Made by a program: the position numbers and the translations under genes. This document shows, piece by piece, positions 1 through 64,000 of a DNA stretch of 64,000 nucleotides. The notes beneath the pieces are model-generated. The model searched no databases. It was not told the origin of the DNA and worked only from the letters and a program-made list of their open reading frames with translations. The DNA is taken from positions 107,508,001-107,572,000 of the forward strand of contig NC_043001.1 of assembly GCF_006345805.1 (NCBI RefSeq), in the 5' to 3' direction. The DNA comes from Octopus sinensis. Taxonomy: Eukaryota. The stretch's first letter is position 1, and every line of letters starts with the position of its first letter.

Positions 1-139
1 GTGTGTAAATATATACCTACATACAAACACACATATATATACATATATAAATACATGTATGCATAAATACATATATACATGCATATATATCTGTATATAT
101 ATATATATGAGTGTGTGTGTGTGTTTATATGTATATATT

Positions 140-179
140 ATGTACATATTTATGTATTTGTGTTTGTATCTATCTATCC

Positions 180-225
<46 letters not shown>

Positions 226-226
226 G
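140..226. repeat. (TA)n/(TCTA)n compound microsatellite; representative of dozens of TA, CA, TCTA, TATG and AAT arrays in the window
   Basis: Direct reading of tandem units; these arrays generate most of the spurious I/Y/L/S-rich ORFs in the track. Confidence 0.95.
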
Positions 227-1409
227 TGGACGCTTATACAGTGTCTTGTAACGTGTATGAAGAACCCCCTAATTTTGGGGGCATAAAATTAGGAAAAAAT
301 GTTCCTCCCTCAACCCAAGAACATTACTGTAATGATGAAAAATTTATTTTCAATTGCTCTTTTTTCGCAGGAACAATTATTTTCATCTATATATGCGGAA
401 CTTCATTTTATTAATTTTTTCATTAATTTTATATTGCATTTATGTTTACAGTGCAATAGAGTACATATTATATACGTTTCACATTATGTAACTAATTATG
501 GATTAAAGTTTTGGGTTTTATATTTTTATAACCCGCGTAAATAAAAATAGAGCGAAGATGTTGATAGTAATGGTCCGTGAAAAAATTTATAATATCCGTT
601 TGTAATTTCATTCCATGTTGTTCAGGATGTTGTCTAGGCAACGATGACAGACTTTAACGGAAAGTATATCGAAAAGATTACAAAATTTATAATAGTAGGA
701 AGATTTTGTCTTTGGGGCGCTAGAACACTGTGCACTACGTTTGCAGTAACGTTCAATTTAACTAGCAGTTTAAACTAGATTACATTTCTTCTGTTCATCG
801 TTCATTTCTGTTTGTGATGGGTGAGTCATTCTTCGTGTGAAATTCATTCTCACTTACACTCCTTTGAGCTATTGCATCATTCTGGAAGATAATTGATGAT
901 GTATATAATGACGTCTTCTGGATGTTTACAGGAGTAATGTTCGCCTGAGCCAACATTTAATAATGTTAACTCCAGTTGTTTCCCCACTCACATGCTTACT
1001 TCTCTCTAAAAGACCCGTATAGCCAGCATACAAATAGCATGGGAACGAATTATAAGGGACTCGCATCGTCTTCATTTATTTAGGTTAAAGGATGGACAAA
1101 ATTCGGCATTCTTGTCCCAATAAATGTGATCATTCAGGGACCAAGTTTCGGAATTGTCAATGAAGTTACTACATTTTTCAAAGGACCAAGCGTTACAAGC
1201 TTTAATTGGTAAGTTCCCGATATTGGAATAGTCGGTGATATCTCTCATCCGAATCGATCCTATGGGAAAAGGAACAACCTAGATAGTTTATAGAGGACAA
1301 AAATATTCCAGGTTAATTTACACCATTTCGTAGTCGTTGTTTCCAACGAGCTAAGTAGGATAGTTGCGTATTTTTTTAAAGCTTAATACTTATTCCGTAT
1401 ATATCTTTT

Positions 1410-1655
1410 ATCGAAGACCTATATTACGGGGGCGTAAACAAAAGAACACCGGCTGTCAATCAGTGGTGGGTGACAAACAAAACAGAAAGTCCCAGACACA
1501 TGTTTTAGTTTCTGTCTACGAAATCTATTTACATGGCTTTGGTCGATCCGGATCTACTGTAAGAAAACACTCGCCCACGCTACCGCACAGTGAAACTGAA
1601 CTCGAGACCACGCCGTTGAAAAGGAAGTTCTTAACCGCTGATCCATGCCTGCGCC
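1410..1655 (-). mobile_element. Degenerate tRNA-headed SINE (family S1, same family as 37891-38306)
   Basis: Diverged match to the head and body of the 37891-38306 and 57905-58320 copies. Confidence 0.6.
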
Positions 1656-2366
1656 TGATTAATCATCGACACGTTACATCCCTTGCCCTGCAATTTCTTT
1701 TCGTGATGGCTTACAAGTTCCACTCCAGCATAAAAATAAAGTAGGCGTTTGCATACTTGATGTAGTGAGCCAAACAAATTTAATTAATAAAAATTATAGC
1801 CTTAGTGATGAGAACAATCGTTTCCTAAATGACTAAATCCGGTCAAACAAAGGCAGGGGTGAGTCAATCCCGAATACTTTTCATGTAGCTTTAAAATTAA
1901 TTTAATATGGAATGCAGTTGGCTGGTAAGCCTAGCCTTCTGCGTTGACAACTCCAGACACGTTTTCAGTCTACTTTACTACTGAAGAAGTAAAGGCAAAA
2001 CAACAATAACAACAAAAAAAAACTAGATAAAAGTAGCTGTACAATGATTGGCAGACATGTTGAATTTTTATAAGTCTTTGTTTGTCACACCATACTGGCG
2101 TTGTTTGACGTCGAAGATCGATTACCAGCAGTTTTATACGTGGCATTGCTTACAGAGCTTAAGAACACAACATTGAATAAAAGAAATTTTACTGCGAATT
2201 TGCTGACTTTGGTCCGCAATTTTCACACAGGCACACGAACACACACAAACATACACATATACAGTGTATGCGTAAGTGTTTGTATATATTATATATAAAA
2301 TACACGCATATTATATACGTATATATATGTATATATAAATATATGTATACATATACACATACATAC

Positions 2367-2417
<51 letters not shown>

Positions 2418-2421
2418 TGTA

Positions 2422-2452
<31 letters not shown>

Positions 2453-2475
2453 AACATTTATATATGTATGTATAT

Positions 2476-2532
<57 letters not shown>

Positions 2533-2920
2533 TCAACAGCCCTTACCGTTTGTTTTAACTGTCCTGTTTTTGTTACCAACTTTCACCCTCCGCAAAAAAT
2601 CCCAAACTTTACATAATTTGCTTTGCGGGATCGACTGTTTTGACGAAGACGCATCTTGCCATAACGCTCGAAATGCGGAGTAGATAAAACAGTGAGCAAC
2701 TGATGAAGGGATTGTTCTTTATGTTGCCTGTCTCGTTTTTCATGTTGTTTACGTTTTTTGACGTCCTGTACCCACATATGCATGCGTATATACATATTTA
2801 TGCAAGTATGTACATGTATGTATATATGGATATATATATATATTATTTATATGATATATATACGCATGTATGTATATATATATATACACACATATTCATT
2901 CATTCGTGCCTTGTAGCACT

Positions 2921-3065
2921 TAAGGCGACAGCAAGATCATTCCACATTCTAACACTGAAAACGTCCTTGACAGCTTGTTCAATTGTTATCCTTCTGCTTT
3001 TAAGATATCTTTTTATTGTTCTCTGCCTCATATCCTCAGGTCGGTCACGTCTTTTTTTACCTATA
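2921..3065 (-). mobile_element. RTE-clade LINE 3'-end fragment
   Basis: Minus strand reads PIGKKRRDRPEDMRQRTIKRYLKSRRITIEQAVKDVFSVRMWNDLAVALSATRHE*, resembling the RTE ORF C-terminus (GKRxRGRP...W...ALxATRHEE). Confidence 0.6.
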
Positions 3066-3422
3066 GGTGTATGTATATATTTATTATATGATACCTTAAT
3101 ACTGTGTGAACTAAGATCCCCTTTGACAGGCCGCTGGTATTTATAGAATGCTAAACAGTTTCGGTATGCAAATTAGGGACTCCTTCATAGAATAACTGCT
3201 GCATTTGCTGAGTATATTAACGGTTTGGCAGCTTCTTTCTCTGAAGAATGATGTAGACGCCTCTGACGAGAACCCAATAATGTCCGAAAACCGATTAAAG
3301 TGGTTCATCATTCTTTTTTGGTTAAAATTTGCCCTGTTTATAATTATACCATATGCCATATATACATACATACATACACACACACGCACTCACACACACA
3401 CACATATATATATATGCGTACA

Positions 3423-3618
3423 TTCTTTTATTTGTTTCAATCATTTGACTGTGGCCATGCTAGAGCACCGCTTTTAGTCGAGCTAGCGACCGTGCTTATT
3501 CTATCGGTTCCTTATGCCGCACTTTTATGTGACGGGGACGTAAGCACACCAGCATCTGTTGTCAAGTGATGTTGGGGAGACAAACACAGACACACAAACA
3601 TACATACACACGCGCATG

Positions 3619-3651
<33 letters not shown>

Positions 3652-3653
3652 TA

Positions 3654-3693
<40 letters not shown>

Positions 3694-3857
3694 GACGGGC
3701 TTCTTTCAGTTTCCGTCTACCGAATCCACTCACAGGCTTTGGTCGGCCTGTGACTATTGTAGTAGAAGACACGTTCCCAAGGTGCCACGCAGTGGGACTG
3801 AACCCAGAACCCTGTGGTTGGTAAGCAAGCTACTTACCACACAGCCACTCCTGTGCC
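3423..3857 (-). mobile_element. tRNA-headed SINE family S1, near full length, internal (TA)n expansion at about 3600-3692
   Basis: Head aggagtggctgtgtggtaag..., core gtggcaccttgggaacgtgtctt, tail ggtgctctagcatggccacagtcaaatgattgaaac; matches other copies in the window. Confidence 0.85.
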
Positions 3858-4279
3858 TACATAGTAATTTCTGTTCCATACTTAACGTGTGTACACCGTT
3901 AATAGTCATGATACTGCAGTTTCCGTCCAAGATATGATCTCTTACACACGTGATGTGTTAAAAACACAATATACATTGGATGGGGACGAAAACGGGTAAA
4001 GAGAACGCCATATGCATTGCTGCCTGTTTAGGCCTTGTCAATAAGGCTTACTCACAGTCATATACTTCTACGAAATTTGTCACCTCCAATATGCTGGAAA
4101 ATATGACTAATGCGTTCACTGATGTTGCGAATAGATGCCGGATTGAATAAAATCACAGTGTATGCAATTGAAGCAGCATCAAATTAAAATAGCCATCTAC
4201 GTATCATTCTAAACGTATATACACCGTCGACAGAAGAATACTGAAGTTTTTATCCGAGATAAAATCTCTTGTAGTCATT

Positions 4280-4480
4280 GGTTTCAAATTTTGCCTCAAG
4301 GCCAGCAGTTTTAAAGGTGTAGGTCTATCACATCGACCAAAGTGTTCAACTGCTCCTTATTTTATTGACTCCGAAAGGATGAAAGGCTATGTCAGCCCCG
4401 TCACGAATTGAACCCAGAATGTAAAAACGGAGAAAATGTTTCTAAGCCGTTTGCTCGGTGTGCTAACGATTTAACCAGTA
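4280..4480 (-). mobile_element. Degenerate SINE family S2, tail-2 variant (ggccttg-type end)
   Basis: Body ttgactccgaaaggatgaaaggc matches the S2 copies. Confidence 0.6.
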
Positions 4481-5138
4481 AGCCGCCACAACAACACAGT
4501 ACAGATCAGAGGAAATTGTGTGGGGTATTTGGCTCCTATTTCTAGGAAGTGGAATTAAAAATAGAAGCTCCCTCTTAGTGAAGGAGTGAATGTCAATGAT
4601 GAATGAAATTTTCGTTAAGGCGACAAGTGTATTACTCCTGTCACTTGTGTATACATTGTGGGGCAACCAGTGAAGTCTGAAGAAGGAAAAGTATGAACAT
4701 CACATAATCTCAAAGCTGTCTCCTTTAAGTTAAAGTCATGTCTTTAAATTCATTATCAAAATATTACCCTTTATAAGCTTCTCCATTATAAATGCCTGTA
4801 TGTGTGTGTTGTGTAGAATAAGTTGGTGAACTAAATACGAGATGGATCAATAAGTAGATAGCGATAGATAAAGAGAAAGAGGGAGGAGGGAGAGAGAGAG
4901 GACTTGAAGGTAAGAGTGTGGGGAGTTTATTGGGGATTTCGTGAACCGATAGATGAAGTCACACAAGTCTCAGCTGGCACACGATCAGGCTACGGTTAAA
5001 TTTAAACAACCATCTGCAGAAATGTAACAGGTGTTGTTATTGTGAATATCTAAAGAATATTCGATAATATGTGAGTGGATGTTGAAACGATGGAAATTAT
5101 AAATGCACACCCGTTCATATAGAAATGGATAGATGTAA

Positions 5139-5204
<66 letters not shown>

Positions 5205-5207
<3 letters not shown>

Positions 5208-6301
5208 AGATATAGCAAGGTACTAGCCGTAGATAGAAATAGAGTAGATGGTGAGTTAGTTAAGAAGTTAGAAGAGGCAATAAGAAGCGGCATCACATCC
5301 GACGTTTTAGAGGCGAGGTTGGCCCTTGACCAACACTTCAACGCCAAACACGAAGGGTGTGCTGTCAGAGCTAGGATGCGTGCTCTAAGGATGGAAGGTG
5401 TTGGAGCCGCGAGAGAGACCCGGGTGGCGGAGGCACAGCAGAGCAACAAAGCCACCAGTCGGTCTCTGGTAGATGAACAAGGGCGCGAATTGCTCGAGCC
5501 TAGCAAGATGTGCGAGACATTTCAGCGGCACTTTGCCCGACTGTACGGGACGAGTGGTGAGCGTGAACGCAGGGTGGACTTCAGTGCCTACCTGCACAGC
5601 CTACCACGACTCTCGGCAAGAGAGGCAGAGTGCTGCGAAGGTGCCATCACGGCGGCGGATGTGCGGGACGCGATGGCAGAATGCTTGAGAGACAAATAAC
5701 CGGGTTTGGATGGTCTGCCCTACAAGTTTTACAATTGTATGCCAGACTTGTTTGGAGACGTCTTGGCAGCGGTATACTGCAACTGGCAGCAAAACGGGAG
5801 CATACCCGGTTTTGTGAGTCGAGGAGCCGTAACGCTGCTGAAGAAAGATCCAAACAAGGGGAACATTATAGATAACATTAGACCAATCACTCTGCTCAAT
5901 GCAGACCTGAAAAGTTTGACAAAGGTGTTAGCCAAGAGGTTGACGCTTGTCATCGAGAAACTGGTCGACAACGCACAAACGTGCGCCGTGCCGGGCCGGA
6001 GCATACATGACAACCTCCATCTGATGCGCTACATCATAGACAGAGTAGTTAAGGAACCTGACATGGGTGGGGCCCTGATCAACTTGGATCAATCGAAAGC
6101 CTTCGATAAGGTAGACCATCGATACTTGAAGGCAGTCCTGAGAGCGGCTGGTTTCGGTCCCGTCTTCCGCGGCTGGATAGCTGCCTTGTACAGAGGCATC
6201 CGTTCGGTAATTCGCGTAAATGGACATCTATCGAGACCTTTCGACATTGCACGTTCGGTCCGTCAGGGATGCCCCCTCTCGGCGCTTCTATACGTATTGA
6301 C

Positions 6302-6302
<1 letters not shown>
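5205..6302 (+). mobile_element. Tx1/L1-type non-LTR retrotransposon ORF2 internal fragment (linker + N-terminal RT), copy A, truncated at both ends and embedded in (TCTA)n
   Basis: ORFs 5319-5699 and 5706-6635 give [22 protein letters not shown] and [11 protein letters not shown] motifs; premature TAA at 5697-5699 where copy B has TCA; collinear with 24407-25505. Confidence 0.93.
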
Positions 6303-6389
<87 letters not shown>

Positions 6390-6427
6390 CCTGTCTGTCT
6401 GTCTGTCTATCTATTTATTTATCTATA

Positions 6428-6479
<52 letters not shown>

Positions 6480-6908
6480 ATCTATCTATCTATTTATATA
6501 TATATGTATGTATACATGTATGTATATAATTACACACAAATATGTGTTTGTGTATGTATTGCGAATATTACGTGTATGCGTGTATACGCACTCGTTAGAT
6601 TGGTTCACAAATTTTCAAACTTAAGCGAACATTGATAGCCATCGTTTCTGAATTCATTTTAGTCGATTTTTGAACTACCATCCAATTTACATTTACCTAC
6701 TTTTTTATTTCCTTGCTCAACAACTCAATAAAATGCTTTTTACATTCTTTTACAACCCTGGAATGTTCTTCTTCTTCACGTCAAACCGAATTATTTCAGT
6801 TTTCAAGTGTTTGCTACTTATATTCTGATAACCAACATTAATAGTTTTGTTCTCATCCTACTGTTTTCCGCTTTTCGTCTTTTCCTCGCTGAAGCAATTT
6901 CGCAGCGG

Positions 6909-7128
6909 CTACGTCTGGGCTATGCCTGGGCTATGCTGGGGCTATGCTGGGGTTATGCTGAGGCTATGCCAGGGCTATGTCTGGGCTATGCCAGGGCTCT
7001 GCCATGGCTATGCTGGGGTTATGCTGAGACTATGCCAGGGCTATGTCTGGGCTATGCCAGGGCTCTGCCAGGGCTATGCTGGGGTTATGCCGAGGCTATG
7101 CTAGGGCTATGTCTAGGCTCTGCTGAGG
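6909..7128. repeat. GC-rich 11-bp minisatellite (CTATGCYRGGG-like, 20 monomers) with a 66-bp six-monomer higher-order period
   Basis: Monomers read directly at 6909, 6920, 6931 ... 7118; the variant order starting at 6942 recurs at 7008 and 7074. Confidence 0.92.
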
Positions 7129-7299
7129 CTCTCTCTACCTTTTAGGTTTAGTCAAACAAATCTGCTCCACAATTTATTTTCAGTGTGAAACTTTATCAAA
7201 ATCTTTTGTTGAGCTCCTCCTTTATGTGACGTAATGAATCAACATTGGTGTTATGAAGTGGTTTGGGGAGAATCACAAACAGAAACATACACAAATACA

Positions 7300-7349
<50 letters not shown>

Positions 7350-7639
7350 ACACACACACGTATACTCGCACAGACACTCACATAAGATTGGTGGGTCCAT
7401 ATATATATATATATATATAAATATACATCAACCATCCCACGGATTGGATGATCCAAAATGCCGCACAGGAGGACGGAAATCGTAGGTATATGATTGCAAA
7501 GCAAACTTTTAAATCACATAACCATGCATTCAAGTCCTTATCTTTTATCTTGTCTCAGTCATTAGACTGTGGCAATGCTGGGGCACTGCATCTGCATATT
7601 TAATATCATTATGTACACACACGCACACACGTGTGTGCA

Positions 7640-7762
7640 TGTGTATCTTTGTGTCTGTGTTTGTTGCCTACTACTCTTTGACAACAAGTATTGGTGTATA
7701 TACGTCCCCGTTACCTAGCACTTCGGCAAAAGAGACCGAAAGAATAAGTACCAGGCGTTACA

Positions 7763-7827
<65 letters not shown>

Positions 7828-8240
7828 TAATAATAAATATGAGAGGTAAGGAAAAAATAGCAATGTACCAGGACCTAGCTATTGAATTACAGAGACTATG
7901 GAAAGTGCGGGTAAAAGATATCCCAGTAGTCATAAGTGCATTGGGAACTATCCCTAAATATCTGAAGGGGTGGATTGAGGAAATAAGCTTAAAACCCAGT
8001 TTAGTACGGCTCCAGAAAACAGTGTTAATAGGGACAGCTAGAATGCTTAGGAGCATTCTTGGTATCTAAGGTCATGTGTTGTAACCCGATCTTAGGATTT
8101 CTTTTCTTTTCCAATGGTCTAATCTGTTGTGCGTATATGATAATAATAAATATAAAATAATTAAAGTGGTCCATTCGTGGGACTAAAATTCTTCAAGGTG
8201 GTTCCCGAGCAAGGCTGCAGTCTAATGACTAAGACGAGTA
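7640..8240 (+). mobile_element. S1 SINE split by a (TAA)n array and an R4/Dong-like LINE fragment
   Basis: S1 body up to gaataagtaccaggcgttac (about 7760) resumes at about 8165 with gactaaaattcttcaaggtggttcccgagcaaggctgcagtctaatgact. Confidence 0.7.
7839..8149 (+). mobile_element. R4/Dong-like (RLE-type) LINE 3' end, 5'-truncated, flanked by TAA repeats
   Basis: ORF 7839-8069 EKIAMYQDLAIELQRLWKVRVKDIPVVISALGTIPKYLKGW...LQKTVLIGTARMLRSIL matches the RLE-LINE C-terminus; (AAT)n at 7763-7836 and TAATAATAA at 8141-8149. Confidence 0.85.
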
Positions 8241-8544
8241 GAAGAAATGATAAAAGATTGCGTATATGGGCATGTTTGTCAGTGTTAGTATATCTATATT
8301 TTCGCTCGGTAATTAATATTGCTTGGCCCTACAATGGACTTCATCAAGCGAAACTAAGTCCAATGTTATTCAAGCTATAACCATTTCACAATGGTTAGAA
8401 CTGCGTTATCCTATGTATTTCTCTAGAAATAGGGTAGACTGCGATTCGATGGCTTGCAGACATTTTCGTTACTAGATACAGAAGGTTTTGTAACCAAGTA
8501 GACAGATACTTTAGATCCGATGTTGCTGTTTAACCCTAAGTGGG

Positions 8545-8732
8545 CCCGAATTGAGCAGAAATATGAACGATTCCAGACGAGAAACCTTCGTTTAGAAGAG
8601 AATCACGTATTGAAAATAAAAATATTGTACTTGCTCCAACCCGAATTTAGCAGAAATATGAACGATTTCAGATGGGAAAACTTCCTTTAGGAGAGAATCA
8701 CATCTTTAAAATAATAGTACCGAACTTGCTCC
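8545..8732. repeat. Diverged tandem duplication, period 95 bp, 2 copies
   Basis: cccgaattgagcagaaatatgaacgattccag...acttgctcc at 8545 and cccgaatttagcagaaatatgaacgatttcag...acttgctcc at 8640. Confidence 0.85.
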
Positions 8733-9503
8733 GCCATTGTCAAAGACATTTCTGTGCAAGATGAGTGACTTCACAGATTACTTATAGCATTACGAGAAAC
8801 CAAAAGAGATTCATTTTTCGAAAAGTGAGAAAAACTGTGGTGACAGTGCGTTCTTTGGTATTGCTTTATAAAAATATGTGCCCGTCTATATTAATTTTCG
8901 CAAAACAAGAACAAAGGAATGAATGAGTGCATATAAATATACATAAAGTCATATTTGCTGTTAGAAATGTTGAAGCTAAGGTGACCTCAAGAAGGCGTCC
9001 GTTCAGCCATGAGTAACCAGTTGTTTAGAATACGAGGGAGCACATTGTCAACGTAGCTTCGTTTTCGTAAGATGTTAGAGTGGATTTAAAGAAAATTTCA
9101 CTCTCATTTCTAGCAGTTCGACTGAACAGGTTCACGTTTTCTGGTTTTCTAACGTTATGCAAATTATGAAAGGTTTTGTTAGTTTGAGGCATAGAATATT
9201 AATCAATAATTTTTTTCCTTATATATGGAACTCTGTGTGGCTAAATTTAAAATATAAAGTAAACGCATATTCAAAACGTCTATCAATGATGCACGTAATG
9301 TAGGTCTTCTAATACATGGAAACGGAAAAAAATATTTACGCAAAGGGCAAATGCAATTTCTAAATTTCAGACATGCAGTCATATTGATCCCTCTCGATAG
9401 CAATAATCTGTCTGTCTAGCTGTCTGTCCGAATGTTTCAATCTCCCTTTCTCTCTCTCTTCCATTCTCTGTTCACACACACATATTTAAATGTATATATA
9501 TAA

Positions 9504-9568
<65 letters not shown>

Positions 9569-9572
9569 GTGT

Positions 9573-9620
<48 letters not shown>

Positions 9621-9644
9621 TTATATATATCATATATATGCGTG

Positions 9645-9687
<43 letters not shown>

Positions 9688-9747
9688 ATGTATGTATATA
9701 TACATATATACACACTAACATATATATGCACCTATGTATATATATGT

Positions 9748-9932
9748 AGGCGGCGAGCTTGCAGAATAGTTCTGAATTCAAATTCCGCCGAGGTCGATTT
9801 TACATTTCATCCTTTCGGGGTCGATTAAATAAGTACCAGTTGCGCACTGGGGGCGCTGTAATCGATTTAAACCTTTTGTGTGTCCACTTTTGTCCCCTCT
9901 ATGTTTAGCCCCCTGTGGCCAATAAAGAAATA
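9748..9932 (+). mobile_element. SINE family S2, tail-1 (ends gccccctgtggccaataaagaaata), internally deleted
   Basis: Head ggcggcgagcttgcagaa, body ttcaaattccgccgaggtcga...aagtaccagtt, AATAAA at 9921-9926. Confidence 0.85.
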
Positions 9933-9969
9933 TATATATATATATGTATATGTTTATGTATACATACAT

Positions 9970-10001
<32 letters not shown>

Positions 10002-10037
10002 ATATATGTATACATAAACATATACATAGATACATAG

Positions 10038-10068
<31 letters not shown>

Positions 10069-10347
10069 AAACTATTTAATAATATAATGAAGATATAAAA
10101 ATTTCTATATATAATTTTTGTGTATGCATGCATGCTTGTGTCTAAAATAAAGGTATTATATAAAATGCGACACGATATATTTAAGCGAATTATTTTGCAT
10201 ACATACCCGTATCCACCTACCTATGTATATTGTATATAGGTGTGTGTTTGCGTGTGTGTGCGTGTGCGTGCATGTATGTGCGTTTGTAACGTGGCAGAAT
10301 GTCAAGTTGAAAGACACACACGCACACACGCACGCATATGTGTGTGT

Positions 10348-10391
<44 letters not shown>

Positions 10392-10408
10392 TATACATAT
10401 ATATATAC

Positions 10409-10450
<42 letters not shown>

Positions 10451-10500
10451 GATGCATATATATATGTATATATGTATATATACATACATGCATTTGTATA

Positions 10501-10554
<54 letters not shown>

Positions 10555-10851
10555 GTTGCTTTTGGTAAATCTTTGTACCATTGTGAATTATCGTATGTAT
10601 GCATATATTTGTGAGTATGTGTGAGTATGTTAATGTGCGCTCGAGTGCCGATATATACTTAAATGTGATACTATCGCCTTCTCTTTGCAATGTATGTTTG
10701 AAGAAAATAACCTAATTCTTATAATACCCTGTTTACATTTGTATTTTTCACACGCACAAAACCCGCATGCATATATGATAGAAAGGTAGCCAAATAGATG
10801 GATATATAGATAGATAGATAGACAGATAGATAGACAGACAGATAGATAGAC

Positions 10852-10919
<68 letters not shown>

Positions 10920-11073
10920 GTACGGAAATATGTTCACATTTATATATATGCTAGTATATATACATGCACATGTATATATGTGTTGTGTGTATGTATCTAT
11001 CTATCCATATATATATAATATATCTATCTACCTATCTATCTATCAATATATATATATTATATATATGTATATA

Positions 11074-11119
<46 letters not shown>

Positions 11120-11556
11120 ATATTTATATAAAGAGGTCCACCACATACATATCCATGCGCTTACATGCCTACACACGCACTTGTCCTGCCTTGCCTTACC
11201 TGTGAGTCAAGTGTTGTAAAGTTTTTCTCGTTTGGTCCTTACTTTTTTTTCCTCCTCTGCGGCTGTTGTCGTCTTAGACAATTCTGTGTGTTAAAGGAAG
11301 TCAAGTCTACTTATGACTAAGTTTAATACAACAGAACGCTAATATAATGCTGCTCAGCGATTGGGTTAATTGTCAACGTCACTTTTAGACTTGTCACAAC
11401 TTATATTCGATCAAATATTTTGATCTGGCTGTGCAAGCTATTGAAATCGATTTAAAACTGTTTTTATCGACGCTCACAAACATACGCATACACATAAATA
11501 CACGTAGATGAGAGTGTGTATGTGCGTGTGTGTCTGCGTGTATGCACTTACATTTA

Positions 11557-11611
<55 letters not shown>

Positions 11612-11944
11612 GTGTGTATGTATGCATGTATGTGTATGCATATCACGAGTATTAACGTAACTTTTATAGTTATATATCGACTTAAAAGTTTGTATCAATC
11701 GCAAACTGTCTATCTATCTATTTATCTATCTGTATGTATATATGTATGTGTATATGTGTGTATGTGGGTGCCTGTGTATGAGTGTGTGTGTGTGTATATA
11801 TGTAATATACATATATATGCGTATATGTATACATATACATAACTGTATAAATATATATATATATATAAATGTATATATATATAACTGTATATATATAATA
11901 TATATATATATATATAAATATGTATATAGATATACATACCTCTA

Positions 11945-11991
<47 letters not shown>

Positions 11992-12014
11992 ATCTATCTA
12001 TCTATCTATCTATC

Positions 12015-12074
<60 letters not shown>

Positions 12075-12090
12075 CATATATACATATATA

Positions 12091-12280
12091 GGCGCCGGAG
12101 CGGCCGTGTGGTAAGAAGCTTGCTTCCCAACTACGTGATTTCGAGTTCAGTCCGACTGCGTGGCACATTGGGCAAGTGTTTACTGAGTGGATTTGGTAGA
12201 TGGAACCTGAAAGAAGCCCGCCGTATGTCTATATGTATGTGTGTGTGTGTGTCTTTGTTTCTGTGTTTGTCAACCTTTAC
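12091..12280 (+). mobile_element. S1 SINE 5' portion
   Basis: aggcgccggagcggccgtgtggtaagaagcttgc...gtggcacattgggcaagtgt. Confidence 0.75.
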
Positions 12281-12360
12281 ACATTATCAGTCTTATATCT
12301 TCACATCAAATATATTCTTTTCTACTCTTGAACCCAGAGTGTAAAGACAGACGAAATACC

Positions 12361-12591
12361 TATTTCTTTATTACCCACAAGGGGCTAAACATAGAAGGGA
12401 CAAACAAGGACAGACAAACGGATTAAGTCGATTACATCGACCCCAGTGCGTAACTGGTACTTAATTTATCGACCCCGAAAGGATGAAAAGCAAAGTCGAC
12501 CTCGGAGGAATTTGAACTCAAAACGTAACAGCAGACGAAATACCGCTAAGCATATCGCCCGGCGTGCTAACGTTTCTGCCAGCTCGCCGCC
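12361..12591 (-). mobile_element. S2 SINE, tail-1, full length
   Basis: Complete head-body-tail; ends agccccttgtgggtaataaagaaata. Confidence 0.9.
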
Positions 12592-12610
12592 TTCATAATA
12601 TAATATTTTT

Positions 12611-12872
12611 ATTTCCTTATTGCCCACAGGGGGTTAAACATAGAGAGGACAAACAAGGACAGACAAAGGGATTAAGTCGATTACATCGACCCCAGTGCGT
12701 AACTGGTTCTCATTTAATCGACCCCAGTGCGTAACTGGTACTTGTTTAACCGATTCCCGAAAGATGAAAGGCAAAGTTGACCTCGGCCGAATTTGAACTC
12801 AGAGCTTAAAGACAGACGAAATACCGCTGAGCATTTCGCCCGGCGTGCTAACGTTTCTACCAGCTCGCCGCC
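12611..12872 (-). mobile_element. S2 SINE, tail-1, full length, flanked by the 15-bp direct repeat ttcataatataatat
   Basis: Direct repeat at 12592-12606 and 12873-12887; internal duplication of atcgaccccagtgcgtaactgg. Confidence 0.88.
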
Positions 12873-13329
12873 TTCATAATATAATATATTACATTTTCTA
12901 AGGTGGCGGCTTAGCAGAGTCGGTAGAGCCTTGCGATATGTGGTCAGTCCCTTTACATTCTGAGCTGAAATTCCACTGATTTAATCTTTGATATTCATCC
13001 CTCCGATAAACTATGCGAAAGGAGAACTTGGGTCGTTTATATCAACTAATCACCCTCCCCTCAGAAATGTTAAACCACTGTCTGAAGTTCAGACTATTAT
13101 TGATTACAGTTACTAATTTCAAATCCGGCAGTGTTCAGCTGTGCCTCGTAGATGCCTGTGTTCGATAAAATAAAATACTTATCGTGTACTGTGGGTCAAT
13201 ATAATTGAGTGACCACGCCCTGACCTAGAATATGGTCTTGATGAAAAGAGAATATTGAAAGATATAATTTACAACACACAAATATCTTCCTGTCTGTCTG
13301 TCTCTCTCTGTATATATATGAGTGTGCGT

Positions 13330-13374
<45 letters not shown>

Positions 13375-13379
13375 CACAC

Positions 13380-13433
<54 letters not shown>

Positions 13434-14323
13434 CTTTATCTATAGCTATATCTATATCTATCTATCTATCTATCTATATATTTTATGTACTGTTGTTAAT
13501 TACGTCTGTGTGGGTAGCATTAGCAAATATTTGCCTAGGGTTTGTATTTATTTGGTTTCGCGATCGACTGAGCAACGATTTGTATATTATACCACTTCTT
13601 GTATCTAAAATACGTAAAAAAATCGCGTGCTATCTTTCGTATGATATAATCCAATATTAAAGAAATGTTATTCTTCATTGCTGTCAATGTGCATAATAAA
13701 TACAGAGAACACAATAAATACACCAAGACAAGGAACGTATCAATATATCATTTAGAGTAGAATTAAGTAATACATGAAGTAAAGATATGTGTGAAAAGGA
13801 TAAATAAATAATGAGTGATGATACATCGATTGAAAATGAAGTTAGATTTAAGATTAAAATTTTTGACTTGAGAAATATAAATTATAAGATACATTGACGG
13901 CAGTGAGAAATCTTAATGACAGATTAAAAAGTCAGAGAAATAATAAGGATAAGTTTGTTTTAAGAGTTCTAAAGAAATGATATAGAGGATTTTATCATCA
14001 TATAAGATGTATTTCGACGGCCGTTTCTGGAGTCCATTTGTTTACAAGGAATGGATACTTGAAGCTGTGCAAAGTCAATAAAATGATGATAATAATATTT
14101 TCTATTATAGGCACAAGGCCTGAAGTTTTCTAAGAGGGCACTAGTCGATTACAGTGTCCTGAGAATTGATCAAAGGCGAAGTCGGCCTCGGTGGAATTTG
14201 AACTCAGAGCGTGAAGACGGACGAAATACCGTAAAGCATTTTGCCCGGCGGGCATAACCGCGCGCGCACCCCCCCCTCACACATCCACTTATATCTCCTA
14301 TTCTCTCTCTGCCTGTCTGTCTG

Positions 14324-14399
<76 letters not shown>

Positions 14400-14533
14400 T
14401 CATTTATTTATTCGTTTTATCAGTTTCAGTCCAAAGCTGTGTCCATGCTGGTGCACTGCTGTTTTACTACACTGTTATTATTGAGAACTTCCTCTGTTAT
14501 GTGGCATTTGGTGAATATGGGAGTTTGATATCG

Positions 14534-15435
14534 CTACTCCCATTTGCGTTTCCTGCCGCGAGGTAAGTTCATCTGAGACTCTCGACAGGAAGAGATCCAG
14601 TTTTGATTTGAAAACACTTTCATCCATTTGAGTAGGTCCTTCGGGCTCTTTGGGAGAATATTAAAAAGCTGTGGACCCCTAAAACCCAGGCTATTCCAGT
14701 AACTAGTCCAGAAGCGCGACGGCATTGCTGGGATCTTTGGCATAGTGCAGTAGCTACCCGTCCTAGTATTTGTGTAGCTTTCAATGCCAAAATTTGGCAC
14801 AATCCCTTCCAGGATCTTCCAGATGTATATTACTCATATCTCTCCCGCCTTCGCTCCAAGTCTTAGCTGTTTTAGCCTTTGTCAGTAGCTGAGCTGTTGC
14901 AATGAGACCATCTTCTTTTGTGAAGCTTCACTGGATTGCTTTAAGGACCCTGTTAATTTTACACTGTTGGGTAACCATAGCTGGGAGCACTTATCCAGGC
15001 AGCTGAGGACGAATGTTCTCCAGCGGATCATTATGGTTTCCTTCTCTCTGGTTCTGAACGTTCTCAGGATCCATCCATCCAGCCGTCTGCACTTTGTCGC
15101 CATCTTGGTAATGTGCACTTCGAAAGAGGTATCATCACCCATGTCGATACCCAGTTCCCCCACTGATTTAGGGTCTGGGATTGTAATCCCCTGTGGGATA
15201 GTGTACCCTGTAAGTTTTACGTTCAGTTTTGGGCGCTGATAGCGCAGAGTTGGAATTTTCCAGCATTAAACTGCATATTATTGTCTTCAGCCCATCTGTA
15301 AACTGTGTCCAACTCCTGCTGCAGGTGTGCAATATCGCTAGTTCTGCGAGACTTTCTTATCGTCTGCGTAGCGTTGGCTAAGCTGAGGGCATAACTGAGA
15401 GGGCCACTATGAAAAGCAGTGGTCCCAAGACTGGA
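14534..15435 (-). pseudogene. CR1-group LINE RT C-terminal/3' fragment, degenerate
   Basis: PVLGPLLFIVALS, WAEDNNMQFNAGKFQ and GWILRTFRTR match the 36135-37583 ORF; extends further 3' than that copy. Confidence 0.88.
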
Positions 15436-15548
15436 TGACATGACATGAATAGTGTTGTGAGGTAGAGAGTAACGATGTCGTTGCGATATAGGAAAAGTGT
15501 TAACGTCCCAAGAGCTGAAATGCAAGAAACAATACCTAATGAAAACAA

Positions 15549-15592
<44 letters not shown>

Positions 15593-15689
15593 ACAGCAAC
15601 AACAATAATAATAATAATAATGATATATACAGGCACTCAAAGCACGCCCGCACACACATATGTATATGTATATGTATGTGTGTGTGTGT

Positions 15690-15748
<59 letters not shown>

Positions 15749-16272
15749 ATCATATATGTGTATGTATAATTGAGTGATAGATTTTACATATAGAAGAAAA
15801 TAGATGTAAAAGAAGACGCATGTATACATAGCATGAACGAGGGGACCGGATAAGACAAAAAAAGAAAGTACAAATTAAAACAAACAGGTAAGAAAAGCAA
15901 CTTTTAATTAGGGAACATAACCGCAAAACGTTAGGAGGATAAAGTTAATGAGACGTGGTGTCGGTGTTGGCGGAGCGGTTTGTGCTGGTCAGCAAGAAAA
16001 CAAAGCCAAGATGCGAGGCATGAAAAGCAGATGTAGGTAGGCTAGCAGGCAGGTAAGCCGGCAGGCAGGCAGCCAGGCTGGCAGGTAGACAAGCAGGCAG
16101 GTGGTTGGCGACCAAGCAGGCCCACAGGAATTTAATGATATCCTTTAAACACGGGCAGGTAGACTGGATGACATGACGTAAGTAGAGTTGTGTAGGAAAG
16201 AGTAAGGATGTCGTAGCGATATAGGAAACGTGTTGACGTCTCAAGAGCTGAAAGGCAAGAAACAATACCTAG
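15429..16272 (+). repeat. Two diverged copies of a ~110-bp unit (15429-15540, 16162-16272), each followed by an (AAC/AAT)n run
   Basis: gactggatgacatgac...gcgatataggaaa...caagagctgaaa.gcaagaaacaataccta in both copies. Confidence 0.75.
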
Positions 16273-16449
16273 TAATAATAATATAAATAATAATAATTTC
16301 ATTTAATTAGCACAAGGGCAAAGGAGGGGGTGGGGACAATACTAAGACCGACATAAAGTGTTGGGTTCACATATAATGGGATGATAAAAATAAAAGTAGG
16401 TATATACGGTATACACGGAAAAAAAGAGACATATTCATAGCATACAAAA

Positions 16450-16456
16450 GTTGAAG

Positions 16457-16496
<40 letters not shown>

Positions 16497-16747
16497 TAAT
16501 AATAAAAACAACAACAATAATAATAATAATAATGATGATGATGATGATGATGATAATAATAATAATAATAATAATGATAATAATAATAATATAATAATAA
16601 CAACAATAATAATAATAATGATGATGATGATGATGATGATGTGATGATGATGATAATAATAATAATAATAATAATAAAATAATAATAATAATAATAAAAA
16701 CAACAACAATAATAATAATAATGATGATGATGATGATGATGATGATG

Positions 16748-16788
<41 letters not shown>

Positions 16789-16815
16789 TATAACAATAAT
16801 AATAATAATGATGAT
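16450..16815. repeat. Compound AAT/AAC/GAT microsatellite with block-level duplication
   Basis: Block order AAT-AAAAACAACAAC-AAT-GAT-AAT recurs twice. Confidence 0.85.
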
Positions 16816-17534
16816 TTCATCTATTTGATACAAAAGGCGAAGGATGAGGGGGACAATAAGAAGGATTCCAAATTTTTCCACAAGAGCAGGTTTGGGGTTG
16901 GGATTAAGTCGATTTCATCGACCCCAGCGCGTAACTGGTACTTATTTAATCAAGGCCAAGCGCTGTTGATCATGATATGACATCAACATGTCGCGCACAT
17001 ATGGTTGTGATGAATGTGCCGGGTGTACCCTTATCAGACGGGTAGTCATGATGGGTATACTGGGCTTCATATATTTTAACCCAGCACGGGGTGAAATCTG
17101 ATGGTGGACGAGCTTTATACTGTACTCTACTACGTTCTTAACGAAGTATACCCTGACTATATATATGTGTGTGTGTGCTTATGCTTGTATGTAAGTAATG
17201 AATGCATGTATGTATACATGTATGAATATATATCTGGGATAATGACGGTACGAATATAAGCCGACGTAAGTAATAAAATCGGAAGACGATCGTAAAGATT
17301 GTGTGTGTATATTTGATGTGAAGGAAATAATTTAAAAAATGAGTAATGACAAACGTAAGGGAAGACAGACGATGAGAGAGAAATGAGGACAGAGGAAATG
17401 TAAACAGGTACAAGCAACAGCTCAACAGCAACCGGCATAAGGATAAACGCTCGACTATTAATATGCAGAAGTGAAGCGTGGTAGTACTCAGGCAATTGTA
17501 ATTATGTGACATTTATAAAATGGAAGGAATAGGT

Positions 17535-17600
17535 CAGTGGTTCTCAACCACTTTAGCGTCTGGACCCCTTTGATTTCTATTTTTACTTTACCGGACCCGT
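17535..17600 (+). mobile_element. hAT-like transposon/MITE terminus
   Basis: CAGTGGTTCTCAACC is a typical hAT terminal motif; the partner end was not found. Confidence 0.45.
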
Positions 17601-18245
17601 TTGATATTTTAAAAGAATCCCATTATTCATTTAAATTTGAATATTATTAGTAATTTTATTTTTTTTATTTTATTTTATCTAGTTTTAGCTCACGAGCTGT
17701 GGCCATGCTGGGACACCGCCATGTGTAAAAATAATTTGTGTTGCTAGTTTTCTGATGTGAAATCGTTTCCTGAAACAGACGTTGGTGTATTTCGGGATAA
17801 TAGTTTTTTTTTATATTTATTCTTTTTATTTATTTTTTTCTTGTCAAATAAACACACGCACTATATATTCGTTCTTCACTCGTTTATTATTGTTCTTATT
17901 TTAACTCGTGTCCATTGTCCGGAAATCTTTGGTCACACATCTGTGACCTCTTAAGCGAAACTTTCCGCCCTCGTGTGTGCTTTTGCTCCGCATAGTCCAT
18001 TCTCACTGTTAGAATATTCTGTATAGATAGATAGATAGACAAATAAATAGATGAATAGAAAGATAGGCAGATGGAGAGATGAATAAATAGATAAATAGAT
18101 AAATAGACAGAAAAATGGATAGAAAGACTGATAGATAGATAGATAAATGGATAGATGGGTAGATGGGTAGATAGACAGACGGACAGGCGGACAGACAGAT
18201 ATATATATATATATAATATATATTATATATATATTATATATATAT

Positions 18246-18315
<70 letters not shown>

Positions 18316-18324
18316 ATGAGAGAG

Positions 18325-19032
18325 GGGGGTTGTATAAAATTATGGAAACACCTTAAAATTTCAAACAAATTTATTTTAATATGGGGTAGGACCATCTTTG
18401 GCAGTAATTACAGCTTGAATTCTACGAGGTATGGACTCGTGCAAAGTTTGAATTATTTACAAAGGATTTTTTGTCTATTCTTCTACTAAAACAGTCTTGA
18501 GTTCTTATAGTGATGATGGTGGAGGATGTCGACTATTCCTGACGAACAGTTTTTGTGGAAACTGGATTCTCGGGGTGGCCATTAAGCTCTGCAGTAATTT
18601 TAGGAACTGTGATTTTCTGATCCTTTCTAACAATTCGCGTAAGAATCCGACGGTCCTTATCTGAAAGTTCTGGTTTTCTTCCAGAGTTTTGTTCGAAGAG
18701 GAGGTTTTGCCCTCTTTCTCAAATGCTGTCATTAATTTCGTGACAGTATTTCTTGATACACCAAACATTTCAGCTGTTTTCGTTACGCTAGTGTCTGCCA
18801 TAAGAGCACCAACTATTTGACCTCTTTGAAAGTCCGATAGCTCTGTCATTTTAATGAATTTTAATCACCTTTTTCGTGATGATATCTGAAAAGAAACAGC
18901 ATTTTTAGCAAAACATATTAAGCAACACTAAAAAAAACAACATAAAAATAAACAAGCTTTTACCGTTTTATAGATATTTCAAAATTATGATGGTATGATG
19001 TTAGGTGTTTCCATTATTTTGTTCAACCTCTG

Positions 19033-19034
<2 letters not shown>
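18325..19034 (-). mobile_element. Internally deleted Tc1-family DNA transposon with both TIRs
   Basis: TIRs gggttgtataaaattatggaaacacc / ggtgtttccattattttgttcaacctctg+TA; N-terminal HTH ORF 18505-18849 (TELSDFQRGQIVGA...GVSRNTV) and C-terminal LHESIPRRIQAVITAKDGPTPY*; DDE core missing. Confidence 0.88.
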
Positions 19035-19077
<43 letters not shown>

Positions 19078-19521
19078 GAACAAAGAAAAGTAAAAGGTCA
19101 TTGGATGCTTCAATGCCCCTAACCCCATCCCACTGAAACATTCATCGACATACACATAAATCTGTGGATAGAAAAATCGATGGCTGCCTTCGTTCGACCT
19201 TTTTCGTATCTAAAAGTTTTAAATAACCCAGTATTTACATTCTTTCACTTATAGATTTATGAGCGGGATTAGAGTCATTCTCTCGAAAGCTTATAAAATT
19301 CAGATGACGTCATCAAACAGCTAAGTAAACAGAGAGATTGATTAGGAGAGTTTGTAAGATTGCTAAAATCCATCATGTCAAGCATTGTTCATAAAAGTTA
19401 TACAACCATTCCACCTTTTCCTCTTTCTCAGTCTCATTATATAATATGAATAATGTATACACACACATATGTATATATATATATAAATCTATATACAGTG
19501 TGTGTGTGTGTGTGCTGCTCA

Positions 19522-19997
19522 CAGTATATTTCAGACAGAGGTCGTTTATACATAACAAGCTGGGGAAAATGTTTTCCTGGACTTAAAAGATAGTAACATA
19601 GTTCAACGTAGGACGACCACATTACATTTCCAAATAAACTTTACTGTACAGTAACGTTACTACTTGACCTCATTTAGATATTGTAAAAGTAGCTGATTTT
19701 CTCCTTACGAGATCAGTGACTGTCGGTCGCTTCTCTTATTATACTATGAGTAAGGTCGAGTGACTGCCATCTCTAGCCACCAGTTTTCCAGTACCGAGGG
19801 CGGGAAATAACCCAGAAATCATTGGTTTGCTGGTACTACTAATAGCTAGAGGAGAATAGTACGATCCATTGGTTACAGTGTATTTCAGACATAAATCGTG
19901 TGTCGATAGCCAGCTAGAAAAGATGTCTTCCTGGGGTTAAAAGGGAGTAACATAATTCTACGTAGGACGACCACCTTACGTTCGCAAATAAACTTGA

Positions 19998-20000
<3 letters not shown>
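19522..20000. mobile_element. Two ~125-bp direct-repeat units (19522-19646, 19876-20000) with CAGT...ACTG ends, probably Tc1/mariner-type MITEs
   Basis: Shared cagt.tatttcagaca...cgtaggacgaccac...caaataaactt.actg; the second unit is flanked by TA on both sides. Confidence 0.55.
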
Positions 20001-20031
<31 letters not shown>

Positions 20032-20102
20032 TGCCCCAGCATGGCCACAGCTCAAGAGCTGAAACTGGAAAACATAAACATAAACATAAATATATATATA
20101 CT

Positions 20103-20225
20103 CAAAATAAGCAACAAGAATGACTCCGGTAATTTGGTACGATCGTTTCGTACTACATCATTTTATTAAATGTTGTAAGTATTACAACAGATTTAAGATG
20201 ATGAGTACTTGTTGCTTATTTTGAT
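20103..20225. repeat. Inverted repeat, 17-bp perfect arms, possible MITE
   Basis: tcaaaataagcaacaag ... cttgttgcttattttga. Confidence 0.65.
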
Positions 20226-20317
20226 CATAATCACCCCACGGATTTTTATGGATAACACCATACAAAATTCTGGTGCATCTAAATTAAGTACCATATTCAT
20301 TTGAATCTAAATTTTTG

Positions 20318-20363
<46 letters not shown>

Positions 20364-20567
20364 AACAAATAATTCACGAGAAATAATAATTCACGAAAAA
20401 ATTTTGCGAAGATACCATTGACTCTGTTATTATCTGGTGTAACAATTTTAAAATGATGATAGCAGAATCAATAATATAGGTGATTGCAGCCCCCCCCAAA
20501 GTATTAAATAGCTGAAGGATTACAATTAATCAAAGGACATACTAAGTATGCCTACCTGCTGCTGCTG

Positions 20568-20602
<35 letters not shown>

Positions 20603-20704
20603 TGTATGTATTATATAATTCAGTCCCAAGGTTTTGATTGACCCGAGGCAATAGTGGAAGAACTTGCCCAAAGAGCCTGGCAGTGGGATTATATAATACA
20701 TACA

Positions 20705-20751
<47 letters not shown>

Positions 20752-20869
20752 GCACATTTATATACGCATTTATATATACATCAGGTATTTTGCAAAAGAT
20801 TTGACTTAAATCACAATATTTGAAGAATGATTTTCTTAAAATAATAAAAAAAAAATATTAAGTATATTC

Positions 20870-21080
20870 TTTTCTACTCTAGGTACAAGGTCTGGAATTT
20901 TTTTTTGGGGGGGCTAGTTGATTAGATCAGCTCCAGTACGCACCTAGTACTTAATTTATCGTCTCTGAAAGGATAAAAGACAAAGTCGACCTCGGTGGAA
21001 TTTCAACTCAGAACGTAAAGACAGACGAAATACCGAGAAGCCTTTTGCCCAGCGTGCTAACATTTCTGACAGATTGCCGT
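20870..21080 (-). mobile_element. S2 SINE, tail-2 variant
   Basis: Body aaagtcgacctcggtggaatttcaactcagaacgtaaagacagacgaaatacc. Confidence 0.75.
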
Positions 21081-22167
21081 ATTAAGCGTATTAAAATATA
21101 CCTTAAGAAACAAAATGATGCAAATTTTTGGAAGAAGGTTTTCGTATTGGCTCTAAGAGCTTTATCTGGTCACTTTCCAGAACAGGCGTTTCGGGGCAAT
21201 CCTTACAGAGAAGTTCTTTCTTAGCTGCGGTGCTGAATATTTCCGGTTCGGTTTGAGATTTAGAATTCTCATAAACTACTTTTCTTTTGCTTGTTGTAGT
21301 TGATAATTTTCTTCCTTTATTTTTTTAAGGGAAATATTTTGAAATCTCCTGTTGCACAAATGTCTAGAATTTCACTACTTGGTACATTTCTAAGAAAGAA
21401 ATGTTTGATTTGTTGCTCAAGTACTCTAACGCGATTAATTAATTTTGATATAATTCTCAGTGCATTGTGGGTATGTGATGCAAAAGATAAGATTATTTTT
21501 GTAATTTAGAATCTGTGTTTCAGAGAAAGTCTTCTAGAGTAACTTTTCTTGTTCGTCATTGCAGGCGAATAATGGTTCCCAAGCAGAAGTAACGCTCTGT
21601 AAATGAGTTATTTATGAAAGAAGGATTAAGACTTTACCTGGCTGAAAACCCACTTAATCAATGAAATAAAGCTTGTTATTTAAATAATTATTTAATTCAA
21701 AACAATTTTGCATCATTTCCCGTCTGTCTGGAATAATTTTGTAATTAGATATTATTGTCACGATATTAATTAAAATTGTTTAATGACATTTCTAAATAGA
21801 TCGTTTAAATAGGAAAATATGAATGCAAACGTTTTAGCATTTTTAGTTTTATATTTGCCTTTTACGTCAATTAAGAGGAGTAGAAACGGTTTCGTGCACA
21901 ATAGATAAATTTTGCCGTTGATATATACAGATTTTTCTTACCAATATACGTGATATATCAGACTGATTAAGATCTCTGAAGACGGAAAAAAATGATTGCT
22001 AATATCATGTTCCCTTAGCAGAGAGATAAATAGAATGAATGAATTGAAAATCCGAAATGATGTGAACAACACAGACATACAACACAAAGACACTTGTACA
22101 TAATTATATATATGAGGCAGTGTGCCGATTGACATCGCTGTGTTTACTTCGCAAGTTGTGAAATTTG

Positions 22168-22204
<37 letters not shown>

Positions 22205-22226
22205 TATATACATATATATATATATA

Positions 22227-22830
22227 CAGGGTGTGGTGAATAAATCGTCGTCTCAATTATGCAAAAATGAAAATAACACTAACAACTCATTTTAACAGAT
22301 ATATTTACCAAAAGTACATAAAAATATTTTAAAATACTAGAGAGTAAATTTATTCAATAAATTCGCCACTGACTTCAACCAAGGCTACCAGACAACTTCG
22401 GAATCTTCTGCAACTCTTCCCGACGGTCATCTTGTTTATGTTTGTTAATGTTGCCATAATTACTTGCCTTCAGGTCATCTTTGATATTACAAGAAGTTTT
22501 GTTGGTCTCTCGCATAACTTCCCCCACACAGTATAGTAGGATCAATTGGGCATCGTCTGTGAGAAAAAAAAAACAACACCATCACGCAATTGACTCAGTC
22601 GGAAATTTGGAAACGACATGCTGTACTACTTGGTATTTGCCCTGAAAGCTCCAATATGAACATTTCAGAGTGTTTTGGAATCGCCCGAATGAATTGGGCT
22701 CCCGTTAGTGGCCTGCAGTCTGGAGATTTAGGTGGCCAGATGTTAAGGGTGACGTTGTCGCAGAAATAGTATGACAGACATAACTGGGTTCTTCTGCTTG
22801 AGCAACATGGTGCAGAGTCCTGTTGTACGT
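22227..22830 (-). pseudogene. Tc1/mariner (maT-like) transposase 3' relic with one terminus
   Basis: QQDSAPCC...WPPKSPDCRPL catalytic-region motifs in ORF 22595-22840; TA-CAGGGTG terminus at 22227. Confidence 0.75.
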
Positions 22831-23009
22831 AATTCCTCATCTCTTAAATATAGAACTATGTTTCTGCATGTTTTTGCTTCACTCGTATGATACATAAATT
22901 ATTCAGTTGTTTATTAAGGTCATATTTTTATTTTATTTTAAAACGAATGAAAAAGGAAAGAGTAGGAAAGGAAAATAAAAAAAATCAAGAGAGAAAAAAT
23001 AAGTGATCT

Positions 23010-23345
23010 ACAAATACCTACCGTAGATCCCGAAAAGGAAAGGAATGAGCGCTCCAACTAGATGGACCGAAGATTTACGACCAAACTGTGACTTACAGAT
23101 GTGGAAAACTGTGCAAGGATAATTGGCTTCCGAATGATGCACCCCCGACGGCTGGACTAACAGGCCAACGTTCCTTTTGATCGAAAGGTACTCCATTGTA
23201 GGGCGACCCATTTGCAGCTGAGTGGACTGATGCAACGTGAAATGAAGTGTTTTGTTCCGGAACATAACGCGTCGTTGGGCACGGGATTCGACCCCACGAA
23301 TCGTCACATCGTGAGTGTAACACACTAACCGCAGGTCCACTCACC
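23010..23345 (-). mobile_element. tRNA-headed SINE, head A with tail Z
   Basis: Core acacttcatttcacgttgcatcagtccactcagctg is shared with 46260-46508; the downstream segment is different. Confidence 0.6.
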
Positions 23346-23818
23346 TTCACACGAGATTATAATGAAAGAAAATATTACAAATTTAAATTGATCATATCCA
23401 GCATCGTAATTGGATCTCATATAGGTTTAAATTTATTCATTCTGCGTTATATATAGGAACATTAATGAATGCAGTTGAATATTATTAAGTATTACGACCG
23501 AAAGTGTCGGAGTAATTAAAACTATTACACACTCGATCGATTTGCTCACGAGTAACACATCACTACTCTGTGTCACCTCTGTGCCACCTGAATCATTAAT
23601 GCTTTTGATCTTGCTGCTATTGACTTTGGATTTCGTCTTCTGAGGCCAATAAAGGAATATACGTTATCTGCTGTAATTAATTCAATTAATTCAATGGCTG
23701 TATATTTAAAGCAATTGCTTCGCGCCTACGCCGTTCGAAGTGCAATTCAAAAGCACGCTGCCTTCGCAATTGTCTTTCGACAACGTTTACGGCCTTGGGA
23801 GCAGATTTTGGATCATCA

Positions 23819-23879
<61 letters not shown>

Positions 23880-23918
23880 GTCTGTCTATCTGTCTGACTG
23901 TCTATCTATCTATCTATC

Positions 23919-23952
23919 GTGTGCAGCCCTGTGTGGCTAATAAAGAAACATA
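23919..23952 (+). mobile_element. 34-bp solo 3' terminus of the Tx1-type LINE inside a (TCTA)n/(TCTG)n array
   Basis: gtgtgcagccctgtgtggctaataaagaaacata is identical to 27305-27338. Confidence 0.88.
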
Positions 23953-23963
23953 TCTATCTATCT

Positions 23964-24040
<77 letters not shown>

Positions 24041-24071
24041 CTGTCTGTCTGTCTGTCTGTCTGTCTGACTG

Positions 24072-24122
<51 letters not shown>

Positions 24123-24169
24123 GTCTGTCTGTCTGTCTGACTGTCTATCTATCTATCTATCTATCTATA

Positions 24170-24252
<83 letters not shown>

Positions 24253-27200
24253 TTAGGGTCCCGGATACTGGAAACTAAACGCGTCTTTCCCATCGAGACA
24301 GGTTTTCAGAGACCGGATTAGCACACTAGTAAAGAGGGCTTTGACGGGAGCCATCATCAACAACAAATGGTGGTTTGCCCTCAAGAGAGCAGTAAAAGCA
24401 GAAGCGATTAGGTACAGCAAAGCACTAGCCATAGATAGAAATAGAGTAGAGGGTGAGCTAGTTAAGAAGCTAGAAGAGGCAATTAGAAGCAGCATCGCAT
24501 CCGACGTTTTGGCGGCGAGGTTGGCCCTCGACCAACACTTCAACGCCAAACACGAAGGATGTGCTGTCAGAGCTAGGATGCGTGCTCTAAGGAACGAAGG
24601 TGTTGGAGCCGCGAGAGAGGCCCGGGTGGCAGAGGCGCAACAGGGCAACAAAGCCACCATTCGGTCCATGGTAGATGAACAGGGGCGCGAATTGCTCGAG
24701 CCAAGTAAAATGTGTGAGGCCTTTCAGCAGCATTTTGCCCGACTGTTCGGAACGAGTGGAGGGCAAGAACGTAGGGTGGACTTCAGTGCCTACCTACATA
24801 GCCTAACACGACTCTCGACAAGAAAGGCAGGGTGCTGCGAAGGTGCCATCACGGCGGCGGAAGTGCAGGAAGCGATGGCAGAATGCTCGGGGGACAAATC
24901 ACCGGGTTTGGATGGTCTACCCTACGAGCTTTACAATTGTATGCCAGACTGTTTGGAGATCTCTTGGCGGCGGTGTACTGCAACTGGCAGCAAAACGGGA
25001 GCATTCCTGGTTTTGTGAGCCGAGGAGCCGTAACACTGCTGAAGAAAGATCTAAACAAGGGAAATGTAATAGATAACTTTAGGCCCATCACTCTGCTTAA
25101 TGCAGACTTGAAAATTTTGGCCAAGGTGCTAGCCAAGAGGTTGGCGCTTGTCATCGAGAAACTGGTCGACAGGGCGCAAACATGCGCCGTGCCAGGCCGG
25201 ACCATCCATGACAACCTCCACCTGATGCGCTACATCATAGACAGGGTAGTTAACGAACCTGGCATGGGTGGGGCGCTGATCAATTTGGATCAATCGAAAG
25301 CTTTCGAAAGGGTGGACCATCGATACTTGGAGGCGGTCCTCGGAGCGGCTGGCTTCGGTCCCGTCTTCCGCGGCTGGATAGCCGCTTTGTACAGAGGCAT
25401 CCGTTCGGTAATTCGCGTGAATGGACATCTATCGAGACCCTTCGACATCGCACGTTCGGTCCGTCAGGGATGCCCCCTCTCGTCGCTTCTATACGTATTG
25501 ACTCTCGAGCCATTATTGCGGAAGCTGGCAACCTTGAGATGCATCCCGCGAGAACTGGGATGCGGGACGAGCGTGTCTGCATACGCGGACGACGTCACCG
25601 TCATAGTGTCTAGCGACGAGCACATCGAGCAGGTCGGCGAGACACTGAAAAACTACGAAGCGGTGACAGGAGCGAAAATCAACCGGGAAAAGTCAGTGGG
25701 CTTGCGACTAGGTACCTGGAGAAGCAAGCCCATGCCGTCCACCAGCGCCTCCGTCGGGACGCTGGACCGAGGCCCGGTTGAGTTGCTCGGGGTCTGGTTT
25801 GGTCCGGACCTCCAAGTGGAGAAGAACTGGAACGAGATAACGAGTAGGTGGTGGTCACTCTCGCCCGGCAATGGGCCGAGAGGAAACTGTCCCTAAAAGG
25901 TCGGGCGGAGGTGGCGAACACGTACATCGCGTCCGTCATCTACTACCGCCTGACCGTCGTACCTTGTCCCGACCCTACCATCACCAAACTACAACGCATT
26001 CTCTTTCGCTTCTTGTGGAAAGGATGCGTCCCGATGGTCAGGCGATCCATTTGCTGTCAACACCCGTTAAAAGGAGGGCTGGGCATGCCGTGGTTGATGA
26101 TGCGCAGACACGCGCTGAGACTGCGACATCTCTGGCTCTATGTAGACGACGGTGAACAGGTGTGGTCGCCGTTTGTGAGGCACGCTTTCCCGCAGCTCGT
26201 CTCCATGACCGAACTGCAGTCGTGGATCAAAAAGAGCCGAAGAAGGGCGAATGGCACCGCGAGTGTCGCGTTGCTCTCAAGCAACTCTGCCGTCCTGGGT
26301 CGCCTTGAGTGACTTCAACACAACCAAAGCATTCTATAGGGGTTTAGTGGAGGGGAGGTACGACGACGAGCTCGGGGCGAACCTGGACGTCGACGAGGAG
26401 TACCTGACCCGCCTGTTCAGGACGACTTTCGGCCAGGGCCCATGGACAACTTCCAGAGATCCCTGGCCTGACAGTGCTACGAGAAGCGCTACCCGTTCGG
26501 GATAAGCTCTACAGACACGGCTCGAGAAACACGGGCCGACCTGCCCGAGATGCGGTCAGAGCGACGAAACCGTTCTGCACGCACTCGTGCAGTGTCCAAC
26601 AATTTCCGACCTGTGGGCTTGTGTCGAACAACTGCTGTCACGTGTGGGACGAGTCGGTTTATCAGCTAAGTCTATCGTTAATATTGTCACGCCTCCCTCC
26701 TTCAAACGGGAAGGAAGAGCTATTTTCATCATCCTTGTGCTATGGCGAAAGAATGTATCGGTGGACGCGTCTGAAAGGATTGGAGACAAACACTTTCCTC
26801 TCTGGTCAATCTCTCATCAACTTCTTCAAGTACCACTTGAAAAGGAAAGTGAGAGTAGAGAGGCAAGTTTTGTCTAGCGAATGTTTTAAAAAAAGATGGG
26901 TGAATGTAGCAAGAATGGCACGTATGAATGACGAAGCCACCTTGAGCATGATCCTATGAACCCAGAAATTGAAAACAGAGAGTTGCTTATTTGCAAAAAA
27001 AAAAAGAAGAAATATAACATGTGACTCCATTGACCGAGGTTACCGTGGTCTTTTCCGTAGGCTTTTCTTTCCACGGGTAAACCTCACCTGTCCTCCCCTT
27101 TACACTTCATATTGACAATTCTGTGATAACGATCCCTATTGATCATTTTTTTTTTCCTCTCCCCCTTTTTTTTTAACCCCCCTTTTTTTTGTCCTCTTTC

Positions 27201-27338
27201 TCTCCTTTTACGATCCCTTTTGATCGAAACTCCCCCTTCCTTTTTTTTTCTTTTTTTTTTTAAACCTTCAAAAGAAAAGCTCTACCTTGTAATTTGTTCT
27301 ATCTGTGTGCAGCCCTGTGTGGCTAATAAAGAAACATA
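24253..27338 (+). mobile_element. Tx1/L1-type non-LTR retrotransposon, copy B: 5'-truncated ORF2 (post-endonuclease linker, RT, C-terminal CCHC) plus 3' UTR, frameshifted
   Basis: PGYWKLNAS at the 5' end; RT motifs [29 protein letters not shown]; CPRC-x8-H-x4-C at about 26540-26600 across frames; pyrimidine-rich 3' UTR; (TCTA/TCTG)n on both sides. Confidence 0.95.
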
Positions 27339-27342
27339 TCTA

Positions 27343-27373
<31 letters not shown>

Positions 27374-27864
27374 GTCTGTTTGTCAGTCTGTCTATCTATC
27401 TATCTCTTCCTAAATATCTCTCATTTTCTCCACATTTCTCTATACCTTTTTCTCTATCTATCTGTCTGTCAGTCTGTATGTATGTATAGCTGTCTATCTA
27501 TATATCTATTTACACGCGCGTGCGCACACACACGCACACATATATATCTTGATATTGGTTGCTTAAAAGGGTTATACTCCAAACTGTATCCTCGTGACAT
27601 ACATCTCCTCATGTATATATGTCGATGCTTTATTTTAAACGAGTCATCCATGCTTGTTAAATCATAATATTTGCAGAATAAGAATATATTAAAACAAAGA
27701 AATTTTGGCATAGTTTTGATTCCATGTTTACACGAGTTTCGTTACAGTATTGGAAATAAGAATATGAATATCATTATTAATTATAACAGTGGTATATATT
27801 TATAATAGTTATATAGAAACCATATAAAGGATTTCCAAAACTGTGATTCCTCAGACAAGATATA

Positions 27865-28400
27865 CGAGGTCAGATTAATAAGTAACCGGAATGTTGCCAT
27901 AGTAACGAAGTTTAACCTTTTAGCTTACTTGCACCGTTTACATCAGTGCTTGAAAATAACGTGTGTAGCGTGTGGTCGTCACATTGACCATGGCAGAGAA
28001 AGTTATCATGGCGATCCGAGTGGTTCTGACTTCGTCTGCAAGCTAGAACTCACCCTCACGTCTATGAACAGACCCGTAGATTAAATTCAGACGTTTATAT
28101 AAAGCTACTGTGGACTGTGGCCAATCTCTAGCTCGGAAGAATTGTTGCTGGAAGGCCATATGTGTGACAGCATGATTCGGCTCTTTCCCAGGCCTCCGGA
28201 AACAGTCAGACGTGGTTTTCAAAGAATTTCTACGACTTCATCAGCTCCGATTCTCGGCCTCCTAATTCACCCGATTCTACTCCCATGAATTACTATGTGT
28301 GTCTCACACATAGTAATTCACCAACCGTTCTGTCTACAACAGTAAGGCTGAGCTAGTGGCCATTGTCAAGGAGCTGTTCGAAGAGCTCAGGGACACAGTA
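27865..28400 (+). pseudogene. mariner/maT-like transposon relic
   Basis: TA-CGAGG terminus; QHDSALSQASGNSQTWFSKNFYDFISSDSRPPNSPDSTPMNYYV resembles QQDSAP...WPPNSPDLNPLDY. Confidence 0.72.
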
Positions 28401-28827
28401 GAAATATTAAGCATCTGATGTTAATGGTATTTTTTAGGAGTTTCTGTTGATCATTATTCTTTAGGAACCATGTCCAGAATGTAGGACACACGAAATCATG
28501 TCCTACTATAATTCATTGTCTTCTGTAACAGTTCCACTTCCTGATGTTTGATGCCTCTTTCTGCCAACGAATTCGTCAAGCTTGACATCCATATCATCCT
28601 ACTCTTTTCTCTACTTCTTTTCCCTTCAATCCGTCCGATCATCGCTAAATTCTCGTGACCCTCTCGTGACCCTTTTTTCTCACCATTGCAGCCGTTGATT
28701 TAATAGAATTTTATTTATTTACATTTTATTTACATATTTTTTCATCTTCGGTTTCTCTTTTTAATTTAACGTATTTCTATGTATGTATGTATGTATGCAT
28801 GTATGTATGTATGTATCTCTCTCTCTC

Positions 28828-28878
<51 letters not shown>

Positions 28879-30049
28879 TGTGTATGTGTGTGTGTGTGCG
28901 TGTGTGCGTGTATGTGTGTATGCTTGTGCATGTATGCAAGTGATGGCGTATGCTTAGTCTATGTGATGGTGTTTATATGTGTGCATATATTTCTTCAGTG
29001 GATTCTTAGCCCCACATTTCACTATCGTTTTTGCTTTCGTCTTTCCCCAGGTCTAATTTTTCGAGTCTTTAGTTTTCATTTACATTACTCTTTTTTGTTT
29101 CTCCTTTTCATCTTCCTAAGTTGACACATTTTCCAAGTCACCCTTTTCATCTTTAAAATAGTTTTCTGTTTACTGTTTATCTTTCTTAAATGTTTTTCCC
29201 TTTCTGTCTTCCTTCCTTTCTTCTTATTCCAATAACCCTTTTTAATTTTAAGACTCTCCTTTTTTCTTTAATGTTTTTCTCTTTTAACTTATATTTCCCC
29301 ACACACAATTTTCTTTGAATTTATAAACTGACTTGAAGGCTTCAAATATACAGATATTTTTTTTCCGTAAAAAGTCAATGGAAAAAAAATCCACTCTGAC
29401 TATAAATATCGTATCCGCAATGGTCTTCTTTATTCATGCCGTTTTATCCGACGAAACTATCCTGAATGGCTTCCTTTTATAAAGCTGTAGGTACAACATG
29501 ATATGAGGGAGATTTAGTAGTTAGGCTGACATTGTTGCTAACGAGAGCTTCGTAGTTTTGTTTAGCACTAGATTAGCACAGACCATCAAATCTATGATCA
29601 AAGTTGTTCCAACGGCAACCATACAACATGTTAAACACCGATTTTCTGCGCTAATTTATGACCGCGAACTTCAAATTCCCGCGGCCACGAAACTGATTTA
29701 CTGGGCAGCCTTGTTTCACATGTTAAGTATTACTAATTTGTATCATTGATACTAATGTACAGATACTGTAGTTCATTTAATTATTTAAGTAAATATAACA
29801 TTTGTTTAAATTAGAGGTGACCACATCTTGTTCGGAAAAGGATCATTTATCTGGTTAGTGTTTGGGGCCAAAGTTTTAAAGAATGAGTGTTCTACATGCA
29901 TCTTTCATTTTCTTCCCCAATAATATATGTAACTTATGTTTCAAATTCCATCAAAATCGACTTTGTCTTTCACTTTTCGGCATCGATAAAATAAGTACTA
30001 GTTGAGCACTGGGGTCGACGTAATCGACTTCTCTGAGCCAGTCGATTAG

Positions 30050-30390
30050 AATGACCCTAGTACGTAACTGGTACTTAATTTATCGATCACGAAAGGATGA
30101 AAGGCAAAGTCGACCTCGGCCGAATTTGAACTCAGAACGTAACGGCAGACGAAATACCTATTTCTTTACTACGCACAAGGTGCTAAACACAGAGGGGACG
30201 AACTAGGACAGACAAACGGATTAAGTCGATTATATCGACCCCAGTGCGTAACTGGTATTTATTTAATCGACCCCGAAAGGATGAAAGGCGGAGTCGACCT
30301 CGGCGGAATTTGAACTCAGAACGTAACGGCTGACGAAATACGCCTACGGATTTCACCAGGCGTGCTAACGATTCTGCCAGCTCGCCGCCA
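30050..30390 (-). mobile_element. S2 SINE tail-1 (30159-30390) fused to a headless second S2 body (30050-30158)
   Basis: Junction gacgaaatacc|tatttcttta, also seen at 12360 and 41815. Confidence 0.82.
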
Positions 30391-31546
30391 TTTTCATAAT
30401 GGAAACTGTCCATATTTTTGTTGAGTTCTTTCAGCTCTGCAGGCGTTAGTAGCTGTCATATTACAAATACCTTTATCTGAATATATTCTGTAAATGTTTT
30501 AAACGTGTTAACTCCTTTAAGTTTATCCTTGATTTTATTTTGTCAACAGTATTTTGGTTGCTTCATTGTATACGTCCAGTTTAGCAACTGTTACCTTTAT
30601 TCAGAAGACTTACAATCCAAACGTACTGAAGCAGTAGCCATCACAGCAAGTTGTACATCTACACCAGCACTGTTTCATATATATTCTATTACTTTAAGAT
30701 TGTATGTTGTGATTTAAGGGACACGGGTGCTATTTCTACCAGCTCCTGATCGAGCAGTTTACTCCAGCACGCTTTCGTTTTCACGTTCTTAACACCGTTG
30801 AACTGTCTCTTTACTCTAACACCGATATTTTCACCTAGAAAAGCTCACACAGTATCACTAACAGTCGACTCTCTTTGTTCGCACATACATTCTCCGATAA
30901 ATTTTCTTCGCCTTTTGTTTTTACCTCCTTCGCTTTATCACAATTTATTTCTCTCTCTCTCACACTGTCTCGGGCTCTCTGCCTTTTCCCCATCTCTATA
31001 TCAGGCTTGGCATATTTTATAGTTACCACTTGCTTAGTATGCAGAACATGAAAGTTTGTTTAAAATTCAATGTTTCTCTTGTTTTGATTCATTTCTTTTA
31101 AGTTATTCGTGCATTTGTATTATTCTTAAAATTTTCCTCTTATTTTCCCAGCAGCTGTAACTTCACTGTCCCTACATGCATACACATATCCATTTATTCA
31201 TTCTTCCATTCATACACACACACATGCATGTATACATACATACATACATACATACATACATACATACATACATACATACATACATACATACATACATACA
31301 TACACATAATACATATGTACATACATATGTAGATGCATAAACACATACGTATTGGGGGACCGTGTGCGTGTGTGCCTGTGTATATCTGTGCCAGTGTGTG
31401 TGTGTGTGAGTGTGTACGTGCGTATGGCTGTGTGTGTTCGTGTGTGTCTGCCTGTGTGCGTACATGTGGGTGCGTGTTTGTGCGTGTGTGTGTTTGTAGT
31501 GTGTGTGTGCATGTGTGTCTTGAACAAGTAACGGAAGGATCTATCC

Positions 31547-31579
<33 letters not shown>

Positions 31580-31912
31580 TCTATCTATCTATATTTTAAT
31601 ATATCACCTTCTGTATGTATATATATATATATATATACAAGCAAACCAAACATGATTCTTATTGAACTCATAATACTTTTTGTAGTCCCGTTATGAATAC
31701 TTTCTTAAATACTTTCTTGTAAACTGTTTTTAACATGTTCTTATTATTATTATCAAAGAATGTATAACTGTATTCTAATACTTTTGTGACAACTAGCACT
31801 TAACACAACAAAGTTTATACAAAGCTTTACATTTTACTTTTGACAACCTTTTCCCAAAGAGTGAAACTGGTCAAGTTAATAAACATTTTTAAAATTGCTT
31901 TTACGAACCTTC

Positions 31913-31943
<31 letters not shown>

Positions 31944-31944
31944 C

Positions 31945-32345
31945 AGGAGTGGCTGTGTGGTAAGTGGCTTGTTTACCAACCACATGGTTCCGGGTTCAGT
32001 CCCACTGGTGGCACCTTGGGTAAGTGTCTTCTACTATAGCCTCGGGCTGACCAATACCTTGTGAGTGGATTTGGTAGACGGAAACTGAAAGAAGCCCGTC
32101 GTACATATGTATATATGTGCGTGTGTGTGTTTGTGTGTCTGTTTGTCCCCCTAGCATTGCTTGACAACCGATGCTGGTGTGTTTATGTCCCCGTTACTTA
32201 GCGGTTCGGCAAAAGAGACCGATAGAATAAGTACTGGGCTTACAAAAGAATAAGTGCCGGGGTCGAGTTGCCCGATTAAAGGCGGTGCTCCAGCATGGCC
32301 GCAGTCAAATGACTGAACAAGTAAAAGAGTAAAAGGGTAAAGAGT
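31945..32345 (+). mobile_element. S1 SINE, full length
   Basis: Complete head, core, internal TA/TG tract and tail ggcggtgctccagcatggccgcagtcaaatgactgaacaagtaaaagag. Confidence 0.9.
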
Positions 32346-32699
32346 ATATATATATGCATATCATGATTAATAACATAACTTTAAGAATTATTTATCGACT
32401 GAAAAGTTTGTATCAATCGCAAACACTCTATATATTTGTAAATATGTAACAAGGATGCCCAGGTATCAATACGTTATGGCCGTATTGATATAGTCGATCA
32501 ATGAAAGCATTACATCAATTTGAAAGAAACAGCTCTCCCCAGACGTAGATGATCATATAGATTTCCAACATAAAGGATAAATCATTTAAAAATTCATGTC
32601 AATACTAGAAACCAAAATAATTTACATTGTTTCCTTATGTTTTATCTGTGGCAGAATGAGTTTAGAAATAGGAATGTAATTTTTAGCAGCTCTACGTCT

Positions 32700-33110
32700 A
32701 CATTTATGGAGAGGTCATACGATACCTTCTTCCAACAGTTTCGGACGTTTTCCACATGCAAAGAAACTCTGCAAAAGTATCTGCAGTGGTTTTACGAGAG
32801 TTTTCTTGCATGTTTTTGAGAGAACCACCGGAAAACGATCTGGGTCCGCTGCTGAGTTTGAGTTGATCTCATCAGTAACCTATATTACATCTTTCTCTTT
32901 TATGTTGATGTAAACGATGGTTTCCTTTCTTCCATGTAGGTCTGCAGTGTTGAAAAACGCCTTCGGTTCGCCCACTTGCCTATTTCCCAGCGAGCAGAGA
33001 GGTGAAGACACTCTGGAATTCTTTAATTAGTACTTCACTTATGCTCGTCGGGTCTGCTGCCAGCGAGTCGTCTTCTTCAGACAGTAGCTATATCTTGTAG
33101 TGCTTTTGAG
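32700..33110 (-). pseudogene. CR1-group LINE linker/pre-RT fragment, degenerate
   Basis: DPTSISEVLIKEFQSVFTS...NSNSAADPDRFPVVLSKTCKKTLVKPLQILL aligns with 36080-36400. Confidence 0.75.
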
Positions 33111-33144
33111 ACAGACCCTTTCGCGAAGTTATATATATATATGT

Positions 33145-33375
33145 AGGCGAGCTGGAAGAAACGTTAGCACGCCGGGCGAAATTCGTAGCCGTATTTCGTC
33201 TGTCGTTGCGTTCCGGGTTCAAATTCCGCCGAGGTCGACTTTGCCTTTCATCCTTTCGGGGTCGATAAATTAAGTACCAGTTACGCACTGGGGTCGATGT
33301 AATCGACTTAATCCGTTTGTCTGTCCTTGTTTGTCCCCTCTTTGTTTAGCCCCTTGTGGGTAGTAAAAAAAAAAA
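33145..33375 (+). mobile_element. S2 SINE, tail-1, full length
   Basis: ggcgagctggaagaaacgttagcacgccgggcg...agccccttgtgggtagtaaaa. Confidence 0.88.
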
Positions 33376-33537
33376 TATATATGTATATATAACGGGGTTC
33401 TTTCAGTTTCTGTCTACCAAACCCACTCACAACGCATTGATCTGCCCGAGGCTATATTAGAAAGCAGTTGCCCAAGGTGCCTCGCAGCGAAACTGAACCC
33501 GAAACCAGGCTACTTACCACACAGACACGCCTGGGCC

Positions 33538-33573
<36 letters not shown>

Positions 33574-33633
33574 TGTATGTATGTATGTATGTATGTATGT
33601 ATGTATGTATGTATGTATGTGTATGTATGTATG

Positions 33634-33664
<31 letters not shown>

Positions 33665-33940
33665 CTGTGTGTGTGTGATGTGTGTGTATGTGTGTGTGTG
33701 TGTGTGTGTAAATACATCATTAATTAGTTTGGGATCATACACAGTTCTACAATGTTGTGGTCTAAAAAGATTGTCGGTGTTATCTTCACGTTGCGGATAA
33801 GACCTACATTGTCGGTGAAACTGAAAAGAAATACAGAGAGAAAAAGAATGATCGATTAAAGCAAGAGTGGCAAATACAAATCAATGTTTATATATATATA
33901 TATATACCTACAGTATATATGTATGTATGTATGTATGTAT

Positions 33941-33986
<46 letters not shown>

Positions 33987-34025
33987 GTATATAGACACCT
34001 ATATATGTATATATATATAATGGAT

Positions 34026-34079
<54 letters not shown>

Positions 34080-34455
34080 CAGTGGATTACTCTGTGTTGA
34101 ACACTCAATAGATGGGTGGACACAGGGATTCGTATATGTGTTATCACAGTCTGAATATCTATAATTGCATCTAACGGACATAACTCATCATGTTTTAGAT
34201 TTTTGTTCTATTATATGTTGACATATTGTCATCAGCGTCCATTACAATTCTCTATTTGGTTGACAGGTTCAAAACTTATAAAGAAAAATGCGCTGAAGTA
34301 TATCTTGATGTCAATTCTTACCAGTTAAACTAATGAAAAATATTTTTCTTTTCGTAAGTATTAAGTGTGGCAAGTATCACACACATACATACGTGAGCGC
34401 AGAGTGACAGACACAAACTCACGCACAAACACATAGACACACATACACTTTATAC

Positions 34456-34488
<33 letters not shown>

Positions 34489-34590
34489 ATATATATGTAT
34501 GTATATATATATATATGTATGTATGTATGTATGTTATATATATTATATATATGTATGTATGTATATATATATATATATAATATGTATGAG

Positions 34591-34650
<60 letters not shown>

Positions 34651-34664
34651 ATATGTTTGTATGT

Positions 34665-34748
<84 letters not shown>

Positions 34749-34807
34749 ATATGTATGTATGTATATATATATATATATGTATGTATTGTATTATATATAT
34801 ATATTAA

Positions 34808-34849
<42 letters not shown>

Positions 34850-34924
34850 AATATATATGTATGTATATATAAATATACATATTTTGTGCGTATCTATATA
34901 TATTCTGCTGAATGTCAGAGGTCT

Positions 34925-37476
34925 GGTGAAACCCACTAATATGGGTAAAATTCCTTACTTAGGGACTTGAGCACAAGCAACCATGCAATATGCATAGCGC
35001 TGACTGAAACGCACCTGTCAAGCAGTATAGCAGATGCAGAAATACACATACCGAAGTATACTGTTTTTCGGTCGGACAGGAAGGAAAGAACTCATGGTGG
35101 GGTTGCCCTGTACGTCCGTGAAGATGTCACACCCATAGTACTGTTGACACACTCAAACTCAGTCTGTGACACACTGATAGTACACATGAAACACCGAAAA
35201 TAGTAATATGTGTCACATATCGGCCACCAGACACCCCCAGTCATGAAGGAGTGTTTGAAGATAGCCTCAGAAGAATAGAAGAAGTCCTGGACAAACTGGA
35301 CCAGGGTAACACCATTCTACTGCTGGGAGATTTTAACCTTCCGAAAGTCAAATGGCCAGATGGCCATCTCCTCCCTGGAATGACATCACTTGAACAGAGA
35401 CAGACAGAGTCCTTGTTGGCTCTCACACGCAAGTTTTTCATGGAGCAAGCAGTGCTTGGCCAACAAGAGGTGTGAATGTCTTGGACCTCTGTTTCACAAG
35501 CAACCCGATGCTCATCCACAACATAATGGTAACACCAACAATTCTCTCAGAACCACAACTTAGTAGAGGTAATGATATATGGTATGAGAGAGTTAGTTGA
35601 GACGCAGCCATTAGAAAATACCACAGGCCTATCCAGTTTAAACTTCCATAAGGCAAACTGGAAGAAGATCAACGAAGAGATCCGAAAACATGACTGGAGT
35701 AACTTCATCACCACACAAGACACCAACACACATTTCCAACATTTCATGACAACAATACAGAACATATGCCATAAGTTTGTCCCGGAGAAAAAAGCCAGCG
35801 GGCATAGGAACGTTATTCCCAGAGACAGGAAAATACTTATGAGGCGAAAAGCTAAGCTCTCGAAGCAACTGAATGCACGGCAGAGAAACAATGAGGGACT
35901 CCACCTGAAACTTTTTGAAACGGAAACTGCACTCAAACTTTCCTATGAGAAGGAGAGGGCAGAGAGAGAAGCCAGGGCCATAGAGAATATTAAAACAAAC
36001 CCTAAGCCTTCTTTAAATTTGCGAAAGAAACCACCTCGGTACACTGCAAGATTGGCCCACTCTTTGATAAAAAGGGCTCTCTAACTGAGGACCCCCAAGG
36101 GATAAGTGAAATACTAAAGGAACAGTATAAAAGTGTGTTCACATCCCCTCTGGGGCACATGCAAATCACAAACCCAGAATTTTTCTTTGATGCCACAACA
36201 CTCCAAAACCAAACAACAACCATCGACCACATAGAAATAACAGAGAGGGATGTAATATCTGCTATAGAAGAAATGAGAATAAACTCAGCTGCTGGACCAG
36301 ATGGATTCCCAGCAGTCCTCCTAAAAACATGCAGGCATGCCCTAGCGGGACCACTGAAGAAGCTCTTCAGTGGTTCCTTGGCTAACGGTAAACTGCCCAG
36401 GGCGCTAAAAGAAGGCACCATATGCCCTATCCACAAAGGAGGGAGTAGAGCAGAGGCCAAAAACTACAGGCCAGTCTCCCTGACGTCACACATAAGTAAG
36501 GTCATGGAACGAATCATCAGAAAAAAACTGATCACGTTCCTCGAAGAAACTAACCGTCTCACTGACACACAGCATGGCTTTCGCCCAGGAAGAAGCTGCC
36601 TTACGCAGCTATCACACTACGACTGGGTACTGAAACAACTACTGGATTGCTCACAGGTGGATGTGGTATATCTCGACTTTGCGAAGGCCTTTGACAAAGT
36701 CGACCACGGAGTGATATGTCACAAATTACTCAGACTCGGCATAACAGGAAAAGTAGGTGAGTGGATACATGACTTCCTGAAGGACAGAAGCCAGATGGTT
36801 GCAGCCAATGGAGCCCTCTCGGGAAAGACACCAATAGCAAGCGGGGTGCCACAGGGCACAGTCTTGGGACCCTTGCTGTTTTTGGTGGCGCTCTCTGACA
36901 TGCCCTTGGTAGCACAAACAACATCCCTCACTAGCTATGCTGATGACACAAAGGTAGCACAGGCAATCAAAAACCCAGCTGATGCTGACCTTTTACAAGA
37001 TCTGCATGCCATATACAAATGGGCTGAAGACAACAACATGCAATTTAATGCTGGTAAATTTCAAGCCTTACAATATCAAGCTGTAAACACATATACATTA
37101 CAACACAACTATACTGGTCCAGGAGGGATCGAAATCCCAGTATCGAAATCAATACAGGACCTGGGGATAGACATGAGTGACGATGCATCTTTTTCTTCAC
37201 ACATCGCGAAGGTGGCGACAATGTGCAGACGACTCACTGGCTGGATCCTGAGGACATTCCGGACAAGAGACTGCGAGACCATGTTGACACTATGGAGGAC
37301 ATTTGTCCTAAGCCGCCTGGACTACTGCTCCCAACTGTGGTCACCGCATAGTGTCAAACTAACCACAGAGCTTGAGACAATCCAAAGACATTTCACCAAG
37401 AGGATTTCCACCATGAAAGAAAAGAACTATTGGGAGAGGCTTAGGGAACTCAATTTGTACTCCTTGGAACGAAGAC
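34925..37476 (+). mobile_element. CR1-group LINE ORF2 (APE endonuclease + RT), several frameshifts, 3' end missing
   Basis: IALTETHL, FRSDR...GGVALYV and LLGDFNLP APE motifs; [34 protein letters not shown] and YADD RT motifs in the 482-aa ORF 36135-37583. Confidence 0.95.
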
Positions 37477-37890
37477 TTAATATCGGTTTCAGTGTGTGCC
37501 AATGGGAGAAAGTTCGAAAATCCATTTCAGATCTGAAAAGACATAAGGTAGTAAAAAAAAACAAAAGACCTTGTACAAATTGACCCGATCAATCAATACT
37601 GTGAAAGATTTATCTTTCGTCTGTCACCCACAATTCAAACTATGGACATCTATAGCAGGACCGAGTAGTCACCTTAGTGATCACGGGCAGACACCCAGAA
37701 ATGCCACCGACAAGGAGTAAGTACAGGCAGACGGCAAACATCTGCGTGGGCGGAGCAATTACCATATATGTATTTACATATCTGTAAATACAAACACACA
37801 CATGCATACACACACATACGTATAAAAATACATGATATATGTCTGTGCAGATATATACATGAAGATATATTATATATATATATATATATA

Positions 37891-38303
37891 TACTCTTTAC
37901 TCTTTACTCTTTTACTTGTTTCAGTCATTTGACTGCGGCCATGCTGGAGCACCGCCTTTAGTCGAGCAAATCGACGCCGGGACTTATTCTTTGTAAGCCC
38001 AGTACTTATTCTATCGGTCACTTTTTGCCGAACCGCTAAGTGACGGGGACGTAAACACACCAGCATCGGTTGTCAAGCAATGCTAGGGGGACAAACACAG
38101 ACACACAAACACACACACGCACACATATATATATATATATACGACAGGCTTCTTTCAGTTTCCGCCTACCAAATCCACTCACAAGGCATTGGTCGGCCCG
38201 GGGCTATAGCAGAAGACACTTGCCCAAGTTGCCACGCAGTGGGACTGAACCCGGAAATATGTGGTTGGTTAGTAAGCTACTCACCACACAGCCACTCCTG
38301 CGC

Positions 38304-38306
<3 letters not shown>
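37891..38306 (-). mobile_element. S1 SINE, full length
   Basis: Complete element with (AAAGAGT)-type tail repeats. Confidence 0.9.
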
Positions 38307-38370
<64 letters not shown>

Positions 38371-39505
38371 ATATACACACAAGCGCATACACACATAAAC
38401 ACACAGACACACACACACGAACAATCCAGATCAATATCCATTAAGATTTTCCTGAAATATTACCATGTCACTCTGACCCAGTGAAAATAGTTGTCTATGT
38501 CTAAGCCATATGTCCCACCTTGTACCCAACTAATTAGGCCATTGTTGATATCTATTCTAATGTTAATACATCAGAGTTTATAAATATTGATAATATGGAA
38601 ATGGACTGTGTGATAATGAAGCTTACTTCCAAAACAGATGGTTTCGGATCCTGACCCACAGCGAGGTACCTTGAGCAAGTGCTTTTTCCAATACGACTTC
38701 GGTAGGATCAGAGATGATTTTGTACAGGAAGAATAGAAGAAACCCGTATAACTACGCCCTGTGAAGTAGCTATTTATTTATAGGTGAAGATGTAGACTGT
38801 ATGGTAAGAAAGCTGCCTTCCAACCACATGGGTTATGGTTCAGTGCCACTGCGTGGAACCTTGGGTAGGTATCTTCTACTGTAGCATCGAGTTAACCAAA
38901 GCCTTGTAAATGGATATGGTAGGAAACTGAAAGAAGCACGTCGTGGTGTCGAAACCACAATGATATCTTTGGGCAGCTGAAGATGGAGGTATAATGGATT
39001 GTTGGTATGGCTGGCGAATACATATATATATATATATATGTGTGTGTTTGTGTGTAAAAATTAATGTGTGTGTGTTTGTGTATGTGTGTTGTGTGGTGTG
39101 AGTGTGTATACATGCATATATATGTATATATATGCGTGTGTGCCTGTTTAGGGTTGACTTTGTGTTAATGTTTTTTCACCCACTACCGGTTGACAACCGA
39201 TCTGGTTGTGATTGCGTTCCCGTAGCCTAGCAGTTCGACCAAACAGAACGATAGAATATATAACAGACCGTAAAAGTTTTTTTTTAAAAAGTAAATTGAT
39301 CAATTCTTTAGATTAAAACTTTTTCAAGGCGGTGCCCCAGCATGGCCGCAGTCTAATGAGTGAAACATGTATGAGATTAAAGGTATACATGTGGAGTTCT
39401 TTCAATTACCACATGCCAATATATATATATATATACACACATATATATATACACACAGAAATATATATGTATATATACACAAACACACACATGTATATAA
39501 TATAC

Positions 39506-39610
<105 letters not shown>

Positions 39611-39911
39611 TTATCTATCTATCTATTTATCTATTTATCTATCTATCTATCTGTTTGTCTGTCTTTCTGTCTATGTGTGGGTGTGTATACTCTGAATACT
39701 TTGGTTGGACAAGGCTATAGTTGAGGACACTTGCCCAAGGTGCTACGCAGCGAGAACCGAACCTGTAAGCATGTGGTTGGGAAGCAAGCTTCTTACAACA
39801 CAAAGAAGAATTCCAATAAAAATATAAACAACTATACATACACGCACATACACAAAAACGCTCACACGCACACAATCACACATACATTCATATGCACACA
39901 TACGTGTATTC

Positions 39912-39950
<39 letters not shown>

Positions 39951-40077
39951 CGCATGTGAATACCTACTCCTTGAAATCTAGTTGGATGTTGTACACTTTG
40001 ATGTAGTAGTTGTAAAACATCTATTATAAAAATGTCCTTTTCCAGCATTTTTATTCAGCCCAGGCAGAATTATATTT

Positions 40078-40295
40078 GTTTCTTTACTGCCCGCATGGGA
40101 CTAAACATAGAAGGGACAAACAAGGACAGACAAAGAGATTAAGTCGATTACATCGACCCCAGTGCGTAACTGGTACTTATTTAATCGACCACGTAAGGAT
40201 AAAAAAAAAAGTGGACCTCGGCGGAATTTGAACTCAGAACGTAACGCCAGACGAAATACTGCTAAGCATTTTGCCCGGCGTGCTAACGTTTCTGC
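40078..40295 (-). mobile_element. S2 SINE, tail-1
   Basis: Matches 12361-12591. Confidence 0.82.
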
Positions 40296-40716
40296 CGTAG
40301 GCAGAATTATTTTCCAGCCCCATGACTGCAGATCCGAGTACACTTGTATATTCTATCTACAACGCCAGATTAGAGATATATCTATCAAAACAAAACATAA
40401 TACTATGTATGATCAAACATCTATGATTCATATATGTGTGTGCGTGTGTGTGAGTGTGTGTGTGGGCGTGGACGAGCGCTCGAGGATATAAATAGATAGA
40501 TATACAAATACAAATATAAATATATATATATATATATGTATAGATATACTCACATATATATTTCACATAAATGTGTATATGTATACACACAAACAAAATG
40601 CATATCACAAACACACACACACACGCGCACGCGCACACGCATATATACATAGTTAGATAGATACCTAGTTAGATATATAGATAGACATATATACATATAA
40701 ATGAAATATATAAGCG

Positions 40717-40755
<39 letters not shown>

Positions 40756-40882
40756 TACATATATACCTATCTACATACATATACATACATATGTACATAT
40801 TTGACTAAACACATACACGCATATATATATACACACATGTATATATATATAAACATATAAATACATACACACATATATTTGT

Positions 40883-40920
<38 letters not shown>

Positions 40921-40945
40921 CATGTACATACACGCAGATTTATAC

Positions 40946-40989
<44 letters not shown>

Positions 40990-41674
40990 GTATGTATGTA
41001 TGTATGTATGTATGTAAGTATGTATGTAAGGAGAGAGAGAAGGAATGTGGTGGAGGAAGGAGAAAAGTGTATAACAGAAAAACACACATCGAAATATAGA
41101 ATTTAAGATTTTGTTTTTTGTTTTCACTTGCCACTTGAAGAATGTCTTTTTATCCGTTGAAAATTCTGGACGAATAGCAAGGAACTTTGAAGTGTTAATG
41201 CGAATTACTGGCAGCCATGTTATCATCTGAAAGAAATAATTGAACACTTTCGTGAAGGAGGTCTTGCTTCAGCCATCGTTCAGCAAAGTACTTCTTGACA
41301 ATGTTCCGAAGAGAAATGGAAAAATAATTGTAGTGTTAGTATTAATATTAGTGTTAGTAATAATAGAATCTGTAGTCTGAGATGATGTAGTAATATATAT
41401 GATAATGGTAAAATAATAAAATGAAAATGAAACTGAAAAAATGAAAAAAGTGATGAGGATAATTATAATCATCATCGTTAACAACACCATTATCAATATC
41501 TTCATAAAGGTGGTTGTTGTTGCTCTTTTTGTTGTTGTTCAGGAGATGGTTCTGGTGGTGGTGTTTGAGATGACAATAACAACAATCTGTATTTATGTTG
41601 AATCCTGGAGAAGGAAAAGAAATGGAAATACAATTTGTATCAGTGGTGCGCTATCAAGTTATAATCCTTTCAAC

Positions 41675-42045
41675 TTTAGGCACAAGGCCTGAAATAAGGG
41701 GAGGGGGATAGTCGATTATATCGATCCCAGTACTCAACTGGTACTTAATTTATCAACCCCGAAATGATGAAAGGCAAAATCAATCTTTGCGGAACGTAAA
41801 GACAGACGAAATATCTATTCCTTTACTAACCTCAAGGGGATAAACACAGAGAGGACAAACAAGGACAGACAAACGGATTAAGTCGATTATATCGACCCCA
41901 GTGCATAACTGGTACGTATTTAATCGACCCTGAAAGGACGAAAGACAAAGTCGACCTCGGCAGAATTTGAACTCAGAACGTAGCGGCAGACGAAATACCG
42001 CTAAGCATTTCGCCCGGCGTGCTAACGATTCTACTAGCTCGTCTC
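41675..42045 (-). mobile_element. S2 tail-1 SINE (41816-42045) fused to a headless S2 body with tail-2 (41675-41815)
   Basis: Junction gacgaaatatc|tattcttta. Confidence 0.8.
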
Positions 42046-42249
42046 CTTGCTCTATCAAATTATAATAATAACGGTTTCTAGAATAGGCCAAGCCAGTATT
42101 CAGACGCTTTTCATAAGCAGCTATATGAGTTAAATGAAATAACTAAGAAGCTGCCCATAATACACAAAACGTGTCCTGTTAAAATAACATCGATAGGTTA
42201 TGCTGCAGAAAAGAAAGGAAGGATGGAATGGTTTGTTAAACGCAATATT

Positions 42250-43110
42250 GGGATATTGTGTTTGAAGAACTATTTTGTGCGTAGAGGAGAAAGGATACTA
42301 TGTGCAACAAAAATATTCGAAAGTTATCTGAAACAGCAGGAAAGTTCAACAACGGAAGGAAAACTGAGTGGAAGTATTACGTTATCAATTCATACAACAA
42401 ACTGAGGATATTAGAAATAAAGAACATCAATTATGGCTGACAGACGGAAGTCTAAAAGCTAGAAACCGAACGGCTCATTATAACCGTTTAGAGTCAAGAG
42501 ATTACAATGAATTTCATAAAAGCAAAGGTTTATAAATCTCAGAATGCAAATGTAGAATCTGTGCATAAGGAGACAAAATTATTAATCACCACTTAAGTGA
42601 ACGCAGTAAGCTAGCACGAAAAGAGTGTAAGTGCGGGAATAACAATGCCGGTGAAAATATGCATGAGGATGATGGCCGAGTGTGTAGATTCACAGTATCA
42701 GAAAAACTATATGAACACGCGCCAAGAGCAGCGATGATGAATAATAATTATAGGATTTTATGGAATTTCTCCATAGAAACTGGTCATATTACTGAATCAA
42801 TAAAAGAAGATATGGTTGTAGATGTGATAATGTAGTGAATGCCAAAAACTTGAGAAAATTGAGAAATATCAAGACGTATACAGTGATATGAAAAGATTGT
42901 GAAAGATACGAATAGTAATTTGCGCTCTTGGAAGTATCGTCACTCAAATACCAACATGGTTGCAAAAGATTTGTGCAAATGTAAAGGTAGAACACCTACA
43001 AAAATCACCATTGCTTGTAACTTCAAGAATTCTTTGAGTCACTTTAGCCTGCTGACTGTAGATAGCTGACTATTTCCATCATACTCAACAAAATAGGCAG
43101 TGAGTTTTCG
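42250..43110 (+). pseudogene. R4/Dong-like RLE LINE 3' part, degenerate, followed by a (TAA)n tail
   Basis: ETERLII, CKCRICA (zinc-finger remnant), EKYQDV, ICALGSI and LQKSPLLVTSRIL motifs; (ATA)n at about 43112-43165. Confidence 0.75.
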
Positions 43111-43157
<47 letters not shown>

Positions 43158-43165
43158 TAATAATA

Positions 43166-43690
43166 ATGAATGCCATGATGCAGTACCAAGCAGTGGCTCT
43201 CATGGCTTCTGATTTTAACTGATTGGAAGTGTTATCATGTACAGCAAATATTCTGCTCGATACTACAGATTTGCTTGTCAGTTGTTTGACCTTAACCAGT
43301 TGACTATGTCTCTTAGCGGCTGACGATATGGGCATCTCTGATCATGAGCAGAAGTAGTGGGAGAGCATCATAGCCATGTACTGAGAGGAATTCTTTGGGG
43401 TTTGGATAGTTCACCTCTGGAAACATGGGTGTTTTATTCAAACATCCTTAAACAACCCTTATTCAGAGACCTTTTGAGCGGGATGGGATACTCGACCTGA
43501 AGAAAATTTTAACTGGGCCCCACCTACAAGGTCATGCGCTGTTTGTCTTGATATGAGATCACCATGTCGTGCACATATGGTTGTGATGAATGTACCTGGT
43601 GTACCCTTATCAGACGGGTAGTCATGATGGGTATACTGGGCTTCGTAAATTTTACTCCCGTGTCACTTCGATGGCATGCACTGCTCTCTC
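43166..43690 (-). mobile_element. ~520-bp non-coding interspersed repeat between AAT arrays; partial second copy at about 16970-17085
   Basis: catgtcg(c/t)gcacatatggttgtgatgaatgt...gtacccttatcagacgggtagtcatgatgggtatactgggcttc is shared with about 16985-17068; the minus-strand 3' end runs into (ATT)n. Confidence 0.65.
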
Positions 43691-43952
43691 AATAATAATT
43701 ATAATAATAAAAATAATAATAATAACAACCATAATAATAATAATCATAATGATAATGATAATAATAATAATAACAACAACAACAACAACAATAATAACAA
43801 CAACCATAATAATAATAATCATAATGATAATAATAGTTTCAAATTTTGCCTCATAGGCAAAAGATTTTGGGGAGGAGATGAATCAACACCAGTGTCAACT
43901 GCTACTTATATAATAATAGTAATAACAATAATAATAATAATAATAATAATAA

Positions 43953-43983
<31 letters not shown>

Positions 43984-44089
43984 AAGAGAAGAAGAAGAAG
44001 AAGAAGAAGTAAGGAAACCTTGCTTGTGGTAGTTAGGAATGGGGGAGTACTGAGAGAAGAGAAAAAGGGAAAAACAAAGGAAGAAGTAC

Positions 44090-44440
44090 AAAAAGGCCAT
44101 GAAGAAGAATTACACAAGAAGGGACTACACATTCAGTTACATATAGCTACAAAAGAAGTTGCTGGAAAAAATAGGTGAGATTGGCTGATGAAAGGAACAC
44201 TAAAAAGGAGACCGAGAGCCGTATACTGACAGCGCAAGACCAAGCTTTGGCCACGAACAGGAGGGTCAACCTTAGGATTGGGCAAGTGCCTCCTCTGTGC
44301 CGCATCTGCAACAGAGTGGATGAAACCATCACTCATATTATGAAAGAATGCCCAAAACCACTACAAGCTGTGGCGACATGATCAGGTAGCGAAAATGGTA
44401 CACTTAACACTGAGCCAAAAGTGGGGGCTAGAGAGAGGAC
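44090..44440 (+). pseudogene. R4/Dong-like RLE LINE internal fragment
   Basis: KKETESRILTAQDQALATN and CRIC-x8-H-x4-C (CRICNRVDETITHIMKEC); lies just after (TAA)n(GAA)n at 43905-44010. Confidence 0.82.
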
Positions 44441-44444
44441 TCCA

Positions 44445-44601
44445 CACCCACCCAAATTCTTCAGTTTTCATTTTTTTTCAGAAATTTTCTTTTTGCGAAA
44501 TACTTAGAAAAATACTGAGATTATGATTCTGAAAAGAAAAAAAGAATTGTAAAGCTTTAAATTTTAAGAAAAAAGTGAAAACTGAAGAATTTGGGCGGGT
44601 G
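44445..44601. repeat. Foldback inverted repeat, 26-bp arms with 1 mismatch
   Basis: cacccacccaaattcttcagttttca ... tgaaaactgaagaatttgggcgggtg. Confidence 0.8.
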
Positions 44602-45209
44602 GGGTGGGTTTTCTTTTGCAGAATCAGAATCTCTGTACTCGAAAATGGGGGATTCTGTAAAAAAAACTATTAAATAAAATAAAATACGACAGGGGTGCGG
44701 TCCACATACTTTACGTCCGCCTCATGTACCCTAGAACTCGAGATAGCAATGCCCCACCCTTAGACTACTCTGGTACACCAAAAGAAAATGCTTCTGTTTT
44801 TGATATCAGGTGATATGAGTTAAGAAATATTATCAAATCTAAAAGATATTGTTCATGAAACGGAAAGTGTCTACCGCTTGAAGAGGCAGCTTACCAAGAC
44901 AATGTTTAGTTGTTTCCAGAATATTCTCGCAGACGATGCCAGAAACAGACGACAAATAATGAGGAGTCGTTTGATACATCAATGTGATTTCATTTATTCA
45001 TTTATTTATTTCTTTCGTCTTTAAAATAATTTTTTTTCCTTCCCTGCCCTGCGCTTTCTTTCGAGATATACTTTGAAATATTTCTTCTGGACAAGAAGCT
45101 CGTCGAAAGAAAAAGAATAAAAAGGGGGAAAAAGGCAAGGAATCTGAAACTAAAGAAGCAATGAAACAAATCAAACGAATATAGAAACCACTCTCACCAC
45201 CACCACCAC

Positions 45210-45241
<32 letters not shown>

Positions 45242-46259
45242 CTACAACAAAGTGAATACAAAATGGCTGCTTCTTCGGAGCGATTCATCTTCTTCGGAGT
45301 TTGACGAACAAATGATTTACTATTGAAGCAACGGCACACACACACACACACACATATAAATACACGCACATGTGCATATACATACGCTCATACACACATA
45401 TATATATACATAAATATATACATTGATTTATATGTATATATATATATATATATGTATTTGTGTATAAATACATATGTGTGTGTGTATACATACATTCATA
45501 ATATTTGCATATATATGTATGTTTATATATATATATGCACAAATGTATACTCACAATGTACACACACACACACACACATCTATATATACATAGATGTGTG
45601 TGTGTTTTACGCACATACGTCCACATAAACATACATAAACATATACAGTATATATAAATCAATATACATGCACACATATTCGTGTATAAACACAAACGTG
45701 CACACACACTTAGGCATATGGAGATATATGTGTATATGTGTGTGTGTGTGTGTGTTTGTGTTGTGTGTGTGTGTGTGTGTGTGCGTGTGTGCGTGCGTGT
45801 GTACTTTTGTGTATATGGTAATTGGTAAGTGCAAGCTGTGAGACGTGATAAACGTTTATTGTGCCAGATCATTTGCTCACAGTCTGCAGTAAGTTGAGAT
45901 ATTTCAAATGAAATGAATCTTTGATTTCTTGTTGTTGTTGCTGCTGTTGTTGTTGCTTTTTTTTTAAAACACGGATGTCAATTCTGTATGAATTTCGTTT
46001 TAGTAGTCTTGACATCATTCAACGTCTGTAGATGTATATGAATGAATTTGTATTATAAAAATTCTCTCTCTATCTATCAGCACTATGTATCTGTTTTTTT
46101 TTTTTTTTTTTTTGAAGACGTTATCAAGTGACGAGATGGTTGAATCGTTGGCGATTAGGACAATATATTTAGCGGTATTTCTTCTGATTGCTCATGTCGC
46201 GAGTTCACGTCTGCTGAGGCCTGATCTTGCCTTCCGCGTCGATAAAGTAAATTTTTCTT

Positions 46260-46508
46260 CGCCCTTCTAAAGCCTAGCCAGGCTCATGGGCCCGGTTCCT
46301 GGTTTCAATGGCGTGTGTGTTTTGTTCCCAAGCTGGACGGGACGCCAGTCCATCGCAGCGTTACTAATTTTTGCCAGCTAAGTGGACTGGAGCAACGTGA
46401 AATGAAGTGTTTTGCTCAAGAACACAACGCGTCGCCCGGTCCAGGAACTGAAACCACAATCTTACAATCATGATGCTGCCATCCTAACCACTAAGCCACG
46501 CGCCTCCA
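46260..46508 (-). mobile_element. tRNA-headed SINE, head A + tail Y
   Basis: gtggaggcgcgtggcttagtggttagg head; core ttgagcaaaacacttcatttcacgttgctccagtccac; tail gcgatggactggcgtcccgtccag. Confidence 0.88.
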
Positions 46509-47236
46509 CGATGGAGTAAATAACAGTTGAATATTCCGTTCGATGGGATCTACTAACGCACTCCTTTAAAACAACTGCTGGTCTACTTAAATTCAAACCC
46601 ATTATCAAGCAGTTATATTTATGCATATTCAGCCTATCTTTCGTTGCATTTACACCAATTTTTTTTTGTACGTTGTAGCATACATAAGCGCATCCAAAAT
46701 GTAATCTGAGAGATCTGGCTGCTATTTCTTGTAAGCCAAGTATCCATATACCAGCGTCTTCCTTGATTTATGAGAGTCGCTGATTATTTTCGAAGATATA
46801 ATAACAATTGCATAGGCGACTAAGCCGTACTAGTTACAATATTTCGATCGTTGTAGACCCTGACCATCTTCAAGGCCTTTCAGTAACGTTCAAAGAATTT
46901 CGATCTGAACATTTCTTTTTGAAAAGCACATTTACTCTCATTCGGTTCAGTAATTTGACCTTTCTCTTTCACCATCTTGAATCAAACACGACAAAGTGGA
47001 AATGTTATCATTTTTAAGTTTAAATATCAATAATATTTTGTTTTCCATTTCGATATGAGCAAAAGGCCCGAAATTTGGGCGTGGTGAACGGCGATTACGC
47101 CGATTCCCAGTGCTAAGCGAGCGGGTAGTTATTTTATCAACTAAGAAAGAAAAGTTCGACCTCAGCGGTGTTTGAACGCAGAACATGAAAAAGCATCGAA
47201 AACCTACGCATTTTTGTCCGACGTATTAACGCTTCT

Positions 47237-47471
47237 TATTTCTTTACTGCACACAAGGGGCTACACACAGAGGGGACAAACAAGGACAGACAAATGGATT
47301 AAGTCGATTATATCGAACCCTGGGCGTAACAGGTACTTATTTAATCGACCTCGAAAGGATGAAAGGCAAAGTCGACCTCGGCGGAATTAGAGCTCAGAAC
47401 GTAGCGGCAGACGAAATACTGCCAAGTATTTCGCCCGGCGTGCTAACGCTTCAGCCAGCCCGCCGCCTTTT
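47237..47471 (-). mobile_element. S2 tail-1 SINE nested in an older S2 copy (47060-47505), 18-bp TSD
   Basis: cgacgtattaacgcttct at 47219-47236 and 47472-47489. Confidence 0.9.
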
Positions 47472-47690
47472 CGACGTATTAACGCTTCTGTCAACTCGCT
47501 GTCTTAAATAACAACATAAAAAATACATAACGATGTTACTTCACTTATAAACTAATGACGTATAGCTTAATTGCTTATGATAATACAATATCAATACATA
47601 GAAAAGACAATACAGGACGTAACTCAAACAATTAGTGTTTATATGTTCGTTTAATGAGACTTTAAAAATATGATGATTTATATTAGATAT

Positions 47691-47997
47691 GTGGAGGCAC
47701 ATGGCCTAGTGGTTAAAGCAGCGAACTCGCGGTCGAGAGATCGCGGGTTCGAATCTCAGACGGGGTGATGTCTGTGTTTATGAGCGAAACACCTAAGCTC
47801 CACGCGGCTCCGGCAGGATGTAATGGCCAACTTCTGCTGACTCTTTCACCACAACTTTCTCTCACTCTTTCCTCCTGCATCTAACAGCCTACCAGCAATG
47901 GACTGGCGTCCTGTCCAGGTGGGGAACCTATACGCCAAGGAAACCGGGAGACCGGCCCTTATGAGCCAGGCATGGCTTGAGAAGGAACAAGCAAACG
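47691..47997 (+). mobile_element. tRNA-headed SINE, head B + tail Y, 11-bp TSD
   Basis: A/B-box-like tggcctagtggttaaag / gggttcgaatc; TSD atattagatat at 47680-47690 and 47998-48008. Confidence 0.88.
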
Positions 47998-48059
47998 ATA
48001 TTAGATATAATTAACATTTTACACTTAAAATTTTTACCCTTTGGCCCTGAAGTCCACCA

Positions 48060-48430
48060 GCTACACCGTTTGCCTTTACTACGGATGAATTAAGTAGGGT
48101 CATTCATACCTAACTTCCTTTCCACATCCTTCTATCTTCGCGACAGGCGTCTTTTCTCCTGCCTTATCTTGCTCTTCAGATGATATCTGAAGTAATATAG
48201 CAAACCAGGGCCGGAGATGAATGTTCTCATCGCGACTCCTTTCATTCTGGTTTTCCATATGCACTCTATCAATACTGCAACTGTACATAAGAAACATGCC
48301 TCACCTTCCTTTGATAGTGTGGGTGGCGGTGCAATCTTAATCATATCAAAACACTGTCTTCTGAACCCGTCTACTCCATTGGCAACACAGCAATTACAAC
48401 GTGCAGTCACATCTAAAGGACAGCTTAATT
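48060..48430 (-). pseudogene. Diverged Tx1-type ORF2 C-terminal fragment
   Basis: PPTLSKEGEACFLCTVAVLIECIWKTRMKG...FISGPGLLYYFRYHLKSKIRQEK aligns with copy B PPSFKREGRAIF...WTRLKG...FLSGQSLINFFKYHLKRKVRVER. Confidence 0.75.
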
Positions 48431-50234
48431 TAAAGCAGAAAGTATTTTTTTCTCAAAATAAGCTTCAAATTCTTTTCTACACTTAAGGGTTATAAAGTTT
48501 TACTTGAAAATCATGTACTAGATATATTTTCCTCTCCTGCCATCTCTCTAAAAGATTTCTGATTACTAACTCCATCCCAAACTAAATTTTGTATCATTTC
48601 ATCCTGCATGAAAAATTCCTAATAGGATATATCTTAAATGTTTTCTACGACATGTACAATTTGGTAACCCCTTTTAGCAAATGAAACACGTGTAATAGTG
48701 AATAAATAACACCAAAAAATATTTCAGTCTTGTTTTGATATTATTACTCCGCAGGAAATAAGTTCTGCTATTTTGAACTCTTATGCTTATCTCCCACAAA
48801 TATAATATCTACATTCGGATTTGCAAAAATGAAATAAGCAGATGGGCTTCACAAGGACACAGCTTGGATTTTAACCTTGTATATATATATATAAATGTAT
48901 GCATGTGTGTATTTATGTATGTATCCATGTATATATACGTATAGTAATGCGATGTATTATATATGTTATAGTCTAATAAGTACTACTATAATATAGTATA
49001 TAAAATAGGAGTGTGTGTTTGTATGTGCGTTTGTATGTGTGTTGTGAGCGGGTGGGTTTGTGTATGTACGTAGGTGTATATTTGTTGTGCTGTAATATAT
49101 GAATCACTGTTGTAAGTTGTGATGCTATGGGACTTTCGTTGTAAACATGCATTGAAAATAGACTAAAGAGACTGACTGTACACACATACACATGCACACA
49201 CACACGCGCACACACACACATACACACATACACACAGACATGTATGGGATGTGCAGCCAATACTTGCAGATATATAACTATTTATGTATTTATGGATATA
49301 TATATGTGTGTGTGTGTGTGTATAATATATGTATGTATTTATATAATATATTACATATATATATATATATACATATATACATATACATATACTTATATAT
49401 AAGTATGATATATATATGTTTGTTATACATTCAGTCTCATATTCAATGATACTTACACACATGCACACACGTGCGCACACACATTCAGAAATCTATGTAT
49501 TATTGAATGATATCGTATCTATTGAATGCATAATAACAAAAATATCACGAAGCTCATACGAAAAGCAGAAGTAAAAAATATACAACCTCGTCTACTTATT
49601 TTTTTTTTACTTGTTCTTCTATATGATACTGGAATATTTTTTATCCATTGTTGTTTCGTATTCTTTTTGATATTTCCTTTCCACGACATGGCCACTTTTG
49701 ACAGATGAAAATCTTTCACAGTGATGTAAATAACCAAGATAAACCTACTTCTTTTTTTTAATCTTATACAATATTATTCAGTCTTCCGTCTTCGCTAAAA
49801 TATATATTTTGTCTCTTTCTCTCGTATTCGCATTTTATATTGCCGTGTGCCTACATACAAGTCACCTACCAACACACTCCTGTAGGTTTATGTGACTACA
49901 GTATATACACGCTGTCTTCTATATACACCCATTCTTCTATATACGCCCCCGCTAAAAAATATAGATCCACAAAGTACACAGTACACAAAATACATTTTTC
50001 TCCACCCAAAAACACTTCATTCACAAAAGTACAATAATACACCTTCGCAGAAATACTCCTGCACAGCCGTCGCCATTAAAATATCCCACTTCACCTTCAG
50101 ATAAGAAAGCACAACACAGGTAAAAATATCCACATAAAACACCACAGAAAAACCTTTATATTTTATGAATGTCGCGCGTCCTTTCATTGTGTAAGTAGGA
50201 ACTGTGAGGGATGATGATTTAAGTACCCTTATAT

Positions 50235-50361
50235 CTATTTCTTTACTACCCACAAGGGGCTAAACAGAGAGAGAAAGAGAGGACAAACAAGGACAGACAA
50301 ACGGATTAAGTCGATTACATCGACCTCAGTGCGTAACTGGTACTTAATTTATCGACCCCGA
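50235..50361 (-). mobile_element. S2 tail-1 SINE 3' half, broken by the hammerhead-containing repeat
   Basis: Tail and body match S2; ends abruptly at atcgaccccga. Confidence 0.8.
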
Positions 50362-50639
50362 TATACTCGTGGCCACTGCCCGCGCTCTTAAACCTAAGAT
50401 TCCGAGTTCGATTCCAAGCAGTGACATGAATGATAATAATAATAACAATAACAACAACAACAACAACATTGAAAAATACCTTAGGAATGAGAACCCAGGT
50501 TCGAAATTTCTCCTAGACACCTGATGAATGTTGGAGGGTATGTCAGCCGAAACGTTGTGTTGACAACAAACAAGATGAGGACAAATATCTGTCAAATGTA
50601 AATAAAGTACATAAATTCCTCATCTCTTAAATATAGAAC
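50362..50639 (+). mobile_element. Short repeat with a B-box-like head, an (AAT/AAC)n spacer, a hammerhead motif and a structured tail
   Basis: GTTCGATTCC at 50406-50415; the last 26 bp (aattcctcatctcttaaatatagaac, 50614-50639) recur exactly at 22831-22856. Confidence 0.65.
50516..50561 (+). ncRNA. Minimal type I hammerhead ribozyme-like motif (Penelope-type), possibly degenerate
   Basis: Stem I GACAC/GUGUU; core CUGAUGA at 50521-50527; stem II g-u-u-g/c-a-g-c; GAAAC at 50549-50553; palindromic AACGUU stem III; predicted cleavage after GUU at 50556. Confidence 0.62.
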
Positions 50640-51510
50640 GGCAATTATTTACGCTTGCAACTTTCAGTATCATTTAAAATGAAACTCACTTTCCCAGCTA
50701 ACAGTTTCATACTCAAACACATACATACATTATTTTAAACAGCAGCATTTTTGTTTTCGTCTTTTCCATTTCATTTTATTTCATCTTATTTTATACGTAT
50801 GATTTCACGAAATTGTAAAGACATTCAAAATAAATTCACACACACACACGGTCATACATTCATACTCAAAAACACCTATACAGAGTATTTTATAGACACA
50901 TGCAAATACATACGCAAACGAAACTACGAACACACATAGACGTACTAGCATTTACGTATGCAAATAGTTTTGATTCCATGACTTAACTGACGTCTTTCAA
51001 AATAACTCTTCATTAGTAACTCAGAGCTATTTCCAATGGTGGTTCTTTCTCAAAGTAAACAAAACAAGTCTCTTCGGTGAGAACAACTCTATAGATTGTT
51101 GTTTCGTTAATGTAAAACTATTTATAAGTTTCGATTTAAGAAAATGCCAATAATTTATTCCCAAGACTATAAAAAGGAGAAGAAAAGGTTTTTTTCTTAC
51201 GTGAACTATTAATTTGGAAAGAATCCAGTATCTTTGCCAACATATTTCAACAATATTCCCTTGTTTGTTGTGTTCTATATTTTAATGTTACCATTTTAAC
51301 TGTAATTATCCATTAAAAGAGAACAATTTCTTATCGCGCTCGTTTATGTAACTTGGGAAAAAATACCATGTAATTATCGCCCGAATTGCTTTGCCTAGCT
51401 TAATTGTTATGGCGTAGATAGGAAGGTAAACGCACTCGATTTCCAGGTAGTGGCCAGTTTCCATAACTCGGTTCATGATGTAGATGATAAGTGAACGTAT
51501 GACATTCCAA

Positions 51511-51800
51511 ATGCTCATGATTGTAAGGTCGTGAGCTCGATTCCCAGCGACACGTTGTATCCTTGAGCAAGACACTTTATTTCACGTTGCTCCAGTCCAC
51601 TCAGCTGGCAAAAATGAGTTGTACCTGTATTTCAAAGGGCCGGCCCTGTCACACTCTGTGTCACGCTGAATCTCCCTGAGAACTATGTTAGGGGTACACG
51701 TCTCTGTGGAGTGCTCAGCCACTTGCACGTTAATTTCACGAGCAGGGTGTTCCGTTGATCGTATCAGCTGGGACCCTCGTCGTCGTAACCGACGGAGTGA
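51511..51800 (+). mobile_element. tRNA-headed SINE, head A + tail X (5' end eroded)
   Basis: Core A ...cagctggcaaaaatgagt joined directly to tgtacctgtatttcaaagggccggcc...accgacggagtg. Confidence 0.82.
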
Positions 51801-51898
51801 TACTTATATAAATATATAAATAAGACCCCAAGGTACGATATGAAGATGCATGTAATGCTGAAGGGTTGTACCAGATTGATTTGGAAATTGGTTTTTCC

Positions 51899-51963
<65 letters not shown>

Positions 51964-52487
51964 ATGTATGTATACATTTGTCTACCAAATTCACTCACTG
52001 GTCAGAACGAAGCTATATAGTGCAAGACACTTAAGACATGGCGCACAATGAAATTGGACCTTTAACCGCACAGTTGCAAAACAAGCTTCTCAACCACACA
52101 GCTATGTTTCTAAAAAACATATAATTTTTAACTTCGTAAACTTGTCGACCATGAAAGCCGGAGAAAGAGGAATTATGTTGCTTTAAAAATTCGTTCTGTC
52201 AACTCATTAATAAAGACGCGGAGATGAAGAAACATTTCCAGTTATATTTCTTTGTGTGGGGAAACTGCCATTTTTCAGTTTGACAACCATAAATCAAGCA
52301 CATATAGCAGTTTATTTAAAGCAAAACACTAGACTGGGATTCGAGTGATATCTGGCTGCAACTTGTAGAAGGTTGGACGAATTCTATGTAAACGAAAAAG
52401 GTGTTTTGATACCTAGTGACAAGTCTCATGGATTTATAAATGAATATGATAAAATATTAAAATGGGTACAATGTGTTCAGTTGATTG

Positions 52488-53570
52488 ATGTTTCTTTATT
52501 ACCCACCTGGGGGCGACACAGAGGGGGACACCACAAGACATAGGGACATAGAACATTACAATTAAATTTATGAAAAATGAGTTATTACATGAAAATAATG
52601 ATAATATGAAAGCGATGCTAAAGGCCCCATCCGTTAGCATCACTTACCTGTCCTTTGGTTTTCACCGTCACTTGAATGTTCATTCCCAATACGAATACCT
52701 TCCATATCCATTCTTACTCCGAAATACTCCTGCATATTTTCCACGAATTCATCGCTCATTCTTATATCTTTCACCTCCCAATTCTCCCTTTCACACCTCA
52801 CCATAAACTCATCTATTCTCTTCTTTTCAATCACAGCATACCTAGTCTCACCAACTTCATACCATTTATACTCTTCCATTAGCCTTTTAACTTCTTTCTG
52901 TTCTGTCATAGTACAAATGTACGGCCTGGGTTCGATTTCAATCTCTTGTCTGTCTGTATTATTTTTTTTCTTTTGTTTTCTTGTTGGAGGGGAGCGGGTG
53001 GGTTCACTGTCTGCAGGGATAGGGTGGGTCTCAGAGGGTGTGGGTGGTGTTGGGGTGGATTGGTGTTCTATGTTATTTTCTTTTCCTCGTATTCTTCTCT
53101 TCCTCTTATTTCCAGCTTCTTTCCATTTCTGTGAATTCTCTTCTTCTACTGTCTCCTTCTCCTCTGGTTTCTGCTTCTCTCTCTGTGGTTCGGAATACAT
53201 TTCTTTCCCTGGGGGAGGGCAGAAGGCTCTTATGTGACCCCTCAGGCCACACTTGTAACAACGTGGAGCTCTGCCCTCCACCCACACTCTCATGATCACG
53301 TCTCCCAATCTGATGCTTTCCGCCAGGTCCACCAGTACCTCGTTCTCTGCCTGCACGTTCAGCTCCACTGTTACGCCTCTCCAGCCCTCGGTCTTAACCG
53401 AGGCATGGAGAATATCCACTTCCTCCTCGTGGCCGCTAATCACAGCCACCACAATCCACTCGGCCTCAACGTTTGGTGGCACTCCCTCCACCCTTACTCG
53501 TGTAATCCTTCTATTTAGATATGTAGGCAAAAGAGTTACCTTCTCGGATTTCACCGCCTTCGCCGCCATG
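52488..53570 (-). mobile_element. ORF1-only non-autonomous non-LTR retroelement (HAL1-like 'half-Tx1'), 1,083 bp, 16-bp TSD
   Basis: TSD tgtgttcagttgattg at 52472-52487 and 53571-53586; single ORF; 152-nt 3' UTR ending gcccccaggtgggtaataaagaaacat; no RT or endonuclease sequence. Confidence 0.85.
52640..53569 (-). CDS. Gag-like ORF1 protein (RRM-like N-terminal region, CX2CX4HX4C zinc knuckle, charged/Pro-rich linker), 309 aa, uninterrupted
   Basis: TRVRVEGVPP...VWVEGRAPRCYKCGLRGHIRAFC follows the Tx1/L1-type ORF1 pattern; no stops or frameshifts. Confidence 0.85.
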   Translation of the reverse strand: MAAKAVKSEKVTLLPTYLNRRITRVRVEGVPPNVEAEWIVVAVISGHEEEVDILHASVKTEGWRGVTVELNVQAENEVLVDLAESIRLGDVIMRVWVEGRAPRCYKCGLRGHIRAFCPPPGKEMYSEPQREKQKPEEKETVEEENSQKWKEAGNKRKRRIRGKENNIEHQSTPTPPTPSETHPIPADSEPTRSPPTRKQKKKNNTDRQEIEIEPRPYICTMTEQKEVKRLMEEYKWYEVGETRYAVIEKKRIDEFMVRCERENWEVKDIRMSDEFVENMQEYFGVRMDMEGIRIGNEHSSDGENQRTGK

Positions 53571-54089
53571 TGTGTTCAGTTGATTGTGGATTTCACCTTA
53601 AGAAAGATTGAGATTCAACCTTATGAAGAGTTGAAAAAATAGACAAAATACCTAGGTAACCCGTGAAAAAGGAAAAAAAAAGAAAGGAAAGACTATCAAA
53701 ATATGCATTCATTGTATGAAAAGGAAAAAAAAACTGTCTAAATGTTACCACTCGATTTCGGGGATCGAATGGGCATTGCGCCTCATTTTATACTCTTTCA
53801 TGTTACCATTCGTTTCTTTTAATTTTTTCTCTTCTTATTTCTTCTTTTTATAATTCTAAGTTCCCCGAGTTTATCTTTGTTTGTTTTGTATTTGTTCTAT
53901 TCTTTGTATAGTCCCTAGTGGATACTAAAGAGATAGATCACATACAGGCCCCTTCATTTGTTTGGTTTCGTCACTCATTGAAAGGTAAAGGTTATTAGGG
54001 AAGCTCACCGACCTGGTGGTAGATATTGGTCACCTGAATGAGGTAAACACATAACTAACGCTGCTCTATGATATTTCATTCTAACTTTG

Positions 54090-55140
54090 ACACAAGACCC
54101 ACGGTTTTAGGGGAGCGGCTAATTCGATTGCTTCGATACCAGTATCCAATTGTTACTTGTTTTATCCCTAAAGGATGATAGGCAAAACCGATGTGGGAGG
54201 CATTTGAACTCGGAACGTAAAGAGCCAGAAAACGCCAGCTGAGCGTTTTCCCTGATGCGTTTACGATTCTGCTAATCAATACGATAATAAACGTTTCTAC
54301 TATAGACACAAGGCTTGAAATTTTGGGAGTGGAGGAGGGTAGTGGATTATGTCGAAAGGGAGAAAAGGCAAAGCTGACCTTGGTGAAATTTGAAATCACA
54401 ACGCAAAGACGTACGCAACGCCATCAAGCATTTCGTTTGGCGTCTTAAGAATTCTGCAAGTTCACCATCTTAATGAATAATAAAACTAATAAAACTAGAA
54501 TATTTAAGATCCTGGAGAGAAAAGTTAGTGTAGCCGCATGCACCTCATGGTATCTTCATATTTTGACACAAGGCCAGCGATTTCGGGAGAGAGAGTAATC
54601 GATTACTCGACCCCAAGTATTTAACTAGGATTTATTTTGTCGACCCTGAAGCTATAAAAGACATAGTCGACCACTCTGAATTTGAACTCTAAACGTAAAG
54701 ACAGGCATGCTAGCTATTTTGGCAGATTTTTTTCTTTTCTACTCTAGGCACAAGGCCCGAAATTTTGTGGGAGGGACTCAGTCGATTAGATCGATACCAG
54801 TATGAAACAGGTACTTAATTCATCGGCCCCGACAGGATGAAAGGCAAAGTCGATTCGGTGGAATTTCAACTCAGAACGTAAAGACAAACGAAATTCTGCC
54901 AGCTCAACGCGTTGCTATTTTGGCAGATTGCCACTGTGATGAATATGAGAATAATAAAATGAAAAGAGCGACGAGAAAATATTTACGTTCTGAATTCCAA
55001 TTCCGCCGGGGCCAGCTTTGTCTTTGATCCTTTGAAGGTTGATAAAGTGAGTACCAGTTGAATACTGGTGTCGACTCAATCGACTTCTGCTCTCCCTTGT
55101 ACAATCGACTTACTCTCCCGCTGCCCCTTTGCCTCAATTT
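54090..55140. mobile_element. Cluster of about 5 degenerate S2 SINEs (mostly tail-2 variants), mixed orientation
   Basis: Repeated ggatgaaaggcaaagtcga / aatttgaactc(a/g)gaacgtaaag motifs. Confidence 0.65.
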
Positions 55141-55648
55141 GAAATGAATATTCTTGTTTGTTTTGTAGAAGGTCGAAGTTAAGACGACCTTGCTATCCAA
55201 GTAGCATTGAAAGAGGAGGCGGTGAAACAGAATCGATACAGCGACACACGCCACCACCTTAATTCAATCAATTACATCTCATTGTTTTTTTATATTTTGA
55301 ATTCATACCCCACAAGAGATAGAATTTGCAGATCGATAAAAGAAGTATCAACCAAATTCAGCAAGGACTTTATGTAACTGTTGCTTCTTGTAAAATAGGT
55401 GCCATTGTGACAATCGCAGAAATTAAATTCGCAGAAAAAAGAAACAAATAAAATATGAAGAAATTATTTGAATAGGAGTTATCTCCTCGTTTGTACTTGA
55501 ATGCACTTTTTGTACTTTGCTAATATTGAAGGTTGCATAACAAAAGCACTAAAAAGGAACAAAAAAAAATAGTAATAAAGGAAATACAATTCAAAGCAAT
55601 AGCTCTGACGACTACTACTCCCCCTACTACTACTACTACTACTACTAC

Positions 55649-55689
<41 letters not shown>

Positions 55690-56411
55690 TTTCTCGTTTA
55701 CGGATTGCCAGTTATGATATAAGTGAACCAGATTTCTATATTCCGTACCGGATACAAAAACAGCTGGATTCACGGAAGAATGAATAAATAAATTTAATCT
55801 GAAGAATGAATAAAATAATTTTCTTTAAAAAAAGAAACAGAAATATTCTCCATATTTTCTAGAATTATCTTTTATTCACCTCACTCTCCCTCTTTCTCTC
55901 CCCTTTCTTTTCACTTATTTTTTCTTTAGAATTGTCATTAATCTTCCATTTTTCAAACCAGTTTCTTGTTATTCTTTATAAGTGTTGTGTTTCCAACTTT
56001 TCTGACCTTTTGTGCGCTTCTATTCTTTATTCTACTACAATTCAGTTCTTTTTGTTTGCGAAGTATTTCCAATGTCTATGAATACAGAGTAAAATGATGA
56101 GAAAAGAAACAAATTAATGACACGATGACATGCGGATGAAAAATCGTTTTATATTTTTCAAGCTGTAGACAGAAGCTTTCAGTGAAGTGAAGAAAGAATC
56201 GGTTATTTTGAAATGTTCAGTTTTGAAATTATGTGCAACGACTCTCTTATTAATTCATTATATATTTGCTGACGCTTACGACTGTCTGTTGCAAATTATA
56301 GGGACAGAATATGAACCTATAAGCATAATCTAGAGAAACATTGCATATAGTATTGTTGGTCCTGTCAGGGGGAAGGAACTCTTTCTTTCTTTGTGGTGTA
56401 TATATTTATTT

Positions 56412-56462
56412 ATTTTTTACTGCCCACAAGTGGCTAAACATAGAGGGGACAAACAAGGACAG

Positions 56463-56470
<8 letters not shown>
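56412..56470 (-). mobile_element. Solo S2 tail-1 fragment
   Basis: tttactgcccacaagtggctaaacatagaggggacaaacaaggacagacaa followed by (TA)n. Confidence 0.75.
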
Positions 56471-56502
<32 letters not shown>

Positions 56503-56808
56503 ATAATATAGGGTGAAATTAATTAATTTGGAATAATCATTAATTTCACCAAGTAGATTTCGGCATGTAAAAGCCTCATTCGAGGAAAGTTTAAGTAATA
56601 CTAAGTAATTAAGGGTTTAGCAATTGTATGATAGATTGCCATCATTTCCTTCTCTCTTGCCTGTCTGTGTTTGCCTTTCAAGTGGTGCGGTTTTACTGAG
56701 ATCTCCCTTTTAGTAGAAAGAATAGCTATAACTCTTTGACTGCTATTTCTAAATTCGGTGTGTGGTGAGGCAAATCGTTGCTAAACCCTTAATTACTTAG
56801 TATATATA

Positions 56809-56892
<84 letters not shown>

Positions 56893-57904
56893 TACAAAGC
56901 GATACCATTTGAGAATTAGACGAATCTGGAAGGATGAAAGGCAAAATCGACCTCAGCAGAATTCTAAATCAGAGCGCAAAGCCGGCAGGAATGCCGTTAA
57001 ACATTTAGTACAGCGAGGTAACGAGAAATAAATTAAAGTATTATAATGGTTTCAAATTTTGGCTTAAGACCAGCAGCTTTTGTGGCGTGAGGGAAGTTGA
57101 TTGCATTAACTTCAGTAATTGAGTGTTATTTATTTTATTAACCACCAAATATTATAATAATATGATGTAATGCTAATGAAAATATCGTTTCCAAGTAAAA
57201 GCAGAATTCAAACAAATCAGCGCTAAATGAAGTGGTGCTCACAGCGTGGGCGGAGACGATAATTACTGCTCGCGATTTCGATACCATAGAGGGATGGGAC
57301 AAACCTGACTTGGCCAGGAGTTGGACTAAAGCCGAAACAAGCGAAATGCAATACTTCGAAATAGTTATTCCAGCAGTTTAAATTCTCAGTGAGAACACAA
57401 CGACACCAATATCTAAAGACGAATTTATGTGTGTGAGTGTATGTAGTATACGTGTGACAAAAGGGTGTATTATTTCTAAACATATCATTAATCAATAAAA
57501 ATATATCAATAAAGTCCAGTATTGGTATGTTTCCAAATTCTGTTAATTTCAATGAACACCAAAATAGTTCTGACAGAAAACCCTGTCATTGGAAGGCGTC
57601 GATGTTAAAAGACGATGCGAAAATTAGCGATTATTATCTTAGCAATACCGCTACATGTATGCATGTGTCCATCCATATACATGTATACACACACTAATAT
57701 ATATGTGTGTGTTTGTGTGTCTGTGTCTTAGTGGTGAAGGTGTTACACTCATGCTCGTAAGAGTGCAGTTTCGATTGTTGGATTGCGAGATGTGTTGTGT
57801 TCTTGAGCAAGACACTTCATTTCGCATTGCTCCTGTCCACAGACTTGGCAAAAATGAGTTACCTGCGAACAATTACTCATTTTACCCCGTCTTAAATGCA
57901 TCGT

Positions 57905-58320
57905 ATACTCTCTCTTTTACTCTTTTATTTGTTTCAGTCATTTGACTGTGGCCATGCAGGAGCACCGTCATTAGTCGAGCACATCGACCACAGGACTTAT
58001 TCTTTGTAAGCCGAGTACTTATTCTATCGGTCTCTTTTGCCGAACCGCTAAGTTGCGGGGAGGTAAACACACCAGCATCGGTTGTCAAGCGATGTTGGGG
58101 GCACAAACACAGACAAACAAACATACACACATACATATATATATATACATATGTACGAGAGGCTTCTTTCAGTTTCCGTCTACCAAATCCACTCACAAGG
58201 CTTTGGTCGGCCCGAGGCTATAGTAGAAGACACTTGCCCAAGGTGCCACGCAGTGGGACTGAACCCGGAACCATGTAGTTCGTGAGCAAGCTACTTACCA
58301 CACAGCCACTCCTACGCCTA
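57905..58320 (-). mobile_element. S1 SINE, full length
   Basis: Matches 37891-38306. Confidence 0.9.
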
Positions 58321-58514
58321 CTATATACACCCCATACTGCAGATATAGAGACATAGACGGAAGATGTACATCAATGTATTTTGTGTAGGTGTATATATCT
58401 CTCTAACTTTCTCGGTATACATACAAATATATAAATATATATATATGTGTGTGTGTGGGGGGGGTATCTATGTATCTATGTATCTATGTATGTATTTACG
58501 TATATACGTATATA

Positions 58515-58995
58515 CAAAAATTACTCGACTATCGCGCGTGTTACATTCCAAAATCCACTGCAATGAGTGAAAATCCACAAAGTAAAAACAGTACTATACT
58601 ACATATTTTTAAAAATCATTTTTATGATTTGTATATATTTATTTTATTATAAATGCAAAACACCACACCACACACTCGCCTCCCGAGTTTCATTTTCCAT
58701 ACAATATGTGCGATTCTTTGTTTACTCATCTATGGTACACTAGGTATTTTCTTTTAATATATTTTAATTAATGTGTTATATAGTGCAGTACTGCACTGTA
58801 TTTTTATTTATTAATGTATTGATTTTGAGACGTGAAAATACTTAATTAAAATCTGTAGTAATATAAATATCCAGCGGCTACAGAAACCCGCCATATACTG
58901 AGGAGACCGCGATATAAATTTACATATATTAACTAGAAAAATCCGTGATGTAATGAGGGCGCGATAAGTAAACCGCAAAATGGCGAGTCAGTACA
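58515..58995. mobile_element. Probable pogo/Tigger-like MITE, degenerate
   Basis: Ends actcgactatcgcg... and ...cgcgataagtaaaccgcaaaatggcgagtcagtacag resemble pogo-type subterminal repeats. Confidence 0.45.
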
Positions 58996-59430
58996 GCATA
59001 TATGGGCGCGGGCGAATGTATGTGCGTGCGTGTGTGCGTCCATGTATGGGAGTGTGTACATGCGTATGTATTTGTATAGATTTTGACGATCGGTGTTCAG
59101 TTCTTCAATCAGTCGAACTGTTTATTCCAGTAGCATAGATGCAAAAAACTGGGTATTCCATAGGAACATGTTAACCTTATGATAATACTTAAGCAAAGTC
59201 ACCGCGGCACACTGTAATAAGATTAGACTTTCTGAATTATCAACATTGCATCTTTCTGTTTTTCATCCTTGTTACGCGTATTCAATTCATTTACAAAGCT
59301 TGAATCGACCAGAAGTCATCATAAAAGGCCTTTTCCCATTTACCTCTGTATATCATTGGATTATAGTGAAGAAACGCCAGTATGATGTGTACGCTGCTCT
59401 CGAAATCCCCACAATTATATAACGATTGCC

Positions 59431-59670
59431 GTGGAGGCGCGTGGCTTAGTGGTTAGGGTGTTGAACTCATGATCGTAAGATTGTGGTTTCGATTCCTGAA
59501 CCGGGCGATACGTTTTGTTCTTGAGCAAAACACTTCATTTTCACGTTGCTCCAGTCCACTCAGCTGGCAAAAATGAGTAATCCTGCAACTGACTGGCATC
59601 CCATCCAGGTGGGGAATTTCTACGCCACTGAAACCGAGAAACCGGTCCTGACATGGCTCGAGAAGGAACT
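59431..59670 (+). mobile_element. tRNA-headed SINE, head A + tail Y
   Basis: Same architecture as 46260-46508. Confidence 0.85.
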
Positions 59671-60159
59671 TATATTTTTATATAACCATTGGCAAGATCA
59701 TCCGACATCGATTTTATTAGTTTAGTCCTTCACTTCCTAGACTTATTTAATAAAACGATGTCTAAATTCAGAAACTGTTTCATTTTAATTTCCAAGTAGT
59801 TATGGTGCTTGCCCAGACACAAACTTCAGGATTTCTGCTCACGAACTGCATAACTCTGCACTTGTTATTCTTTTATTCTTTTATTTGTTTCTGTTATTTG
59901 ACTGCTACCAATTCGGGAAAACGAGGTATAACTAACAGCTCATACAAGAAAGACGCGAAATATTGCCGAAAGCACCTGATCTGGTAACCCGTTCATGTTA
60001 TTTGGAGCTCAGTTCGATGAGACTTTGCACACAAAATATGCTGGAAGGATCTGTTCTTTGACACAAAGACCCCCGCCTTTCATTTTTAGTTTCGCAGGGA
60101 CAAATTAGAAACAAAAGACGCATCCTTGTATACCCCCCCCCAACACATATATTGCTGAG

Positions 60160-60465
60160 ACCCCCTTTGTTCATGACTGACCATGGGATTGCATCTCTAA
60201 AGTTACCCCACCCAGGCACAAATCCGGCGACGTTGTTTATGGAAGATCAGCAGTCACCCATGCATACTGGCCTCTCGTCTTCACGCCACCAGTGTTATCC
60301 AAGGGAAAGGCAAAGGCCAACTCCTTTCTACAGCTGAGTGAACTTGAGCAACGTGAAATAAAGTGTCTCACTCAAAAACACAACCTGCAGCCCGGTCCGG
60401 GATTCGAACTTACAAACTCACGATCGTAAACTCGACGCTCTAACCACTGAGCCATGCGCCTTCAC
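60160..60465 (-). mobile_element. tRNA-headed SINE, head A + tail W
   Basis: Head gcgcatggctcagtggttagagcg...gttcgaatccc; core A; tail unlike X, Y or Z. Confidence 0.75.
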
Positions 60466-60651
60466 ACACACACATATATATATATGTGTGTATATGTATA
60501 TATATATATACACATATGTATATGTAAATATGTATATATATATGTGTGTGTATGTGTGTGTGTATATATATGTACATATATATATATGTGTGTGTGTGTC
60601 TGTGTGTTCGTGAGTGAATGACTACATATACACACACACACACACACACAC

Positions 60652-60696
<45 letters not shown>

Positions 60697-61729
60697 TAAT
60701 TGTGTGTGTGTGTGTGTGTTGATAAATACATAGATAGATAGACAGAGAGAGCGATGGAGAGAGAGAGAGAGAGAAAGAGAGCGAGAGAAAGATCCAAGTG
60801 AAATATCGGCCCTTACGCGTCCGAGATGATTGATGAGAATTACTAGTCATAATTGAATCCATAATAAATGAGCCTTTAGCTAAAGGTCGACAGATAGATA
60901 TAATGTTATTTCGAGAATGTTTTTTGATTCTATGGCTGTTTTTTTGCTGCTTTATAAAGAAAACATCGCTGATCATGCACAAATTCTAAATATCTATTTT
61001 ATTCATAAGTATTTTTGTTCGTAGCTGACGTGATAATACGATGATGTAATATTATTATGCAACGTTACCACTCCGTATTTGTAGTATGTCATCGAAAAGA
61101 AAGTATAAAATTATTTCGTAATATATAATATATTTTGCGAGAAATCATTGCCCAGGATGACGAAGTTCCGCTTGAATGAAATGACATGTAATAGAATTAA
61201 ATGTCCACGTGGTTAAGTAGTATCTCTGGTTCATAGTTAAAAGGTTATCTGCAGTGAATAATGATGATGTCCAACCTCCTGTGTTTCGTTTTCACTTCAA
61301 AAGGTGGCGTCATTCTTTCTTATTATAAATACAGATTATCATATAATCTTCATTGCATATTCTAGAGGTCCTTCTCTCTTCATATGTAAAATTAATGTCT
61401 GAAGTACAGCAATAGGGAAACATTGGTTTCAAATTTCTGCACAAGGCCAGCAATCTTAGGAAGAGGAGGAGGAGGAAAAGTAATCGATTATATGAACCTC
61501 AGTACTCTAGTGGTACATTATCGACCCCGAAACGATGAAAAGCAAAGTAAAGCGTGGCAGAATTTGAACCCAGAACGTGAAAACGGACGAAGTCATAATC
61601 GGGCCTATACGTTCTTCACTTAATTATAGCTATCACCATCTGATATTCCAGTACGGACTCCCATTCAATTCCCCATAACACCTTTAATAGACAGAATAGA
61701 CTTATTTGTAAAAGGTCAATATTTAGTGA

Positions 61730-62370
61730 GTATAATGCGATAAGCTGGCAGAATCGGTAAGTACGCCGTAGAATATGCTTAGCGACAATTCATCCGAGAT
61801 CAAATTCTGCCAAGATCGACATTACCATTCATGTTTTCAGAGGCGATAAAATAAGTACCAGTTGTACACTGGAGTCGATGCATTAGCCTTTCCTCGAAAT
61901 TGCTGGCCTTGTGCCAAAATTTAAAACCAATTCTTAGTTAGAATATGGCGGCGAGCTTGCAGAATCTTTATCACGACGGACAAAATGTTTAGCGACATTT
62001 CGTCCGTCTTTACGTCTTGGGTTCAATTTCCGCTGAGGTCCACTTTGGTGTTCATCATTTGGAGGTCGATAAACTAAGTATCAGTCAAGCACTGGGGTCG
62101 GTGTAATCGATTAGCCCACTTCCCCAAAATTTCAGGCCTTGTGCCAATGGTAGAAACGATTATTATGTAAGACTGAGAGTTGGCGCAACCATTAGCACGC
62201 TTGACAAAATGCTTAGCGACATTTTGTTCTGAGTTCAAATTCCGTAGAGGTTGATTTTAACTATACTTCCTTGCGGAGTGAATAAAATAGATACCAGATG
62301 AACATTGAGGTTGGTATAATTCACTTACACTCCTCCCCGAACTTGTGGGCCTTGTGCCAAAATTTGAGTC
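61730..62370 (+). mobile_element. Three head-to-tail degenerate S2 tail-2 SINEs
   Basis: Each ends in ggccttgtgccaa; heads at about 61740, 61945 and 62175. Confidence 0.7.
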
Positions 62371-63269
62371 TAATATTTAGTGAGTATCGTACTAAAATTT
62401 TATTTCGGTAGTCTGGTTTCAATAAAGAAAAAAACGTCAAGTGTACAACAACATTGAATAAAGGACAAAATATATTCTTTCTGTGAATTGGGTTTAACAA
62501 GGTGTAATTAATTTCGAAACTTTGGTGTTGTTTTCTTTTGTTGTAGTGTTCTAGTGAATACATTATATGTTCTTTATATTTAAAAAATAATTGTCCCTAA
62601 CAGGCTCAAAGTCTCAGATTTTGTTGAAGAATTTTAAAATAAATCATACCCAGTGCTTGAATGGTTATTTATTTTTGTCAGTTCTAAGATGAAGAAAGGG
62701 AAAATTGACTCACGGAATAACGCAATGTATTTTGTCCGACAATCTATCAATTTTCATTAATTACTCGACATTATAATGCGAGTTTATTAATTTTAGTGAC
62801 CGTTGTACAATATACGAGTCTTTCAGAAAATTGATTAGAATATAGAAAATTTAGTGTAGAATTCTATTTCCTATTACAAGCAAATACCACATATTCAAGC
62901 AAACACACATATATACGCACAAACATACACTCACACAAACACACACACACACAAACACACACACAAACACACTCTTACAAACACACTCACACAAATACAT
63001 ACTCATACACACAAAGACACACTCATACCATGTCACATGCACACACTCACACAAACACACATATCTGAATCGATGCGCAAGCATATACTCGGTCGTAAAT
63101 CTACGCATATTCTCAAACACAAACGCGCGCGCTTATATAAGCACACACTGAATATGCACTTAGAACGGCTCCGATAATAAATAGCTGTTGTCAAGCCACA
63201 AATTTGAGAATGTCCATAAAGGTTTAACACCTTAACCTAAAATAAACCTATATTATAAAATACATATAA

Positions 63270-64000
63270 AAGGCGTAGGAGTGGCTGTCTGGTAAGTAGC
63301 TTGCTTGCCAGCCACATAATTCCGGGTTCAGTCCCACTGCGTGGCACCTTGGGCAAGTGTCTTCTACTATGGATGGATGGAAGCACTCCGTCGGTTACAA
63401 CGACGAGGGTTCCGGTTGATCCGATCAACGGAACAGCCTGCTCGTGAAATTAACGTGTAAGTGGCTGAGCATTCCACAGACACGTGTACTCTTAACGTAG
63501 TTCTCGGGGATATTCAGCGTGACACAGAGAGTGACAAGGCCGGCCCTTTGAAATACAGGTACAACAGAAACAGGAGGTAAGAGTGAGAGAAAGTTGTGGT
63601 GACAGAGTACAGCAGGGATCACCACCATCCCTGCCGGAGCCTCATGGAGCTTTAGGTGTTTTCGCTCAATAAACACTCACAACGCCCGGTCTGGGAATGG
63701 AAACCGCGATCCTACGACCGCGAGTCCGCTGCTCTAACCACTGGGCCATTGCGCCTCCCGTCTTCTACTATATCCTCGGGCCGACCAAAGCCTTGTGAGT
63801 GGTTTTGCTAGACGGAAACTGAAAGAAACTCGTCGTATATATGTATTTATATATATGTATGTGTGCGTATATGTTTGTATGTCTGTGTTTGCCCCCACCC
63901 CAACATCGCTTGACAACCGTTGCAGGTGTGTTTCCTTCCTCGTAACTTAGTGTTTCGGTAAAAGAGACCGATAGAATAAGTATTGGGCTTGCAAAGAATA
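63270..64000 (+). mobile_element. S1 SINE interrupted by a younger SINE
   Basis: S1 head at 63270-63370 resumes at 63760. Confidence 0.85.
63371..63759 (-). mobile_element. tRNA-headed SINE, head B + tail X, with a (TCCA)n 3' tail and 12-bp TSD
   Basis: TSD gtcttctactat at 63359-63370 and 63760-63771. Confidence 0.9.

What the first reader, a model, noticed from the sequence alone, without database searches (positions are those of the whole stretch)
52472..53586. Intact ORF1-only 'half-LINE' with a perfect 16-bp target-site duplication
Seen: a 1,083-bp minus-strand insert is bracketed by TGTGTTCAGTTGATTG on both sides. It consists of 1 nt + a 930-bp stop-free ORF (309 aa, one canonical CX2CX4HX4C knuckle after an RRM-like segment) + a 152-nt UTR ending AATAAAGAAACAT, with no RT, endonuclease or poly(A). 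Known: vertebrate HAL1 elements are non-autonomous L1 derivatives encoding only ORF1p; 16-bp TSDs fit L1/Tx1-type TPRT. Inference: this is a recently inserted, probably 5'-truncated member of a cephalopod 'half-Tx1' family that keeps a gag-like RNA-binding protein and borrows RT in trans. It is the only retroelement ORF in the window with no disabling lesion.
Basis: partly seen in the sequence, partly recalled or inferred. Interest (0 to 1): 0.9.

Follow-up and report, generated by a model that had tools for sequence, protein, structure and literature searches.

The report
Truncated ORF1-only octopus retrotransposon copy
The insert is a real but dead-on-arrival, 5'-truncated copy of a 1.7-kb octopus jumping gene that encodes only an RNA-binding "ORF1" protein. 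It carries the same 3' tail as neighbouring LINEs and SINEs, so it most likely borrows their reverse transcriptase; this makes it a solid new example of a known kind of genomic parasite, not an intact element.

Summary
A 1,083-bp minus-strand insert (52488-53570) is flanked by a perfect 16-bp duplication. It carries a 309-aa ORF with one CCHC knuckle and a 152-nt 3'UTR ending AATAAAGAAACAT, with no RT, endonuclease or poly(A).

The ORF is not intact. Octopus vulgaris loci hold more than 25 copies of a 1.73-kb unit (5'UTR, ~470-aa ORF, same 3'UTR). The window copy is nt 664-1732 of that unit, and its ATG is internal Met164. It lacks the 5'UTR and most of the first of two RRM-like domains.

The family fits an ORF1-only "half-LINE":
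- no unit has an ORF2;
- 5' ends vary and 3' ends are fixed;
- TSDs are individual, 12-19 bp;
- dN/dS is 0.24-0.40;
- the ORF is 28-36% identical to ORF1 of APE+RT LINEs.

The last ~35 nt are shared with those LINEs (one at window 23952-27337) and with a SINE. There are 10 tail motifs in the window against 0 expected.

The RT is closest to L1 ORF2p and has a zf-RVT-like motif, so L1/Tx1 group is likely. Tx1-clade phylogeny could not be run. The family also forms head-to-tail arrays and reuses target sites.

The parts
53571..53586 (.). Target-site duplication, copy at the element's 5' side (CAATCAACTGAACACA on the element strand)
   Evidence: Exact 16-bp repeat, only two copies in the window, 0/100 shuffles; bases beyond it differ
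53570..53570 (-). One extra nucleotide (C) at the 5' junction; the family consensus has G here
   Evidence: other copies read ...AGGAAG|ATGGCG
52640..53569 (-). N-terminally truncated ORF (309 aa + stop) = residues 164-472 of the family's ~470-aa ORF1-like protein
   Evidence: upstream 50 nt of other copies are conserved and in frame (..KYGTVVVHFKSESAARK|MAAKAVKSE)
53276..53512 (-). Second RRM-like (beta-alpha-beta-beta-alpha-beta) domain, residues ~20-98
   Evidence: AF2 pLDDT >90. Foldseek top hits for this model are ferredoxin-like/RRM folds but weak. The homologue model gives tandem-RRM hits, E 3e-5
53219..53260 (-). CCHC zinc knuckle CYKCGLRGHIRAFC (residues 104-117)
   Evidence: C and G positions nearly invariant in 54-60 homologues
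52910..53212 (-). K/E/P-rich low-complexity linker (residues ~120-220), predicted disordered; frameshift hot spot in other copies
52643..52909 (-). Family-specific C-terminal domain (residues 221-309), small alpha/beta module. In frameshifted copies it survives as an 89-aa ORF that O. vulgaris annotation calls hypothetical proteins
   Evidence: shared only with the A' subfamily (54% id), not with LINE ORF1s
52488..52639 (-). 3'UTR (152 nt). Its last ~44 nt (52488-52531) are the conserved tail ...GTCCCCCTCTGTGTCGCCCCCAGGTGGGTAATAAAGAAACAT
52472..52487 (.). Target-site duplication, copy at the element's 3' side
23952..27337 (+). 5'-truncated, frameshifted RT-bearing LINE of the tail-sharing group (candidate source of RT in trans). 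It ends ...CAGCCCTGTGTGGCTAATAAAGAAACAT and lies in an (ATCT)n microsatellite
   Evidence: RVT_1; zf-RVT-like CPRCGQSDETVLHALVQC; 81% identical to the L001 LINE with ORF1+APE+RT; tail
23913..23951 (+). Solo 39-nt tail fragment of the same LINE (extreme 5' truncation) in the same microsatellite
12363..12593 (-). One full SINE copy (~231 nt) carrying the same 3' tail. Further tail-bearing SINE ends lie at 9908-9933(+), 12612-12634(-), 30161-30183(-), 33349-33371(+), 40077-(-), 47239-47261(-), 50238-50260(-)

Best explanation
Window 52488-53570 (minus strand) is a dead-on-arrival, 5'-truncated copy (nt 664-1732) of a ~1.73-kb non-autonomous non-LTR retrotransposon family, here called 'family A'.

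A full unit has three parts:
- a ~170-nt 5'UTR;
- one ORF of ~455-472 aa, a Type-I ORF1p-like protein. It has an acidic N-terminus, two tandem RRM-like domains, one CCHC knuckle, a disordered K/E/P-rich linker and a family-specific ~85-aa C-terminal domain;
- a ~150-nt 3'UTR.
No unit has an endonuclease or RT.

The last ~35 nt of the 3'UTR (..GTCCCCTCTGTGTyGCCCCnnGTGGGTAATAAAGAAAyA) also end autonomous APE+RT LINEs of the L1/Tx1 group and an abundant SINE.

Proposed cycle. The unit is transcribed and its ORF1p coats its own RNA. The ORF2p of a tail-sharing LINE recognises the tail and copies the RNA into a nicked target by target-primed reverse transcription. This makes 12-19-bp duplications and often stops early, which gives 5' truncations.

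Shown here: the anatomy, multiple copies, fixed 3' end, variable 5' ends, individual TSDs, ORF1 homology to LINE ORF1s, purifying selection, tail sharing, and an RNA-editing-like footprint in one copy.

Inferred: cis-binding by ORF1p, use of LINE ORF2p in trans, and which LINE subfamily serves as partner.

The window copy itself cannot propagate. It has no 5'UTR or promoter and lacks codons 1-163. It shows ~0.9% private change and a perfect TSD, so it is fairly young.
For: **Family and truncation**
- blastn of the insert and of a full-length reference against 7 O. vulgaris loci finds over 25 units at 88-96% identity. The window matches reference nt 664-1732.
- The 50 nt upstream of the window's ATG are conserved and in frame in three loci.
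- Intact 454-472-aa ORFs exist in L004, L003, L006 and L005. The window's Met is residue 164.

**TPRT hallmarks**
- Other copies start at nt 948, 1233, 1303, 1421 and ~1578, and all end at the same tail.
- TSDs differ between loci: 16 bp in the window, 19 bp in L001, 15/16 in L002, 18 bp in L006, at least 12 bp in L007, and 19 bp in O. sinensis L008.

**ORF1 homology**
- blastp of A against LINE ORF1s gives E=7e-37 (LINE D) and 3e-23 (LINE C). Each of these ORF1s is followed by APE (PF03372) and RT (PF00078).

**Selection**
- NG86 dN/dS is 0.24-0.40 between intact copies, excluding pairs with L005_1966, whose reading frame is locally shifted in the linker (0.49-0.70). Fisher tests on the three pairs window vs L004, L003 and L006 give p=1e-5 to 1e-7.

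**Tail sharing**
- The aligned 3' ends of A, B, LINE C, LINE D and SINE agree.
- There are 10 tail motifs in the window against 0 in 100 shuffles.

**RNA intermediate**
- In L004, 68 of 163 differences are sense-strand A>G, against 9 T>C. Of these, 57 cluster within 445 nt.

**Structure**
- (tandem RRM-like domains plus CCHC).

**Age**
- 8 private substitutions in 930 nt, 2 synonymous and 6 non-synonymous.
Against: - No experiment or transcript data show that the family is expressed or mobilised in trans.
- Tail similarity names a group of candidate partners (LINE C-type and D-type), not one partner.
- A's 5'UTR and ORF are only distantly related to those LINEs (28-36% aa identity, no 5'UTR similarity). 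It is therefore an old independent lineage, not a recent deletion derivative.
- The sampled loci were reached through annotated C-terminal ORFs. Copy number and the ratio of arrays to dispersed copies are therefore biased and unknown genome-wide.
- Much of the array growth is DNA-level duplication: a 3-unit higher-order repeat in L003, and L003 and L005 are paralogous loci.
- No conserved hairpin was found in the tail.
- The window's species is not established. The exact ORF is not on record.
Confidence: 0.85

Rival explanations
1. The insert is a complete, intact member of a short ORF1-only family whose unit really begins at the ATG.
For: The ORF is open for 309 codons and starts 1 nt from the insert's 5' end. 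An O. sinensis gene model (P0019) starts at the same Met.
Against: None of about 30 sampled copies starts at nt 664 except this one; full units start at nt 1-25. The upstream sequence is conserved and in frame. The O. sinensis genomic ORF also continues upstream of that Met. The conserved ORF1 core begins about 90 residues before the window's Met, and the first RRM-like domain would be cut.
Confidence: 0.03
2. It is a processed retrocopy of a host gene: a tandemly repeated host gene cluster encoding an RNA-binding protein, copied by LINE machinery.
For: The family sits largely in tandem arrays with a 1.73-kb period (L003, L005, L006). An AATAAA lies near the 3' end. The ORF is under purifying selection.
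Against: - There is no poly(A).
- The 3' end is a specific tail shared with LINEs and a SINE.
- The protein is homologous to ORF1 of APE+RT LINEs.
- Array junctions vary (start nt 4-109). A dimer is flanked by one 18-bp TSD, and one target sequence is reiterated between tandem copies.
- Most array units are frameshifted; only 4 of 19 full units are intact.
- Relatives were found only in Octopus and annotated as uncharacterised.
Confidence: 0.05
3. It is a one-off internal deletion of an ordinary ORF1+ORF2 LINE, not a family.
For: Tail-sharing LINEs with homologous ORF1s lie next to family-A units in L001 and L005.
Against: Over 25 units on several chromosomes share the same ORF-3'UTR junction. 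Distinct ORF1-only subfamilies exist in O. vulgaris and O. sinensis: A, A' (54% aa identity) and B (35%). In L005 the adjacent LINE D has its own TSD and is absent from the paralogous locus L003.
Confidence: 0.02
4. It is a fragment of the tandem array moved by a DNA-level process (ectopic repair or insertion of circular DNA), not by reverse transcription.
For: Arrays are abundant and partly grew by DNA duplication.
Against: The insert ends exactly at the family's 3' terminus, with the same terminal GAAACAT as the LINE in the window. It has a 16-bp TSD and a 5' end inside the unit, which is the TPRT pattern. Another copy carries a sense-strand A>G cluster, which points to an RNA intermediate.
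Confidence: 0.03

Closest known systems
HAL1 ('half-L1') of mammals
   Same: A non-autonomous LINE derivative that encodes only ORF1p and depends on ORF2p supplied in trans. It is multi-copy with TPRT hallmarks. HAL1 definition: PMC5753468, citing Smit 1999 and Bao & Jurka 2010.
   Different: HAL1 derives from L1 with a Type II ORF1p (coiled coil-RRM-CTD, Pfam Transposase_22) and ends in poly(A). This family has a Type I ORF1p (two RRM-like domains plus CCHC) and an extra family-specific C-terminal domain. It has no poly(A) and carries a specific ~35-nt tail shared with its LINE and a SINE. It also forms head-to-tail arrays.
HeT-A of Drosophila telomeres (from my own knowledge, not tested here)
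   Same: A gag/ORF1-only non-LTR element with CCHC knuckles that relies on RT from partner elements and accumulates in head-to-tail arrays.
   Different: HeT-A belongs to the Jockey clade, is telomere-specific and serves chromosome-end maintenance. The arrays here are chromosome-internal (for example 32.3 Mb of 118.9 Mb and 57.1 Mb of 100 Mb), and dispersed copies with TSDs exist.
Tx1-clade / L1-group LINEs with Type I ORF1p, including target-specific families such as Keno, Kibi and Koshi (Kojima & Fujiwara 2004, from memory; Type I/Tx1 link in PMC5203782; L1-Tx1 families active in O. vulgaris in PMC13282606)
   Same: The candidate partner LINEs have APE + RT + a C-terminal CX2CX8HX4C motif (weak zf-RVT) and an RRM+CCHC ORF1. 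One subfamily is flanked by (ATCT)n on both sides in the window and L001, and on the one end held in L005. Among solved structures the RT is nearest to L1 ORF2p.
   Different: Clade membership was not tested by phylogeny. The element under study has no ORF2 at all. The window copy is not in a microsatellite.
LINE/SINE pairs with shared 3' tails ('stringent' recognition, e.g. eel UnaL2/UnaSINE1; from my own knowledge; concept in PMC5786205)
   Same: A short conserved 3' tail is shared between autonomous LINE and non-autonomous passengers, with no poly(A) and with TSDs.
   Different: One of the passengers here is protein-coding (ORF1-only), not a small Pol III SINE. No conserved stem-loop was detected in the tail.
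ORF1-derived gene families (EKA/AVRk1 of Blumeria, PMC4641428; L1TD1 of mammals, PMC4161310)
   Same: ORF1-only coding units descended from LINE ORF1 and multiplied in the genome.
   Different: Those are host or pathogen genes with new functions. Here the units keep the LINE tail, TSDs and 5' truncations, so they still behave as transposons.

Membership tests
ORF1-only non-autonomous LINE derivative (HAL1-type, broad sense) | Encodes an ORF1p homologue and no ORF2 (no endonuclease or RT) in the full-length unit | tested here: met
   The 1.73-kb units hold a single ~470-aa ORF. blastp to LINE ORF1s gives E 3e-23 to 7e-37. Pfam finds no RT or APE.
ORF1-only non-autonomous LINE derivative (HAL1-type, broad sense) | Multi-copy with TPRT hallmarks: fixed 3' end, variable 5' truncation, individual TSDs | tested here: met
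ORF1-only non-autonomous LINE derivative (HAL1-type, broad sense) | Mobilised in trans by the ORF2p of an autonomous LINE | not testable with these tools
   Only indirect: a ~35-nt 3' tail shared with APE+RT LINEs and a SINE
HAL1 sensu stricto (L1-derived) | Type II ORF1p (Transposase_22: coiled coil-RRM-CTD) | tested here: not met
   No Transposase_22 hit. No L1 ORF1p among PDB sequence or fold hits. The architecture is two RRM-like domains plus CCHC.
HAL1 sensu stricto (L1-derived) | Poly(A) 3' end | tested here: not met
   The element ends ..AATAAAGAAACAT directly at the TSD. Other copies end at the same tail.
Type I ORF1p (Khazina & Weichenrieder classes, as summarised in PMC5203782) | At least one RRM plus a CCHC zinc knuckle | tested here: met
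   The CX2CX4HX4C motif is present. Pfam zf-CCHC is above cut-off in paralogue B (24.6 bits) and below it in A (14 bits). AF2 gives two beta-alpha-beta-beta-alpha-beta domains with tandem-RRM Foldseek hits, E 3e-5. RNA binding itself was not tested.
Tx1 clade (for the partner LINE, hence 'half-Tx1') | RT groups with Tx1 references in an RT phylogeny | not testable with these tools
   No reference clade sequences (Repbase/RTclass1) were available. Among solved structures the RT is nearest to human L1 ORF2p (E 1.7e-25) against R2 (7e-15). Source names of the homologues were uninformative.
Tx1 clade (for the partner LINE, hence 'half-Tx1') | APE + RT + C-terminal Cys/His zinc-binding motif in ORF2 | tested here: met
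   PF03372 and PF00078. CPRCG..H....C scores zf-RVT PF13966 at E 2.5e-4, below the cut-off. The nearest homologues carry PF13966 in precomputed Pfam.
Tx1 clade (for the partner LINE, hence 'half-Tx1') | Frequent sequence-specific targeting (repeats, microsatellites) | tested here: inconclusive
   LINE C-type copies are flanked by (ATCT)n on both sides in the window and L001, and on the single end held in L005; a solo tail lies in the same microsatellite. LINE D and family A use other sites. A, B and an O. sinensis relative hit the same position of a SINE head.
Processed pseudogene / retrocopy of a host gene | Parent intron-containing gene; poly(A) tail | tested here: not met
   No poly(A). Relatives are ORF1-like proteins of Octopus repeats only. 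The tail is shared with LINE and SINE.
HeT-A-like telomeric gag-only element | Head-to-tail arrays at chromosome ends | tested here: not met
   Arrays exist but lie at internal chromosome coordinates.

The most novel reading that the evidence does not exclude
Family A (with A' and B) may be a long-lived protein-coding 'parasite of a parasite' in octopods. Its own ORF1p, kept under purifying selection and fitted with a lineage-specific C-terminal domain, would package its RNA. A ~35-nt tail would capture the ORF2p of Tx1-like LINEs. Target-site reuse (the tail resembles preferred targets such as the SINE-head site GG^CAGAAACGT) would build head-to-tail arrays. Copies such as L004 would preserve footprints of ADAR hyperediting of the RNA intermediate, giving a genomic record of germline editing of transposon RNA in cephalopods.
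Probability: 0.3. Interest if true: 0.6.

Novelty: new member of a known kind. Interest (0 to 1): 0.42.

Why it matters
ORF1-only LINE derivatives are documented mainly in mammals (HAL1) and Drosophila (HeT-A). A cephalopod family with a Type I ORF1p shows that losing ORF2 while keeping a selected ORF1 has arisen again, in a LINE group that recognises a specific tail. The tail is shared with both a LINE and a SINE.

The family offers a natural test of what ORF1p contributes when RT is borrowed. It also explains a set of 'hypothetical proteins', and gene models fused to host genes, in the O. vulgaris annotation. The A>G-rich copy suggests that retrocopies can record RNA editing in an animal known for heavy editing.

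For the scan itself the lesson is practical. An open frame that starts at an insert's edge can be an accident of 5' truncation.

Tried and rejected
- **Pfam 'Ephrin' hit** (17 bits, below cut-off) on the C-terminal domain: treated as spurious.
- **PDB sequence search of the ORF**: found only retroviral and AIR2 CCHC knuckles at E of 0.1 or more, so it says nothing on family.
- **Foldseek of the truncated ORF model**: no hit at E<=1e-3, only generic ferredoxin-like/RRM folds. The full-length homologue model was needed.
- **Hairpin in the shared tail**: RNAalifold gave 2 pairs at -0.33 kcal/mol, so no structure is claimed.
- **Rfam (gathering) and ARAGORN on the window**: nothing found, so the SINE head is not a recognisable tRNA or snRNA. 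Rfam on the flank of the L005 array gave only low-complexity miRNA noise.
- **Exact look-up of the window ORF**: not on record, so the source species was not established.
- **Structure prediction of a full-length family-A ORF from L006/L004**: Homologue P0043 was used instead.
- **RT homologue search for clade names**: the hits are unnamed ENA/JGI proteins and only their Pfam content helped.
- **A truncation or transcription hot spot at Met164**, suggested by the O. sinensis gene model P0019: rejected, because the genomic ORF continues upstream.
- **A telomeric HeT-A-like role**: rejected on chromosome coordinates.
- **A as a recent deletion derivative of LINE C or D**: rejected. The 5'UTRs are unrelated and ORF1 identity is 28-36%.
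Full report
**1. The observation**

The 16-mer TGTGTTCAGTTGATTG occurs at 52472-52487 and 53571-53586 and nowhere else in the window, even with two mismatches. None of 100 dinucleotide-preserving shuffles gave two matches. The bases just outside the repeat differ, so the duplication is exactly 16 bp.

The 1,083 bp between the repeats read as follows on the minus strand:
- one extra C (53570);
- an ATG-initiated ORF of 309 codons plus stop (53569-52640);
- a 152-nt untranslated tail ending AATAAAGAAACAT, directly abutting the repeat.

The knuckle CYKCGLRGHIRAFC is residues 104-117. Pfam finds no RT or endonuclease and there is no poly(A). The insert is single-copy within the window. The description is therefore accurate.

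**2. It is a member of a family, and it is 5'-truncated inside the ORF**

A protein search returned only Octopus vulgaris 'hypothetical proteins'. All matched through the last ~85 residues, often in two or three tandem copies. I fetched the DNA around seven of them (L001-L007, assembly GCA_951406725.2, six chromosomes).

That DNA shows more than 25 copies at 88-96% identity to a 1,732-bp reference unit, L001 8675-10406. The window copy aligns to nt 664-1732 of that unit at 91.4%.

In three independent loci the 50 nt upstream of the window's ATG are conserved and in frame..KYGTVVVHFKSESAARK|MAAKAVKSE. Full units have a ~170-nt 5'UTR and an ORF starting MDYESL.... Intact versions of 454-472 aa exist in L004, L003, L006 and L005. 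The window's Met is residue 164 of the 472-aa form.

So the frame looks 'intact' only because reverse transcription, or 5' processing, stopped 1 nt before an internal in-frame ATG. No other sampled copy starts at that position. An O. sinensis gene model also starts at this Met (P0019), but it is an annotation choice, because the genomic ORF continues upstream.

**3. Retrotransposition hallmarks**

Other copies begin at unit nt 948, 1233, 1303, 1421 and ~1578. All run to the same 3' end..GGGTAATAAAGAAA.

Target-site duplications differ from locus to locus:

| Locus | Duplication | Length |
|---|---|---|
| window | CAATCAACTGAACACA | 16 bp |
| L001 | TAGAAATCTACCCACGTGT | 19 bp |
| L002 | CAGAAACGTCA[C/G]CAC | 15 of 16 |
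| L006 | GCCTTACTGCTTTCTGCT (flanks a dimer of two full units) | 18 bp |
| L007 | ~GTATGTGTACAT | at least 12 bp |
| O. sinensis L008 (related element) | CAGAAA[C/T]GTTAGCACGCCG | 19 bp |

One copy (L004) differs from the consensus by 68 sense-strand A>G changes out of 163 differences, against 9 T>C. Of the A>G changes, 57 lie within 445 nt. This is the pattern expected if an RNA intermediate was hyperedited by ADAR before being copied into DNA. It supports an RNA route independently of the TSDs.

**4. What the protein is**

The family-A ORF is homologous over ~210 residues to several other ORFs:
- the first ORF of LINE D (L005 12355-13308; 32% identity, E=7e-37);
- the first ORF of LINE C (L001 14832-16223; 28%, E=3e-23);
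- two further ORF1-only paralogues, A' (54%) and B (35%).

The LINE ORF1s are followed by ORF2s with APE (PF03372) and RT (PF00078).

AlphaFold2 on the window ORF, with a 55-sequence alignment, gave:
- pLDDT above 90 for residues 20-110, with a beta-alpha-beta-beta-alpha-beta(-beta) fold;
- then the knuckle;
- a disordered K/E/P-rich linker at 120-220;
- a small alpha/beta C-terminal module at pLDDT 60-75.

Foldseek on that model found nothing significant. A full-length homologue (P0043, O. bimaculoides) modelled with pLDDT above 90 as two tandem such domains plus CCHC and long helices. It matched tandem-RRM proteins (NONO/SFPQ, Hsh49, U2AF65, IMP3) with 37 hits at E<=1e-3.

The window ORF aligns from residue 118 of that homologue. 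It therefore lacks strands 1-3 and helix 1 of the first domain. The architecture is that of a Type I ORF1p (RRM plus CCHC; PMC5203782), not the L1/HAL1 Type II protein.

The C-terminal ~85-aa domain is specific to A and A'. Many units are frameshifted in the linker, and the domain then survives as an 89-aa ORF. That ORF is what the O. vulgaris annotation reports.

A full HMMER scan of 1.84 billion representatives found 188 relatives.

**5. Selection**

Between intact copies of different subfamilies, Nei-Gojobori dN/dS is 0.24-0.40. For example, window vs L004 gives dS 0.132, dN 0.032 and a ratio of 0.24. Pairs that include L005_1966 give higher ratios (0.49-0.70), because its reading frame is locally shifted in the linker. 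Fisher tests of synonymous against non-synonymous changes for the three pairs window vs L004, L003 and L006 give p=1e-5 to 1e-7. The protein therefore mattered for the lineages that gave rise to copies.

The window copy has only 8 private substitutions in 930 nt, 2 synonymous and 6 non-synonymous. This is roughly the neutral ratio and amounts to about 0.9%. Together with the perfect TSD it makes the copy fairly young. On the rough clock quoted in PMC13282606 (JC 0.065 is about 18 My) that is a few million years at most. This is an upper bound, because the subfamily is thinly sampled.

**6. Where the RT comes from**

The last ~35 nt of family A are shared by B, by LINE C-type copies, by LINE D and by a ~231-nt SINE. 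Tail-bearing SINE ends lie at seven places in the window, and one full copy was read at 12363-12593(-).

| Element | 3' end |
|---|---|
| Family A | ..GTCCCCCTCTGTGTCGCCCCCAGGTGGGTAATAAAGAAACAT |
| LINE C-type (window 23952-27337) | ..CAGCCCTGTGTGGCTAATAAAGAAACAT |
| LINE D | ..TGTTCGCCCCTTGTGGGTAATAATAAAACAAC |

The motif GCCCCNNGTGGGTAATAAAGAAA, with up to 3 mismatches, occurs 10 times in the window against 0 in 100 shuffles. No conserved hairpin was found, so the conservation is at the sequence level.

This is the classic signature of non-autonomous elements that ride on a LINE whose RT recognises a specific 3' end. I infer, but have not shown, that family A uses the ORF2p of these LINEs.

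**7. Is the partner 'Tx1'?**

Several results fit the L1/Tx1 group:
- The window LINE's RT is closest, among solved structures, to human L1 ORF2p (E 1.7e-25) and well ahead of R2 (7e-15).
- ORF2 ends with CPRCG(Q/R)..ETV.HA.V.C, a weak zf-RVT match (E 2.5e-4, below cut-off). The nearest database relatives carry PF13966.
- The ORF1 type fits what PMC5203782 describes for Tx1-like elements.
- A 2026 repeat annotation lists 13 recently active L1-Tx1 families in O. vulgaris (PMC13282606).
- LINE C-type copies lie in (ATCT)n. The microsatellite flanks both sides in the window and L001, and the one end held in L005. A solo 39-nt tail sits in the same microsatellite at 23913-23951. Target specificity is a frequent trait of the Tx1 clade (my own knowledge).

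Clade membership needs an RT phylogeny against reference elements, and I could not run one.

**8. Arrays and target reuse (beyond the finding)**

- Many units sit head to tail with a ~1.73-kb period: L003 has ten, L005 five, L006 two.
- Junction start points vary (unit nt 4-109). L003 has a three-unit higher-order period, which indicates later DNA-level duplication. L003 and L005 share both flanks and are paralogous loci.
- In L001 three tandem copies are each followed by the same 19-nt target sequence.
- In L002, A and B lie in tandem with the same target reiterated three times. That target is the head of a SINE at GG^CAGAAACGT...
- A related ORF1-only element in O. sinensis sits at the same position of a different SINE copy.
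- LINE D in L005 has TSD ATGGAGGAAA and lies 4 nt after an A' tail. L003 is its empty site.

I read this as preferred targets that are regenerated by each duplication and may resemble the tail. Arrays would grow by repeated hits and then by unequal exchange. This is inference.

**9. Rivals**

- *Host-gene retrocopy.* Contradicted by the lack of poly(A), the shared tail and the LINE-ORF1 homology.
- *One-off LINE deletion.* Contradicted by the copy census and by the deep subfamilies A, A' and B in two species.
- *DNA-level relocation of an array fragment.* Contradicted by the exact 3' terminus, the TSD and the RNA-editing footprint.
- *Truly intact short unit.* Contradicted as set out in section 2.

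**10. Verdict**

The headline 'intact' is wrong, because this copy is a truncated, promoter-less dead end. 'Tx1' is plausible but untested.

The family is a new member of a known kind (HAL1, HeT-A). Its points of moderate interest are:
- a Type I ORF1p with a private C-terminal domain kept under selection;
- a tail shared with both a LINE and a SINE;
- array formation and target reuse;
- an editing-like footprint.

No step had to be referred.

Noticed in passing
window 23819-27512 (LINE at 23952-27337, solo tail 23913-23951); L001 14086-20140; L005 1-1243: A tail-sharing APE+RT LINE subfamily lies in (ATCT)n: the microsatellite flanks both sides in the window and L001, and the one end held in L005. 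An extra 39-nt tail-only fragment sits in the same microsatellite, which suggests a microsatellite-targeting L1/Tx1-group LINE.
   Followed up: partly
L004 8711-10398 (alignment columns 230-674 of the unit): One full-length copy has 68 sense-strand A>G changes out of 163 differences (T>C only 9), and 57 of them lie in a 445-nt stretch. This looks like ADAR hyperediting of the RNA intermediate fixed by reverse transcription.
   Followed up: partly
L002 8587-12540; L008 (O. sinensis CM016880) 3420-5240; SINE reference copy window 12363-12593(-): Families A and B (O. vulgaris) and a related ORF1-only element (O. sinensis) inserted at the same position of the head of different copies of one SINE (GG^CAGAAACGTTAGCACGCCG). 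The 15-19-bp target is reiterated between tandem insertions, which suggests an insertion hot spot.
   Followed up: partly
L003 5235-22507; L005 1966-17255; L006 6950-10420; L001 7813-10425: Head-to-tail arrays of the 1.73-kb unit. L003 has a 3-unit higher-order period. A dimer in L006 is flanked by a single 18-bp TSD. Three tandem copies in L001 are each followed by the same 19-nt target. L003 and L005 are paralogous loci that differ by a LINE D insertion (TSD ATGGAGGAAA).
   Followed up: partly
O. vulgaris proteins P0001-P0016, P0020: The 89-aa C-terminal ORF left by linker frameshifts is annotated as many 'hypothetical proteins'. It is also fused in gene models to host genes (HAUS1-like, TP53RK, CFAP65-like). 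These are likely annotation artefacts or exonisations worth flagging.
   Followed up: no
window 5706-6635 (+) and 35572-37583 (+): Two further RT-bearing ORF fragments (RVT_1, 309 and 482 aa) from other LINE copies. Their clade and state were not examined.
   Followed up: no
window 54079-54930: A cluster of diverged ~180-290-bp direct repeats (TTCTA..GACACAAGGCC.., GGAGGCATTTGAACTCGGAACGTAAAGA) lies just 0.5 kb from the insert. It was not identified.
   Followed up: no
window 51900-51980: A long (TA)n/(TG)n microsatellite about 500 bp from the insertion site; probably irrelevant.
   Followed up: no
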